Shown here: piece by piece, positions 1-64,000 of the stretch | Position numbering within the stretch: position 1 is the first letter of the stretch | Layout of the letters: every line of letters begins with the position of its first letter | Assembly (NCBI GenBank): GCA_964354805.1 | Contig: CAYHBD010000016.1 | Span: 32,001 to 96,000, forward strand | Origin: an uncultured archaeon | GTDB lineage: Archaea > Iainarchaeota > Iainarchaeia > Iainarchaeales > GCA-2688035 | Reading direction: 5' to 3' | Length of the DNA: 64,000 bases | Translations under genes and position numbers: made by a program | The notes under the pieces: model-generated | What the model was told of the DNA's origin: nothing | The model's input: the letters and a program-made list of their open reading frames with translations, nothing else | Databases searched by the model: none

Positions 1-80
1 ATTTTTTCCTCTGGCTCGCCTGCCTTAACCATGTCCTGGATTATTGTAATAATGCTTGAAGCACTCTTGGCAGCTGGCAT
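1..80 (-). CDS. Hypothetical protein, 5' part only (runs off window)
   Basis: ATG at 80-78, open frame MPAAKSASSIITIIQDMVKAGEPEEK to the window edge. Confidence 0.55.
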   Translation of the reverse strand, partial: MPAAKSASSIITIIQDMVKAGEPEEK

Positions 81-312
81 TTAACAAAACCTCTTTTGAA
101 TTTCCTTTTTGGAATTATTGGCTTTCAAGTTAATAAAATCTCTTTTAACTCGGAATTATTTAGCGCTTTCAAATTAATAAAAGTTTCCCTTGTTAAAACC
201 GAGCCAGTTGCATACATATATTGAATAGTTATATATGTGCAACCCCCTGGAAATCATTTGCCAGAGCCGGGGGCGTAATGCTTAAATACAATTTCGCCCA
301 TTATCTAATGAA

Positions 313-837
313 ATGCAGCACAAAATTGTAATCGCGTTAATTGTTTTCATTGCAATAGGCTTAGCCTTCTTTTTCTTGTACGGGCAGCAGCAAAGCCAGC
401 CGATTGAAGAAGATTTTGAGCCAGACTTCGGGCCAGTGCCGGGCGTTGTTGTTGAGCCAGGGAACCTTGCGCCGACAGCAGGAAACTGCGTCAACCAGGC
501 AACCCAGGAGGACAAGGACTTGTGCTGGAGTTGGCAGGCCGGGGATGAAAAAAACGTGCGCTTGTGCGATAACATCAAAGGTGAGCCTGGGGCAGGCGGC
601 ACCATAAACGAAAGCAAAAAAATAATCTGCATTGAGGCAGTTGCAATTGAACTGCTTGACGAAGCAATATGCAGGCAGGAATTCACAGACAACAACGACA
701 GATTGTACCACTGCATCACTGTTGTTGCAGCTGAAAAAATGGATTACAGCCTGTGCGAAAGCATGCCAGCAGTATACAAAGAACGCTGTCTTAAAGAATT
801 AGAGGAAGAAGAAGGCAGCCCAGTAAGCTGGGGCTAA
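313..837 (+). CDS. Membrane-anchored Cys-rich repeat protein
   Basis: N-terminal hydrophobic helix; repeated D/E-x-x-x-C...C units. Confidence 0.75.
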   Translation: MQHKIVIALIVFIAIGLAFFFLYGQQQSQPIEEDFEPDFGPVPGVVVEPGNLAPTAGNCVNQATQEDKDLCWSWQAGDEKNVRLCDNIKGEPGAGGTINESKKIICIEAVAIELLDEAICRQEFTDNNDRLYHCITVVAAEKMDYSLCESMPAVYKERCLKELEEEEGSPVSWG

Positions 838-840
838 AAC

Positions 841-1182
841 TTAAAGCAGCCGCAGCTTTCCTGTAATCCTGTCAATCTCTTTTTCTTCTGCCGGGCCAAT
901 TGCAATGCAGGTAACAGTGCCCTTTTCCACCTGGGTGAAGCCGGCATCCCTTACAAGGGAAACAGCAAAGTGTTTCTTCGCCCTCTTATACAAATCAATC
1001 AGTTCCTGCTCGCTGCCAACTTTTAAAACAATTTTTTTCATTCCATCTGTGTTCCACTCTTCAAAAACATCTGGCGGCAGCTCATTCAAAACAGAGACAC
1101 TTGCATGGCTTGCCTGTGCTGCAATCTTCCCCTTGCCCATTTTCAAATCGCTTCTGACAACGATTGCCTGTTTCAAAGACAT
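841..1182 (-). CDS. pth2: Peptidyl-tRNA hydrolase Pth2
   Basis: KQAIVVRSDLKMGKGKIAAQASHA, KKIVLK, DAGFTQV, IGP motifs. Confidence 0.96.
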   Translation of the reverse strand: MSLKQAIVVRSDLKMGKGKIAAQASHASVSVLNELPPDVFEEWNTDGMKKIVLKVGSEQELIDLYKRAKKHFAVSLVRDAGFTQVEKGTVTCIAIGPAEEKEIDRITGKLRLL

Positions 1183-1289
1183 TTTCCCATGCCTCCAAAT
1201 ATTGGTTTTCTTACAGAAAATAAGCCACTTCTCTCAATAAAAATTTAATTGCCCTGCGCCTTTTACCCCTCTTTCTTCCATTGCCGGCA

Positions 1290-3422
1290 CTATGCTGGCG
1301 TTGGGCATCCTGCTTTGTTCCATAATCTCATTCTCTGCATCAGCGCCAGCATACTCATTTCTCCCCTTCTCCATTGAGGAATGTACAGGTTCATTAATGT
1401 ATCCGTGTTAACGCATTCTGGGCAGTCGCTTGGGCAGGTAGCAAATGTCTCGCCTGTTTCACATATTCCGTTGTTGTTGCAGTTTGTCTGGCATACATTG
1501 CCTTCATCTATTTCGCCATCGCAATCATTGTCTTTGCTGTCGCAGATTTCATCGCCGATGTAGCTGGCGAATTTGTATATGTGGACAGCGTATGGGCCGA
1601 ATGTTTCGGTTAAACTGCCAGCATTTAAGCTTCCCAGCTCTTTGCCTGAGTCAATTGTTTTTTGAACACAATATTTGTTTGCTGTAATGCCTGAAAAGCT
1701 TAGGTTGCCTGCCAATGTTTTTCCTTTTCTGAGGACGTCTGCCTGCTGCGTTAATTTTAGGAATTCAAGATTATTTTCCAAGCTTATGACGCCGATTCTA
1801 ACATCCCTGGCATAGACTTTCACACCAGGGGTTGAAATTTGAATTAGTAAAAAGTAGGTTCTGGTGTGTTCTAGCTCAATTCCCCCATTGGGCAATGTAA
1901 ATTCTTGCAGCCCAGTTCCGGAAATTTGTGCTTCGCCTTCAATAATTTTTGTATCAGGAGCCGCGTCCCTGTTTGGGTCAAAGTGCTGGTCCTCATTAGG
2001 GTTGGAGTTCACATATCCCTTCTTTCCATCGCTGTAAATTGCATACTTAAAGCTTATGCCTGCTTGCGGCAGCTCAGCAAAGTAGAGGTTAAATTTGTTT
2101 ACTCTCTTGTCTTCATTTGTTACGCCTGTTGAAAAAACCGCAATGTTCAGTTTGTTGGTTAAAAGCTCTGTTGGCCCTATGGGGTTCTCACCAGTTTCTT
2201 CATCATCTTCTGCACTTTCGCAGTCTGGGTCTTTGCCATAATCTATTAAGTTATCCCAGTCATTGTCGATGCCATCACTGCATTCAAATGCAGGGAAAAC
2301 ATTGCCCAAACTGTCAAAAAAGTGCGCTTTTAAAAGCATGGTTTCGTGGCCATCTGTGTAATCAAAGTATTTTGAGGTTTCCTCTGCAACGTTTGCGCAA
2401 ATGACATAATTAGCTGTTTTTCCGTTTTCCTCTACATCCCATACCTTGCAGTTAATGTTTCCAGGTGATGTGATTGAAATCCCTGTTGAGAATGGTGAAA
2501 GAAATATATTGCTGTGCCGTTGTATATCTAGGGCAAACTTTTTGATGCCCTCAAAAAGCCTTGGCGAATCCAGAATGCTATAGTTTGAGGCTGGTAGCTC
2601 AAAATCGTCATCTCTGTCACCGTCAGCTTTTCTGAACGCATACATCACAACACCTTTTGCTCCGTGAATAATTGAATCATATGCCTGCACTCTGATTTCA
2701 TCAACTGTGGGCTCCCTCTCAAACCGCCTATATTTATCTGGCTGGTATCCGGTTATACTCAAGGCAACTATTGCAGGTTTTTCCTTCATGTTTTCTACAG
2801 CGCCCTGCATGCTTTCCCCGCAGCCTTTTACATCCATCCTGGGCACTCTATACCCTGCTTGAACTTGAGCAATGTCAACATACGGGTATTGTTCTGCTAG
2901 GTATGGCCCGTGTGCACCAGTTATTGTTGGAGTAATGGAAACAAACCTGTTGCAGAGGTCGTTGGCTCTAATTGTATCACTGTACAAGCGCACATTCCCC
3001 CTTATATCTGTATACAAATTTGGTTCTCCGTAAACTTCCCAGCCTATTACGTTTGGGTTATTGTGTTGGCTGCCTAACGTGTCCAATTCTAATTTTCCAT
3101 CTACTACCTTTAAAGCCGATTGCGCCACCATTTTAACCTTGTTTCCTACAGCCGGGTCCTTAATGTAGTCAAAAGCATATGGCGTGTCATGTATTATGAA
3201 ATTGAAATATCTGCTGTATTCGTAATCTTTGAGGGTTTCTGTGAGGGTTTTATTTAGCCCCCAGCTGTAAAAACTCCAGAATCCGATTGGAAAAAACCCC
3301 TGCCTGTTAATAGCAATGTTACCTTGGTCAATAGTGACAACAGGGCAGTATTCCGGCAGCGCGCTCGCTGCATTGGTTAAAACTAAGAAAAATAAAATGG
3401 TGGCAATTACATTGGCTTTCAT
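1290..3422 (-). CDS. Large secreted protein: putative glycoside-hydrolase-like domain, C-D-x-x-DND repeats, conserved C-terminal module
   Basis: Signal peptide; GWEVYGEP and AYDSIIHGAKGVVMY segments; ECSDGIDND and ICDSKDNDCDGEIDE motifs; C-terminus shared with 26463..27971. The CDS is secure, the function is tentative. Confidence 0.7.
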   Translation of the reverse strand: MKANVIATILFFLVLTNAASALPEYCPVVTIDQGNIAINRQGFFPIGFWSFYSWGLNKTLTETLKDYEYSRYFNFIIHDTPYAFDYIKDPAVGNKVKMVAQSALKVVDGKLELDTLGSQHNNPNVIGWEVYGEPNLYTDIRGNVRLYSDTIRANDLCNRFVSITPTITGAHGPYLAEQYPYVDIAQVQAGYRVPRMDVKGCGESMQGAVENMKEKPAIVALSITGYQPDKYRRFEREPTVDEIRVQAYDSIIHGAKGVVMYAFRKADGDRDDDFELPASNYSILDSPRLFEGIKKFALDIQRHSNIFLSPFSTGISITSPGNINCKVWDVEENGKTANYVICANVAEETSKYFDYTDGHETMLLKAHFFDSLGNVFPAFECSDGIDNDWDNLIDYGKDPDCESAEDDEETGENPIGPTELLTNKLNIAVFSTGVTNEDKRVNKFNLYFAELPQAGISFKYAIYSDGKKGYVNSNPNEDQHFDPNRDAAPDTKIIEGEAQISGTGLQEFTLPNGGIELEHTRTYFLLIQISTPGVKVYARDVRIGVISLENNLEFLKLTQQADVLRKGKTLAGNLSFSGITANKYCVQKTIDSGKELGSLNAGSLTETFGPYAVHIYKFASYIGDEICDSKDNDCDGEIDEGNVCQTNCNNNGICETGETFATCPSDCPECVNTDTLMNLYIPQWRRGEMSMLALMQRMRLWNKAGCPTPA

Positions 3423-3829
3423 TAATTACTTTTAACGCTTTTCCCCTTTTTATTTCTATAGTCTTCAATCGCTTTCCGCAGGCCGTCCATTGAAAGAACA
3501 GAGCAATGCATTTTTTGCGGCGGCAGGCCATCGAGCTGGGCTGCAATCTTTCCCTTGTCGATTTCAAGCGCTTCCTGCAAAGTCATTCCCTTAACCATTT
3601 CGGTCAGCTTGCTGCTGGTGGCAATAGCTGCAACGCACCCGAAAGTTTTCACTTTAATATCCTTAATTATCTCTTCCCCCTTCTTGTTCTTAGCAACCTT
3701 AATGTAAACCCACATCAAATCGCCGCAGACAGGATTGCCGACTTTTCCCAATCCATCCGGCTTTTGTATTTCACCAATATTATGCGGGTGCCTGAATTCA
3801 TCCAAAACTTTATCCGAATACATTTTCAT
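3422..3829 (-). CDS. iscU: Fe-S cluster scaffold IscU/NifU-N
   Basis: YSDKVLDEF, GNPVCGD, FGCVAAIA, LPPQKMHCS. Confidence 0.96.
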   Translation of the reverse strand: MKMYSDKVLDEFRHPHNIGEIQKPDGLGKVGNPVCGDLMWVYIKVAKNKKGEEIIKDIKVKTFGCVAAIATSSKLTEMVKGMTLQEALEIDKGKIAAQLDGLPPQKMHCSVLSMDGLRKAIEDYRNKKGKSVKSN

Positions 3830-3837
3830 TCCTCCAA

Positions 3838-5055
3838 TTAAAATTCATGCCCATGTTCATGCCTGTGCTCTACCTCGCTCTCAAACTTGCTTATGTCAAC
3901 GCCCTTGTGCAGTGGGCTAATTGAGCGCAGCTTTTCAACAATCGGCGGCAGCACTTTCAGAACAAATTCAATATCTTTCGCTGTAGTGCTTCTCCCCAAC
4001 GTAAATCTCAATGAACCGTGGCATTTCACATGCGGCAGGCCAAGCGCTCTCAGCACATGGCTTGGCTCAAGGTCTCTGGTTGAACAGGCGCTCCCAGTGC
4101 TTGCAGCAATTCCCTTATCGCTCAGCATCAAGACCATGCTTTCCCCTTCAACGAAATCAAACCCGAGGTTTGCGTTGCCTGCAATTCTCGGTTCAGCCGC
4201 CCCATTCAGCCAGCTGTTTTCAATCCGCAAACAACCCGTAACCAGCTTGTTCCGCAGCTTTCTTTCCCTTGCATTCTCCTCTTTCATCTCCTTTAATGCA
4301 ATCCGCAGCGCTGCTCCCATTCCAACAATTCCTGCAACGTTCTCTGTCCCGCTCCGCAATCCTTTCTCCTGCCCGCCGCCGTGCATCAGCGGATTGATTT
4401 TCGTGCCCTGCCTTACATACAAAAAGCCAACTCCTTTTGGGCCGTAAAATTTGTGGGCTGAAGCAGAAAGCAAATCAATGTCCATTTTCTGCACATCAAT
4501 CTGCTCTTTTCCAACCGTTTGCACAGCATCGGTGTGGAACAAAACCCCTTTGCTTTTGCACAATTCGCCAATCTCCTTAATCGGCTGCACTGTTCCAATC
4601 TCGTTGTTTGCGTGCATTACGCTCACAAGAATTGTTTTCTCATTTATTGCGGAGCGCAATTCATTCAAATCAACAAACCCGTTCTTGTCCACGCTGAGAT
4701 AAGTTACATCAAATCCCTGTTTTTCAAGAAACTGGCAGGTGCGCAAAACAGCGTGGTGCTCTATTTTTGTTGTAATCAAATGATTGCCCTTTTTCCTGTT
4801 GGGATAAGCTGTTTCCTGCAATGCAATATTATCGGATTCAGTGCCGCCGCTAGTAAAAATTATTTCCTCTGGCCTTGCGTTAATTGCCTTCGCAATCTGT
4901 GCCCTTGCCTTCTCCATTGCCTCTTTTGCCTCCTGCCCGAACAAATGCAGGCTGCTTGCATTTCCAAACCGCTGGCTGAAATATGGTTGCATTTCCCGCA
5001 AAACGCGCTTGTCAACAGGCGTTGTGGCAGCGTGATCCAAGTAGATTCTTCGCAT
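3838..5055 (-). CDS. iscS: Cysteine desulfurase IscS/NifS
   Basis: IYLDHAATT, HTDAVQ, SAHKFYGPKG, STGSAC; start taken at MRRIYLD (5055). Confidence 0.97.
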   Translation of the reverse strand: MRRIYLDHAATTPVDKRVLREMQPYFSQRFGNASSLHLFGQEAKEAMEKARAQIAKAINARPEEIIFTSGGTESDNIALQETAYPNRKKGNHLITTKIEHHAVLRTCQFLEKQGFDVTYLSVDKNGFVDLNELRSAINEKTILVSVMHANNEIGTVQPIKEIGELCKSKGVLFHTDAVQTVGKEQIDVQKMDIDLLSASAHKFYGPKGVGFLYVRQGTKINPLMHGGGQEKGLRSGTENVAGIVGMGAALRIALKEMKEENARERKLRNKLVTGCLRIENSWLNGAAEPRIAGNANLGFDFVEGESMVLMLSDKGIAASTGSACSTRDLEPSHVLRALGLPHVKCHGSLRFTLGRSTTAKDIEFVLKVLPPIVEKLRSISPLHKGVDISKFESEVEHRHEHGHEF

Positions 5056-5056
5056 T

Positions 5057-5374
5057 TTATTCCCTCCAGCATTTGCAGCCGTGGTCAGCATAGTGCTTTT
5101 CAAGCGCTGTAAAAATATCGCATTCATTTATTTTTTGCATGAATTCCTTCCGCAGCGAGTAAACAATTTTCTTTCCCCGCCTTTTTGTTTCCACAAATTT
5201 GCATTTTCTCAGCACTGCAAGGCTGTGGCTTACTTTGCTCTGCTCTTCGCCTGTTTCCTTAACAAGCTCTCCAACGCTTAGCTGCCTTTTCCTCAGCAGC
5301 TGGATTATTTTAATTCTCAGGGGGTTTCCCAGAACCTCAAAGCACAAATGAAAAGGGGTTGAATCAGATTTCAT
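5057..5374 (-). CDS. ArsR/SmtB family transcriptional regulator
   Basis: LGNPLRIKIIQLL...SVGEL...QSKVSHSLAVL winged helix; C-terminal His/Cys cluster. Confidence 0.92.
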   Translation of the reverse strand: MKSDSTPFHLCFEVLGNPLRIKIIQLLRKRQLSVGELVKETGEEQSKVSHSLAVLRKCKFVETKRRGKKIVYSLRKEFMQKINECDIFTALEKHYADHGCKCWRE

Positions 5375-5404
5375 ATGAAATATGTTTCATATAAGGTTTA
5401 TAAA
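5369..5404 (-). promoter_or_regulatory. TATA box plus ArsR-type inverted-repeat operator overlapping the start codon
   Basis: Perfect IR ATATGAAA-TATG-TTTCATAT (5373-5392); TTTATAAA about 25 bp upstream of the ATG. Confidence 0.75.
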
Positions 5405-5441
5405 GCTTGCGCCTGGGCAATGAATTTTTTGCCCTGCATTT

Positions 5442-7538
5442 CTACGCCAGCGTCAATCCGTATGCGATGATGAATGATGCGAAGACAATGCTCACCATTG
5501 ACATTAGTTTGATTAGTATGTTTAGTGATGGCCCTGAGCAGTCCTTCAGCGGGTCGCCAACAGTGTCTCCGACTATTGCTGCCTTGTGCTGTTCGCTGCC
5601 TTTTCCGCCCAAGCCGCCTTCTTCTATGAATTTTTTTGCGTTGTCCCATGCTCCCCCGGCGTTTGCCATGAATATTGCGAGAACAAAGCCGCTAACCAGT
5701 GCGCCAATAAGAAGCCCCACAACTGCGCCCACTCCAATCAGCAAACCTACTGCAATTGGGGCAATTATTGCCATCAAGGAAGGCAGAATCATTTCCCTCT
5801 GCGCTGCTTTTGTTGTTATGTAAACGCATTTCGCGTAATCCGGCTTTGCCTTTCCCTGCATCAGGCCTTTTATTTCCCTGAACTGCCTTCTTACTTCAAG
5901 CACTATTTTTGAAGCAGTGTTGCCAACTGCCCTCATTGACAGGGAGGAGAAAAGGAAAGGAAGCATGCCTCCAATGAGTAATCCAACAATTATCTGCGGA
6001 TTCATCAAATCGAGGCTAAATTCTTTTCCAAGCAGGTTAACGTGCTCTTTGTATGCTGCAACAAGGGCAAGGGTTGTCAGCGCAGCCGAGGCAATTGCAA
6101 ACCCCTTTCCTGTTGCTGCTGTAGTGTTTCCCAGGGCATCAAGGGCGTCTGTTCTTTTCCTCACAATCGGCAGCTGTTTTGACATTTGCGCAATGCCGCC
6201 AGCGTTGTCTGCAACAGGTCCGTAAGCGTCAGATGCGAGGGTGATTCCAAGTGTGCTCAGCATTCCGACAGCAGCAATGCTGATTCCGTACAATCCAAGA
6301 TTCGCGTTTGCTGAGCCGCCTGAAAGGTAAAAGCTTGCAAGAATTGCGACAGCAACAGCAATTATTGGCACTGCTGTGCTCAGCATGCCTGTGCTCATCC
6401 CGCTTATTATTACAGTTGCAGACCCTGTTTTGCTGCTTTCAGCAATTGATTTTGCCGGCCTGTATTTGTTTGAAGTGAAATACTCTGTTGAGATTCCTAT
6501 CACAAGCCCTGCAACAAGGCCGCTCAATATCGAGAAAAAAATCCCGATGTGCTCTGCTCCCAGAGTGAATTGGACAATAAAGAAGCTGATTATTGCCACA
6601 ATGATTGCCGTGCTGAACACGCCTTTTCTCAAAGCCAGCAGCAGAACCGATTGATTTGCTTCCTCGCCGCTTCTTATGAAAAAAGTTCCAATTATTGAAG
6701 CAATTATTCCAACGCCCGCAAGCATTAATGGGACAGAAACTCCTTCAACTCCCAAGCCTGCTGCAACAGCCAGTGCCATTGTCGCAATTATTGAACCCAC
6801 ATAGCTTTCATACAAGTCAGCCCCCATTCCCGCTACATCGCCGACATTGTCCCCAACCAGGTCAGCGATTACAGCAGGGTTTCTGGGATCGTCCTCAGGA
6901 ATTCCTTTCTCTATTTTTCCAACAAGGTCAGCGCCGACGTCAGCTGCCTTTGTGTAAATCCCGCCCCCAAGCCTTGCGAAGAGGGCAACGCTGCTCGCCC
7001 CCATTCCAAAAGTCAGCATCGCTGACGTAATGTACTGCATTCTTGCTGCAACATCCAAGCCTGAATAAAACCAGTTGAGAAACATGAACCAGATGCTCAA
7101 ATCAAGCAAGCCAAAGCCGACAACAACCATACCCATTACGGCTCCGGCTGAAAAAGCAATCCTGAGCCCGCTGTTCAGGCTTTTTTTCGCGCCGTTTGTT
7201 GTCCTTGCATTCGCTTTTGTTGCGATAAGCATGCCAAGATAGCCGCAGAGGCCGGAGAAGAATCCGCCGGTCAGGAATGCAAACGGGACAAAAACAGTTA
7301 AGTGCCCCAAAAACACCAGCGCAATTAATATCACTTCAACAGCAGCAAAGAACAGCGCAATGATTAAATACTGCCTGCGCAAAAAAGCCTTTGCGCCCTC
7401 GCTTATGGCTGCGCTTATTCTTTTCATTTCATCCGTGCCCTGGTCCTTTCTCAGAATTGAAAAAGAAGTGTAAGCCGCAAAAGCAATCGCGGCAAGGCTC
7501 ATTACAAAAACGAATTCAATCAAGGCAACACCAAGCAA
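5442..7538 (-). CDS. hppA: Membrane-bound ion-translocating pyrophosphatase (K+-dependent, probably Na+-pumping)
   Basis: GGGIYTKAADVGADLVGKIE, EDDPRNP, DNVGD, GNTTAA, GDTVGDPLKD; many TM helices. Confidence 0.97.
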   Translation of the reverse strand: MLGVALIEFVFVMSLAAIAFAAYTSFSILRKDQGTDEMKRISAAISEGAKAFLRRQYLIIALFFAAVEVILIALVFLGHLTVFVPFAFLTGGFFSGLCGYLGMLIATKANARTTNGAKKSLNSGLRIAFSAGAVMGMVVVGFGLLDLSIWFMFLNWFYSGLDVAARMQYITSAMLTFGMGASSVALFARLGGGIYTKAADVGADLVGKIEKGIPEDDPRNPAVIADLVGDNVGDVAGMGADLYESYVGSIIATMALAVAAGLGVEGVSVPLMLAGVGIIASIIGTFFIRSGEEANQSVLLLALRKGVFSTAIIVAIISFFIVQFTLGAEHIGIFFSILSGLVAGLVIGISTEYFTSNKYRPAKSIAESSKTGSATVIISGMSTGMLSTAVPIIAVAVAILASFYLSGGSANANLGLYGISIAAVGMLSTLGITLASDAYGPVADNAGGIAQMSKQLPIVRKRTDALDALGNTTAATGKGFAIASAALTTLALVAAYKEHVNLLGKEFSLDLMNPQIIVGLLIGGMLPFLFSSLSMRAVGNTASKIVLEVRRQFREIKGLMQGKAKPDYAKCVYITTKAAQREMILPSLMAIIAPIAVGLLIGVGAVVGLLIGALVSGFVLAIFMANAGGAWDNAKKFIEEGGLGGKGSEQHKAAIVGDTVGDPLKDCSGPSLNILIKLMSMVSIVFASFIIAYGLTLA

Positions 7539-7649
7539 ACTGCATATTAAAAAAATGCGCGGTGTTTAAAAATATTTTGCAGCGGGATTCGCGGAAAAAG
7601 TCAGTAAAAAAGCGTGCAATTACCCGGCAATTCCCCAAATAGCGCTTTT

Positions 7650-8003
7650 TCAGTAAGTTATCTCTTTCAACCGCAGGCTTTTTGTTATTCCGTCGTTTCC
7701 CCACAAGTAGGTGAAGTTTGTTTCGTCTATTTTTCCAACCCAGATTTGCCTGTTTCTCGGGTGCTCGTGCCCTTTCAGTGTGAACAGCCTGTGGAATTCA
7801 ACCAGCGCCTTGTCGCTGTCGCATTTAACCAGCTTGAACACAAAGCAGTTCGGCGTCTGCATCTGGTCAAAGCTTTCGCCTTCCTCCACAGCCACTTCGT
7901 TGCTTGCAACAGTTGCATTGAACGGCGGCTGCCATTTGTGAATCATGCTTTTCAAAAAAAATACTGCTTTCGGCAAAAATAACACATTCCTTATTTTTTT
8001 CAC
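7650..8003 (-). CDS. Hypothetical protein
   Basis: 117-aa ORF co-oriented with hppA; start uncertain. Confidence 0.55.
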   Translation of the reverse strand: MKKIRNVLFLPKAVFFLKSMIHKWQPPFNATVASNEVAVEEGESFDQMQTPNCFVFKLVKCDSDKALVEFHRLFTLKGHEHPRNRQIWVGKIDETNFTYLWGNDGITKSLRLKEITY

Positions 8004-8176
8004 GTTTTTTTTTCAATTGAAATTCAGCGTAAAAAATAGGTTGCCCAGAATTTAAATAGCTTTCTGTTTAAGGGCGCTACATAATTGGTTTTTTTCTTTC
8101 AATTTATCTTTTGGGGTTGTGCTCTTTTTGATTGCAGGGAAATTATTTAAAGCAGAACCCACCATCAAATCTATCG

Positions 8177-8761
8177 ATGGCCAAGATAGCTATTCAAAGT
8201 GTTGACCTGCTTGTTCACCCTTTTTTTGAGATTTCAACAGCAGCAGGTTACAATGAGTTATCCCCAAAGCAGAGGCAATCCCTTGGGCGCCTTGTGTCAG
8301 TTTGGGCCAGGGCAATAAAAAGCGCCAAATTGAAAGAGGGCAACTTGTTTATTTTAATAAGCTACCCGCTTGCAAACCCCGAATGCCGCAAGGCACTTGG
8401 GCAATTGAAGCGACTTGCAACAAAAGAGCTTGGCTCTGCAAAATTCAGAGAAACGCCATTTAGCTTAAGCCAGATTATAAAAGAAAGGCACCGGCCAGTT
8501 TCATTAGGAAATCCCCCATTCAACAACATCCTGTTTTTGAACAAAGAGTCAATAAGGATAAATCCAATGGGCGAAAGAAAAGGAAAATGCCCTATTATAC
8601 AAGCCGGGCTGCTGCGGTCAGCCCTGCTAAAAGAAGGGCTGTCAGTAAACATTACGAGAAGAAAAAATCTTTCCGGTGCAAAAACCCGTTCCGTGCGGAA
8701 AAAGATGGTTAAGCCTGCGCTTTCAATGCGACGCAAAAATAGGGCATTCAGGCCAAAGTAG
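8177..8761 (+). CDS. Hypothetical basic protein
   Basis: ORF with upstream TTTAAA; R/K-rich C-terminus; start at MAKIAIQ. Confidence 0.65.
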   Translation: MAKIAIQSVDLLVHPFFEISTAAGYNELSPKQRQSLGRLVSVWARAIKSAKLKEGNLFILISYPLANPECRKALGQLKRLATKELGSAKFRETPFSLSQIIKERHRPVSLGNPPFNNILFLNKESIRINPMGERKGKCPIIQAGLLRSALLKEGLSVNITRRKNLSGAKTRSVRKKMVKPALSMRRKNRAFRPK

Positions 8762-8772
8762 CCATCCAGCGG

Positions 8773-8812
8773 AAAGCCTTTTTTGCTGTTGCAAAAAAGC
8801 CTTGGGAAAAAA
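8773..8812 (+). repeat. Family-1 palindromic repeat unit (intergenic)
   Basis: AAAGCC-TTTTTTGC-TGTT-GCAAAAAA-GCC-TTGGGAAAA. Confidence 0.85.
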
Positions 8813-8813
8813 G

Positions 8814-8848
8814 CAGCGGAAGCCCGCTCTTCCAGCAGCTTTTTAAAT
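8814..8848 (+). promoter_or_regulatory. CAGCGGAAGC box plus TATA upstream of nurA
   Basis: CAGCGGAAGCCCGCTCTTCC followed by TTTTTAAAT; similar boxes upstream of rad50 and the dead PolB. Confidence 0.5.
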
Positions 8849-8873
8849 GCCCTGAGCACCTTATTTTACTGCC

Positions 8874-9971
8874 ATGCACTTGCACCAGGTGATTAGCGAA
8901 GCAGTCAGCAACATTGCTGCAATGGACAGGAAGAGAAGGCAGCTTGCATCCCAGCTGCTGCCGCTGTGCAATCAAGACCTGCTTAAACTAAATAATAATG
9001 AATTGCTTGAAAAAAAACTTATTTCACCAGTGGACAAAGCTGAATTGAATTGCAGCATTGCTGGCGTTGACTCCGGTTTTATTGGAAAGGATTTGCTTGC
9101 ATTAGACCTTATCCTGATCAGGACAGTTGGAGCGGTGTTTGATTACAAAAAGGGCAAGGTTGCAAAAGCCCAGTATTTTCCGAACGCTTACGCTTTTCCA
9201 GAACCACATTTGAGCAGCGCAGGCCTTGAGTTTGACGAATTCCAGTGCAGCAAAAGCATACAGCGCCTGATGCAGGAAGTGGATACAGCAAAAGAACTAA
9301 TTGAAAGATTCAAGCCAAAATACTGCTTTTTAGATGGAAGCATTGTCCCGCAGTACGCTGACAAGCCCAGAAAGGACAGCAAAATAAAGAGTGCTTACCA
9401 TGAAATGCTGCGGCAATTCCAATCGCTTTACGAAACAGCCGAAAAAAATAATTGTGAATTGGTTGCATGCGTTGAAGACAGCAGGGGCTCGCGCTTCAGG
9501 CAGATAATGCAGCAACACCTGCTTGCAGAACAAAAGGGAATGGCTGAACAACTTGAAAGCTGCTATGATGCAATCCTTTTGGATTACCTGCTCAAAAAGG
9601 GTGAGAGAAGCAGCGCGTTCGCTTACACCACTGATGTGAAAGAGCACCCCATTCTGATGGATTTTGATGAAAAGTGGGCAAAGGCAGTCAGGGCTTTCTA
9701 CATCAAGCCGGCAGCATTTGACAGGCCATTGAGGGTTGAGTTCCTGCACCCGAACGGAGAAAGCATTTCAACGCATGCAGATGCGATTGCATCCCTTGTT
9801 TTTGCGCAGAGCAGCATGCACAGGGAATACGCTTTTCCGGCAATTCTGATTGAAGCCGATTTGCATGCAAGGCTGACTCCGCAAGAGATTGAGGTTGTTT
9901 TCGACAAAATTTTAAACAAATTGGGGCGAGGATTTAAGTTAAGGATGAGGCGCGACAACAGGCCGTTTTAG
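8874..9971 (+). CDS. nurA: DNA double-strand break repair nuclease NurA
   Basis: IAGVDSG and FLDGS catalytic segments, YAFPAILIEADLHA; adjacent to herA. Confidence 0.9.
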   Translation: MHLHQVISEAVSNIAAMDRKRRQLASQLLPLCNQDLLKLNNNELLEKKLISPVDKAELNCSIAGVDSGFIGKDLLALDLILIRTVGAVFDYKKGKVAKAQYFPNAYAFPEPHLSSAGLEFDEFQCSKSIQRLMQEVDTAKELIERFKPKYCFLDGSIVPQYADKPRKDSKIKSAYHEMLRQFQSLYETAEKNNCELVACVEDSRGSRFRQIMQQHLLAEQKGMAEQLESCYDAILLDYLLKKGERSSAFAYTTDVKEHPILMDFDEKWAKAVRAFYIKPAAFDRPLRVEFLHPNGESISTHADAIASLVFAQSSMHREYAFPAILIEADLHARLTPQEIEVVFDKILNKLGRGFKLRMRRDNRPF

Positions 9972-10024
9972 GTGAAAGGAATAAAAGGGAAAAAAATTAT
10001 AACAAAGCATTTTGAGGCGAGAGA

Positions 10025-10207
10025 ATGAAAGAAAAAGAATTATTGGTTTGCCCCCAGTGCGGTTCAACTGATTTGCACTGGCTGCTTGGCGGTCAAACAG
10101 GCGACCAATACAAGTGCCCCAACTGCAATTACCAGGGCATTGCATTGAAGGGAAACATTAGGTTCATTAAGAAACTGCAAAAGAAGGGAACTGATTTGAA
10201 TGGCTGA
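10025..10207 (+). CDS. Small Zn-ribbon protein
   Basis: CPQCGS...YKCPNCNY; overlaps the herA start. Confidence 0.8.
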   Translation: MKEKELLVCPQCGSTDLHWLLGGQTGDQYKCPNCNYQGIALKGNIRFIKKLQKKGTDLNG

Positions 10208-12761
10208 AGAGAAAGAGGAAATCGGCACAATCATTTCAACGCTTGACTCGCCTAGCCCGAGCAGCGTTGACTTTGTTGTAAGCAAGGGCATTGTGCATCG
10301 GGGCCAGTTTGTTGAAATGGACTGCAACCAGGGAACAATGGTTGCGCTTGTGAATGATGTAATCAAAACAAACCGCTACTTTGAGAGAGCTGACTCAGTG
10401 AAAGAGTTTGAAAGCAGTGGCTCGGCTTTATTCGAGCAGTTTCCAACAGCGGAATGGGAATACCTTGTTGCAAAAACAAGGCCCCTCGGTGTTTTTGCGC
10501 CAGACGGTTCAACAAAGAGGCCGACCTTTCCACCTTCCCCCGGATCAAGGGTGAGAATTGCAGAAAGGGAATCGCTGCAGCACTTCCTCAACTTTGATAC
10601 CGAAGCAGGGCTGCACTTGGGAGAAATAGAGCACCACCAGCTGCCCGTGAAGCTGAACATGTCAGCGCTATTCAAAAAACACCTTGCAATATTGGCTCTC
10701 AGCGGAGCGGGAAAAAGCTACCTGGTTTCTGTTCTGCTTGAGGAATTGCTTGAGAGAAAAAAAGAGCAGGGCAGGATTGCCGCGATTATTTTAGACCCAC
10801 ACGGGGAATACAGCAGCTTTGCAGAGCCGGTGAAGGGAAAAGAGTTCAAGGACTACAGCGGCAAAACAAAGCTGGTTAGGGCAAGGGATATTCAGATCGG
10901 CGTGCCGAAGCTGAGCGTTGGCGTTGTTGCAGGAATAATTCCAGGCTTGAGCGAGCCGCAGAAGAGGGATTTGAACAGGTTAATAGGCAAATTGAAGGAT
11001 GAAATGCGGCAGGGCATTGGCCCTTTTGATTTGAATGATTTGAGGGATGCGATTGCAAGGGATGAAGGAATCAAAGAGAACAGCAAGGGTCCGCTAATCA
11101 GCTGGATTGATAGTTTGCGGGAAATGCATTTGTTTGGGAAAACGGATAATCCAAGTGTTGTTGACTTGGTGAAGCCGGGGCATTTGACAGTGATTGATTT
11201 GAGCGAACTGATTGATTTGCGGAAAAAGCAGATAATTGTAAGCTATTTCGCGCAGCGCCTTTTTTACGAGAGAAGGGAGAAGAATGTTCCGCCATTCCTG
11301 CTTGTTCTGGAGGAAGCGCACCAGTTCTGCCTGAGTGAAGACACGGAGTTGCTTACTTCCAAGGGGTGGATGCGATACACGCAGGTAAGGAAGGGGGATA
11401 AAGCCTTTTCATACAATACGCGTGAAAATAGGCTGGAATTGAATCAAATCAAAAAAATTCTTATAAGAGAGCATACTGGTGATCTGGTAAAGTTGTTCAA
11501 TGAAGACAGCATAGACTCGTTGGTTACCGGTGACCATCGTGTTTTGTGTTGCACTAGGACAACAGGCAAAGATCGAAAGTGGAAGTGGTCTGGGCCAAAG
11601 TTTATTCCTGCCAAGTGTTCCCCTAGTGGAATGAAAGTGCCTGTCGCGGCACCAATGCACTCTAATTCAAAATGTGACTTGGATACTGATTTGATAAAAG
11701 TGTTCGGTTGGATAATAACTGATGGAACATTGCATTCTTTCCGTGGCCGGCATTCCTATTATGAAATATTTCAATCAAAAGTAAAGGGCAAGATTTTAAA
11801 CGAGATGAAAGAAGTCATTACGCGCCGTTTTTCTGAAGCTCGCATCCATTCAAGAGAAAGGGCAGACCGGTTTTTAAATTCCAGGCGGATTAAAAGCAGT
11901 GAAGAGTTCATTTTTTATTTGGGCGCAAAAGCTAGCCGCGAAATCAGGCCTTGGCTGGTGGATCAGACTCATCGTATCCCAAGAAAATTTCTGGAAAAAG
12001 CGTCCTATTCGCAATTAAAAATATTATTTGATGCACTTGTGCAGGGGGACGGTCACGTACAAACAACAAAAAACAACTACAAATATGTAATGTTCTATGC
12101 CGGCAAAAACACTGAGCTGGCTGATGATTTTCAAGAGCTTTGTGCAAAACTCGGGTTTTCCGCTGTTATTAAAAAAGTTCCTTCAAATGGGCAGACCAAA
12201 GTTCTGGTTTCGTTCAAAAGAAAGTTTGCCTATATTAGAAAAACTAAAAAAGAATTTTTTTCGGGAAAAGTCTGGGACATAACTATAAAGCACGGGGCTT
12301 TTGTAGCTAGGCGAAACGGAAAAGTTTTCATAACTGGCAATTGCCCAGAGATGGCAAAAGCAGAAACAGCAATTTCCCGCTCCATTATCAGGACGATTGC
12401 AAGAGAGGGAAGAAAATTCGGCGCATCTCTTTGCCTTGTTTCACAGAGACCTGTGCAATTGGATACAACAGCGCTTAGCCAATGCAACACGCATATTATT
12501 TTGCGGATCACAAACCCCTATGATTTGAAGCACATTGGCGAGAGCAGCGAAGGCTTGGACAGCAAAAGCCTTGACATGATTACCTCTTTGCGCGTTGGAG
12601 AAGCCCTGATTGTCGGCGAGGCAACCCACTACCCTGTTTTCTTCAAAGTAAGGCAGAGGAAAAGCGCTCCAAGCAGGCACGAAATCTCGTTGGAACAGGC
12701 TGCAATCCAATTTGAGGAAGGGGAAGAAAAACAGGAAAAAGAAACAGAGGAACTGCTGTAA
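10200..12761 (+). CDS. herA: HerA bipolar helicase/ATPase containing an intein
   Basis: N-terminal HAS barrel, HLAILALSGAGKS, DPHGEY, LEEAHQF, AREGRKFG, SQRP. Confidence 0.94.
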   Translation: MAEEKEEIGTIISTLDSPSPSSVDFVVSKGIVHRGQFVEMDCNQGTMVALVNDVIKTNRYFERADSVKEFESSGSALFEQFPTAEWEYLVAKTRPLGVFAPDGSTKRPTFPPSPGSRVRIAERESLQHFLNFDTEAGLHLGEIEHHQLPVKLNMSALFKKHLAILALSGAGKSYLVSVLLEELLERKKEQGRIAAIILDPHGEYSSFAEPVKGKEFKDYSGKTKLVRARDIQIGVPKLSVGVVAGIIPGLSEPQKRDLNRLIGKLKDEMRQGIGPFDLNDLRDAIARDEGIKENSKGPLISWIDSLREMHLFGKTDNPSVVDLVKPGHLTVIDLSELIDLRKKQIIVSYFAQRLFYERREKNVPPFLLVLEEAHQFCLSEDTELLTSKGWMRYTQVRKGDKAFSYNTRENRLELNQIKKILIREHTGDLVKLFNEDSIDSLVTGDHRVLCCTRTTGKDRKWKWSGPKFIPAKCSPSGMKVPVAAPMHSNSKCDLDTDLIKVFGWIITDGTLHSFRGRHSYYEIFQSKVKGKILNEMKEVITRRFSEARIHSRERADRFLNSRRIKSSEEFIFYLGAKASREIRPWLVDQTHRIPRKFLEKASYSQLKILFDALVQGDGHVQTTKNNYKYVMFYAGKNTELADDFQELCAKLGFSAVIKKVPSNGQTKVLVSFKRKFAYIRKTKKEFFSGKVWDITIKHGAFVARRNGKVFITGNCPEMAKAETAISRSIIRTIAREGRKFGASLCLVSQRPVQLDTTALSQCNTHIILRITNPYDLKHIGESSEGLDSKSLDMITSLRVGEALIVGEATHYPVFFKVRQRKSAPSRHEISLEQAAIQFEEGEEKQEKETEELL
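11328..12341 (+). mobile_element. Intein (338 aa) with LAGLIDADG endonuclease domain in HerA
   Basis: Starts CLSEDTELLT, block B VTGDH, WIITDG and ALVQGDG motifs, ends VWDITI...FITGN followed by +1 Cys; removal restores EEAHQF-CPE. Confidence 0.93.
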
Positions 12762-12824
12762 TTTTTTTTATTTTAATTCGCCGAAACCCTTAAAAATAAC
12801 CTAATTCATTATAGTAATGATTTT

Positions 12825-13583
12825 ATGCCTTGGCTTATTTTGCTTGGTTTCGCGGTTGTAGTAATCTTTTTCATTCTGGCGGCAGGCATCAGGATTTTGA
12901 CCGAGTGGGAGAAAGGCGTTTTATTAACACTTGGAAGGTTCAGCGGAGTAAGAGGCCCTGGCTTGAATATCATTATCCCGATTTTTCAGACCCTGATAAA
13001 GGTTGACATGCGAATCAACACTGTTGACATTCCAAAGCAGGAGGTAATAACAAAGGACAACATTACCCTGCTTGTAAACGCCGTTGTTTACTTTAAGGTT
13101 GAAAACGCCGCCGATGCGATAATAAAGATTTCAAATTACACTTACGCTTTAAGGCAATACGCCCAGGGGGCGCTGAGGGACGTTATCGGGAACAGTGAAA
13201 TGGATTCGGTGTTAAGCGCCAGGGAGAAAATCAGCGAGGAGATAAAAAAAGTTGTTGACGCTGAAACAAGCGAATGGGGAATTGATGTAAACTCGGTTAA
13301 AATACAGGAGATTGAGTTGCCTGCTGAAATGAAGAGGGCAATGGCAAAGCAGGCTGAGGCTGAAAGGGAGAAGAGGGCGGCAATCATAATCTCAGACGGC
13401 GAATTGCTCAGCAGCGTGAACCTTGCAAAAGCAGCCGAGAACCTTTCAAAAACAAAAGGCGCACTGCATTTGCGAACCCTGCGAACAATAAGGGAGATTT
13501 CAGCTGACCCAAGCGAGAAAATCGTTGTTTTCCTGCCAAGCGAAACAGAGGACATGCTGCGCAGGGTGTTTTCAAAAAAGTAA
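12825..13583 (+). CDS. SPFH/stomatin (band 7) family protein
   Basis: N-terminal TM, GPGLNIIIP, QEVITKDN, RAMAKQAEAEREKRA. Confidence 0.95.
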   Translation: MPWLILLGFAVVVIFFILAAGIRILTEWEKGVLLTLGRFSGVRGPGLNIIIPIFQTLIKVDMRINTVDIPKQEVITKDNITLLVNAVVYFKVENAADAIIKISNYTYALRQYAQGALRDVIGNSEMDSVLSAREKISEEIKKVVDAETSEWGIDVNSVKIQEIELPAEMKRAMAKQAEAEREKRAAIIISDGELLSSVNLAKAAENLSKTKGALHLRTLRTIREISADPSEKIVVFLPSETEDMLRRVFSKK

Positions 13584-13593
13584 ATAGCTTTTT

Positions 13594-14265
13594 ATGCACA
13601 AACTTGATTCAGACAAAAGGTACCTGCAAATTGCATTCAATTACGACATTGGCTTGGCCGAGCGAATTATCCCAACCCTGCCACAAAGCGACAGAATCCT
13701 GATCGAGGCAGGCACTCCCTTCATCAAAAGATACGGAGAAAACGGCATCAGCAGGCTGCATCGCTTATGGAGGGGCATTATTGTGGCAGACATCAAAACA
13801 GTTGACGGAGCAGAGCAAGAGGTTGAGGAATCTTACCACGCCGGAGCTTCAGCCGCAACAGTAATCGGCACTGCCAGCAAAGAGACAATCGATTTGTTCA
13901 TTAAAAAATGCGACGAGCTTGGAATGGACTCAATGGTTGATTTGCTGAATGTTGAAAAAGTGATGGCTGTTTTGTGGCCCCTTAAGAAGCCGCCCTCGGT
14001 TGCGGTAATCCACAAGGGCAGGGACGAGGAGTCAAGCTTCGGCGCGGTAATAAGATACAAGCAGGTCGTGAAAGTGAAAAGCAAATACGATGTCCTGATT
14101 TCAGCAGCAGGCGGCGTTGACCTGCGGGAAGCAGCAAGCGCGGTGTTCAACGGCGCGGACATAGTTGTTGCAAACATCGTAAGGCCGGGCGACCCATGGG
14201 CAGGCATTTCAACCGAAACAAACATTGCTGAAATGGCAAAAAAGTTTTTAGATACCATCGAATGA
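13594..14265 (+). CDS. 3-hexulose-6-phosphate synthase-like protein (OMPDC/HUMPS family)
   Basis: LQIAF, IEAGTPFIKRYG, ADIKTVDG, HKGRDEE, AAGG. Confidence 0.85.
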   Translation: MHKLDSDKRYLQIAFNYDIGLAERIIPTLPQSDRILIEAGTPFIKRYGENGISRLHRLWRGIIVADIKTVDGAEQEVEESYHAGASAATVIGTASKETIDLFIKKCDELGMDSMVDLLNVEKVMAVLWPLKKPPSVAVIHKGRDEESSFGAVIRYKQVVKVKSKYDVLISAAGGVDLREAASAVFNGADIVVANIVRPGDPWAGISTETNIAEMAKKFLDTIE

Positions 14266-14278
14266 ATGGGTGAAAAAT

Positions 14279-14638
14279 ATGGGCTTGATGTCAAAATTCT
14301 TCGGAAAAGAAAGAATGGAGCAGGAGAAAGCAAGCGCAACAGCGCCCCTGCCATCAGAGGGCAAGCAGCAAACAGCAACAGGCAGCGGCGCTTTATTGGT
14401 TCAGGATGTGTTTGAAATAAAGGGCGTTGGGCTTGTGCCTGTTGGAACTGTTCAAAGCGGCTCGCTTTCCCTAGGGCAGCACGCAACCATAAACGGCAAA
14501 ACTGCAACAATCAAATCAATTGAAGCCCAGCACAAACAGCACAGCATTGTTTATGCAGGGCAAAACGTAGGCATCAATCTGCAGGGAATCACAAAAGCTG
14601 ATGTCAAGAGGGGTGATTTGCTGCAATTCAACTGGTGA
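14279..14638 (+). CDS. Stand-alone EF-Tu/EF-1alpha domain II beta-barrel protein
   Basis: VQDVFEIKGVGLVPVGTVQSG...IKSIEAQH...AGQNVGINL...DVKRGD; no GTPase domain. Confidence 0.85.
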   Translation: MGLMSKFFGKERMEQEKASATAPLPSEGKQQTATGSGALLVQDVFEIKGVGLVPVGTVQSGSLSLGQHATINGKTATIKSIEAQHKQHSIVYAGQNVGINLQGITKADVKRGDLLQFNW

Positions 14639-14645
14639 AAATTTT

Positions 14646-14816
14646 ATGGCAATTAAAAAACCCGTTAGAATAACAACAAAGAAGTCGCAACTGAGCAGAG
14701 CAGGTCATGACTTGGTCAAGCGGATTGCAAGAGCGCAAGGAATAACTCTTGCAGAAGCAGAAAGCCGGGTAACAAGATACAGAATAAAAATGAAGCACGA
14801 GTGCCCAGATTACTAA
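14646..14816 (+). CDS. Small basic hypothetical protein
   Basis: MAIKKPVRITTKK..., preceded by GGTGA. Confidence 0.55.
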   Translation: MAIKKPVRITTKKSQLSRAGHDLVKRIARAQGITLAEAESRVTRYRIKMKHECPDY

Positions 14817-14950
14817 GCGCAAAATTTTTTTTTCAAATTTTTTCAAAAATTCAAAAATTTGCGGAAATTTTTTTTCAAAAATCGGCAATTTTTCGCCAAA
14901 ATCCCGATTTTTCCGCAAAAACACGCCAACGAAAAATTTTTAAATAAAAA
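14817..14950. repeat. Low-complexity phased A/T-tract region
   Basis: AAATTT/AAAAAT tracts recurring about every 10-11 bp. Confidence 0.6.
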
Positions 14951-14968
14951 AGTGTATTATTTAAGCAC

Positions 14969-15349
14969 ATGCCTTTGCAGCGTCTTGTTACAGAAGCGAA
15001 AAAAAATACGCCGACACTATTTCGAGCGCAGCCTGCAGCAGCGCAAGCACAAGTAATGGTTGAGCAAGCACAGCCAGCAGCAGTCCAAGCACAGCCAGCC
15101 ACGGCCCAGATGTCTCCAACTGCAATTCAAGCACAGCCTGGACCCAAATTTATTGATGCTGATGCTGTAACAGCCGGCAGCGAAGCAGAGCCAGAGCTGC
15201 CAACCTGGCAGAAATGCCAGTATGTAAAGAACATCAACGGCAAAGCAGTCTGCACCCAGTACTCAAGCCTGTGCGTAATGGAAAAATGCAAGCAGCGCTA
15301 CATGATAAACGACTACTTCGCATACAAAAGATTCATGATTAAAAAATGA
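14969..15349 (+). CDS. Hypothetical protein, Q/A/P-rich linker and C-terminal 4-Cys domain
   Basis: AQP repeats; KCQY...VCTQYSSLCVMEKC. Confidence 0.7.
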   Translation: MPLQRLVTEAKKNTPTLFRAQPAAAQAQVMVEQAQPAAVQAQPATAQMSPTAIQAQPGPKFIDADAVTAGSEAEPELPTWQKCQYVKNINGKAVCTQYSSLCVMEKCKQRYMINDYFAYKRFMIKK

Positions 15350-15375
15350 GAAAAATAATCTCCCTTATTGTTAGG

Positions 15376-15439
15376 CAGCGGAACGCGCATTAGGGAGCAA
15401 ACCAGCGGAAGCTCACTCTCTTCCTTGGTTGTTTAAATA
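15376..15439 (+). promoter_or_regulatory. Two CAGCGGAA boxes plus TATA upstream of the PolB-like gene
   Basis: CAGCGGAACGC (15376) and CAGCGGAAGCTCACTCTCTTCC (15403), then TTTAAATA. Confidence 0.5.
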
Positions 15440-15463
15440 CCCTGAATTGCTTCCTTATTCAGT

Positions 15464-17074
15464 ATGGCTCCCACCCCCGACAGTTTTTGGTTAACGGATG
15501 TTAAATATTTGGAGGACAAAAGGGCGGTTCTGGCTGATTTCTCCAGGCTCAACATTAGGAGAAATTTATGCCTGCCCTTCGTTCCCTCTTTTTTTGCAAG
15601 CAAAAAACGCGTTAAAAAAGAGCAGCTGCTTTCCGCTCTATCTGCATTGGGAAAACAGCCCTTTGAATTAAACGAAGAAAAAAGCGCATTCAAAATAACC
15701 GCTGCCACTTTCGCTGATTTGAACAAAGCTGCAAACGCGCTTTTTCAGGAAATGAATTTTTCGCCGATTGTCCTGCAGCCGGAGCGGCAGTTTCTGCTGC
15801 AGCAAAACTGGAGCTATTTTGACTGCTTTCACTTTACTTCAGAAAAAGAACCGCAGAAAATTGAATGCAATGAATTGCCTGGCATAAATCTGCCTTTCTT
15901 CTCAGAGCCATTGAATGAAACAGTTCAGCAGCTTCTGGGCGTGGATGCGAACAGCGCAATGCGCATCCTTGAATCAATTGCATTAAGCAATGCGCTGCGT
16001 TTGCCTTTAACCAATTTATCGCCTCGCAATGACACGCATGCCGAGGCCCTGTTTGAGAATATTTTCTGGTTTAATGGAGAAAGCAGGCACTTGCCGTGCA
16101 AAAGGCTAGGCTCACCACCCGCATGGCATGTGCCTTCTTTTTCTAATGCAACGTTTTTCGATTTCAGCCAGTTGTGGCCGACGATTCTGACAAAGCCGTT
16201 CTATAACGTTTCCCTTGAAACAATTGACTGCCACTGCTGCAAGCCTTTTGCTGTTGCAAAAGCCTCCTTGCAAAACCAAGGGTTTTGCGAGGTCCCGCAA
16301 AAGCAAAGCTTTTGCAGGATGGGAAAAGCAGCCTTCGGCGAGCCAATTGGAATTGATGCCAGAAACATTCTGCCGAGCAGCACTGTTTCGGCTGAATTCC
16401 TGCAGGACGGCTTTTATTTTGACAGTTCGTTCCCTGAATTCGCCGCAAGGTTTCACGCAGAAAATGAGGGCAGGGAGAGGAGGGAGCGGAGAATGAGGGA
16501 ATTCTGCCTGCCGTTTCCCCCAATCGGGCCCTTTGACAGGGGCAGCATTGCTGCAATTCCGTTGAATGATGCAATTGCTTTAACCCAGAGAAACAAGGCA
16601 AGAATAATTTCGTTGAATGAAACGCACTGGTTTTGCCTAAAGCAGGAATCTGCTGTGGCAAAGCAAATCATCTTGTTGCAGGCAAAAATAGCATTGATTG
16701 AAAAGGAAGCCAATGCAACCGAGAGCGTTTTTTTGAAAGAGCACGGATTGAATGCAATCCAGCTGTTGAATAACGACTGCAATTTTCTTTTCAATAAAGC
16801 AAAGGCAAAGGTTTGCGCACAGCTTCTCTCCTCAATTGCACAGCATTTGCAGGATAGAAACAGCGCTTTCTTTGATGAAAACCTGGGCAATGCCGTTGCA
16901 GGCATTGCTGCCCTTATTTTAAGCGAATTCCAGCTATTCTCGCAGCAGCAGGGCAGCAGGGTTGTTCTGCTGCAGCAGGGAAACGCTCTTGTAAAAAGCG
17001 AAAAGCCACTGAGCTTAATTGAGCAGTTCAGCATGGTGCAGAAAATCCCTGCTTTGATCAGGCTGCGGAATTGA
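15464..17074 (+). CDS. Inactivated, truncated family-B DNA polymerase derivative
   Basis: Motif A remnant FDFSQLWPTIL..NVSLETIDCHCC; motif B degenerate; motif C YGDTDS position reads LLQQGN. Confidence 0.72.
   Translation: MAPTPDSFWLTDVKYLEDKRAVLADFSRLNIRRNLCLPFVPSFFASKKRVKKEQLLSALSALGKQPFELNEEKSAFKITAATFADLNKAANALFQEMNFSPIVLQPERQFLLQQNWSYFDCFHFTSEKEPQKIECNELPGINLPFFSEPLNETVQQLLGVDANSAMRILESIALSNALRLPLTNLSPRNDTHAEALFENIFWFNGESRHLPCKRLGSPPAWHVPSFSNATFFDFSQLWPTILTKPFYNVSLETIDCHCCKPFAVAKASLQNQGFCEVPQKQSFCRMGKAAFGEPIGIDARNILPSSTVSAEFLQDGFYFDSSFPEFAARFHAENEGRERRERRMREFCLPFPPIGPFDRGSIAAIPLNDAIALTQRNKARIISLNETHWFCLKQESAVAKQIILLQAKIALIEKEANATESVFLKEHGLNAIQLLNNDCNFLFNKAKAKVCAQLLSSIAQHLQDRNSAFFDENLGNAVAGIAALILSEFQLFSQQQGSRVVLLQQGNALVKSEKPLSLIEQFSMVQKIPALIRLRN
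16241..16344 (+). repeat. Family-1 repeat inserted in-frame in the PolB-like gene, with two extra nested hairpins
   Basis: AAGCCTTTTGCTGTTGCAAAAGCCT-[2 hairpins]-TGGGAAAAGCAGCCTTCGGC-GAGCC; 99-nt period. Confidence 0.85.
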
Positions 17075-17151
17075 GCGAAAACCCTTCTCTAATACCCATT
17101 TTTAAATTTTCCCTTCCCTATTTTCTTATATTAGCTTTTTTTCTGATTTTT

Positions 17152-17355
17152 ATGGTAACAATAACCAGGTTTGAGAGAACGAGGTTAATCAGTGCGAGAG
17201 CTTTGCAGTTAGCCTTGGGTGCTCCGCCTTTGGTTAAGCCAGGTAAGGATGTCACTGCCTATGATTTGTCAAAGCAGGAATTGCAGCAGGGCGTTCTTCC
17301 AATGGTTGTATTGCGCAGGCTGCCTAACGGGCAAGTGGAGAGAATAAGCGCTTAA
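17152..17355 (+). CDS. rpoK: RNA polymerase subunit K (Rpo6)
   Basis: TRFERTRLISARALQLALGAP...LPMVVLRRLPNG. Confidence 0.95.
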   Translation: MVTITRFERTRLISARALQLALGAPPLVKPGKDVTAYDLSKQELQQGVLPMVVLRRLPNGQVERISA

Positions 17356-17366
17356 GGGTTTTCCTG

Positions 17367-17570
17367 ATGGGCAAGGCTGTTCCAAAAAGCATTAAAATAC
17401 GGGCTGAAATCCTGTTGCAGAAATTTGGTGAAAGATTCGGCTCGGATTTTGAGGCAAACAAGCGGGTAATTAATGAACTGAAATTGCCTTTCAGCAGATT
17501 CGACAGAAACAAGATTGCTGGTTTCATTACAAAGAAAATGAATGAAAAAAAGAAAGCAAGTCAATCCTAA
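17367..17570 (+). CDS. rps17e: 30S ribosomal protein S17e
   Basis: MGKAVPKSIK...DFEANK...RNKIAGFIT. Confidence 0.95.
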   Translation: MGKAVPKSIKIRAEILLQKFGERFGSDFEANKRVINELKLPFSRFDRNKIAGFITKKMNEKKKASQS

Positions 17571-17584
17571 AAACCAATCTGTAA

Positions 17585-19666
17585 CTATTTGGCATATTCT
17601 TGGATTGGCAGCAGAATTGGTTTTGTTACTCCATTCTGGTCTTTGTCTCTTTCCAACAGGTAAAGGTTTGCCGATGCCGCTTTCCGCATCTCATTGTCGT
17701 GCGTTATTACAAAAACCTGGTCAACCAATGCAGGCAGGTGCAATTGCATCATTCTGCTCAAGGTGCCGACAGCATTGCTGTCCAAGTTGTGCGTTGGCTC
17801 GTCCAGAATAAGCCAGCTTAAATTTCTTGTGAGAACCAGGCTGAATGCCATTCTGATGCATATTGCTGCAGCGCTTCTCTCCCCGCCGCTCAGGATTCCT
17901 TCAACCCTGACCCAATTGCCTGTGTTATCCAGTACTTTCAGTTCATAGCTTCCTTCTTCAATGCACATTTTCGCTGTCTTGAAGTCGGCGTAAGGGTAAA
18001 TTTTCTGCCAAATGTTCTGCATTGCCTCATTGATTGTGCTGATTAGCAATTCCCTCAGTTCATTCTGCGCTGCCTGCAGTGCATTGTTGAAGTAACTCAG
18101 CTTCTCAATATTCTGTTCCATTGCGGCAATTTTCTTTTCAAGCGCATGCATTTGCTCTCTTGCCTGCTTTATCTGCTGCAATCTTTTCTGCAGTTCCTTG
18201 ACCAATTCAGCTGCTGATTCAATGCCCTTTTTGCTGCTTTCAATTGCCACATTTTCATCAATCAACAAGCGCCTTTTCTCCCTCAGCAGCTTTTCATCAA
18301 AGCCGATTGCATTCAGCTTTTCAGCAGCCTTTTCCGCTTCCGATTCAAATTGCTTCAATTGCTTTTCCTTTTCTGCAAGCGCCTGCAGCTGTTCACCCAA
18401 ATGCCTTAATTCAATATCTTTTTCGTGCACAGCCTGCAGTTCTTCCCTTGTTTTTTCAGCTGCATTTTCCGCTTTTTCTATTTTTAATGCAATTTCCTCG
18501 AGCTGCTTTTCAGCCTTCTTTTTATCCTCTTCAGCTTTTTTCTGCTCTGTTTTATTCTCTGCAATCAATTGTTCTCTTGTTGTTGTTTCCAGCTTTCTCT
18601 TGCATATAGGGCAGGCAGCAGTAATCCCCTGCAGCTGCTGCTGATGTTCTCCCAGCTCGTCCAGCTTTTTTTCGCTTAATGCAATTGTTTTCTCCGCAGC
18701 GCTTTCTTCTGTGCGCAGGCTTTTTTCCTCCGCTTGCAATTCCTTCAGTTTTTTTTCATTTTCCTCCACTTCCTGCTTTAACCTTTTTTCCTCGTGCTGC
18801 AGTGAGGCAATAGTTTTTCCTTTTGCCTGCTTTGCAGTTTCTTCAACAGTTCTGCCCAGCTCCTCTGCCTTTGTTTTTGCTTTAATCAATTGCTCCCTGC
18901 AAAAACTGCTCTCTTTTTCTTTTCCTTCAAGCGTAGCCACTTCTTTCTGCAATGCCTGCAGTTCCTTTTCTTTCTCCCTGATTTTTTTCTCGGCCAACGC
19001 TGCCTCTTTTTCCTTTTCCTCAATCTTTTTTTGCAGTTGTTGTTCCTCTTCACCGCCCAAAGAAGCCTTTTGTTCCTGCACCAATGCCTTTCTGTCCTTA
19101 ACAATTCCACGCAACCTGTTTGCAACGCTTACTGCATTTGCCCTTACTGTTTCATAGCGCTGCAAATCAAGCAGTTCATCAAAGCGCTGTTTTCTTTCCC
19201 TCGGAGCCAAGCGCAGAAAGAAATCAATCTCGTTCTGCTCGCTGTAAACAGCCCTGCTGAATAAGTTGAAATTTATTTCAATCGCTTTCTCTACTGCAGC
19301 TGTTACATCGCTTGGCTTTGGCCCTGCGATAAGCCTGCCGTCACAGTGCAGTTTTGCCTCGCTGCTGCCCTTTCTCTTAATAGTTCTCTCAACAGCATAC
19401 TTCTTCCCGGCGTAATCAAAATTTAATTCAACAACAGCTTCCTCTGCTTCATTCGGCTTATTTTGAATCACTTCCTGCAAAGCAATCTTCCTGCTCTGCA
19501 GCGCTGGGAATGTTCCGAACAATGCAAAGCATATGCCGTCCATTACGCTCGTTTTCCCGCTGCCCATTTGCCCTACAAGCACGTTTGTGCCCTTGCCGAA
19601 CTCGAAAGTGCTGTCGGCATGTGTTTTCCAGCTGCGCAGCCTAATGCTTTCAATCAAAGAAAACAA
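17585..19666 (-). CDS. rad50: Rad50-like SMC ATPase
   Basis: GQMGSGKTS, Q-loop YSEQ, coiled coils with central CPIC Zn hook, LSGGE, LDEPT. Confidence 0.92.
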   Translation of the reverse strand: MFSLIESIRLRSWKTHADSTFEFGKGTNVLVGQMGSGKTSVMDGICFALFGTFPALQSRKIALQEVIQNKPNEAEEAVVELNFDYAGKKYAVERTIKRKGSSEAKLHCDGRLIAGPKPSDVTAAVEKAIEINFNLFSRAVYSEQNEIDFFLRLAPRERKQRFDELLDLQRYETVRANAVSVANRLRGIVKDRKALVQEQKASLGGEEEQQLQKKIEEKEKEAALAEKKIREKEKELQALQKEVATLEGKEKESSFCREQLIKAKTKAEELGRTVEETAKQAKGKTIASLQHEEKRLKQEVEENEKKLKELQAEEKSLRTEESAAEKTIALSEKKLDELGEHQQQLQGITAACPICKRKLETTTREQLIAENKTEQKKAEEDKKKAEKQLEEIALKIEKAENAAEKTREELQAVHEKDIELRHLGEQLQALAEKEKQLKQFESEAEKAAEKLNAIGFDEKLLREKRRLLIDENVAIESSKKGIESAAELVKELQKRLQQIKQAREQMHALEKKIAAMEQNIEKLSYFNNALQAAQNELRELLISTINEAMQNIWQKIYPYADFKTAKMCIEEGSYELKVLDNTGNWVRVEGILSGGERSAAAICIRMAFSLVLTRNLSWLILDEPTHNLDSNAVGTLSRMMQLHLPALVDQVFVITHDNEMRKAASANLYLLERDKDQNGVTKPILLPIQEYAK

Positions 19667-19691
19667 CTCCTAAAATAATATGCTGGGAGCG

Positions 19692-19727
19692 TTTTTTTAA
19701 AGGATTTGAAATGGCGGGCTTCCGGTG
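19692..19727 (-). promoter_or_regulatory. CACCGGAAGC box plus TATA upstream of rad50
   Basis: Minus strand CACCGGAAGCCCGCCATTTC-AAATCC-TTTAAAA. Confidence 0.5.
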
Positions 19728-19776
19728 CAAAAGCGCTTAAATACTTTCAGTGCGTATTTTATTAAAGGAAAAGTGT

Positions 19777-20235
19777 ATGCCGAGAGGAAAGCGCAGGATT
19801 GTGTCATTGGATGTTTTGAGAAAAAGGCTTCAGCCAGCTGTTTTTGAAAGGGCAATGCAGCTTATAGAGGAACTGCCAAATGCAAGCCACACAGTAATTG
19901 CGCTCAAGATGCGGGGAGAAGGGCACTGGATCATGGCGCGAAGCATTGGTAATTTGAAGCATGCAAGGGGGCTGCCTGCTGGCGCGCAAGCCGAGCTTTC
20001 AATTTCTGAAAGGGTGAAAATGCGTTGGGGAAATCAGCCTATGCCTGAAAGGGTTGCCATGTGGAATAAATTGCTTGAAGCAAAGAAGGGCATGCGAAAA
20101 GCGCTTTCGAATGCAAATGAAGATGATGTGCAGAGGCTTAGCGCTAGATTGGAAGAAATGCAGGCGGTCATTAATGCAATGAAATATCTGGTGCCTAAAA
20201 CCGAAAGGCAAAAAGAAAGCAATATGCAGCAATAA
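19777..20235 (+). CDS. Hypothetical basic protein
   Basis: Starts MPRGKRR, TTAAATA upstream. Confidence 0.65.
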   Translation: MPRGKRRIVSLDVLRKRLQPAVFERAMQLIEELPNASHTVIALKMRGEGHWIMARSIGNLKHARGLPAGAQAELSISERVKMRWGNQPMPERVAMWNKLLEAKKGMRKALSNANEDDVQRLSARLEEMQAVINAMKYLVPKTERQKESNMQQ

Positions 20236-20248
20236 AAACTATGCCGCT

Positions 20249-20509
20249 TTACAGCAGTGTCATTTCCCGCATTTCCGCTTCTTCCACTTCTTTCAGGGAA
20301 TTCAGTTCTTTTGTTAAGCGTTCAACAGCAGTGTCATCCTTTTCAGGCACAGTGAAGGCGGCTTTAATTATTTCAACCCCGAAGCCGATTGGAATGCGCT
20401 TTGCGTCCCTGAATTCGCCGCTTTTGGCTTTCTTTATTGCTTCAATTGTTGCATCCAGCTTGCGCATGTCTGCTGCCTTAATCTGGTAAATTAAAACAGT
20501 TTTGCCCAT
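20249..20509 (-). CDS. ef1b: Translation elongation factor aEF-1beta
   Basis: 86 aa, PIGFGV motif, downstream of the Zn-ribbon gene as in many archaea. Confidence 0.9.
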   Translation of the reverse strand: MGKTVLIYQIKAADMRKLDATIEAIKKAKSGEFRDAKRIPIGFGVEIIKAAFTVPEKDDTAVERLTKELNSLKEVEEAEMREMTLL

Positions 20510-20540
20510 AGCCCTTGCGCTCCAAAATCAGCCATTGGAT

Positions 20541-20693
20541 TTACGGCCCTGTGAAACCGCATTCCTCGCACTTGTACGTTTTTGCCGTCTGCCTGCACTG
20601 CTGGCATCTCACAATAGCGCTTTTGCCGCATGCAGGGCACCTGAATTCAACAAAGTCCTGTGTTTCCCTGTTGCATGTAGTGCATACTTTCAT
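20541..20693 (-). CDS. Double Zn-ribbon protein (DUF1610/HVO_2753-like), 50 aa
   Basis: MKVCTTC...FRCPACG...RCQQCR...YKCEECGFTGP; read by hand, below the ORF-track cutoff. Confidence 0.92.
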   Translation of the reverse strand: MKVCTTCNRETQDFVEFRCPACGKSAIVRCQQCRQTAKTYKCEECGFTGP

Positions 20694-20774
20694 TCTAAAT
20701 CAGCTCAAAAAAAGAATTTCAAATTTCCAGCTTTAAAATAAATTGGCTGGTTTACGGTTTAAAAAGGCTACTGT

Positions 20775-21335
20775 TTATTTTTTCCTTGGATTTTTACTTA
20801 TCTTCTCATGTCTTCTCACGATATCTGCTTGAAGTCTTGCCAGATTAGGCTGCTCGGTTCCCAAAAGCGCGGCAATTAGCGAGGCATAATAAATAGTTCC
20901 GCTAAATGGAATTCTTTTTGCTTTTAATTCAAACTTAACCCCCACTTCAAGTTCAGTAAACCTTGGGTTTGTTTCAAGCCCCGGGCAGTATTTTAAAAAA
21001 GTTTTCTCCGGGTCAAAACCCTTTATATTGCAAGCATCCCTATAAAATTTCAGTTTTAATGCATTTCCGGCTCTTCGTTCACGGTCTGCTGCCTTTTGTC
21101 TCTCCTCTGCTGTTTCCGCTTGCCTTCGCCTTAATTCTGCTTCCAGCATTGCATCTGTTCGCCTTTTTTTACTTTCCGCCGGAGTCTCCGCAGGCTGCTT
21201 GACAACTTTTTTTTCAGCACGCCGTGCCATCAATCTTTGCCACCAGCTCGGCTCTTTTGCTTGCTTTGGCACAACAAACGGTTTTCTTAGTGGGCCTGCT
21301 CTGCCCCTTGGTTTGCCAGCAGGTGATAAAGCCAT
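20775..21335 (-). CDS. Hypothetical basic protein
   Basis: 186 aa; P/R/K-rich N-terminus; AGGT RBS upstream. Confidence 0.65.
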   Translation of the reverse strand: MALSPAGKPRGRAGPLRKPFVVPKQAKEPSWWQRLMARRAEKKVVKQPAETPAESKKRRTDAMLEAELRRRQAETAEERQKAADRERRAGNALKLKFYRDACNIKGFDPEKTFLKYCPGLETNPRFTELEVGVKFELKAKRIPFSGTIYYASLIAALLGTEQPNLARLQADIVRRHEKISKNPRKK

Positions 21336-21397
21336 AACTACCTAACAATTTTATGTTTGGCTTCTTTTTAAACCTTTTCCGCAACACTATTTCTTTT

Positions 21398-21473
21398 GGA
21401 CCCGTAGCCTAGTCTGGATATGGGCACTCGGCTTCGGACCGAGAGGTCGGGGGTTCGAATCCCTCCGGGTCCG
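21398..21473 (+). tRNA. tRNA-Arg(UCG), intronless, CCA not encoded
   Basis: GGACCCG/CGGGTCC acceptor; CTCGG-CT-TCG-GA-CCGAG anticodon arm; GGTTCGAATCC T-arm. Confidence 0.96.
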
Positions 21474-21474
21474 C

Positions 21475-21555
21475 TACAGCTTTCTTTTTTCTAAAAAGAA
21501 AGCTGTATCAAAGAAAAAGTGGATTCGCCGAGAAAAGTTGTATCAAAAGAAAAAA
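21475..21555 (+). repeat. Family-2 hairpin repeat (one full and one partial copy), possible terminator
   Basis: TACAGCTTTCTTTTT-TCT-AAAAAGAAAGCTGTA-TCAAAGAAAA, then AAAAGTTGTATCAAAAGAAAA. Confidence 0.7.
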
Positions 21556-21573
21556 CATTTTCTGTGATATTTA

Positions 21574-21990
21574 ATGAAACTTGTAAGCGCTTGCCTGGCT
21601 GGATTCAACACATACTATGATGGCAGCAATAAGGCAGACAGGAAAGTGATTGAATTGGTTAAGGCAGGGAAAGCGATAGTTGTCTGCCCTGAGCAGCTTG
21701 CAGGGTTTTCAACCCCGAGAGAGAAAATGGAAATCAAGGGCTGCAGGGTTTTCACTGAAAGCGGAAAAGATGTTACCGAGCAAGTGCGGAAGGGAGCGCA
21801 GGAAGTTCTGCGAATAGCAAAATTGTTCGGTGTAAAGGAGGCGATTTTGAAGAGCAAGAGCCCGAGCTGTGGGAAAGGAAAAGTGTATGATGGAACTTTT
21901 TCCGGCAAGCTTGTGAAGGGAAACGGAATTACAGCAGAGCTTTTAATGAAGAATGGAATTAAGGTTTTGAGTGAAGAGGGATTGAAATGA
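21574..21990 (+). CDS. DUF523 (2-thiouracil desulfurase-like) family protein
   Basis: LVSACLAG..YDG, VCPEQLAG..TPRE, LKSKSPSCG, GNGITA. Confidence 0.92.
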   Translation: MKLVSACLAGFNTYYDGSNKADRKVIELVKAGKAIVVCPEQLAGFSTPREKMEIKGCRVFTESGKDVTEQVRKGAQEVLRIAKLFGVKEAILKSKSPSCGKGKVYDGTFSGKLVKGNGITAELLMKNGIKVLSEEGLK

Positions 21991-22712
21991 AAAACCCCAT
22001 TTGCATCTCAACAGGCTCTCTTTACAGGCTTTTTAATGATAGAAATAAAGTTATTGGCAAAATAAAGCAATTTTCGCCTCAGGGGATAGAATTGTTTTTT
22101 GATTGCCCGGAATCCCTTTTTAACTTTGAGTTAAGCAAAGAAAACCTAAATTATTTGCAGAAATTGCAATTCAATTCCATTCATGCGCCGTGGAAAAACG
22201 TTAACTATGGGGAGAATGCAGTGTCCGATTGCGTGTTGGAGGCAGTGCAAAAGCTATGTACACTGGTTGGGGCAAAGAATGTTGTTTTTCATCCAACAGG
22301 GCAGGGAATGGATTTTGGGGCATTAAATAATTACAATTTCGTGGCGTCAATTGAAAACCTGGATTGGAGGAGGGACAGCGGCAAAGCTGTTAAACAAATT
22401 GAAGCAATATTGAAAGAAAATGAATGGCTCAAATTTACTTTTGATTTTGCCCATGCGCTCACTGTTTCGCCGAATGATATTCCCTTGTATATTAGTAAAT
22501 TCAAAGATAAATTGGTTGAAATCCACCTCGCAATGTTGAATAGAGAGCTCAGAAACCATTGGTTTTTGCACAAATTTGACAACCCAAAGATGAGGGAGCT
22601 ATTGGACTATATTAAGGGCGTGAATGTTCCAATTGTTTTAGAATGCGTGGCTTCCAATGAGGGGGAAATCCAGCTCATTGAAAAGGAGATTGAATATGTA
22701 AAGAAAATTTAA
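21987..22712 (+). CDS. Xylose-isomerase/AP-endonuclease-2-like TIM barrel protein
   Basis: SIHAP, VVFHP, IENL, FDFAHA, EIHL, VLE metal-ligand motifs. Confidence 0.85.
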   Translation: MKNPICISTGSLYRLFNDRNKVIGKIKQFSPQGIELFFDCPESLFNFELSKENLNYLQKLQFNSIHAPWKNVNYGENAVSDCVLEAVQKLCTLVGAKNVVFHPTGQGMDFGALNNYNFVASIENLDWRRDSGKAVKQIEAILKENEWLKFTFDFAHALTVSPNDIPLYISKFKDKLVEIHLAMLNRELRNHWFLHKFDNPKMRELLDYIKGVNVPIVLECVASNEGEIQLIEKEIEYVKKI

Positions 22713-22758
22713 TTGATTGCTTTAAGGTAAAGCCAAGGGATTGATTGAGGGGATTGAA

Positions 22759-23334
22759 ATGAAGGCAGGAAAAGTTGTTGAAAGGTTTTCTGTTAAAGAC
22801 AAAAATGGCAAAGTGCTGCAAGTTTTGTTTCGTTTTCCAAAAATGAATGATGCGAAGGAGGCAGCGCGTTTCATCAACAAAGCGAGGGATGAAGCGCTTT
22901 TTTTGGGAATGAGAGAGCATGAGAACCTAAAATCTGAGCGAAAGTTTTTATTTGAGCAAATCAAAAACATGCGCCAGAGGAAAGGACTTTTCTTGTTTGT
23001 TATAATAGATGCCAAAATTGTTGGCGATGCAACAATTTTGCCTCATCCTTTTGATGCTACCCCAGCCGTTGGCGAATTTGGAATCATTTTGCTGGAACAA
23101 TTCACTGAATTAGGCATTGGCTCCAAGCTGGTGCGTAAAATGATTGAATTAGCGAAAAAGAAAACGAGGTTCAAAATTATTCAGTCAGCCTATTTTGCGC
23201 CAAATAAAAGAAGCAAAAGGCTGCATGTGAAATTCGGTTTCAAGCGCTACGGCAGGCTGCCAAAGGGATGCAAATTGAAAGATGGTAAATATTGTGACCA
23301 CATGTTCGTGTATAAGGTAATTAAAAAGCTGTAA
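22759..23334 (+). CDS. GNAT family acetyltransferase
   Basis: LGIGSKL motif A; NKRSKRLHVKFGF motif B. Confidence 0.88.
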   Translation: MKAGKVVERFSVKDKNGKVLQVLFRFPKMNDAKEAARFINKARDEALFLGMREHENLKSERKFLFEQIKNMRQRKGLFLFVIIDAKIVGDATILPHPFDATPAVGEFGIILLEQFTELGIGSKLVRKMIELAKKKTRFKIIQSAYFAPNKRSKRLHVKFGFKRYGRLPKGCKLKDGKYCDHMFVYKVIKKL

Positions 23335-23335
23335 T

Positions 23336-24730
23336 TCACAAAAATTCCTCTTCTCCTTTTAAGTAGGTTGTCAAGAATTCCGCGAACAGCTTGTTCTGCT
23401 TGAATAATTCAATCAGGTTCTTTTCCTCCAATATGCGGCATTCTTTGTTGATTGCTTTTCGCAGAATTTTTTTTTCAACCCTCTTCTCTTTTTTCAGGAA
23501 GAGGTGCAAGAACTGTTCAATTTGCGGGTATTTTCTCTGTTCTTCAATTATCCACCTGCCGTGCTCTATTCTCGGCCCTGCAATTATTTTTTTGTGCGCC
23601 TGCAGAAATGCTTTGCTGTTTTGCTCATCTGTTACAAATGGCCCTTGTTTCACATGGCTTCTCTGCAGCACCCTGCTCTCCACTTCAAAAACCATTACAA
23701 TTGTTTTTCTTTCGTCAGTCCATGCCTCGCTCCTGATTACTTTGAATTCGTTCAATGCAAGCTGTGTTTCCAGTTTTCTCGCCAATCTTTGAATCTGGCC
23801 CCAGACAATGTCTGGCAGCGCGCCTTTTGGATAGCCGAGCTTTACTGCAACCAGCTCTTTTTTCTGCAGCATTTGCCTGAGCTTTGTTACGCTCCAAGGC
23901 CTTTCCTTTTTTCCGAAAAAGAATGCTTCGCTTGGATTTTGCAGGAATGCCCTTGCAGCTGCAACAATTCTGCTGAATTGGTTCAGGGAAAGAGCAGCGG
24001 CAACATTCCTGTTTCTGTCCACTGGGTCAACAATAATCAGTGGAGCGCCGGCAAATTTCTTCCTTGCTTCCTGTTCAGGCCAATATTTTTCTAAATCAAT
24101 TACCTGCCCTTGGCCCCATTTGCTTATTCTCTTAATTGTGTCCAGAAAGCTGCCGTAATGCAGGACAAGCAGTTCAACAACATAGCCTGGAACGCTGCTT
24201 GCCTTAATGTCAGCCCCATAAGCCTTTATTCCTTTCAAGAACTGCCTGAGCAGCCTTATTTCCTGCCTGTGCTTTTCATTCAATCTTTTTTTCAAAAACT
24301 CATTGTGGAACGGGCTACGGTCAACCGCGCTTATCAGCAATTCCGCTTTGCTTACCTTATAAGAGGGAACTATTTCAACATCAAACCCTTGGATAACGCC
24401 CCTGATGTAAGGGTGCTCTGAGAATGCTTTCTCCCATTGCATTCCCCTGAAAATATTTTTTCCAATGCGCAAGCCTTCTTTTTCAAACTCTTTTCTCTCC
24501 ATTTTTTCAGGGAATAACACGAATATGTCTAAATCATTGTCTCCCCTTAAATGCGTGTCTCTTGCAATTGAGCCGCAGAGCATTACATCAATGTGCTTTC
24601 CCTCCATCTGCTTTATCTGCCTGATTAACCGCTCAGCCAGCTGTTTCTCGCGCTTTTTTTCATCAGCTGTCGGGTTTACCACTTGCAGAACGTTTTTAAG
24701 CAATTTCTGTGCCTGCATGCCATCAACCAA
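23336..24730 (-). CDS. cca: Class I CCA-adding tRNA nucleotidyltransferase
   Basis: GSIARDTHLRGDNDLDIF, SEHPY, VDRSPFH, DPVDRNRNVAAA. Confidence 0.96.
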   Translation of the reverse strand: MVDGMQAQKLLKNVLQVVNPTADEKKREKQLAERLIRQIKQMEGKHIDVMLCGSIARDTHLRGDNDLDIFVLFPEKMERKEFEKEGLRIGKNIFRGMQWEKAFSEHPYIRGVIQGFDVEIVPSYKVSKAELLISAVDRSPFHNEFLKKRLNEKHRQEIRLLRQFLKGIKAYGADIKASSVPGYVVELLVLHYGSFLDTIKRISKWGQGQVIDLEKYWPEQEARKKFAGAPLIIVDPVDRNRNVAAALSLNQFSRIVAAARAFLQNPSEAFFFGKKERPWSVTKLRQMLQKKELVAVKLGYPKGALPDIVWGQIQRLARKLETQLALNEFKVIRSEAWTDERKTIVMVFEVESRVLQRSHVKQGPFVTDEQNSKAFLQAHKKIIAGPRIEHGRWIIEEQRKYPQIEQFLHLFLKKEKRVEKKILRKAINKECRILEEKNLIELFKQNKLFAEFLTTYLKGEEEFL

Positions 24731-24811
24731 TTATTTTCATTACTAATTATTATTATATATAAATTCATGTTTTATATAATAGCGTTGTAATATTATTTTT
24801 GGGGTAATGCC

Positions 24812-26359
24812 GTGCCGGAAAAAGAATTGCAGGGGAAACTGCTGCAAAGCAGTGCAACCAAAAGAATCGTTGAGCAATTCCCTTACAACACTTACGAAAT
24901 TGTGATATCACGCTTTTCGGAAAAAGAACTGCGCCTGGCAAAACTTTTCATTGGCACAATTCTGCGCAACACAAGCATCAATGTCCTTGCTTTGGAGCTG
25001 CCTAACAAAAAGGATTTGATTGAGCAATTCAGAAGCAATGTAATCCAGCTGATTGATGTTAACGAGCTTGTGGCAAAGCTGCCATCGCAGCAGTTGTTTG
25101 AAAAAGTGCTTGCGAATTTTCTGCCGATTGCTGAAAAGATTGGTGTAAGCAACCCAAAGCAATTCGCGTCATATGTGTTGAACCACAGCATCGGCTACAG
25201 GGAATTAAGCGAGCTAATGGTTGATGAAGACCTTGAGGAAATAATGGTTAACGGGTTCAACAGGAGCGTTTTTGTCACCCACAGGCGCTTTGGGAACTGC
25301 AAAACAAGCCTGATTGCGGAGGAAAGGGGCTTTGTTTCGCAGTTGATTAACAGAGTTGCTACAACAGTTGGAAAGCAATTCAATGAATCGCACCCATTGC
25401 TTGATGCAAGGCTGCCTGACGGAAGCAGAGCAAATGCAACCTTCAGCTACGCTACTCCCTTTGGCCACACGCTTACAATAAGGAAATTTACGCGCATTCC
25501 CCTCTCAATAATCAATTTGATTGAGAGCGGGACAATTTCAAGCGGATTGGCTGCTTTCTTGTGGTGCATGGTTGAAGGCTTTGGAATCTATCCGATGAAT
25601 ATGATTATAACCGGCGGCGCAGGCAGCGGAAAAACAACCTTCATGAACATCCTTGCTTCTTTCATTCCGTTCAAGGAGAGAATTCTTTCAATCGAGGACA
25701 CTGTCGAGCTTGATTTGGGGCAGAGAGAGAACTGGATTCAGATGGAGTCAAAGCCCGCTCTCAGGGATTTGCTGCCAATAAGCATGGATGACCTGTTGAA
25801 AAACAGCCTGAGGATGAGGCCAGACAGGTTGCTGGTTGGAGAGGTGAGGGGTGAGGAAGCGCAAACTCTTTTTGTTGCAATGGACACTGGGCACAGGGGC
25901 ATTCTTGGAACACTGCACAGCAATACTGCAAGGGAAATGATGCTGCGCTTGAAGAGCCCTCCAATGAGTGTTGCAGAGCAGATGCTGCCCTTGCTTGATT
26001 TGGTTGTGGTAATGCAGAGAAGCTTTGAGAAAGACAAGGGCATTGTCAGGAGAATAAAGCAGGTTGCGGAAATCGGCAGAATGGAGGAAAAAGTTTTGCT
26101 GAGCAATTTGTTTGAATACAAGGAGAAAGAGGATAGCATTGAGAGAACAGACGTCCCAAGCCATGTAATTGAAACCCTTGCTGAAAGGTGCGGAATGAAA
26201 AAACCAGAGCTGAACCGGGAGATTGCCGTAAGGCAGCGCATCCTCGAATGGATGCAAGAGCAGGGAATCACCGCTGGAAAAGACGTTGAAACAGTAATCC
26301 AGCACTACTACTTCAATCCGACAGCAGTTCTGCAAAAAATTGCCGGCGAACAACGATAA
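24812..26359 (+). CDS. CpaF/VirB11-type pilus assembly ATPase
   Basis: LDARLPDGSRANA, GGAGSGKTT, IEDTVEL, LRMRPDRLLVGEVRG, TGH. Confidence 0.95.
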   Translation: MPEKELQGKLLQSSATKRIVEQFPYNTYEIVISRFSEKELRLAKLFIGTILRNTSINVLALELPNKKDLIEQFRSNVIQLIDVNELVAKLPSQQLFEKVLANFLPIAEKIGVSNPKQFASYVLNHSIGYRELSELMVDEDLEEIMVNGFNRSVFVTHRRFGNCKTSLIAEERGFVSQLINRVATTVGKQFNESHPLLDARLPDGSRANATFSYATPFGHTLTIRKFTRIPLSIINLIESGTISSGLAAFLWCMVEGFGIYPMNMIITGGAGSGKTTFMNILASFIPFKERILSIEDTVELDLGQRENWIQMESKPALRDLLPISMDDLLKNSLRMRPDRLLVGEVRGEEAQTLFVAMDTGHRGILGTLHSNTAREMMLRLKSPPMSVAEQMLPLLDLVVVMQRSFEKDKGIVRRIKQVAEIGRMEEKVLLSNLFEYKEKEDSIERTDVPSHVIETLAERCGMKKPELNREIAVRQRILEWMQEQGITAGKDVETVIQHYYFNPTAVLQKIAGEQR

Positions 26360-26462
26360 GGCTGTTCAAATTGGTTTTAATTCAGCGATTGAATTCAGTC
26401 CATTTTTTTTGAATTCGGTTAAATTTTTATTCAAGAAAGCCCTCTATTCTAATTGTTTAAAA

Positions 26463-27971
26463 ATGAAAAACAAAAAAACACTTCTTGCGATTGCCTTTGC
26501 AGCAGCATTCCTGCTCGCAAGCACAAATTGCTATAGCGCAAATGGGGCCCCGGAAGGAACTGTACCTCAAAAGATAAAGGCCATGTGGGTTTATAAAGAT
26601 GTAAATGATGAACAAAAAGATTTAACAGTTTCTAACGGGATCAACACATTTTGCACAAAAATTGGGTGGGTGGATGATTTTGATTTGGATGATCCAAATG
26701 AGTGGGATAATATTATGATAAGAAAATTCGCAGCATATGCAAAAAATAAAAATATAGCCTTCTTTCCAGTGATAAATTTTGGAATTTGCGCACATGATTT
26801 TCCTGGAACCCAAGAAAAAACCTTTTATTATAGTGGAATAGACAACCAAATGAAACAAGGCATCCTGGTGCCTTTGTTAAATGAAGCGTATTGGAATTAT
26901 TTCACAGAAAAAGTAAAGGGCATTGCTGAATTAGCTAAAGAAGAAGAATATAGAATTGACGGCATTAAAATAGACTTTGAATTATACGACGACAGCGATT
27001 GTAACCCAGACCAGGAAAGATACTATTACTACAGATACTACGGCAATTTTGACGATACCGCTTTTAACAAATTTGTAGAATTAAATTCATTAAACCCACC
27101 TGCAGAAAGAGAAAAAAGATACGACTGGCTTAAGGAAAACCGCCTTTTAAATGACTATAATAACTTTGTAAAACAAAAAGTACAAGAACTCGCAAGAAAA
27201 TTTAAACAAGAAATTAATACAACGAACCCAAATTTTTTAATTGGAGAGTATCCCTCCCCAACCCAATATTATACCCTGACCGCCGATATCCTCAAAGGAT
27301 GGGAAGAAGGAAAACCAGGCATTTTATTTGGACACGACACCTACACAATAAATAGCCCAGAAAAAGAAAAATACAACCTAACACAAACCGGCGACGGCTA
27401 TTTTATTTACAAAAGAGAACCCCTCCCCCCAGTTAAAGTATATTACGCGGGAGGCTTTTTGTTAAGCAGCTATAAACCAGAAAACTTTGACCAAGTTTTA
27501 GAAATTGCCGAAAATTGTAACGGCTACTGGTTATTTAGCTCCGCAGGGATGTTTAGAAAATGCGAAGACCTAACAGGCAATGCAAGCGGGTTCAGGATTC
27601 CTGTTAATTGTGAACAAGATCAAAATGATCCTGGATGCTGCACCAACCAACAGGGTGCAGATGATTATTATTGGCAAACAAAATGCTGCCCACATATTGA
27701 AGAAGCCAGGCAAGAATACTGGAACGCAATAAAACTAACAAATTACAAACTGGACTGCCAAAAAACAAACAACGGTACAGAAATATGCGACTCGATTGAC
27801 AACGACTGCGACAACGAAATAGATGAAGATAATGTATGCGCTCAAAAATGTGTTGACACGGATACATTAATGAACCAGTACATTCCCCAGTGGAAAAGAG
27901 GAGAAATAAGCATGCTCGCACTAATGCAAAAGATGAGGCAATGGAAAACAGGACCAGATTGCCCTAACTAA
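26463..27971 (+). CDS. Secreted protein: putative glycoside-hydrolase-like domain, CDxxDNDCD motif, conserved C-terminal module
   Basis: Signal peptide MKNKKTLLAIAF; IDGIKIDFE; A-rich interior; C-terminus shared with 1290..3422. Confidence 0.7.
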   Translation: MKNKKTLLAIAFAAAFLLASTNCYSANGAPEGTVPQKIKAMWVYKDVNDEQKDLTVSNGINTFCTKIGWVDDFDLDDPNEWDNIMIRKFAAYAKNKNIAFFPVINFGICAHDFPGTQEKTFYYSGIDNQMKQGILVPLLNEAYWNYFTEKVKGIAELAKEEEYRIDGIKIDFELYDDSDCNPDQERYYYYRYYGNFDDTAFNKFVELNSLNPPAEREKRYDWLKENRLLNDYNNFVKQKVQELARKFKQEINTTNPNFLIGEYPSPTQYYTLTADILKGWEEGKPGILFGHDTYTINSPEKEKYNLTQTGDGYFIYKREPLPPVKVYYAGGFLLSSYKPENFDQVLEIAENCNGYWLFSSAGMFRKCEDLTGNASGFRIPVNCEQDQNDPGCCTNQQGADDYYWQTKCCPHIEEARQEYWNAIKLTNYKLDCQKTNNGTEICDSIDNDCDNEIDEDNVCAQKCVDTDTLMNQYIPQWKRGEISMLALMQKMRQWKTGPDCPN

Positions 27972-27979
27972 GGCGCGGT

Positions 27980-28531
27980 TTATTCTTCTTGCACTACTCC
28001 AAACGGAACGCTGAAAACAACGCTGTATTCTGGGCCAGCCTTGTGCAGAATGCTGCGCATTAGTTCAATGCTTTCAACCTGAATCTTTTTTTTGAATCCG
28101 ATGCCCCGCAGTTTTTCAATCAGCGCATCTGTTTCCTGCTTTCCCGCGCCCCTGTTTCTTGCAAGCGTAACATGCGCATGGAATCTTTCATCATGCGTTC
28201 CAATTATTTCCTGCAGTTTCCTGTTCAGCAGGTTGAATTCTTCTGTTCCCTTTCCAACCCCAATCCAAAGCACTTTGCCCCTGAAGTGCCCAACGCAGTT
28301 CAGCTCTGTTTCAAATGGTTCAAAGCGCTGCAATTGCTGCAAATCTGCCTGCATTCTGTTCACAGCTTCCCTCGGCAGATACCCGAGAAACTGCATTGTT
28401 ACATGCAAATTTTCAGGCAGAACCTTTCTCCATTTATCCGCAGGAATCAACGGCAGAATCTTTTCAGCAATTTCCTGCTTCACTTCTTTCGGAAGATTCA
28501 CCGCAAAAAACAAGCGCAATTCTTTATCCAT
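27980..28531 (-). CDS. thpR: RNA 2',3'-cyclic phosphodiesterase (2H family)
   Basis: RLFFAV, NLHVTMQFLG, FHAHVTLAR. Confidence 0.93.
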   Translation of the reverse strand: MDKELRLFFAVNLPKEVKQEIAEKILPLIPADKWRKVLPENLHVTMQFLGYLPREAVNRMQADLQQLQRFEPFETELNCVGHFRGKVLWIGVGKGTEEFNLLNRKLQEIIGTHDERFHAHVTLARNRGAGKQETDALIEKLRGIGFKKKIQVESIELMRSILHKAGPEYSVVFSVPFGVVQEE

Positions 28532-28589
28532 CGCATTCGCCCTGTGCATTAAAAATCATTCAAAAATACTCACAGCCCTTTGCAATCGC

Positions 28590-29195
28590 TTACATCAACG
28601 CTGCCCTGCACTCTCGTTCAAACCTTTCAAGCATCTGGTAGTTTTTGCCCAGCTTTTCATTCGCTTTCTTTACCAGAAAGCGCAGGAAACCATCATCAAC
28701 CAGAATTTTTTCCCTGTGTTTTACTGGCACGCTCATTTCCTGTGTTCCCTGCAATTCAACCAGGAATTTTCCTTCCTTTGCAACAATCATGCCGCCTCTT
28801 TTGATGCCTGCTTTGTACATTATCCTGAGGATTTTTCTCGCATTCTCAAGCGAATTCGCCCCAATATGCAGAATGAACGGCTCCATTTTCAGCCACACCT
28901 CGCCTTTTGTTTTCTCCCCCAGCGCTTCTTGTGCTTCCTTGAAAGAAATTTCCCTGTGCCACCGCCTATGGAATTTTGCGTCCCGCTTGCTTTCCCCCTT
29001 GGGCAGCTGAATAAGCAGAATCCTTCCAGCGCATCCGCTTGAAGTGAAAAAATTTTTTGTACCGGCAACAAAAGAACACAATGGCACAAGCCTTTCGTCA
29101 GCGAGGTTTTTCTCAACAGCTTCCTCAAAAGTGCCCCTGTGCCTCTGCTTTACAGCGCTGAAGCGCACTTTGGCAACATTTTCAAATTTCTTCAT
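28590..29195 (-). CDS. taw3: tRNA wyosine-derivative methyltransferase Taw3/Tyw3
   Basis: FTSSGCAGRI, RWH, EPFILH. Confidence 0.9.
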   Translation of the reverse strand: MKKFENVAKVRFSAVKQRHRGTFEEAVEKNLADERLVPLCSFVAGTKNFFTSSGCAGRILLIQLPKGESKRDAKFHRRWHREISFKEAQEALGEKTKGEVWLKMEPFILHIGANSLENARKILRIMYKAGIKRGGMIVAKEGKFLVELQGTQEMSVPVKHREKILVDDGFLRFLVKKANEKLGKNYQMLERFERECRAALM

Positions 29196-29264
29196 TCAAT
29201 CAACGCCTGCCTGCAATTTCATCCTTTTTCATTTCAATTCAATTATTTTGCCGCCCTTTTTTTC

Positions 29265-29906
29265 CTACAGTTCAATTTTCTCCCATTTCAATTTGCCGTC
29301 CAATTCAAGCAGCAGGGCTTTCCCATCTTTCACTGCGCCAACATTGATGCTGGTTGTTGCACCGATTTTTTCTTCGCCAGGTGCTTCGTGGCAGTGCCCG
29401 CACAAGTGCAGCGCCGGCTGGTGTTTTTCAATTATTTCCCTGACTGATTTGCTCCCTATATGCTTTCCAATGTGCGCGAAATCAAGCTTTGTTCCATACG
29501 GCGGAACGTGGGTTAAAAGAATCGCGTTTTTTTCTCCCTTAATTAATTTTTGCAGAGTTTCCTTTATTTCCTGCTCGCTGAAAAGAAACCTGCCTGGGTC
29601 ATTGTGCATGCTTCCGCCGAATCCAACCAGCGTCCATTTCCCAATGCATAGTTTTTTCGCGTGCAGTGAAATTCCCTGCCTTTCAATCTCTTGCTGCACC
29701 TCTGGCAATTCAAAGTTTCCTGCAAAAGCAAGCAAGCGCGCCGGCTTTAGCGCATCAATCACCTGTTTTGCTTCCTTTGCTCCACCCATTTGGGTTAAAT
29801 CCCCAAGCAGGATAACCAAACCAATTTTTCTGTTATGTATAATTTCATTTGCTTTTTCCAATTTTTCCCTGTTGCTATGTATATCGCTCAAAATCAGTGC
29901 AATCAT
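29265..29906 (-). CDS. Calcineurin-like metallophosphoesterase
   Basis: SDIH, GDLT, GN, THVPP, GHCHE. Confidence 0.92.
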   Translation of the reverse strand: MIALILSDIHSNREKLEKANEIIHNRKIGLVILLGDLTQMGGAKEAKQVIDALKPARLLAFAGNFELPEVQQEIERQGISLHAKKLCIGKWTLVGFGGSMHNDPGRFLFSEQEIKETLQKLIKGEKNAILLTHVPPYGTKLDFAHIGKHIGSKSVREIIEKHQPALHLCGHCHEAPGEEKIGATTSINVGAVKDGKALLLELDGKLKWEKIEL

Positions 29907-29958
29907 ATTGGGAACCTTTTTTAATTTTCTGTGGCATATATAGTTTATGTATTGCCAC

Positions 29959-29989
29959 TTTTTTTGATGAAACTTTTTCCAAAAGTTTC
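29959..29989 (-). repeat. Family-2 short hairpin repeat
   Basis: Reverse complement AAACTTTTGGAAAAAGTTTCATCAAAAA matches 62552-62580. Confidence 0.7.
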
Positions 29990-30042
29990 TTGAAGTGGTA
30001 TATTATATTGTTTGTTGTTAATTTATTTAAAGGGGTGCTAGT

Positions 30043-30825
30043 TTGTTTAAAAAATTGCTGGCGTTGGCTATTCTGCTGCTGTTTTGCAATAGTGTTTTTG
30101 GTACTGTTTTTCTGGTTGAGCCAGTTGATGCAAAAGTGCAGAGCGGCGAAGAGATTGCTTTGGGCAAGGCAGCCAAGGGTGAAACTGTTCGCATTGTTCT
30201 AAAAAAGAAAAGCGAGCTTTCAGTTGAGTGGAACAGCATTGCTGTTGGGCAATTGCCTCAGGGCTGGAAAAGCAGCAGTGTTGAAACAGACAAGACCCTG
30301 ATTGCCCTTATTTCAATTCCTGCAAATGCTGTTGTGAGCACGCAGAGGATTCAGTTTGTTTTAAGCAACAAGAGCCAGCCTTTGTTTGCTGAAAGCTTTT
30401 TCGGCAACCTGAGTGTTCGGGATAACCTGCTCACTGTTACAATTGACAACCTCAACCAGCAGACTATCGTTGGAGAAAAGGTTCGCTTCAGGCTGATTGC
30501 AAACAATGATTCAATCGCTGAGCACACTGTTTCCATTGCAAGCGATTTGCCTTCTTATTGGCTGCAGCCTTTTTCAGTGAAATTGAATCCGTCTGCTGCG
30601 ACAGAAATTGATTTGAATGTCAACGCTGTTGCTTACGGTGAAAGAAGATTCAATCTGATTGTGAGCTCAACGCATAATGAAAAGAAATTTGTTTTCCCTG
30701 CTTCGCTCAGCGTAAACCCAACGCTGAAAGGAAAATACACCGCTGCCCTGTACGGCTTTCCCTTCTTTTCCCCTTCACTGATCAGCAATTACCTGGTAAA
30801 CGCCTTCCTTGCGCTGCTTTCGTGA
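30043..30825 (+). CDS. Secreted/surface beta-rich hypothetical protein
   Basis: Signal peptide, beta-strand-like periodicity, hydrophobic C-terminus. Confidence 0.7.
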   Translation: MFKKLLALAILLLFCNSVFGTVFLVEPVDAKVQSGEEIALGKAAKGETVRIVLKKKSELSVEWNSIAVGQLPQGWKSSSVETDKTLIALISIPANAVVSTQRIQFVLSNKSQPLFAESFFGNLSVRDNLLTVTIDNLNQQTIVGEKVRFRLIANNDSIAEHTVSIASDLPSYWLQPFSVKLNPSAATEIDLNVNAVAYGERRFNLIVSSTHNEKKFVFPASLSVNPTLKGKYTAALYGFPFFSPSLISNYLVNAFLALLS

Positions 30826-30911
30826 AGCCTTTCTTTAGAAAAGAAAGCCTTGGCACAATGTCAAGCAATGAAATAAAAAAGAATATTTTGATGCTTGACA
30901 TTGTGGGGAAA
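30825..30911 (+). repeat. Family-1 repeat with nested 52-bp inverted-repeat element
   Basis: AAGCC hairpin GCCTTGG-[CACAATGTCAAGCA...TGCTTGACATTGTG]-GGGAAA. Confidence 0.85.
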
Positions 30912-30952
30912 GAAATAATAAATTGGTATAAAAACATTGCAGCATATTCAAA

Positions 30953-32638
30953 TTGAAGTGGTTCCTGTTGGATACTTTGCGCGCATACTGCCTGGATTTG
31001 ATTCATTCAATTGAATCAGGGGAAATAAAAACAAGGCAGCAGCTTAATGAAAAAAAGATTGAATTGTGCAAAAAGCACAGCCTGCCCCAAATGCCAAAAA
31101 ACCCGGTAATTCTTTCCTTTGCAAAGCCTTTTTTCCTCACGGAAAAAAGCCTTGGGAAATTCGCTTCGCAAGAAAAAAGTGAAACTCTTTTGAGGCTGCT
31201 TTCAGTCAAGCCTACAAGGGGCCTGAGCGGGATTGCAATTGTTGCAGTAATGACAAAGCCGCACAAATGCCCTGGAAAATGCATTTACTGCCCAAGCTCG
31301 CTTCTCCCTGGTAAGCGCACGCCAAAAAGCTACACCGGAAGAGAGCCTGCAACAATGCGGGCAATAAGCGCAAACTTTGACCCAGACCAGCAAATCAAGG
31401 ACAGGCTGAGGCAGCTGCAGGAAGCAGGGCATCCTACAAACAAAATTGAATTAATTGTAATGGGCGGCACCTTCCTGAGCCAGCAGCTTTCTTTTCAAAA
31501 AAAATTCATGCTGAGTTGCCTGAATGCATTTAATGGGCAGAAAGCAAAAACAATTGCCGCTGCTGCAAAGGCTGCTGAAAGCGCTGCCAACAGAATCACG
31601 GGCATTACCTTTGAAACAAGGCCTGATTTTTGCGGAAAAAAAGAAATAAGCAACCTGCTTTCTTTTGGCGGCACAAGATGCGAGCTTGGAGTGCAAACAA
31701 TTTACGATAGCGTTTATAAAAAAATTAACAGAGGGCACACAATTGCGGATGTAATCAATGCAACCCAGCTGCTGAAAGACAGCGCTTTCAAAGTAACCTA
31801 CCATTACATGCCGGGCCTGCCTGGCGTGAGCTTCCGGGAAGACGAGCAGGCATTGCGAAAAATTTTTTCTTGCCCAGAATTCAAGCCCGATAGCCTGAAG
31901 ATTTACCCCTGCCTGGTGATTGAGGGCACTGAGCTGTTCAGGCAATGGCAGCGCGGTTCATATGACCCTTTTTCAACAGAGAAAGCGGTTAAGCTGCTTG
32001 CTGAAATGAAAAGCTTTGTTCCAAGGTGGATTAGAATAATGAGGGTGCAGCGCGATATTCCATCGCAGTTGATTGCTGCTGGCGTTCAAAAGAGCAATCT
32101 GCGCCAGCTTGTGCAAATGGAAGCAGCCGCTGCAGGAATTGAGTGCAATTGCATCAGGTGCAGGGAAGCCGGCTTAAGGGCGCGCTTTGAGGACGGCACT
32201 GATTTAAGCAGTGCAAAGCTTTTCGTTGAAAAATACAATGCAAGCAATGGGCAGGACTTTTTTATCTCTTTTGAGGATAAAGCAAGAAAATTTTTGTACG
32301 GCTTCCTGCGCTTGCGCCAGCCTTTTGCTGTTGCAAAAGCCTGGGGGAAAAATGCTTCGCAACAGCCTTTTGCTCCCTTCCGAAAAGAGATTGATGCCAG
32401 GACTGCTTTGGTCAGGGAGCTGCGGGTTTTTGGTGAACCACTGCCGTTGCATAAGCGCAGCGATGCAGCAATCCAGCACAAGGGAATTGGAAAAATGCTG
32501 CTGCGCAGAGCAGAAGAGATTGCGCAAAGCGAATTGGATGCGCGCAAGCTTTCGGTTTTAAGCGGTTTCGGGGTAAAGCAGTACTATTTTGATTTGGGTT
32601 TCAAGCGCGATGGCTGTTTTGTGGAAAAAAAGCTTTAA
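30953..32638 (+). CDS. elp3: Elp3 radical-SAM tRNA U34 acetyltransferase (two in-frame repeat insertions)
   Basis: CPGKCIYCP, TPKSYTG, MGGTF, ETRPD, ELGVQ, RVQRDIP, VRELRV, QHKGIG. Confidence 0.96.
   Translation: MKWFLLDTLRAYCLDLIHSIESGEIKTRQQLNEKKIELCKKHSLPQMPKNPVILSFAKPFFLTEKSLGKFASQEKSETLLRLLSVKPTRGLSGIAIVAVMTKPHKCPGKCIYCPSSLLPGKRTPKSYTGREPATMRAISANFDPDQQIKDRLRQLQEAGHPTNKIELIVMGGTFLSQQLSFQKKFMLSCLNAFNGQKAKTIAAAAKAAESAANRITGITFETRPDFCGKKEISNLLSFGGTRCELGVQTIYDSVYKKINRGHTIADVINATQLLKDSAFKVTYHYMPGLPGVSFREDEQALRKIFSCPEFKPDSLKIYPCLVIEGTELFRQWQRGSYDPFSTEKAVKLLAEMKSFVPRWIRIMRVQRDIPSQLIAAGVQKSNLRQLVQMEAAAAGIECNCIRCREAGLRARFEDGTDLSSAKLFVEKYNASNGQDFFISFEDKARKFLYGFLRLRQPFAVAKAWGKNASQQPFAPFRKEIDARTALVRELRVFGEPLPLHKRSDAAIQHKGIGKMLLRRAEEIAQSELDARKLSVLSGFGVKQYYFDLGFKRDGCFVEKKL
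31123..31172 (+). repeat. Family-1 repeat in-frame in elp3 (about 45 nt, PFFLTEKSLGKFASQ)
   Basis: AAAGCC-TTTTTTCC-TCAC-GGAAAAAA-GCC-TTGGGAAA...GCTTCGCAAG. Confidence 0.85.
32318..32374 (+). repeat. Family-1 repeat in-frame in elp3 (45 nt, bounded by a 12-bp direct repeat)
   Basis: CAGCCTTTTGCT-GTTGCAAAAGCCTGGGGGAAAAATGCTTCGCAA-CAGCCTTTTGCT. Confidence 0.9.
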
Positions 32639-32666
32639 ATAATAGAAAGGCGCCTATTTTCTTGCA

Positions 32667-32972
32667 ATGGATATTATAGCCGAATGGCAGTTGTTTTTGG
32701 AGGAGCACCCTGAGTTTTTTGAGTTATCAAAGAGCGATTTCTTCATTTCAATGCTGCAATCGCTTGTTAAGGGGGCAAAGTCGCCTGAATCAATTCATAA
32801 CGATTTCCCTTTTGTTGAGTGGAATGACTTGTATTTGATTCTGGAGGCTTTGGTTAAATCAGGGGTTGTGGAGCAAATTAGAATTGGCGAAAAGAATTTT
32901 TTCAAGACAACAGAAAAAGGCAAGCTGTTCCTTAAAATGTATAAAAAAACAAAGCGCTCTTTCAGCGTATAA
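32667..32972 (+). CDS. Winged-helix domain protein
   Basis: LEALVKSGVVE...FKTTEKGK wHTH pattern. Confidence 0.75.
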   Translation: MDIIAEWQLFLEEHPEFFELSKSDFFISMLQSLVKGAKSPESIHNDFPFVEWNDLYLILEALVKSGVVEQIRIGEKNFFKTTEKGKLFLKMYKKTKRSFSV

Positions 32973-33035
32973 GCCTTTTTTTGCTAACGCAAAAAAGCCT
33001 TGGGAAAAGGGCAATTGCTTCGCAATTGCAAAAGG
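32971..33035 (+). repeat. Family-1 repeat overlapping a stop codon
   Basis: AAGCCTTTTTTTGC-TAAC-GCAAAAAAGCCTTGGGAAAAGG-GCAATTGC-TTC-GCAATTGC. Confidence 0.88.
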
Positions 33036-33112
33036 CTTTCTATGCAAAAAAAGCTTTGCCTTTAAAAACTTTATTAATTAGAATTCTATAAAACAAATTT
33101 TGGTGAATTTTT

Positions 33113-33463
33113 TTGAGCAGGGCATTGATTGCGGTTTTGGGCATTGGGAGAGGCACTTGGGGCCACATTGCGAGGCTTATTGCTGAAGAGCAGTGGGACC
33201 AGGCGCTGCTGGTTGGAAACGACTGGGGCAAGGAAAATTTCGCTCCAAGCAAAGAGGTTGACTGGATTATTGTAAACAACAGGGCCGGCTTCAACATTCT
33301 GAAGGATGCAATAAAGCAAAAGCTGCCTGATGTGGACGAACTGTGCATTTCCCTAATCAGTGGTTCTGGGAAAGAGCACATGGCATTGATTGCTGCTTTA
33401 AGGGAAGCAGGCAGGGAATTCAAAATCGTTGTTCTGACAGGCGAGGGAACAAAGTATTACTGA
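33113..33463 (+). CDS. Hypothetical protein
   Basis: 116-aa ORF with GRGTWGH and SGSGKEHMA segments; GGTGA upstream. Confidence 0.75.
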   Translation: MSRALIAVLGIGRGTWGHIARLIAEEQWDQALLVGNDWGKENFAPSKEVDWIIVNNRAGFNILKDAIKQKLPDVDELCISLISGSGKEHMALIAALREAGREFKIVVLTGEGTKYY

Positions 33464-33479
33464 TTCCGGTTTTAATAGC

Positions 33480-33836
33480 ATGGACCTTATTTTTCTTGCA
33501 ATAGCAGTTGTCCTGATTGCCATCATTGTTTTTTTAATTAAGAAAATCTTTAAGCTGAGAGACCGGATTGATTCCCTGCGCTTTGACAAAAGCAGCCAGG
33601 CAGTAAAATACGGCAAAATGACAGAGCAGTTTATTCCGTTCACCGAGCAATTTCCTTTCCCTGCAGAGCGCTTTCGTTTCATTGGCAGCCCGATTGATGG
33701 CATTGCCTTTGACGAGGATGAAATAATTTTCTGCGAATTCAAAACAGCAGGGAGCACCCTGAGCGAAAAGCAGCGCAAAATAAAGGAATTGGTGGAAAGA
33801 AAAAAAGTGAAGTGGAAAGAATTCAATCTGCGCTAA
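33480..33836 (+). CDS. Membrane-anchored Holliday-junction-resolvase-like PD-(D/E)xK endonuclease
   Basis: N-terminal TM; GKMTEQ, RFIGSPIDGIAF, EFKT. Confidence 0.88.
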   Translation: MDLIFLAIAVVLIAIIVFLIKKIFKLRDRIDSLRFDKSSQAVKYGKMTEQFIPFTEQFPFPAERFRFIGSPIDGIAFDEDEIIFCEFKTAGSTLSEKQRKIKELVERKKVKWKEFNLR

Positions 33837-33926
33837 GCCTTTTTGCTCACGCAAAAATCCTTGGGAAAGACTGCCTAACGGCAAAGCCTTTTGCTTTGCA
33901 AAAGCCTTGGGACAACAGCCTTCGGC
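33835..33926 (+). repeat. Two tandem family-1 units between convergent genes
   Basis: Units start AAGCC at 33835 and 33884; second hairpins TGCC-TAAC-GGCA and GCC-TTC-GGC. Confidence 0.88.
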
Positions 33927-35278
33927 TAATCCTTTTTCTTTTCAAAAGGCGATACACCATCCCAGCAGTACAAGCACAGCTGGTTTTTTTCCTTTCCAAG
34001 GGCTTTAACAAAGTCCTCTAAAGTATTGTAAACAAGGCTGTCTGCTTCAATGTATTTTTTTATTTCTTCCACTGGCATTCTTCTTGCAGCCAGTTCTTCA
34101 TAGCTTCGCGTTGAAACCCCAAACCTGCAGGGGTGCATTAATGGCGGGCAGCTGATTCTTACATGAACCTCTTTTGCCCCTGCCTTTTTCAGCTCTTTCA
34201 CTTTCTCCCTTATCTGTGTTCCCCTCACAATAGAATCATCGCATAGCACAATTCTTTTTCCCTGAACAGCGTTTTTTAAAACACTCAGCTTTTTTTCAGC
34301 TTCTGAGTCCCTTTCCTCCTGCGTTGGCTGTGTGTAGCTCCTGTCCCCATACCTGTCAATCAGGAAAACGCTCTTCAACGGCACTTTGTTTTCCAAGTGG
34401 TATCCTTCAGCATGCCCAATGCCGCTGTTTGGAACAGGTGCAACAATATCAGCCTGCAGCTTTCCCTTATCCCTTTTCGCAAGCATTGCCCCCATATTGT
34501 TCCTTGCCTTGTCAACAGACAAGCTGTCAATAACAGAGTCAACGCTTGCAATGTAAGCCCACTCAAATGCGCAGAATGCAGTTCTGTCGCCTTTCATTTC
34601 CTTCAATGTTTTGAACCCGTTTTTGTCAATGAACAAGATTTCCCCCGGTCTTACATCCCTTTCAATTTCCATGCCCAGATTCTGCAATGCCCTGCTTTCA
34701 GAAGCAACGGCAAACTCTTTCCCGTTCTTTCCCAGAATCAATGGCTTGAATCCAAATCCGTCCCTTGCAGCAAAAATCCCTTTTGGGGTGAGAATAAGCA
34801 GGCTGTAGCTTCCCTCAATTTTCTTTGCCATTTGCTCAATGGCATCAACAAAATCGTTTCCCTGTACAACCAGCTTTGCAAGCAATTCAATCTGCGAATC
34901 CAGCCAAAAACTGTGCCCTTTTTTCTTCAGCTCTTCAATCAATTGTTCTGCATTAACAATGTTTCCGCTGAAGCAGATAGCGAAATCCCCAAGCTTGCTG
35001 TGCAGTGTCATTGGCTGCCTGTCCCTCAGGCTCACGTGCCCAATGCCAAAATTCCCCTGCAGTGTTTCAAAGTCCTCCCTTGTGAAAGTAGGGTCAACCC
35101 TGCCCTTGTGGCTCTGAATTATCACTTCCTTGCCATTGCTGGTTGCAATTCCGCAATACTGCTGGCCCCTGTGCTGCAGAAAATGCAGAGCCAGGTGAAT
35201 TCTCTTCACGCAAGGCTTATCAGAATAAAGGCCAAACAGGCCGCAATTATCTTTAGCTTTAACCAAAAAGCCCACCAT
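33926..35278 (-). CDS. purF: Amidophosphoribosyltransferase
   Basis: Propeptide then CGLFG, LQHRGQ, RDGFGFKPL, CAFE, DDSIVRGT, CLYC. Confidence 0.95.
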   Translation of the reverse strand: MVGFLVKAKDNCGLFGLYSDKPCVKRIHLALHFLQHRGQQYCGIATSNGKEVIIQSHKGRVDPTFTREDFETLQGNFGIGHVSLRDRQPMTLHSKLGDFAICFSGNIVNAEQLIEELKKKGHSFWLDSQIELLAKLVVQGNDFVDAIEQMAKKIEGSYSLLILTPKGIFAARDGFGFKPLILGKNGKEFAVASESRALQNLGMEIERDVRPGEILFIDKNGFKTLKEMKGDRTAFCAFEWAYIASVDSVIDSLSVDKARNNMGAMLAKRDKGKLQADIVAPVPNSGIGHAEGYHLENKVPLKSVFLIDRYGDRSYTQPTQEERDSEAEKKLSVLKNAVQGKRIVLCDDSIVRGTQIREKVKELKKAGAKEVHVRISCPPLMHPCRFGVSTRSYEELAARRMPVEEIKKYIEADSLVYNTLEDFVKALGKEKNQLCLYCWDGVSPFEKKKD

Positions 35279-35308
35279 AAAATAAAGAACCAGAAATATA
35301 TTTTAAAG

Positions 35309-36358
35309 CTATCCTATCCTGTACCGCAGCAATGCTGCAATGCCCCCCAAATTGAATAGCTGCTGGCCTGCCTCATGCTCGGCGTTTATTAAATGCACCT
35401 CTGCGCCCATTCTCTCCGCATCCTGCATTGCTTTTTCAGCCTGCTCCCTGTTCTGCAAAAAGAATTTATCGGCAACCAGCAATTGCTGCACTGCACCGAA
35501 TTCAATTGCTTTCTGCACCTGCAAAAAACCATACTCTGCCAGGCCGCTGTTTTTTCCAAGCTCAGCCAAAAACCTTTCCACCAACTGGGTTTCCTTAACC
35601 AGCTGCATGTTTTGCACAACCTTAACCAAAGTGCCGCCTTTCAGCATTTCCTGCAGACCTGTTACGCCAGTGCTGTTTGTTGCAGCAAAAAAGAACCGCA
35701 TTTCTTTTGGTTTTCCTTTTTCCTGCAGGAATTTTTCAAACCTGCTTCTTGTAAATCCCGGGCCAGCAACAACAACCTGCTTTGCCTTGGTTTCCTTTAT
35801 TTTTTCAGCAATCTCGGCAAAATATTTTTTTTCTGTTGATTCGTCAACAGCAAAGCGCTTCCCGCTCTTGCCGCTTGCAATAGTTGCTTTCTGCTGCAGT
35901 TCAAACTGCTTTAGCAATCCAAAAGTTGCCTGCTCGTCATCCAAAACAACAAGCAGAATATCTGGCTGCCTGCCTGCCTCAGCAGCAGCCCGTAATCTTT
36001 CAATCTGAAAGCGCAGCAGCTGCTTCTTCTGCACCTTCACTGGCGTGTGCAATGGCAGCTCCAGGCTATGGTGTGCTCCAATCTCAATCAATTCACTTGG
36101 CTTGCCTTGCACAATTGTTCCCTCAATCCTCAGCATTCCGCTGAATTTGTGGAATTCAACTGTTTCAACATTCAGTTCAACAAAAAGCTTTTCCCTTCTT
36201 GGCTTCTCCCCCTCATGCAGTGGCTTGATTTTTCTGTCAGTCTCCCCGCTAACCAAATCGCCTTTCTCAATTACCCGCTCCAAGTGCCAGAAATCATCAC
36301 TCGACTCAGGCACAACATGCAGGAAGCGATTCTTTTCATCAATTTTCAGAATTTTCAT
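35309..36358 (-). CDS. pelA: mRNA surveillance protein pelota
   Basis: PESSDDFWHL, HHSL, AGPGF, HEAG..L..LGGIAALLRY. Confidence 0.96.
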   Translation of the reverse strand: MKILKIDEKNRFLHVVPESSDDFWHLERVIEKGDLVSGETDRKIKPLHEGEKPRREKLFVELNVETVEFHKFSGMLRIEGTIVQGKPSELIEIGAHHSLELPLHTPVKVQKKQLLRFQIERLRAAAEAGRQPDILLVVLDDEQATFGLLKQFELQQKATIASGKSGKRFAVDESTEKKYFAEIAEKIKETKAKQVVVAGPGFTRSRFEKFLQEKGKPKEMRFFFAATNSTGVTGLQEMLKGGTLVKVVQNMQLVKETQLVERFLAELGKNSGLAEYGFLQVQKAIEFGAVQQLLVADKFFLQNREQAEKAMQDAERMGAEVHLINAEHEAGQQLFNLGGIAALLRYRIG

Positions 36359-36376
36359 AAAACAACTCACTCAGTT

Positions 36377-36460
36377 TCAAGCACAATGTTTTTTTTCCTT
36401 TTTTTTTGCAAAATTCAATTTTCCATTACTTTCAAGCGTAATAATATTTCTCCCTGTCAA
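36377..36460 (-). pseudogene. Two degenerate echoes of the ABCE1 3' end
   Basis: DREKYYYA* (36460-36432) and ...KKHCA* (ending 36377) versus the gene end DREQKEKGKYYYA*. Confidence 0.7.
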
Positions 36461-36498
36461 TTGCTTTTCTTTTGCTTTCTTATCCTTCAATGCCTATT

Positions 36499-38283
36499 TC
36501 AAGCATAGTAATATTTTCCCTTTTCTTTTTGCTCCCTGTCAAGAACGCTGTCAAGTTTGTTCACTCTTGGCCTTTTGCTGTTCTTGTCCCTGCGCAGAGT
36601 AATCCCTAATTGCTGCAGCAGCCTGTTCATGCCCTCCTCCATTGAAAAAGGTCCTTCCGCTTTTCCGTTTCTTGCTGCTTCTCCCGAGAAAACCATTAAC
36701 CTGTCAGCAATGTAATCAAGGAAAAGCAAATCGTGGTCTACAATGAAAGCGCTTTTTCCCTTCACATCAACAACGCTTCTAATTGCCTTTGCAACAGCCA
36801 GCCTCTGCTCTACATCCAAATGCGCTGAAGGTTCATCCATTAAAATCAAATCGCTTTCCTTTAAAAGAGTTGAAGCAATTGCGCACCTTTGCAGCTCTCC
36901 CCCGCTCAATGTGTCAAGGCTTTTTTCCATTAATGCATCAATTGCGAGAGGCCTTATTACGTTGCTTTGCACGCCTGCATCGCTTAAATCAACTTTTTCC
37001 CGCAACAGCATTTCCTGTACTGTTTCCCTGCTTTCAACTGAAAGATACTGCGGTTTATACACGACTTTTAGATGCAAATCCACTTTGCAATTGTCCGGCT
37101 TTATTTCGCCTGCCAGCATTTTGACAAAGGTTGTTTTTCCTGTTGCATTGGGTCCTAAAATGCCAACCACTTCATTTCTATTAATGCTGTTTGCGTCAGC
37201 GTGCAATTCAAATCTGCCTAATTTTTTCCGCAAAGCAGGCCATTGCACTAATATGTCGCCATGCCTTGTTTTTTTGGCTTCCCTTTCGCTGAATTCAATT
37301 GCATATGACCTGAACCTGTAATTCTCTTCCTTGCTGTATCCATCCAGGTAAGTGTTTATTCCCTCTCTTGTTGTTTTCACCTGGCTCACTATTCCGAAAA
37401 CAGCAGGCTTCCCGTACATTAAGTGCACGAAATCGCTCAAATAATCAAGCAAAATCAAATCATGCTCTACAACGATTACGCTTTTCCCGCTTTCAGCAAT
37501 CTTTCTGATAAAAGCGCCAACATTCATCCTCTGCCTTATGTCCAGATAGCTGCTTGGCTCATCAAAAAAATAAACATCAGCTTCCTTTAATGCAGCTGCA
37601 GCAATCGCTGTCTTCTGCAGCTCGCCACCTGAAAGCTCGGAAACCTTCTGCTGCATTATTGGCTCAATCTGCAATTCAGCGGCAATTTCCCGCAATTTTT
37701 TCCTTTCATCAACCCTGCGCAGCAAATCAGCAACTCGTCCATGCACAATCTTTGGCAGCTTATCAACAGCCTGTGGTTTCACGCTTGCCCTTATTTTGCC
37801 TGCGCTCAATTTTTCAAAAAACGCCTGCTCTTCTTTTCCCCTGAAGAATTCAATCACTTTCTGCCAGCTTGGCTTTTCATCCGCTGTCCCAAGATTTGGA
37901 ACAAGCTCAGTGCTCAGAATGCGCAGTGCTGTTGTTTTTCCAATGCCGTTCTGCCCAACCAATCCAACAACATTCCCTTGCCTTGGCAACGGCAGCCTGT
38001 GCAGCCTGAACATATTTTTTCCAAAGCAGTGAACAGGCTGCTTTAGTGAAATCGACAAATTCACTATGCTGATTGCGTTGAATGGGCATTTTTTTTCGCA
38101 GATTAGGCAGCCTATGCACAAGTCCTCGCTGATGTTCGGCTTCTCGTTTTCAGCGTGTGAAATGCATTGCTTGGCTGCTCTGTTCACTGGGCAAACCTGC
38201 TCGCAAAGCCAATTCCCGCATTTTTTCGGATTGCATTTGTCATAGTTTATTACAGCAATCCTCTGCCTAATGTCCTGCTTCAT
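36499..38283 (-). CDS. rli: Ribosome-recycling ATPase ABCE1/RLI
   Basis: N-terminal Fe-S Cys cluster, two ABC domains (GQNGIGKTT, GPNATGKTT, LSGGELQ). Confidence 0.97.
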   Translation of the reverse strand: MKQDIRQRIAVINYDKCNPKKCGNWLCEQVCPVNRAAKQCISHAENEKPNISEDLCIGCLICEKKCPFNAISIVNLSISLKQPVHCFGKNMFRLHRLPLPRQGNVVGLVGQNGIGKTTALRILSTELVPNLGTADEKPSWQKVIEFFRGKEEQAFFEKLSAGKIRASVKPQAVDKLPKIVHGRVADLLRRVDERKKLREIAAELQIEPIMQQKVSELSGGELQKTAIAAAALKEADVYFFDEPSSYLDIRQRMNVGAFIRKIAESGKSVIVVEHDLILLDYLSDFVHLMYGKPAVFGIVSQVKTTREGINTYLDGYSKEENYRFRSYAIEFSEREAKKTRHGDILVQWPALRKKLGRFELHADANSINRNEVVGILGPNATGKTTFVKMLAGEIKPDNCKVDLHLKVVYKPQYLSVESRETVQEMLLREKVDLSDAGVQSNVIRPLAIDALMEKSLDTLSGGELQRCAIASTLLKESDLILMDEPSAHLDVEQRLAVAKAIRSVVDVKGKSAFIVDHDLLFLDYIADRLMVFSGEAARNGKAEGPFSMEEGMNRLLQQLGITLRRDKNSKRPRVNKLDSVLDREQKEKGKYYYA

Positions 38284-38394
38284 AGTAAAATAAGTTAAGG
38301 GAGTTGAACAAATAAATACCTTTGCCCTACTTTGGCTTCGGCTATTCCAGTTATTGCTGCTATTTAAGAAAAAGAAAAAAAGAGAGCACTGCTT

Positions 38395-39900
38395 TTACCA
38401 GTAATAGCGGTGCTCCACTGTGTAAGTTACTGTTTTGCTTCCATTTGCAGGCACTTTTACAGTGAATTCTATTGTGCTGCCTGTTTTCTTTTCAAATGCA
38501 TCGCTGTTTTTTGTTATTTCCCAGCTTGAGCCAACATATTCGTGCACTACTACCTCTGCCTCGCTATCCTTGTGGTTCCGCAGCTGTATTTCATAGCTAT
38601 GCCTATAGTAGCCTACTGCCAGGTTTGTTGACTCTGTTTGCTTTCTCTCTCCAACAATGTCAAATGCATCCCCAAGATACAGGTTCACTTCCTCGTCCTT
38701 TGCTGTGTGGTCAATCAGGTCTTCTCCAACAAACTGCAATTGGCCTTCGCTGTCAGCTTTGTATACCCTAACCTTTCCTTTTGGCAAAGGCAATCCCATT
38801 CCCTGTTGTTCGCTGTTCTTGAAATTAAGTTTTGTTTGAACCTTTGTCCCTTGCATTGCTCCATCATAGTAGAATATCTTTTTCACTGGAACGCCCTCTG
38901 CAGCCAAAAGCGCAATCTGCTTTACCTCATTGTTCATTACATCAGTTTTCCTGCCCAAAGTGTACATATGGTATTCAAACAGCCCTTCCTCTACAAACTG
39001 TTGTGGGGCAGCACCTGAAACCGCCCTGTCATATGCGTACTCCTCTTTGTACGTTTGTTCCACTACTCTGTGGACATCTCCTGCAACCAATTTCAATTTT
39101 GTGTCCGGATAGTTTGTTCCGCTCTTGTTGTCAATGCTTACCCAGCCCTTGAAATCCATTGCTGTGTCGCCTGCATTTACTTTTGCAATGTATTCCGCGT
39201 GCCATAGTATGCCGTCTGTAAGGTATGTTGTCTGGGTTTGCCTGCTTCCCTCTTTTGTTGCATACAATTTCCATATGAGCGTTGGCTTTACCCAGAGGTT
39301 TTCAGGCAGCTTTGGGAAAATGGTTCTTGCTGGATTCAGTGATACAACCCCTTCGCTTGTTTGCAAAAGAATGCCGTCACTGTAGCTTAGCAGTGTTCCT
39401 GTGTATTCTTTGGTTTTTTCGCCATCGAAGTCCAACACTGTTATTTCTTTGTCCAAGTATTTTTGCAACAGCTTTTCCCTTGAAACAAGGTCATACTCAT
39501 AGTTCTGTTCAATAACTGTCGTGTCAGAGTATTGCATGTCCTGGAAGAAAACACTGGTTGGATCGATTTTTGCTGCAACATCAGTGTATTTTACCAGGTT
39601 TACGCCCTCTTTCAGGGAAAGGTTTCTTATTTCCTTTACTAAAGCAAAATTCTGGTTGTAGATTGTCAGCTCTGTTCCCTCTTTCTGGTCACTGGTTTCT
39701 TCTGCCGCGAATCTTGCAACAACAGCCTGCGGTTTTTCGCTTGAAACAACATAGGCAACCTCCTTGATGTCTATTGCCGGTATGTCAACTCTTCTGCCGC
39801 CTGGCTGTTGCTCGATTTCAGTTGGGTTGATTAAAACAACAGCAGAGACAATTATCACTGCAATTAAAATGCCTGCAATAATGTACTGTGGCTTGTTCAA
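38395..39900 (-). CDS. DUF4139 domain protein with N-terminal anchor
   Basis: LTIYNQNFALVKE, EQNYEYDL, FEYHMYTL, LPKGKVRVY, FVGEDLIDHT. Confidence 0.9.
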   Translation of the reverse strand: MNKPQYIIAGILIAVIIVSAVVLINPTEIEQQPGGRRVDIPAIDIKEVAYVVSSEKPQAVVARFAAEETSDQKEGTELTIYNQNFALVKEIRNLSLKEGVNLVKYTDVAAKIDPTSVFFQDMQYSDTTVIEQNYEYDLVSREKLLQKYLDKEITVLDFDGEKTKEYTGTLLSYSDGILLQTSEGVVSLNPARTIFPKLPENLWVKPTLIWKLYATKEGSRQTQTTYLTDGILWHAEYIAKVNAGDTAMDFKGWVSIDNKSGTNYPDTKLKLVAGDVHRVVEQTYKEEYAYDRAVSGAAPQQFVEEGLFEYHMYTLGRKTDVMNNEVKQIALLAAEGVPVKKIFYYDGAMQGTKVQTKLNFKNSEQQGMGLPLPKGKVRVYKADSEGQLQFVGEDLIDHTAKDEEVNLYLGDAFDIVGERKQTESTNLAVGYYRHSYEIQLRNHKDSEAEVVVHEYVGSSWEITKNSDAFEKKTGSTIEFTVKVPANGSKTVTYTVEHRYYW

Positions 39901-40015
39901 ATTGAATCACCAGCAAATAATTGGCGTTTCTCCAATTTAACCTTTTCGCTTTTGTAAGTGAGCAAAATCGCAGCCAAAAACTATTTTAAACCATTTTCGC
40001 CCAAAATTCCCTATC

Positions 40016-40798
40016 ATGCGTAAAAGCAAAAACTGCAATCCAGAAATTGAAAAGCTCACCTTTACTTTCATAACTGCAATTGAAAACAGCTGCAAGGGAG
40101 TGCAAAAGGCAGCAGTTCTATTCAGCGGGGGCGTAGATTCAGCACTGGTTGCAAAAGCAGTGAGTGCGCAAGTAACCCAAACCACTTTATTTGTATCAGG
40201 CTTTTCAGGGAGCAGTGCGTTAAGCGCTGCAGAGCAGGGAGCAAAGCAACTGCGCCTGCCCCTTAGAAAAATAATTCTTTCAGAAAAAAAACTGAAAAAC
40301 GTAATTCCAAAAATTAAAAAAATAATCAAAACAAAGTCACCCCTGCATCTGCAGATTGCTTTGCCAATCTACTTTGCAATGCAGGGAACAAAAAAAGCCG
40401 GCTTCAAGCACATTTTCACAGGCATGGGAGCGGACGAACTGTTCCTCGGATACGATTACTTCAGAAGAGCATTTAACGGCAAAAATAGCGCTGCAATTAA
40501 AAAGCTGCAGAAAGAAAAGCTCGCTTCCTTCTGGAAAACGGATTTCGCCAGAGATAGCGCAATCGCAAGGGCGCTTGGATTGCGCTTGCATGTCCCCTTT
40601 CTTTTCCCCGCATTTATGAAGGCAGCGCTTGCATTCCCTGTAAAGCAGAATTTGCGTGGCAAAAACGATTTGCTGCGTAAGCACGCGCTGCGCTCCCTTG
40701 CGCTGCAATTTGGCATTCCGCAGGAAATCGCTTTCAAAAGAAAAAAAGCAGTGCAATACGACAGCGGAGTGAGCAAAGTGGTGAAGAGACTGCTTTAA
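40016..40798 (+). CDS. Asparagine synthase C-terminal-domain (PP-loop) protein lacking a glutaminase domain
   Basis: FSGGVDS, TGMGADELFLGY, VPFL, RKKAVQYDSG. Confidence 0.85.
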   Translation: MRKSKNCNPEIEKLTFTFITAIENSCKGVQKAAVLFSGGVDSALVAKAVSAQVTQTTLFVSGFSGSSALSAAEQGAKQLRLPLRKIILSEKKLKNVIPKIKKIIKTKSPLHLQIALPIYFAMQGTKKAGFKHIFTGMGADELFLGYDYFRRAFNGKNSAAIKKLQKEKLASFWKTDFARDSAIARALGLRLHVPFLFPAFMKAALAFPVKQNLRGKNDLLRKHALRSLALQFGIPQEIAFKRKKAVQYDSGVSKVVKRLL

Positions 40799-41343
40799 GG
40801 GGCATTGCACAAGTTGTTCGCAGAAGTAGATGGTATCTTATCAACCTCACACAGATTAGACTTGTCATCCTTAACATCTATTTTGCAACTAGGGGCTGGG
40901 TCATAATTTGCACTTTTGTTAAATTGTACTTTGTCTTTTTCGTATTCAATTTTAATGCCATCGAGAGTTTTTTCACAATAGATATCAACATCAACCTGTA
41001 TATTTCCAATTACATTAACATTATCCACATGACAGTTTTCTAGCGATGCATCATCAAGTGTTGACCTAAAATACCCGCTAGTGTTATCCCCTAAAGTGGC
41101 TTTAATTGAAGCCATGTTCTTTGTGCAGCCATTTTTAAAGCCATCATCTGCTATTGCATCACTTGCACTTTTGTCAAGCAAATACCTGGCGGTCAGCCAT
41201 TCTCTTTTCAAATCAATTATTGCTTTGGCATAGTCTTTTTCGCTTTGTGCTCTAACCATTGCACTTGAATTGAATGCAACAGCAATAATTACCACTATTG
41301 CAATCGATGCGATTACTCCGCTGTAAGCTCCTTTCCTATTCAT
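40795..41343 (-). CDS. Pilin-like protein (class III signal peptide)
   Basis: MNRKG/AYSG plus hydrophobic helix. Confidence 0.75.
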   Translation of the reverse strand: MNRKGAYSGVIASIAIVVIIAVAFNSSAMVRAQSEKDYAKAIIDLKREWLTARYLLDKSASDAIADDGFKNGCTKNMASIKATLGDNTSGYFRSTLDDASLENCHVDNVNVIGNIQVDVDIYCEKTLDGIKIEYEKDKVQFNKSANYDPAPSCKIDVKDDKSNLCEVDKIPSTSANNLCNAP

Positions 41344-41660
41344 GCATCCTCACAAAAAACCTTTGGGGTTAATGTTTCCCTGCTCCTCAAATCGTTTGCT
41401 TTTGGATCTAGCAGTAATTCATAGACCGTCACGCATTCACCGTATTCTTTTCCACTAAAGTTATGGCTCTCACCTAGCTGATTTAAATAAAAGCCAGTGA
41501 TTGCTTGGTCCTCTGCCTGTTGCCTCAAAGAGCTTGAAATGTCTCCTTTCTCTGGCAGCGCATTTTGCTGAGCTGCAAGCGCTACAGCAAGCACTATAAC
41601 CAAAATTAATGCAAGAACCGCATCCATTGTAAAAAGAAAACCCTTTTTCATATCTTCCAC
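41340..41660 (-). CDS. Pilin-like protein (class III signal peptide)
   Basis: KKG/FLFTMDA plus hydrophobic helix. Confidence 0.82.
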   Translation of the reverse strand: MEDMKKGFLFTMDAVLALILVIVLAVALAAQQNALPEKGDISSSLRQQAEDQAITGFYLNQLGESHNFSGKEYGECVTVYELLLDPKANDLRSRETLTPKVFCEDA

Positions 41661-42124
41661 ACCCTTATGCTGATTGGAATTGCTCCGGCAGAGGTGAATG
41701 TTCCCTTTTCAAAATTCTCTTTTGTTATTGGCCCATTATTTGTTACAACCAATCGTTTTGTTTCATAGAAGTCTTCCCCATTATAAGCTGTGCCGCAATT
41801 AGAATTCGCCCTAGTGCTGCTGATTTTATAACAGTACCCGCTTGGAAATAAGTTCCCAAAACTACCAATTGTACTTTCATCTATACAATTAACCAAAAAT
41901 ACCTTTGCCGGTCCACCAAGGCTTTGGATTTCGCAGGTTGTGCCATCGCTCGCAACCAACAAATCAGCAGCCGTCTCCGCCACCTGTTTCAATTCATCAT
42001 GCAATTGCTGTTCTTTTTGGCTGTATGCGTTCACTTCAATGCTGTGAATCAGCAAGGCGATTGCTGCTGTTACTGCAACCATTGAGATAATGAAATCCAA
42101 GCTGAATAACTGCCCTTTCTGCAT
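41648..42124 (-). CDS. Pilin-like protein (class III signal peptide)
   Basis: QKG/QLFSLDF plus hydrophobic helix. Confidence 0.85.
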   Translation of the reverse strand: MQKGQLFSLDFIISMVAVTAAIALLIHSIEVNAYSQKEQQLHDELKQVAETAADLLVASDGTTCEIQSLGGPAKVFLVNCIDESTIGSFGNLFPSGYCYKISSTRANSNCGTAYNGEDFYETKRLVVTNNGPITKENFEKGTFTSAGAIPISIRVWKI

Positions 42125-42135
42125 TTTTCAATCAC

Positions 42136-42549
42136 TTATTTTGATATTGTTATTAACTCTCCGCATTTTGCTGTGCCAGGCACGTTTGTAATTCCTGCTG
42201 GATTAACAAATTTTTTTAATACGCTCACTACTGGTTCGGCAGCATACCCTAAAGTTATAATTCCATTGCCTCTGTCAATGCTGACATCGCACGGCTGCAG
42301 CTTCTCTTCTCCGGGAACAGCTATTTTTGGAATTGTGTAAGAAATGCTTGTGCCAGCTGCCCCATCACTTAATGCAGATGAGGTTGAAATTATTGCCGCA
42401 AGCGTGTTTCCGATTGAGTCAAGCTGCTGCCTTATTGTGCTGCTTTTCTGGGTTTCAATTATTGTGCTGCCGACTGCTGCAATTGAGCCTAATACAACTA
42501 ACGCTACAACTATTGTGAGAATAAAATCCAAGCTGACCTGGCCGCGCAT
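42136..42549 (-). CDS. Pilin-like protein (class III signal peptide)
   Basis: MRG/QVSLDF plus hydrophobic helix. Confidence 0.85.
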   Translation of the reverse strand: MRGQVSLDFILTIVVALVVLGSIAAVGSTIIETQKSSTIRQQLDSIGNTLAAIISTSSALSDGAAGTSISYTIPKIAVPGEEKLQPCDVSIDRGNGIITLGYAAEPVVSVLKKFVNPAGITNVPGTAKCGELITISK

Positions 42550-42585
42550 TTCAGTTAAACAATATGTTTTCTCTGTTTTTAAGAA

Positions 42586-44100
42586 TTAGCCTTCTATCAA
42601 ACTGCTGCCAGTCATCTCTTTTGGCTTACTTATTCCCATTAATTCAAGAACAGTTGGCCCAATGTCCTGCAGGCCTGCTCCCTTGCGCAGTTTCGCTTTC
42701 AGCAACGCTGGCTCGTTTGAAACAAGAATAAATGGAACATCATTCACCGTGTGCGATGTCTGCCACTGCTTGCTTTTGTCTTCAAGGTTCCCGTGGTCAG
42801 CGAAAATGAACAAAACATAATCCTTTTCCAGCCCGGCTGCAACAATTCTGCCAACGCATTGGTCAACGGTTTCCGCAGCTTTCAAGCAGGCTTCCCATTT
42901 GCCAGTGTGCCCGACAAGGTCGCCGTTCACCAAATTTACTGCAATAAAATCATAACAATTTTTTCCTATTTCCTGCACTAATTTGTCTGTTACTTCAAAT
43001 GCGCTCATTTCAGGCTGCAAATCATAAGTTGCAACCTTCGGCGATGGCACAAGCATTCTGTCTTCCCCCTTGCTCGGCTCTTCAATCTGCCCGTTGAAAA
43101 AGAACGTAACATGCGCGTACTTCTCTGTTTCCGAAATGCGCAGCTGTCGCAGCCCAGCCTTGCTTATCACTTTCCCAAGAAGGTTTTTGATTTGAATGTC
43201 CTCGAACGCAACCAGTGCATTCATTGGTTTGTAGAAAGATGTCATTGCAACAAAGCAAACCTGCAATGGCTTTCTTTCCCATCCTGGAAATTCTTTTTCA
43301 ACAATTGCCTGCGTTAATTGCCTTGTCCTGTCCGTCCTGTAATTATAGAAAATGATTGAATCGTTTTCCTGCACTCCCTTGTAGCCTTTTGCTTTTCTTG
43401 GCACAATGAATTCATCCGTTTTTCCCTTGGAATAGCATTGCCCGATTTCCTTTTCAATCTCCTCAAACTCGCTTTCGCACTCTCCCCTTGCAATGCAATC
43501 GTATGCCTTTTTTGTCCTCTCCCATCGCTTGTCCCTGTCCATTGTGTAATATCTTCCGCTCAATGTCGCGATTTTTCCAACTCCGAACTGCTTAATCTTC
43601 TTCTTTAACAGCTTAATATGTTTCACGCCATCATTCACCTGGGCATCTCTGCCATCAGTGATAACATGCACAAGCACATCAGAAAATTTTTGCTTTTTGC
43701 ATAAGAGAAGCAGCGCATGCAGGTGGTTTTCATGAGCGTGGACTCCTTCGCTCTGCAGTAATCCAATCAAGTGCAGCCTTGTTTTGTTTCGCCTGCAGTT
43801 TTCAATCGCTTTAAGAAAAGCAGGATTTTTAAAAAACTCGCCTTTTGCAATCGCGTTGTTTATTCTCTCCATAGGCTGCCAAATAATTCTCCCACTGCCA
43901 ATGGTTAAATGCCCAACCTCGCTATTTCCCTGATAGCCCTTTCCCAAGCCAACTGCCTCACCGCTGCATTTAAGCAAAGTGTTTGGATATTCTTGCATCA
44001 GCCTATTAGTGTTTGGAGTTTTTGCTGCAGCAATCGCATTCTGCTCTTTCTTTGGATTAAAGCCCCAGCCGTCCCTTATTACTAAAATGACTTTTTTCAT
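42586..44100 (-). CDS. gpmI: 2,3-BPG-independent phosphoglycerate mutase (bacterial type)
   Basis: DGWG, GNSEVGH, DGRD, SGRYY, ETEKYAHVTFFF, VGHTG, ADHGN. Confidence 0.97.
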   Translation of the reverse strand: MKKVILVIRDGWGFNPKKEQNAIAAAKTPNTNRLMQEYPNTLLKCSGEAVGLGKGYQGNSEVGHLTIGSGRIIWQPMERINNAIAKGEFFKNPAFLKAIENCRRNKTRLHLIGLLQSEGVHAHENHLHALLLLCKKQKFSDVLVHVITDGRDAQVNDGVKHIKLLKKKIKQFGVGKIATLSGRYYTMDRDKRWERTKKAYDCIARGECESEFEEIEKEIGQCYSKGKTDEFIVPRKAKGYKGVQENDSIIFYNYRTDRTRQLTQAIVEKEFPGWERKPLQVCFVAMTSFYKPMNALVAFEDIQIKNLLGKVISKAGLRQLRISETEKYAHVTFFFNGQIEEPSKGEDRMLVPSPKVATYDLQPEMSAFEVTDKLVQEIGKNCYDFIAVNLVNGDLVGHTGKWEACLKAAETVDQCVGRIVAAGLEKDYVLFIFADHGNLEDKSKQWQTSHTVNDVPFILVSNEPALLKAKLRKGAGLQDIGPTVLELMGISKPKEMTGSSLIEG

Positions 44101-44468
44101 TCCACCACTTCCAATTGCAGCTGCTTTCCGCTTGCATCAAATGCCCTCACGCTTTCAAAAGAGAAAGGATAGGCAATTATTAAATGTATTTCCCCCATTG
44201 CCCTGAATGCGGCAAGGTCTCCCCTGGAAGGGGAAGCGCTTGGCCCAGGGTGCGAGTGAACGCTGCCAATTGCCCCGCTTGTATAAGGCAGCAAATCCAG
44301 CCTGATTGAGCTGAATGTTTCGCCAAATGTTGCGGGCAGAATAATAAATTCGTCAATTACGCTGCTTTTCTTCTCCCTGCGCCCAAGCAGTGCAATGAAC
44401 TCGTGCGGATAAGTGTTTTGCGCAGCAACAACAAGCGCCTGCAAGGTTTGCTTTTTTATTTTGACCAC
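44097..44468 (-). CDS. JAB/MPN (JAMM) metalloprotease
   Basis: PHE...VHSHPGPSASPSRGD. Confidence 0.92.
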   Translation of the reverse strand: MVKIKKQTLQALVVAAQNTYPHEFIALLGRREKKSSVIDEFIILPATFGETFSSIRLDLLPYTSGAIGSVHSHPGPSASPSRGDLAAFRAMGEIHLIIAYPFSFESVRAFDASGKQLQLEVVE

Positions 44469-45677
44469 TCACAGCCCCAAGTAGAATAAAATTGTGGGAA
44501 TCATTAAAAATGCCATGCTGTTTGTTCTCCGCGTGTCAGTGCTTAGAATGAGAAGGCCAATTGCAGTAGCGGTTATGTAGAAGATGATGCCTGTTGCTCC
44601 GCTGAATATTGCAACCATTGCCGTCAGGAACACAAGCACAATTGAATTTATTTTTTTGTAGTTAATCAAATGGATTTTTTTCAGCGCCTTTTTTGCAATC
44701 AAATCAGTTGCAATCGCTGCAATGCCCAATGCAATCAATGAAGCTGCAACAACGTAAAGCAATTCCTCGCTGCCGAATGGCATTATTTGTTTCATTGCCG
44801 CTGCGCTCCCTGTCCTTGTTTTCCCCCAGGCAAACAAAACAAAGAACGACAGCACCATTGTTGCTGTGTTTACGCCTCCAAGCAGCAGCAGGTAATCCGC
44901 TGTTTTTATTTTTCCAACAAATTTCCTTATTATGAACGCTGCCTGGTTTGAGCCAATCGCCGGCATTAGAGAAACAATTGCCGCCCCGACCAATGCAAGA
45001 ACGCTGCTGCGCAGCAATCTGCTTTTTTCAATGAAAAATTCACCAATATGCTGTTCCACCATGCACTGTTTTTGCCTGATGCTGTAAATCAGTGTGCTTG
45101 AGCCAAAGAATCCTGTTGAAAGGCAGAACAAGGAATTCTGCAGCGAAAAGCTGCTTTCCAATGCAATCAATCCAAGTACTCCGCTTAATGCGATTATTGC
45201 GCAGGCCCATGCTTTCTTTTGCCTGCCTTTTTCGCCCCAAATCATTATTGCAAGGACCGCAATCAACACAAAAGGGATTATTGTTGTAAGAAACTGCTTG
45301 CTTCTCTCTGTGAACAAAATAAAAATCGGGGCAATTGCTATTGCAGCCAAGCCGGCTGCCAGGCCGCCGACAATAGTCATCCTTATTGCAATAAATCCTT
45401 TTCCCTGCAGCAGCAGCCTGTGCCCAGGCAGCACTGAAAGAAAGCTTTCGCTGTCAGGCGCCCCCAAAAGAATTGATGGAACAAAGTCAACAAAGCTCTG
45501 CGTTACACTCATTGCTGCAAGCATCAGAACAAAGCCCAGATTGTTTGTTGCAGCAAAGCCAACAGCCAAAACAGCGATTGTGTTCGCGTGCAATCCCGGA
45601 ATCAGCCCGGCAATTATTCCAAGAACGCAGCCCAACAAAACAAACAGCAGCAGCTCTATTACCATTTTTTTAACCAC
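44469..45677 (-). CDS. TctA/DUF112-like multi-pass membrane protein
   Basis: GLIPGLHAN, PSILLGAP, SVLPGHRLLLQGKG; about 11-12 TM helices. Confidence 0.85.
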   Translation of the reverse strand: MVKKMVIELLLFVLLGCVLGIIAGLIPGLHANTIAVLAVGFAATNNLGFVLMLAAMSVTQSFVDFVPSILLGAPDSESFLSVLPGHRLLLQGKGFIAIRMTIVGGLAAGLAAIAIAPIFILFTERSKQFLTTIIPFVLIAVLAIMIWGEKGRQKKAWACAIIALSGVLGLIALESSFSLQNSLFCLSTGFFGSSTLIYSIRQKQCMVEQHIGEFFIEKSRLLRSSVLALVGAAIVSLMPAIGSNQAAFIIRKFVGKIKTADYLLLLGGVNTATMVLSFFVLFAWGKTRTGSAAAMKQIMPFGSEELLYVVAASLIALGIAAIATDLIAKKALKKIHLINYKKINSIVLVFLTAMVAIFSGATGIIFYITATAIGLLILSTDTRRTNSMAFLMIPTILFYLGL

Positions 45678-45678
45678 C

Positions 45679-45723
45679 TTTTTTCTTTTGGTACAGCTTT
45701 TCTTTTCCTAAAAGAAAAGGTGT
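45679..45723 (-). repeat. Family-2 hairpin repeat
   Basis: Reverse complement ACACCTTTTCTTTT-AGG-AAAAGAAAAGCTGTACCAAAAGAAAA matches 21475-21518. Confidence 0.72.
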
Positions 45724-46082
45724 TACCATGATTCCACTTTTGCAACAATTATTTCCAGCGCGTTTTTGTACACCTGCACTTTTCCTGACACTGCAATAAA
45801 AGCGTTTTTCGCAATCAGCTGCCTTTGCTCTTCGCTTGGGTTAAAAATAACCGCCTGCATTTTTCCAGTGCCGTCATTCAACTGAAAAAACAAATTGTTT
45901 TGCCTGCCCCAAACAGAATCAACCCTTCCCTTTAGCAGCACGCTGCTGCCTGCCATTTGCTCATTCAATTCACCGATATTCGCGGGGGCTGGCTCAAACG
46001 CAGAGGTTAGTGCGAAAAGAAGAGCAATTCCAGCGATTGCTGAAATCAAAGCAATCCTCGCAATGTTATACTGTTGCAGCAT
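45723..46082 (-). CDS. Membrane-anchored OB-fold protein
   Basis: N-terminal TM; LNDGTGKMQAVIF...VSGKVQVYKNALEI. Confidence 0.88.
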   Translation of the reverse strand: MLQQYNIARIALISAIAGIALLFALTSAFEPAPANIGELNEQMAGSSVLLKGRVDSVWGRQNNLFFQLNDGTGKMQAVIFNPSEEQRQLIAKNAFIAVSGKVQVYKNALEIIVAKVESW

Positions 46083-46147
46083 TCAAAAAATTCGCTTTAA
46101 GGAAAAGGTATTAAAAGAAGCAGATAATTCGCTCTTTAACGAAGCTA

Positions 46148-46513
46148 TTAGCAGGGGATTAGTGATTCATTTAGATAAATGTTAATTGTTTCAAAATTTG
46201 TTTTATCCATAATAAGATCTTTAATTGTTCCTTCACCACTCCCGGTTAAACCTAATTCACTACATGTTAGTGTATCAGGCTCAGCAGACAAATTAAAATC
46301 AATTGTTAAGCCGCTCACTGCTGGCTTTACTTCGTCAATGTACACAAAGTAATCCAGTTTGCCTGCGTTTTCCACTACCTTAACTTTCAGCAATTCCATT
46401 GCTGTTACTGAATCATTTATGTTTGTGTAATAGCTTGCAATGGCAATGCTTCCTGCTAAAACAATCAATGCGATTATAAGCAATTCAATGCTAGTCTGCG
46501 CTCTGTCATTCAA
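46148..46513 (-). CDS. Pilin-like protein (class III signal peptide)
   Basis: DRA/QTSIELL plus hydrophobic helix. Confidence 0.85.
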   Translation of the reverse strand: MNDRAQTSIELLIIALIVLAGSIAIASYYTNINDSVTAMELLKVKVVENAGKLDYFVYIDEVKPAVSGLTIDFNLSAEPDTLTCSELGLTGSGEGTIKDLIMDKTNFETINIYLNESLIPC

Positions 46514-47066
46514 CCTTGATCACTCCAGCGCTATCTCTTGTTATAGCGTATGCCTTAAATGGTGGGAGTGGGCCTTGGATTTTCAGGCTGGCACAATTGC
46601 TCGGCACGGCGGTTTGCAGCAATGCAATTGAAGCGCTGCACTCAAAGTAAGGGGGTGATCCTATTTCCTCGCACCCCCGGGGTTTCGGTCTTTTTTCATT
46701 CATTTTGTTTACATCCACAGTAAAATTAATCTGGTTTCCACTGCATGAAATGCTTGCCTTGTTTGGAACAAGCAGGTGAATTGTTTTCTTGCTCTCGCCG
46801 CTGTTTGCAGCTGCTTCGTTTAAAGCGTTCGCCAATTTTTGGGCAGAAATTTTTGTATCGCTTACTCTTTGTACATCCTCTGCTGCAACTGTTGCGTCAT
46901 TTATCAGCGGCCAGACTGTTCCGTAAATGTAAACAAGCGTGATAACAATCAGCAGAATAAATTCAATGCTGACCTGGCCTTTTTGCCTTTTGGCAAAAAC
47001 CCCAGGGAAAAATGGCAATTGCTTCGCAATTGCTTGCCCTCTTTTGTTCAATGCAAGAAAACCCAA
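46506..47066 (-). CDS. Pilin-like protein with a repeat insertion duplicating its class III cleavage motif
   Basis: NKRGQ-[AIAKQLPFFPGVFAKRQKGQ]-VSIEF; alternative TTG start at 47051. Confidence 0.85.
   Translation of the reverse strand: MGFLALNKRGQAIAKQLPFFPGVFAKRQKGQVSIEFILLIVITLVYIYGTVWPLINDATVAAEDVQRVSDTKISAQKLANALNEAAANSGESKKTIHLLVPNKASISCSGNQINFTVDVNKMNEKRPKPRGCEEIGSPPYFECSASIALLQTAVPSNCASLKIQGPLPPFKAYAITRDSAGVIKVE
46975..47040 (+). repeat. Family-1 repeat, antisense and in-frame (60 nt) within the pilin gene
   Basis: GGCC-TTTTTGCC-TTTT-GGCAAAAA-CCCCAGGGAAAAAT-GGCAATTGC-TTC-GCAATTGC. Confidence 0.85.
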
Positions 47067-48031
47067 ATCAAATCACCAACTACATTCAACGCAATGTATG
47101 CAATCAATACAGCCGGAACCATTGCAGCGCTCTCCTTCACCATTATTGCATCCTGCAATTTTCCTTCCTTGACCAATTGCTGCAATTCTTTTATTTCCTC
47201 AACTGTAACTCCGCCTGCCCTCGCGCTTGAAACAATTTCCCTTTGCTGCATTGTTTTGCTGGATCTATTAGCAACAAAGTAGTTAATTAAATTTTTTATT
47301 CCCTTTTCAGGCGCCCTTTTCGCATTTCCAGCGCTTTCAACAATTGTTTCACCAACAATCATACCCTCCTGCAAATCGCTTATCCTGATTGTTTTTCTCA
47401 TTAAAACCTTTGACATGGTGTGCAATTTGAACAAAAAATAAACCAGCCAGATTGCAGCAATCGGCAGCAACAATTGGAAAAGGGCGTCATCCTTGTTCAA
47501 AAACGCGTAGCTGCCCAATGCAGCGATAACCACAAAGCCAATGCCAAAAAAAAGCAATTGCCTTATGATTTTTTTCCCGTGTCGTTTGTCCCTATGCAGC
47601 CTTCCCAATGCGAGGAAAATCCCATATGGCAGCATTGCAAACAAGCTGAAAATGAATAAAGTTAGGAAAAAGATTGGCAGCTCAATTGCCGCAAACAAAG
47701 GAATTGAAAGAACCCCAAGCCTGCCCAGAATATTTGGATTCACTGGATTCAATGCGGCAATCCCGGTGAAAAGCTTCACGTCACCGCCTGCCCAGACACC
47801 GGCTTTGTACAAAAGCAGGGAGAACAGGAAAGCAGCAATTGCCGCAATAACGGAATTAAAGAAAAGAAAAAAATTGCTTTCAAGAAAGCCAAGCGCCAAA
47901 TAGCCAATTAAACCAAGCGCAATCATTCCATAAGTGAGCTTGTCGCTCACAATCCTCTGCTTTAAATCAGTGTAGGATGCAATAATCAGCGCAATCAGTG
48001 AAGCAAGAAAAAAGAACAAGAAAGGGGTCAA
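47048..48031 (-). CDS. Prepilin peptidase (A24, EppA/FlaK/PibD-like)
   Basis: YTDLKQRIV and WAGGDVKL catalytic Asp motifs; multi-TM. Confidence 0.93.
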   Translation of the reverse strand: MTPFLFFFLASLIALIIASYTDLKQRIVSDKLTYGMIALGLIGYLALGFLESNFFLFFNSVIAAIAAFLFSLLLYKAGVWAGGDVKLFTGIAALNPVNPNILGRLGVLSIPLFAAIELPIFFLTLFIFSLFAMLPYGIFLALGRLHRDKRHGKKIIRQLLFFGIGFVVIAALGSYAFLNKDDALFQLLLPIAAIWLVYFLFKLHTMSKVLMRKTIRISDLQEGMIVGETIVESAGNAKRAPEKGIKNLINYFVANRSSKTMQQREIVSSARAGGVTVEEIKELQQLVKEGKLQDAIMVKESAAMVPAVLIAYIALNVVGDLIWVFLH

Positions 48032-48043
48032 AAAAAGCCCCCC

Positions 48044-48220
48044 TTATGCAGTCTGCAGCAGTGAAGCAATTGAATTATCCCTGTAATCCAAAATCTTTGC
48101 CTGAGCCTGCAAAGCAACGCCCCTGATTGAATCAACAACAATCGCCGCAATCATTGCAAGAGTAATGCCAAACAAAGCCATAAGCAAATACTCAATCGAA
48201 ACCTGCGCTCTTTGCTCCAT
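48044..48220 (-). CDS. Small pilin (58 aa)
   Basis: MEQRA/QVSIEYLLMALFG...; read by hand, GGTGG RBS. Confidence 0.88.
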   Translation of the reverse strand: MEQRAQVSIEYLLMALFGITLAMIAAIVVDSIRGVALQAQAKILDYRDNSIASLLQTA

Positions 48221-48247
48221 TGCAAACCACCATTCTTTATCTAATTA

Positions 48248-48601
48248 TTATGGCGTAGCCGTTGTACAGGTTTTCTTATTGCCTAAACCGCAGCTTGCAA
48301 AGTCCGTTGTAGCAGTGGCGTTAGTCATATCTGCTTTTAGTGGCTGGCACGCATAGCAAAGCCCTGCTGCTGTTTTAACACACGGCGAAACAGGAACTGC
48401 GGGTGGTCCCACCGACGCAACGTTGCAGCTAAGTGCACTGCATGACGCGTATGTTGCTTTCATTGCGCATTTGGTGGCTGCTTCTGGGTTTTGTGTTGTT
48501 GTTGGTATTCCTGTTATTAGTGCGATTACTATTGATGCCACTAAGACTGCTCCTCCTATGAGCAGCAGGTATTCCAATGCTCCCTGGCCTTTTTTATTCA
48601 T
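48248..48601 (-). CDS. Pilin, candidate major subunit
   Basis: MNKKG/QGALEYLLLIGG; GGAG RBS and own AT-rich upstream region. Confidence 0.9.
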   Translation of the reverse strand: MNKKGQGALEYLLLIGGAVLVASIVIALITGIPTTTQNPEAATKCAMKATYASCSALSCNVASVGPPAVPVSPCVKTAAGLCYACQPLKADMTNATATTDFASCGLGNKKTCTTATP

Positions 48602-48781
48602 AGATTTTACTCTCCGTTTTGATGTTAATTTATTCTTTTTTCTGGTTAATAAATATTCCTTTTATGTTTTTTAACCTTTTGGGGCTGTTTCTTTTCTGTT
48701 TCTTTAACCCTTGCCGGCGTTTTCTGGTATTGCCCTTTTATTTCTCTTTTTTTTTGGGTTAATCCATGATTTTTTTGTTTC

Positions 48782-48919
48782 TTATGGTGTTGTTGCTCCT
48801 TCGCCTGCTGCTGTTGCAGCCTGCTTCAGCATTACGCCCACGATTGCGGCAATTGCAACCGCCGCCCCAATCAACAGCAGCATTTCAATTGATGCCTGCG
48901 CTTTTTCTCCCAGTTCCAT
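48782..48919 (-). CDS. Small pilin (45 aa)
   Basis: MELGEKA/QASIEMLLLIGAAVAIAAIVG; read by hand. Confidence 0.88.
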   Translation of the reverse strand: MELGEKAQASIEMLLLIGAAVAIAAIVGVMLKQAATAAGEGATTP

Positions 48920-48967
48920 TTCATCCACCAAACCTGTTATTTGCCCATTCACGCTTTTCCACGGCTT

Positions 48968-49906
48968 TCACGCGTGTATTCCACTGATTAATCCGCTTGA
49001 AGCGAATGCTGATAAGTAAAAGCACGCGTATGCAATCAATAATAGTATTGGCAGGTATATAATACTTTTGTTCATTTTTCCTTCCCTCACCAATGCAATC
49101 ATTATGGCGCCTGCCACGACCTCAATCAGTATGTATGATTGCAGCAAGAGAATGATTATGCTGTTTGTTGCCATCGCATCTTGGATTTGAATGCTTGATA
49201 AATTCAAGCCAATTGCTGTCTGCATTAGGAGGTTTATTACTGTTGAAATCAAGCCAATGATAATTGGCGCAATAATTGCGCCGGCTGCAATAATGAAAAT
49301 AACCTGCAGCATTGTTCCGCTTATTCTTTCCCTTGTAATCCTGTGCAGTTCCCTTACATCATCGGCTATTTCATCAAGCACATCAGCCAGGCCAGCGCCT
49401 GCTTTGATTGAATCAATTATTATTGAAACAGTTCTTTTCACCAGAACGGAATCAATGTTTCCAGCAAAGCTGCGCAGGCTGTTCTCAAGGTTTTCGCCTT
49501 CTTCCATTTTTCGCAAAACGGTTTCCAGTTCCTTGCTTATTGGGCCATAGCCTGCTGTAACGATTTCCCTTAACGCGTACTCGTATGTTCCGCCTGATTT
49601 CAGGATGTCTGCCATTTGCTTCAGCGCTTCGGGCAGCATTTCCTCTATTGCGCTTGTTCTCCTTATTGCAAGCAGGTAGGGGTATCCAAGCATCAGGTCT
49701 GCTGCAACAATGAAAATTATTGGTGAAATCAGAGCTGAAATCGGCAATTGCAACATGAATACGAGGGCAATTGTTAAGAAAGCCAATAGAATTGAAACAA
49801 GCAAAGAAATCAGCAGCCATGCCTCTGCCGCTATTTTGAAATTTATTTGATGCAGGGCCTGCTTGTACGATTGCCAGAATTTGAATCCAGTGGATTTTTC
49901 AGCCAT
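48968..49906 (-). CDS. Type II secretion F/TadC-like pilus membrane platform protein
   Basis: IEEMLPEALKQMA, YGPISKE, GAGLADVLDEIA. Confidence 0.92.
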   Translation of the reverse strand: MAEKSTGFKFWQSYKQALHQINFKIAAEAWLLISLLVSILLAFLTIALVFMLQLPISALISPIIFIVAADLMLGYPYLLAIRRTSAIEEMLPEALKQMADILKSGGTYEYALREIVTAGYGPISKELETVLRKMEEGENLENSLRSFAGNIDSVLVKRTVSIIIDSIKAGAGLADVLDEIADDVRELHRITRERISGTMLQVIFIIAAGAIIAPIIIGLISTVINLLMQTAIGLNLSSIQIQDAMATNSIIILLLQSYILIEVVAGAIMIALVREGKMNKSIIYLPILLLIAYACFYLSAFASSGLISGIHA

Positions 49907-49948
49907 TTCTTTCACGCCCTTGTTTTGGATTTTTTTTAACCTCTTTTT

Positions 49949-51154
49949 TCACACCCTTGGTTGGGCTGTTTTAATGTATACGACAAAGCAAATCAAAATG
50001 AATGGGATTACCAGCAGATAAATTGCCGCAATTACCGGCAGGCTCAATGGCAGTGCCGCTAAAGCAATGCCTGTTGACTGCAGTGGGCTGTTTCTCACCG
50101 CGCCCAAAACACTGACCATTACCGGCAGAACAATTGCGCCGAAAACAAATAATACCCCGAGAAAATTCATTCTCATTCCAAATTCCCTGATTGCGCTCCT
50201 CATTTCGAATGAAACATCTTCAGCAATGTCACTCATTGCATCACTCAGGTTGCCGCCTGTTTTCAATGCCCTGATTATGTGGATTGCCGCATTCCGCAAT
50301 GCCTTGCTTTGCGTCCTTACTGCCAGATGCCTTAGCGCGTCCTGCGTATCAATGCCTTCCTCCACTTCCGTTATCACCTGGCTGAATTCTTCTGACAATG
50401 CGCCGTAGTCCGCTGTTGCAATTGTCTGTATTGTTTTGTACAATCCAATTCCCGCCCTCAGTTCTGTTGCCATGTGCCTTAATGCGAACGGCAGTTCAAC
50501 GCTTACAGCGCTGCCCCTTGCAATTGCCTTTCGTTTTGGAATAATTAACAGCACTACCGAGGAGATAAAGAATGAAAGGACTGAGATGATTATTATGAGC
50601 AAAATTCTTGTTGCAAGAGCCATATTCAGGTAAGTTAGGATTGCAATTGACAAAACCAATGAAATGAAGAAAACAATTGTTGAGGATGCAACAGTTAATG
50701 CGAGATACTGCTTGCTGCTGTACCTCATGTTCGCCGAATACAAATAGAATGCCAGCATCTCCATTTCAGGGAATTTGCCCAAAGCGTTTGCAATCGGCTT
50801 CAAAACAGCGCCCAAACTCAAATAAATTTTTGCAAGCGCCTGAATTATTTTCGATTTAACTTCACGCAGTTCTTCAATTGTTTGAATCTCAACGCCGGCA
50901 CCTTTGTCTTCGGCAATAAGACCCCGCAATTCTCCAAGAACCCCTTTTACCTCCGCAAACTCAACACCTTCAGCCCTGTATTTTTCCCGCATTCTTTTGA
51001 CTATCTTGTCAACCTTCTCCATGTCAATTTCAGAGGCAGCTTCCTCCGCTGGTGCAGCAGTTTTTCCTGCAACCGGCTTTTCATCCGCTGCAATCTTTTT
51101 CTTCAATGAAGCAACATTTTCAGGCATCAGTGCCAACTCCAATAAGATTTTCAT
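49949..51154 (-). CDS. Type II secretion F/TadC-like pilus membrane platform protein
   Basis: ELPFALRHMATELRAGIG, YGALSEEF, TGGNL; alternative start at 51127. Confidence 0.92.
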   Translation of the reverse strand: MKILLELALMPENVASLKKKIAADEKPVAGKTAAPAEEAASEIDMEKVDKIVKRMREKYRAEGVEFAEVKGVLGELRGLIAEDKGAGVEIQTIEELREVKSKIIQALAKIYLSLGAVLKPIANALGKFPEMEMLAFYLYSANMRYSSKQYLALTVASSTIVFFISLVLSIAILTYLNMALATRILLIIIISVLSFFISSVVLLIIPKRKAIARGSAVSVELPFALRHMATELRAGIGLYKTIQTIATADYGALSEEFSQVITEVEEGIDTQDALRHLAVRTQSKALRNAAIHIIRALKTGGNLSDAMSDIAEDVSFEMRSAIREFGMRMNFLGVLFVFGAIVLPVMVSVLGAVRNSPLQSTGIALAALPLSLPVIAAIYLLVIPFILICFVVYIKTAQPRV

Positions 51155-51182
51155 TTACAAGGGCAGCAATCAATCCATCTGC

Positions 51183-51210
51183 ATCCATTCAGCGCCCCTC
51201 CAATAAAAAC
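51183..51210 (-). pseudogene. Echo of the 3' end of the pilus ATPase gene
   Basis: ttt tta ttg gag ggg cgc tga versus the gene's ttt ttg ctg gag ggg cgc tga (both FLLEGR*). Confidence 0.75.
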
Positions 51211-51261
51211 ATTTCAACACATTTTGAGCAAAAGATTCGGCAGCTGCTGTATCCAGCCATT

Positions 51262-53031
51262 TCAGCGCCCCTCCAGCAAAAATAACTCGCTTGCCTTCTT
51301 TGTTTCAGCAATTCCCCTAATGCCCCTTGCCGCAAGCTGCTGCAGGAAAATTGTTCGCTCTCTCCACTCTTCTTCAATCTTGTTCCTGCTCAAGCCTGTG
51401 AAGTCCTGCAAAATTTTAAGGTACTTAATTGGCGCGGTTGTTTTCTCAATTGTGTCAGTAACCGGATTCCGTTCAAAAATCGTCTGGGTTTGCGGGCTTC
51501 TCAGCAGAACACCGCTGACTTCGCTGATGTTTGTAATCCTCCTGATAGTGCCCCGCTTCTTGTCATGGATTTTGTGCTCAACCATTATGATGTCAAGCCC
51601 TGATAGCATTACCTCCGGCACACTCATTGGCGGGTTGGTAACACGCACAATTGTTTCCTGCGGGCTGTTTGCGTGAACTGTTCCCATGCAACCGTCATGC
51701 CCGGTATTGAGTGCGGTGAACAGGGTGAATGCTTCATCGTGCCTTACCTCTCCCACAATTATCCTGTCAGGTCTCATTCTCAGGCTGTTTTTTGTCAAAA
51801 TATCAAGCGTCAGCTCTCCCTTTCCCTCTAATCCCGGCGGCCTTGCCTCAAGCCTAATCCAGTGGCGCAAAGGCAGATTTAACTCTGCCGTGTCTTCGAT
51901 TGTTATTATTCTTTCCCTTTCCGGAATGAAGCTGGCTAAGCAGTTCAAGGTTGTTGTTTTCCCGCTTGAGGTTCCGCCTGCTATTAGAATGTTTGCCGGC
52001 TTTGCTCCCATTCCTTCAACGCAAAGCCACAGGAAGCCAGCAACCTCTGCTGAAATAGTGCCCAGGCTGATTAAGTCAATCATGCTGTAAGGATCCTTTC
52101 TGAATTTTCTTATTGTGAGCGTTGCGCCTTCAACCGAAGCCGGTGCAATTGTTGCGTTCACCCTGCTTCCATCAGGCAGCCTTGCATCAAGCAATGGGCT
52201 GCTTATGTCTACTCTCCTTCCAACCTGCCTTGCAATCCTGTTGATTAAATCAATTACTTCCTGGTCGCTGTAGAACTCTATGTTTGAGGTCATCATTTCG
52301 TATTCCCTGTGGAACAAGTAGACAGGTTTTCTCGGGCCAATGATCATTATTTCCTCCAAGTTGTCATCTGTTACAAGTGGGTCGATTATTCCATATCCAA
52401 CCATTTCCCTTACAACGCATTCAGCGTAGAATTCAAATCTTCTCTCCGGAATGTGCAATTCTGGGCTGTTCCGCAGGATTTCAAGGATTTTTTGCGTGTA
52501 AACAGCTTTCCTCTGCTCCGGCTCCCTGATTCTGTAGGGGGAAATCGTAATCAGTCTTGTTGCAGCCTCTTTTATTGTACTAATCACTGTTTTCTCTGCT
52601 TTTGTCGGCCTTGCAACCGGAACATAATAATAAAGCAACGACTTTCCCGGAATCTGGTAAATTTTCACATCCCCGTAAGCAGTGATTTCCTTTTTTTGCG
52701 CTGCCCTCTCGATCTCTCTTTCGACATCGCTTTTCTCCGGAACCTCTTCCGCTGCTTCCCGCTCCGCAACCACTGTTCCTATGGCCTCGCTTCCCTTTGC
52801 CTCCGCTGCAATTGCCGCGGCACCGGCTTCTTCGGCAGCTGTTTCCTTTCCGGCAATCTCTTCCAGCGCCTCTATTGTTTCCTCGCCTGGCGCTGTCTCA
52901 TCTTCGCCTGCCCTAAAGCTTTTTTCCAACTCTTCGCCAAGCGATGCAGCGGGCTTTTTCTGCTGCTCTTCCTTTTTCTTTTCAGCCTTGACTTTTTTAA
53001 TCAATTCAGCCAAGTAATCCTGTTCAGGCAT
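51262..53031 (-). CDS. CpaF/VirB11-type pilus assembly ATPase
   Basis: Acidic N-terminal extension; GGTSSGKTT, IEDTAEL, LRMRPDRIIVGEVR, NTGHDG. Confidence 0.96.
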   Translation of the reverse strand: MPEQDYLAELIKKVKAEKKKEEQQKKPAASLGEELEKSFRAGEDETAPGEETIEALEEIAGKETAAEEAGAAAIAAEAKGSEAIGTVVAEREAAEEVPEKSDVEREIERAAQKKEITAYGDVKIYQIPGKSLLYYYVPVARPTKAEKTVISTIKEAATRLITISPYRIREPEQRKAVYTQKILEILRNSPELHIPERRFEFYAECVVREMVGYGIIDPLVTDDNLEEIMIIGPRKPVYLFHREYEMMTSNIEFYSDQEVIDLINRIARQVGRRVDISSPLLDARLPDGSRVNATIAPASVEGATLTIRKFRKDPYSMIDLISLGTISAEVAGFLWLCVEGMGAKPANILIAGGTSSGKTTTLNCLASFIPERERIITIEDTAELNLPLRHWIRLEARPPGLEGKGELTLDILTKNSLRMRPDRIIVGEVRHDEAFTLFTALNTGHDGCMGTVHANSPQETIVRVTNPPMSVPEVMLSGLDIIMVEHKIHDKKRGTIRRITNISEVSGVLLRSPQTQTIFERNPVTDTIEKTTAPIKYLKILQDFTGLSRNKIEEEWRERTIFLQQLAARGIRGIAETKKASELFLLEGR

Positions 53032-53167
53032 ACATTAATCCAATAAGAAATAGGCATTCTATTATATAAACTTTTTTTATGCGTTTTGGGGGATGTCATT
53101 TGCAATTTTTAAAAAATTTAAATGATATTTTTTCAATTGAATTAAATTAGAATTAAAGCGCAATTGC

Positions 53168-54895
53168 CTATTTCTTTTCCTTTATTTCCAGCAGCAATTG
53201 TTCAATGAATTTTTCCACTTTCACCGGGCCGATTACTTTTCCGCTTCTCTCCCTCACAGTAACAGTGCCTTCTTTTTCCTCTTTATCGCCGGCAACCAAA
53301 ATGTAGGGAACCTTTTGCATTTGCGCGTCCCTTACTTTTGCTGAAACCGTTTCGGTTCTGTCATCCAGTTCAACCCGCAAGCCCGCTTCCCGCATCTGCT
53401 TTACTGTTTTTTCCGCATATGCTTTGTGCCTGTCCGCTATCGCAATCAATGAAACCTGCACTGGCGCAAGCCATGAAGGAAAAGCCCCGCCATAATGTTC
53501 AATCAGTATTCCAAAGAATCTTTCCATTGAACCGTAAATTACCCTGTGCAGCATCACCGGTCTTTTTGGCTTGTCATCCCTGTCAATGTAATGCAAATCG
53601 AATTTTTCGGGCATGCTAAAATCCAGCTGGATTGTTGCGCACTGCCATGTCCTGTCCAAGGCATCCCTAATATGGAAATCGATTTTTGGGCCGTAGAATG
53701 CGCCCTCGCCTTCCTTCACTTTGAATTCAATTTTTCTTTTCTGCATTGCGTTGCCAAGCGCCTTTTCAGCTTTCTCCCAAATGGCAGCGCTGCCCATCGC
53801 GTTTTCAGGCTTTGTGCTTAATTCAACATGGTATGGAAACCCAAACGTTTTGTAAAAGTGGTCAACCAGTTCAATTATTTTGATTATTTCTTCTTCCATT
53901 TGTTCTTCAGTGCAGAAAATGTGTGCATCATCCTGGGTGAATTTCCTAACCCTGAACAATCCGTTCAAGACCCCTGATTTTTCATGCCTGTGGACTATTC
54001 CCATTTCAGCCATTCTGATCGGTAAATCCCTGTAGCTGTGCCTTTTCGTTTTGAATATGAGGATGCCTCCAGGGCAGTTCATTGGCTTTACGGCAAAATC
54101 CTCATCGTCAATTTTGGTGAAATACATGTTTTCCTTATAGTGGTCCCAGTGCCCGCTCTGCACCCACAAATCTTTTCGCAGAATAAGCGGGGTGTTTACC
54201 TCAACATATCCGGCTTTTGCATGCTCTGCTCTCCAAAAGTTTGCAAGCTCGTTCCACACAATCATTCCTTTTGGGTGGATGAAAACGCATCCAGGCGCTT
54301 CAGGCTGCATGCTGAACAGGTCAAGCTGCTTTCCAAGCAGCATGTGGTTTCTTTTCTCAGCTTCCTCTTTCCTCTGCACCCACTGCTGCAGCATTTTTTC
54401 TTCCGGAAAAGAAATTCCGTAAATCCTCTGCAGCATTTTGTTTTTCTCGCTGCCCCTCCAGTAAGCGCCTGCAACCCGCAATAATTTAATTGCTTTAATC
54501 TGCTCGCTGTTTTCAAGGTGCGGTCCTTTGCACAAGTCAGTGAATTCGCCATTGGTGTAAATGGAAACCTTTTTTCCCGGCAATTCATTGATTAATTCAA
54601 TCTTGTATTGTTGCTCTTTGAACAATTCAAGCGCTTTCTTTTTGTCAATCTCTTTTTTTTCAAATGCCTGTTTCTCTGCAATTATTTCCGCCATTTTTTT
54701 CTCAATACACTGCAGGTCGTCAGGCGTAAATGGCCTGCTTGAGTCAAAATCGTAGTAGAAGCCCTCTTCAATTGAGGGCCCGATTGCGAATTTCACATCT
54801 GGAAAAAGCAGCTTTACGGCTGCCGCCATCACATGGCTGCTGCTGTGCCAGAAGTGCTGCCTGTCCTCTTCCTTGCTCCAGTCGATTTTGCCCAT
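53168..54895 (-). CDS. thrS: Threonyl-tRNA synthetase (bacterial type, no TGS domain)
   Basis: HSSSH and DLCKGPH editing motifs, KPMNCP, FTQDDAH, GAFYGPKID, MLHR. Confidence 0.97.
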   Translation of the reverse strand: MGKIDWSKEEDRQHFWHSSSHVMAAAVKLLFPDVKFAIGPSIEEGFYYDFDSSRPFTPDDLQCIEKKMAEIIAEKQAFEKKEIDKKKALELFKEQQYKIELINELPGKKVSIYTNGEFTDLCKGPHLENSEQIKAIKLLRVAGAYWRGSEKNKMLQRIYGISFPEEKMLQQWVQRKEEAEKRNHMLLGKQLDLFSMQPEAPGCVFIHPKGMIVWNELANFWRAEHAKAGYVEVNTPLILRKDLWVQSGHWDHYKENMYFTKIDDEDFAVKPMNCPGGILIFKTKRHSYRDLPIRMAEMGIVHRHEKSGVLNGLFRVRKFTQDDAHIFCTEEQMEEEIIKIIELVDHFYKTFGFPYHVELSTKPENAMGSAAIWEKAEKALGNAMQKRKIEFKVKEGEGAFYGPKIDFHIRDALDRTWQCATIQLDFSMPEKFDLHYIDRDDKPKRPVMLHRVIYGSMERFFGILIEHYGGAFPSWLAPVQVSLIAIADRHKAYAEKTVKQMREAGLRVELDDRTETVSAKVRDAQMQKVPYILVAGDKEEKEGTVTVRERSGKVIGPVKVEKFIEQLLLEIKEKK

Positions 54896-55009
54896 AACTT
54901 AAGAATAAGTTGCGCTTTTTATTTAAAACTATGGGGGATGGTGGATTGCTCTCCTTATCAACTTCTATTGATTGCTTTTTAATTAATTTTACAGCATAAC
55001 TATCAGTAT

Positions 55010-63557: not shown

Positions 63558-64000
63558 ATGCAGGCAGCTTTTGACAAAACTGATTTAATAATCCTAAAAA
63601 GCCTGATGCACGATGGCAGGGCAAGCTTCAGCAGCATTGCGAAGGAAACGGCTTTAACCGATGTCGCAATAAAGAAGAGGGTTGAAAGCCTGCGGAGAAG
63701 GGGCATTGTCAGCAGCATTACGGCGAACCTGAACTATAAGGCCCTCGGCTTTGAAAACCCAATTTTTGTCCAAATCCGTAGCGAGATTGGAAAAAACAAG
63801 GATTTGATTAAAAAAATGGAGAACTTTGACCACATAATCGAATTATACCAAGTGCTTGGTGAATACAACTTGCTGGCAAAAATGGTTGTGAACGATTTAA
63901 GCGCAGCGGAAAAAGTGATAAGCAAACTCGGCCTGATCGACGGCGTGCTTGATGTCAAAGCGCTGGTTGTATTGAACGAACTAAAGCAGGGCAAAGTACT
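63558..64000 (+). CDS. Lrp/AsnC family transcriptional regulator (3' end off window)
   Basis: FDKTDLIILKSLMHDGRASFSSIAKE...KKRVESL..RGIV, LNYKALG, VLGEYNLL. Confidence 0.92.
   Translation, partial: MQAAFDKTDLIILKSLMHDGRASFSSIAKETALTDVAIKKRVESLRRRGIVSSITANLNYKALGFENPIFVQIRSEIGKNKDLIKKMENFDHIIELYQVLGEYNLLAKMVVNDLSAAEKVISKLGLIDGVLDVKALVVLNELKQGKV

What the first reader, a model, noticed from the sequence alone, without database searches (positions are those of the whole stretch)
31123..32374. Two in-frame repeat insertions inside elp3: repeats writing new peptide into a conserved enzyme
Seen: 32318-32374 is a 45-nt unit bounded by the 12-bp direct repeat CAGCCTTTTGCT, turning LRLR-QPFA-PFRKEI into LRLR-QPFA-VAKAWGKNASQ-QPFA-PFRKEI. 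A second copy of about 45 nt adds PFFLTEKSLGKFASQ near the N-terminus. All four coding-region copies in the window are multiples of 3 (45, 45, 60, 99 nt), whereas one intergenic period is 49 nt. Established: Rickettsia palindromic elements insert in-frame into proteins. Inference: an analogous phenomenon in a DPANN archaeon, filtered by selection for frame and surface loops, or removed at the RNA level.
Basis: partly seen in the sequence, partly recalled or inferred. Interest (0 to 1): 0.8.

Follow-up and report, generated by a model that had tools for sequence, protein, structure and literature searches.

The report
Hairpin repeats inserted in-frame in Elp3
Two 45-base copies of a small hairpin-forming repeat that litters the genome of this tiny DPANN (Iainarchaeum-like) archaeon sit in frame inside the conserved tRNA-modifying enzyme Elp3, each adding a floppy 15-residue loop that relatives lack, so this is an archaeal counterpart of the Rickettsia palindromic elements.

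Summary
Window 30953-32638 (+) encodes a complete Elp3 of 561 aa; orthologues are typically about 527 aa. Two 45-nt segments, 31127-31171 and 32318-32362, belong to a dispersed hairpin repeat family with about 120 copies in this 1.38-Mb genome.

In alignments each segment is an exact 15-residue gap in about 80 database homologues, in 24 family-level relatives and in solved M. infernus Elp3. Only three or four very close relatives share them, with 0, 1 or 2 units per site, so the inserts are recent, still changing and not assembly artefacts.

Both lie in low-confidence coil of an otherwise confident AlphaFold model. One is in the N-terminal tRNA-binding extension. The other is in the beta3-beta4 loop of the acetyltransferase domain.

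No tRNA-type (BHB) splice motif could remove them. Every insert state seen in genes is a multiple of three and free of stops, whereas only 1 of 11 periods in spacer arrays is a multiple of three. Translation as tolerated loops is therefore the best reading.

I also confirmed in-frame inserts in a dihydrouridine synthase (+54 nt) and a DHH phosphoesterase (+90 nt). No mobilising enzyme could be linked to the repeat.

Earlier follow-ups of this scan already described the family elsewhere in this genome (IleRS, a PolB-like gene, pilin leaders, tRNA introns). I found no published description.

The parts
30953..32638 (+). Elp3 gene (561 aa; ELP3_N, radical SAM and Radical_SAM_C domains, then the KAT domain)
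   Evidence: ORF. Pfam hits. 43% identity to solved M. infernus Elp3 with E about 1e-148. It keeps every column that is invariant in an 83-sequence alignment.
31127..31171 (+). Insert 1: one 45-nt repeat unit read in frame as PFFLTEKSLGKFASQ (aa 59-73)
   Evidence: nhmmer hit 31124-31175, E 9.4e-11. 15-aa gap in all homologues except P0001, which has two units here. pLDDT below 50 for aa 60-72. 9-bp hairpin, -14.8 kcal/mol, z -2.5.
32318..32362 (+). Insert 2: one 45-nt repeat unit read in frame as QPFAVAKAWGKNASQ (aa 456-470)
   Evidence: nhmmer hit 32319-32361, E 1e-6. 27 nt are 96% identical to the copy at 16239 (D9). 15-aa gap against MinElp3 6iaz/6ia8 and all but three close relatives. L032 and P0003 carry two units here. 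Mean pLDDT 51 for aa 461-470.
32363..32374 (+). Native QPFA codons (CAGCCTTTTGCT), which mimic the 5' end of the repeat unit and form the 12-nt direct repeat
   Evidence: Homologues without the insert still encode QPFA or xPFx here. Empty sites in relatives read CAG CCT TAT or AAG CCT TTT.
30826..30915 (+). Repeat unit that starts directly after the stop codon of the upstream gene, with a 52-nt mini-element (13-bp terminal inverted repeats, 30854-30905) nested in its core, just upstream of Elp3
   Evidence: nhmmer hit 30825-30861; sequence and 10 to 11 genomic copies of the nested element.
32971..33029 (+). Spacer repeat unit that abuts the stop codon of the next gene. It is a single unit here and 4 to 5 units in the close relative L032.
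   Evidence: nhmmer E 2e-11; pairwise alignment with L032; TAA|GCC junction.
33835..33925 (+). Two tandem spacer units in the same orientation
   Evidence: nhmmer hits 33835-33880 and 33883-33925; core-to-core spacing 46 nt.

Best explanation
Two units of a non-coding, structure-forming DNA repeat were copied into the Elp3 gene of a recent ancestor. The unit is a T-run/A-run hairpin with a variable inner stem, the core AAAGCCTTGGGAAA, a purine tail that mirrors the stem, and a small second hairpin. Both landing sites natively resemble the repeat's own AAAGCC junction: GCAAAG at site 1 and CAGCCTTTTGC at site 2. The copies persist because they are 45 nt long, free of stops, and sit in tolerant places. 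Site 1 is in the flexible, basic N-terminal tRNA-binding extension. Site 2 is in the beta3-beta4 loop of the acetyltransferase (KAT) domain. They are transcribed and translated as disordered 15-residue loops; the enzyme stays functional. Unit number at both sites keeps changing (0, 1 or 2) among close relatives, probably by unit-wise gain and loss at the repeated AAGCC junctions. What is shown: family membership, absence from orthologues, copy-number polymorphism, location in low-confidence coil, lack of a splice motif, and genome-wide depletion from genes. What is inferred: translation, neutrality, and a spread mechanism that needs no transposase and uses microhomology or structure.
For: Family and non-chance: (48 matches against 0 for the reversed control). 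Gaps in orthologues. Independent assemblies with (site 1, site 2) states window 1,1; P0001 2,1; P0003/L032 0,2; P0002 0,0. Model pLDDT 89.4 overall but below 50 at aa 60-72 and 469-472. Site 1 lies upstream of the KP(V/T)R motif where MinElp3 density begins (V72; PMC6367351). No BHB in register. Other validated in-frame inserts: Dus +54 nt and DHH +90 nt. Census of 120 hits: 13 lie inside genes although 86% of the genome is coding. Spacer array periods are 3n in 1 of 11, against all six insert states at four gene sites. Unit spans are stop-free in 68-82% of copies for each of the six frames. Junction microhomology at all four validated sites, and 8 copies abutting a stop codon as TAA|GCC or TGA|GCC.
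Against: There is no transcript or peptide evidence, so translation is inferred. The 3n argument is partly circular, because out-of-frame copies would break the ORF and be scored as spacer copies; I found none that demonstrably do so, but five candidate gene pairs could not be annotated. The T6 run of insert 1 in the sense strand could act as an archaeal termination signal. The implied exact loss of insert 1 in the P0003 lineage rests on a few percent of sequence difference and could instead reflect recombination. The microhomology pattern was noticed after the fact on four sites.
Confidence: 0.75

Rival explanations
1. The inserts are removed before or during decoding, either by archaeal bulge-helix-bulge splicing of the mRNA or by ribosomal bypassing between the matching flanking codons. 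The mature protein would then be the ordinary 531-aa enzyme.
For: Each insert starts with a stable hairpin, and insert 2 is bounded by identical 12-nt repeats. Earlier notes of this scan report the same repeat inside tRNA introns.
Against: A scan for helix, 3-nt bulge, 4-bp helix, 3-nt bulge, helix found nothing at insert 2. At insert 1 it found only weak candidates of 40, 42, 26, 69 and 64 nt, none matching the 45-nt boundaries. All six insert states at four gene sites are 3n and stop-free, which removal would make unnecessary. At most 1 of 47 same-strand gene pairs separated by a repeat looks like a gene split by an out-of-frame copy.
Confidence: 0.07
2. The inserts have been co-opted. The extra Lys/Gly-rich loops improve or tune tRNA binding (site 1 lies in the basic N-terminal tRNA-binding region) or acetyl-CoA gating (site 2 lies 21 residues before the blocking loop).
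For: The N-terminus of archaeal Elp3 binds tRNA and is basic (PMC6367351). The two nucleotide differences between the window unit and the L032 unit at site 2 are both synonymous.
Against: Closely related genomes do without either insert (P0002), or carry 2 units or 0 units. The same peptide frames appear in unrelated enzymes. Two substitutions are too few to show selection.
Confidence: 0.1
3. The repeat is a non-autonomous element moved in trans by a Y1 (HUH) single-strand transposase, like IS200/IS605-derived PATEs or the REP/RAYT pair. It would insert next to a short target (AAG or CAG) that the unit's own end recreates, which would explain same-orientation arrays.
For: The genome encodes two Y1_Tnp proteins (C35:614-967 and C13:1382-1729; 103 and 100 bits). 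The elements are hairpins. Junctions follow (A/C)AG at three sense-strand sites and at stop codons.
Against: The hairpins that flank the two Y1 genes are unrelated to the repeat, and no repeat copy flanks them. Across 30 relatives, repeat counts and Y1 counts do not track each other: G001 22 repeats and 0 Y1; G019 0 and 5; G004 2 and 7; G016 90 and 1 weak match. No TnpB was found. The DHH site lacks the 5' AAG.
Confidence: 0.15
4. The inserts are an assembly or binning artefact: repeat-induced misjoins inside the Elp3 contig.
For: Short repeats can confuse assemblers.
Against: The same inserts, with small sequence differences and different unit numbers, occur in independently assembled records from JGI, ENA and a separate JGI metagenome contig (P0001, P0003, L032). 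The frame is preserved in every one.
Confidence: 0.01

Closest known systems
Rickettsia palindromic elements (RPEs; Ogata et al. 2000/2002, as summarised in PMC10969869)
   Same: A dispersed palindromic repeat family that is repeatedly found in frame inside unrelated housekeeping genes. It adds a short peptide in positions compatible with the fold, while most copies lie between genes.
   Different: Archaeal (Iainarchaeota) rather than alphaproteobacterial. Units of 45-60 nt (15-18 aa) against about 100-150 bp. Modular hairpin with a variable stem and a conserved core. Forms same-orientation tandem and nested arrays. Unit number at one site is polymorphic among close relatives. Sequence similarity to RPEs was not tested.
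REP/BIME elements with RAYT transposases, and IS200/IS605-derived PATEs
   Same: Short imperfect palindromes, mostly extragenic, often clustered. The genome encodes Y1 HUH transposase homologues.
   Different: Arrays are in direct, not alternating, orientation. The Y1 genes are not flanked by the repeat and do not co-vary with it across relatives.
Intrastrand triplex repeats of bacteria (TM-ECO/BoxC type; Holder et al. 2015, PMC4666352)
   Same: A hairpin followed by a tail that mirrors the purine arm. Loci with the repeat differ between close relatives.
   Different: A/T-rich here rather than the G/C-rich motif studied there. Triplex formation is untested. Insertion in coding regions is prominent here.
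Classical prokaryotic MITEs (PMC10969869)
   Same: Small, non-coding, multicopy, and occasionally fused in frame to ORFs.
   Different: No terminal inverted repeats bound the whole unit. No clear target-site duplication. No parent IS with matching ends was found.

Membership tests
Elp3 (tRNA U34 cm5 radical SAM/KAT enzyme) | Radical SAM domain with a CxxxCxxC cluster motif plus a C-terminal GNAT/KAT domain with a QHxGxG motif | tested here: met
   Pfam ELP3_N, Radical_SAM and Radical_SAM_C. C106/C110/C113 and Q508/H509/G513 are invariant columns. Foldseek best matches are Elp3 structures, E down to 4.5e-51.
Rickettsia palindromic elements (RPE) | Dispersed palindromic repeat inserted in frame in several unrelated protein genes | tested here: met
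   Elp3 (two sites), Dus and DHH validated by orthologue gaps. 13 hits lie inside genes.
Rickettsia palindromic elements (RPE) | Element of about 100-150 bp that encodes a conserved peptide; sequence families specific to Rickettsia | tested here: not met
   Units are 45-60 nt. The host is an Iainarchaeota archaeon. Direct sequence comparison with RPEs was not done.
Rickettsia palindromic elements (RPE) | Insert retained in the mRNA and the protein | not testable with these tools
   Indirect only: 3n length, stop-free frame, no BHB motif.
MITE | Terminal inverted repeats, target-site duplication, and a related autonomous IS | tested here: not met
   The hairpin is internal; the tail and second hairpin lie outside it. 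Flanking repeats are explained by native sequence. The IS200-like genes have unrelated ends.
REP/RAYT | A RAYT (Y1 transposase) gene flanked by the REPs it mobilises; REP clusters in alternating orientation | tested here: not met
   No repeat hit lies near either Y1 gene. There is no co-variation across 30 relatives. Arrays are in direct orientation.
Intrastrand triplex repeat (Holder et al. 2015) | Third segment mirror-symmetric to the purine arm of the hairpin | tested here: met
   Mean mirror match 5.72 of 8, against 5.30 +/- 0.076 in 1000 permutations, none reaching the observed value. In copies with a 5A-G-3A arm the tail reads 3A-G-5A. Actual triplex formation cannot be tested here.
Archaeal BHB intron in a protein gene (cbf5 type) | Bulge-helix-bulge motif whose two cleavage sites bound the insert exactly | tested here: not met
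   0 candidates at insert 2, and none of 45 nt at insert 1.

The most novel reading that the evidence does not exclude
The repeat is a self-propagating DNA module with no dedicated transposase. Its hairpin/triplex structure and its own AAGCC junction would direct new copies next to, or into, existing copies and look-alike native sequences. That would build arrays, nested stacks and, per earlier notes of this scan, tRNA introns. It would also write and erase 15-residue loops in essential proteins such as Elp3 within species-level time. This would be a new class of prokaryotic mobile repeat and a concrete engine of protein insertion and deletion in DPANN archaea.
Probability: 0.2. Interest if true: 0.8.

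Novelty: new variant of a known kind. Interest (0 to 1): 0.58.

Why it matters
The finding shows that the insertion of palindromic repeats into proteins, known mainly from Rickettsia, also operates in archaea with reduced genomes. It does so with a much smaller unit and with visible turnover (0, 1 or 2 units at the same codon) among near-identical populations.

Elp3 is a good test case for two reasons. It has solved structures and a quantitative assay (tRNA-induced acetyl-CoA hydrolysis). One insert lies in the tRNA-binding N-terminus and the other lies next to the acetyl-CoA gating region.

The inserts also matter for annotation and phylogenomics of DPANN genomes. Such inserts create lineage-specific gaps that could be mistaken for informative indels.

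Tried and rejected
- **DNA of P0001, P0002 and P0003.** A metagenome scan recovered only L032, which matches P0003.
- **BHB splice motif.** None is in register with either insert.
- **Y1 transposase link.** Two genes are present. Their flanks are unrelated to the repeat and their distribution across relatives does not track it. No TnpB domain was found.
- **Virus-borne spread.** The pattern gave 0 matches in 2.9 million viral contigs.
- **Known RNA family.** Rfam matched only one tRNA in the window.
- **Genes split by out-of-frame copies.** 1 of 47 spacer cases has a downstream frame open back to the upstream gene. Among abutting gene pairs, one has a complete NMD3 domain downstream of the repeat and the other four were uninformative.
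- **Independent Elp3 insertions in other genera.** None in 24 family-level relatives, including G016 with 90 repeat copies.
- **Literature.** Searches for a description of such repeats in Iainarchaeota/Diapherotrites found nothing relevant.

Full report
**The gene and the two inserts**

Window 30953-32638 (+) is a 561-aa ORF with ELP3_N, Radical_SAM and Radical_SAM_C domains. It matches solved Elp3 structures strongly: M. infernus 6iaz/6ia8/6iad at E about 1e-148, and Foldseek best matches are Elp3 chains. The window is contig C16:32001-96000 of a 1.38-Mb, 49-contig genome with 44% G+C.

Insert 1 is nt 31127-31171, aa 59-73, PFFLTEKSLGKFASQ. Insert 2 is nt 32318-32362, aa 456-470, QPFAVAKAWGKNASQ. 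Insert 2 is followed by a second CAGCCTTTTGCT at 32363-32374.

**The repeat family**

A core search, a structured pattern and an nhmmer profile built from 110 copies find 110-120 copies in the genome on both strands. The two Elp3 copies score E = 9.4e-11 and 1e-6.

The unit has four parts:
- (A)AGCC, a run of 4-7 T, a variable inner stem, a 3-5 nt loop, the complementary inner stem and a run of 4-7 A;
- the core GCCTTGGGAAA;
- a purine tail;
- usually a second small hairpin, for example GCAATTGCTTCGCAATTGC or TGCCTTCGGCA.

Of 113 units, 105 have perfect stems of mostly 6-9 bp, with at least 25 different inner-arm sequences. The hairpin is therefore conserved and its sequence is not.

The tail mirrors the 3' arm. 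The mean match is 5.72 of 8 positions against 5.30 +/- 0.076 in permutations, and 0 of 1000 permutations reach the observed value.

Units occur singly, in same-orientation tandem arrays, and nested in each other's loops. Rfam has no matching family.

**Taxonomic spread**

The exact pattern occurs 48 times in this genome and its reversed control 0 times. It occurs 0-90 times in 12 of 18 genomes of the same family and in 1 of 12 genomes of other families of the order.

Across 185,579 species genomes the hits are almost all Iainarchaeum-labelled MAGs or unnamed archaeal MAGs. A few are MAGs labelled Aenigmatarchaeota or Micrarchaeota, and there are isolated single bacterial hits. There were no hits in viral contigs.

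The core is thus conserved across genera whose Elp3 proteins are only 58-73% identical.

**Orthologue comparison**

In alignments of 19 and 83 Elp3 sequences, and of 24 relatives taken from genomes and metagenomes, both inserts are clean 15-column gaps. HMMER leaves a 15-residue gap at site 2 against MinElp3.

Only the closest relatives carry units. The states as (site 1, site 2) are:

| Sequence | Site 1 units | Site 2 units | Note |
|---|---|---|---|
| Window | 1 | 1 | |
| P0001 | 2 | 1 | 31 aa at site 1 |
| P0003 and contig L032 | 0 | 2 | |
| P0002 | 0 | 0 | |

With the inserts masked, the identities are P0001-P0003 93.4%, window-P0001 91.4%, window-P0003 90.1%, and P0002 about 87% to all three. 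Site 2 was therefore gained after P0002 split off. Site 1 was then either lost exactly in the P0003 lineage or exchanged by recombination; this step is inference.

At the DNA level L032 is about 90% identical to the window. It has two 45-nt units at site 2. In the spacer array after the next gene it has 4-5 units where the window has one, and all junctions fall at AAGCC. Four independent assemblies carry the inserts, which rules out an artefact.

**Structure**

The AlphaFold model built on the 83-sequence alignment has mean pLDDT 89.4 and pTM 0.85. The only segments below 50 are aa 60-72 and 469-472, and the block aa 461-470 averages 51. Both inserts are coil.

Site 1 lies between helix 50-55 and helix 77-83. 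That is 13 residues before K86-P87-T88, the counterpart of the KPV motif where MinElp3 density begins (V72). The MinElp3 N-terminus (aa 1-75) is flexible, basic and needed for tRNA binding (PMC6367351).

Site 2 lies between strands 448-456 and 484-492 of the KAT domain. This corresponds to MinElp3 residues 444/445, 21 residues before the acetyl-CoA blocking loop (466-486). I derived this numbering.

**Translated or removed?**

A scan for canonical bulge-helix-bulge geometry found nothing at site 2. At site 1 it found only weak candidates of the wrong length.

Unit spans are stop-free in 68-82% of copies in each of the six frames. My own estimate from base composition is about 40% for random sequence. 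Length is therefore the main filter.

Core-to-core array periods are 46, 46, 50, 50, 53, 58, 59, 60, 61, 61 and 74 nt, so 1 of 11 is 3n. Two of these arrays lie in the first 150 nt of called ORFs, where the true start is ambiguous. Every insert state in a gene is 3n: Elp3 +45, +93, +45 and +90; Dus +54; DHH +90.

Only 13 of 120 hits lie well inside genes although 86% of the genome is coding. I found no gene demonstrably split by an out-of-frame copy. Five candidate gene pairs remain unannotatable, and the 3n argument is partly circular.

**Other genes**

Copies inside genes also occur in the following:
- a dihydrouridine synthase;
- a class I tRNA synthetase;
- a DHH/DHHA1 phosphoesterase (antisense, nested pair);
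- CoaE;
- a Fic protein;
- a U32 peptidase;
- two proteins without an informative Pfam match (L022 and L026).

Orthologue alignments confirm +18 aa in Dus and +30 aa in DHH, absent from all relatives compared: 10 for Dus (one does not reach the site) and 11 for DHH.

Five of the eight sense-strand copies are read in the same frame across the core, as CTT GGG AAA (the LGK motif).

**How it spreads**

All four validated sites have native sequence resembling the unit junction AAAGCC:
- Elp3 site 1: GCAAAG;
- Elp3 site 2: CAGCCTTTTGC;
- Dus: AAAAAGCCT;
- DHH: AAAGCA on the element strand.

Eight copies directly abut a stop codon as TAA|GCC or TGA|GCC.

The genome has two IS200-like Y1 transposase genes and no TnpB. 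Their flanking hairpins are unrelated to the repeat, and their presence across relatives does not follow repeat abundance.

I therefore favour unit-wise copying and loss at the repeated junction by microhomology or structure-induced template switching. My confidence in this is only moderate. Transposase-mediated movement stays a live rival.

**Comparison and novelty**

The behaviour matches Rickettsia palindromic elements as summarised in PMC10969869. That review lists archaeal MITEs, and the passages I read tie in-frame colonisation of genes to bacterial elements. The element here differs from RPEs in host domain, size, architecture and turnover.

Literature searches found no description for Iainarchaeota.

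Earlier follow-ups of this scan have reported the same family in other windows of this genome: IleRS, a PolB-like gene at 16241-16344 of this window, pilin leaders, a signal peptide and tRNA introns. The Elp3 case adds two things: two sites in one enzyme with solved homologues, and a 0/1/2-unit polymorphism at each site.

Noticed in passing
window 30854-30905 (also 61048-61100; G000 C8, C9, C10, C16, C30): A second mini-element of about 52 nt with 13-bp terminal inverted repeats (CACAATGCCAAGC ... GCTTGGCATTGTG) has 10 to 11 copies. In 7 loci it is inserted inside the core of the hairpin repeat, between GCCTTGG and GGGAAA; two of the other copies are tandem second copies of the same mini-element. 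One copy sits just upstream of the Elp3 start.
   Followed up: partly
G000 C35:614-967 (-) and C13:1382-1729 (+): Two IS200/IS605-type Y1 transposase genes (103 and 100 bits) with their own G+C-rich flanking hairpins.
   Followed up: partly
window 30823-30828, 32970-32975, 33833-33838 and 9 other gene ends in G000: Eight repeat copies start directly at the stop codon of the upstream gene (TAA|GCC or TGA|GCC); four more start within 6 nt of it. This suggests either a target preference for (T)AAG or a role right after gene ends.
   Followed up: partly
protein P0105 (Elp3 homologue of another lineage), alignment A1 columns about 256-290: An unrelated 34-residue insertion in the radical SAM domain, between the conserved FMLxCxNA and RIxGITFETRPD segments. 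It may be another repeat-derived insert in a different organism.
   Followed up: no
window 46977-47019 (gene 46506-47066, minus strand): An antisense repeat copy lies in the leader of a pilin-like protein, between duplicated (R/Q)KGQ motifs and ahead of the hydrophobic segment VSIEFILLIV.
   Followed up: no
G000 C44:6448-6521 (DHH gene) and C42, C30, C47 arrays: Nested copies: a complete unit inserted in the loop of another unit's hairpin. In the DHH gene the nested pair totals 90 nt, so the frame is kept.
   Followed up: partly
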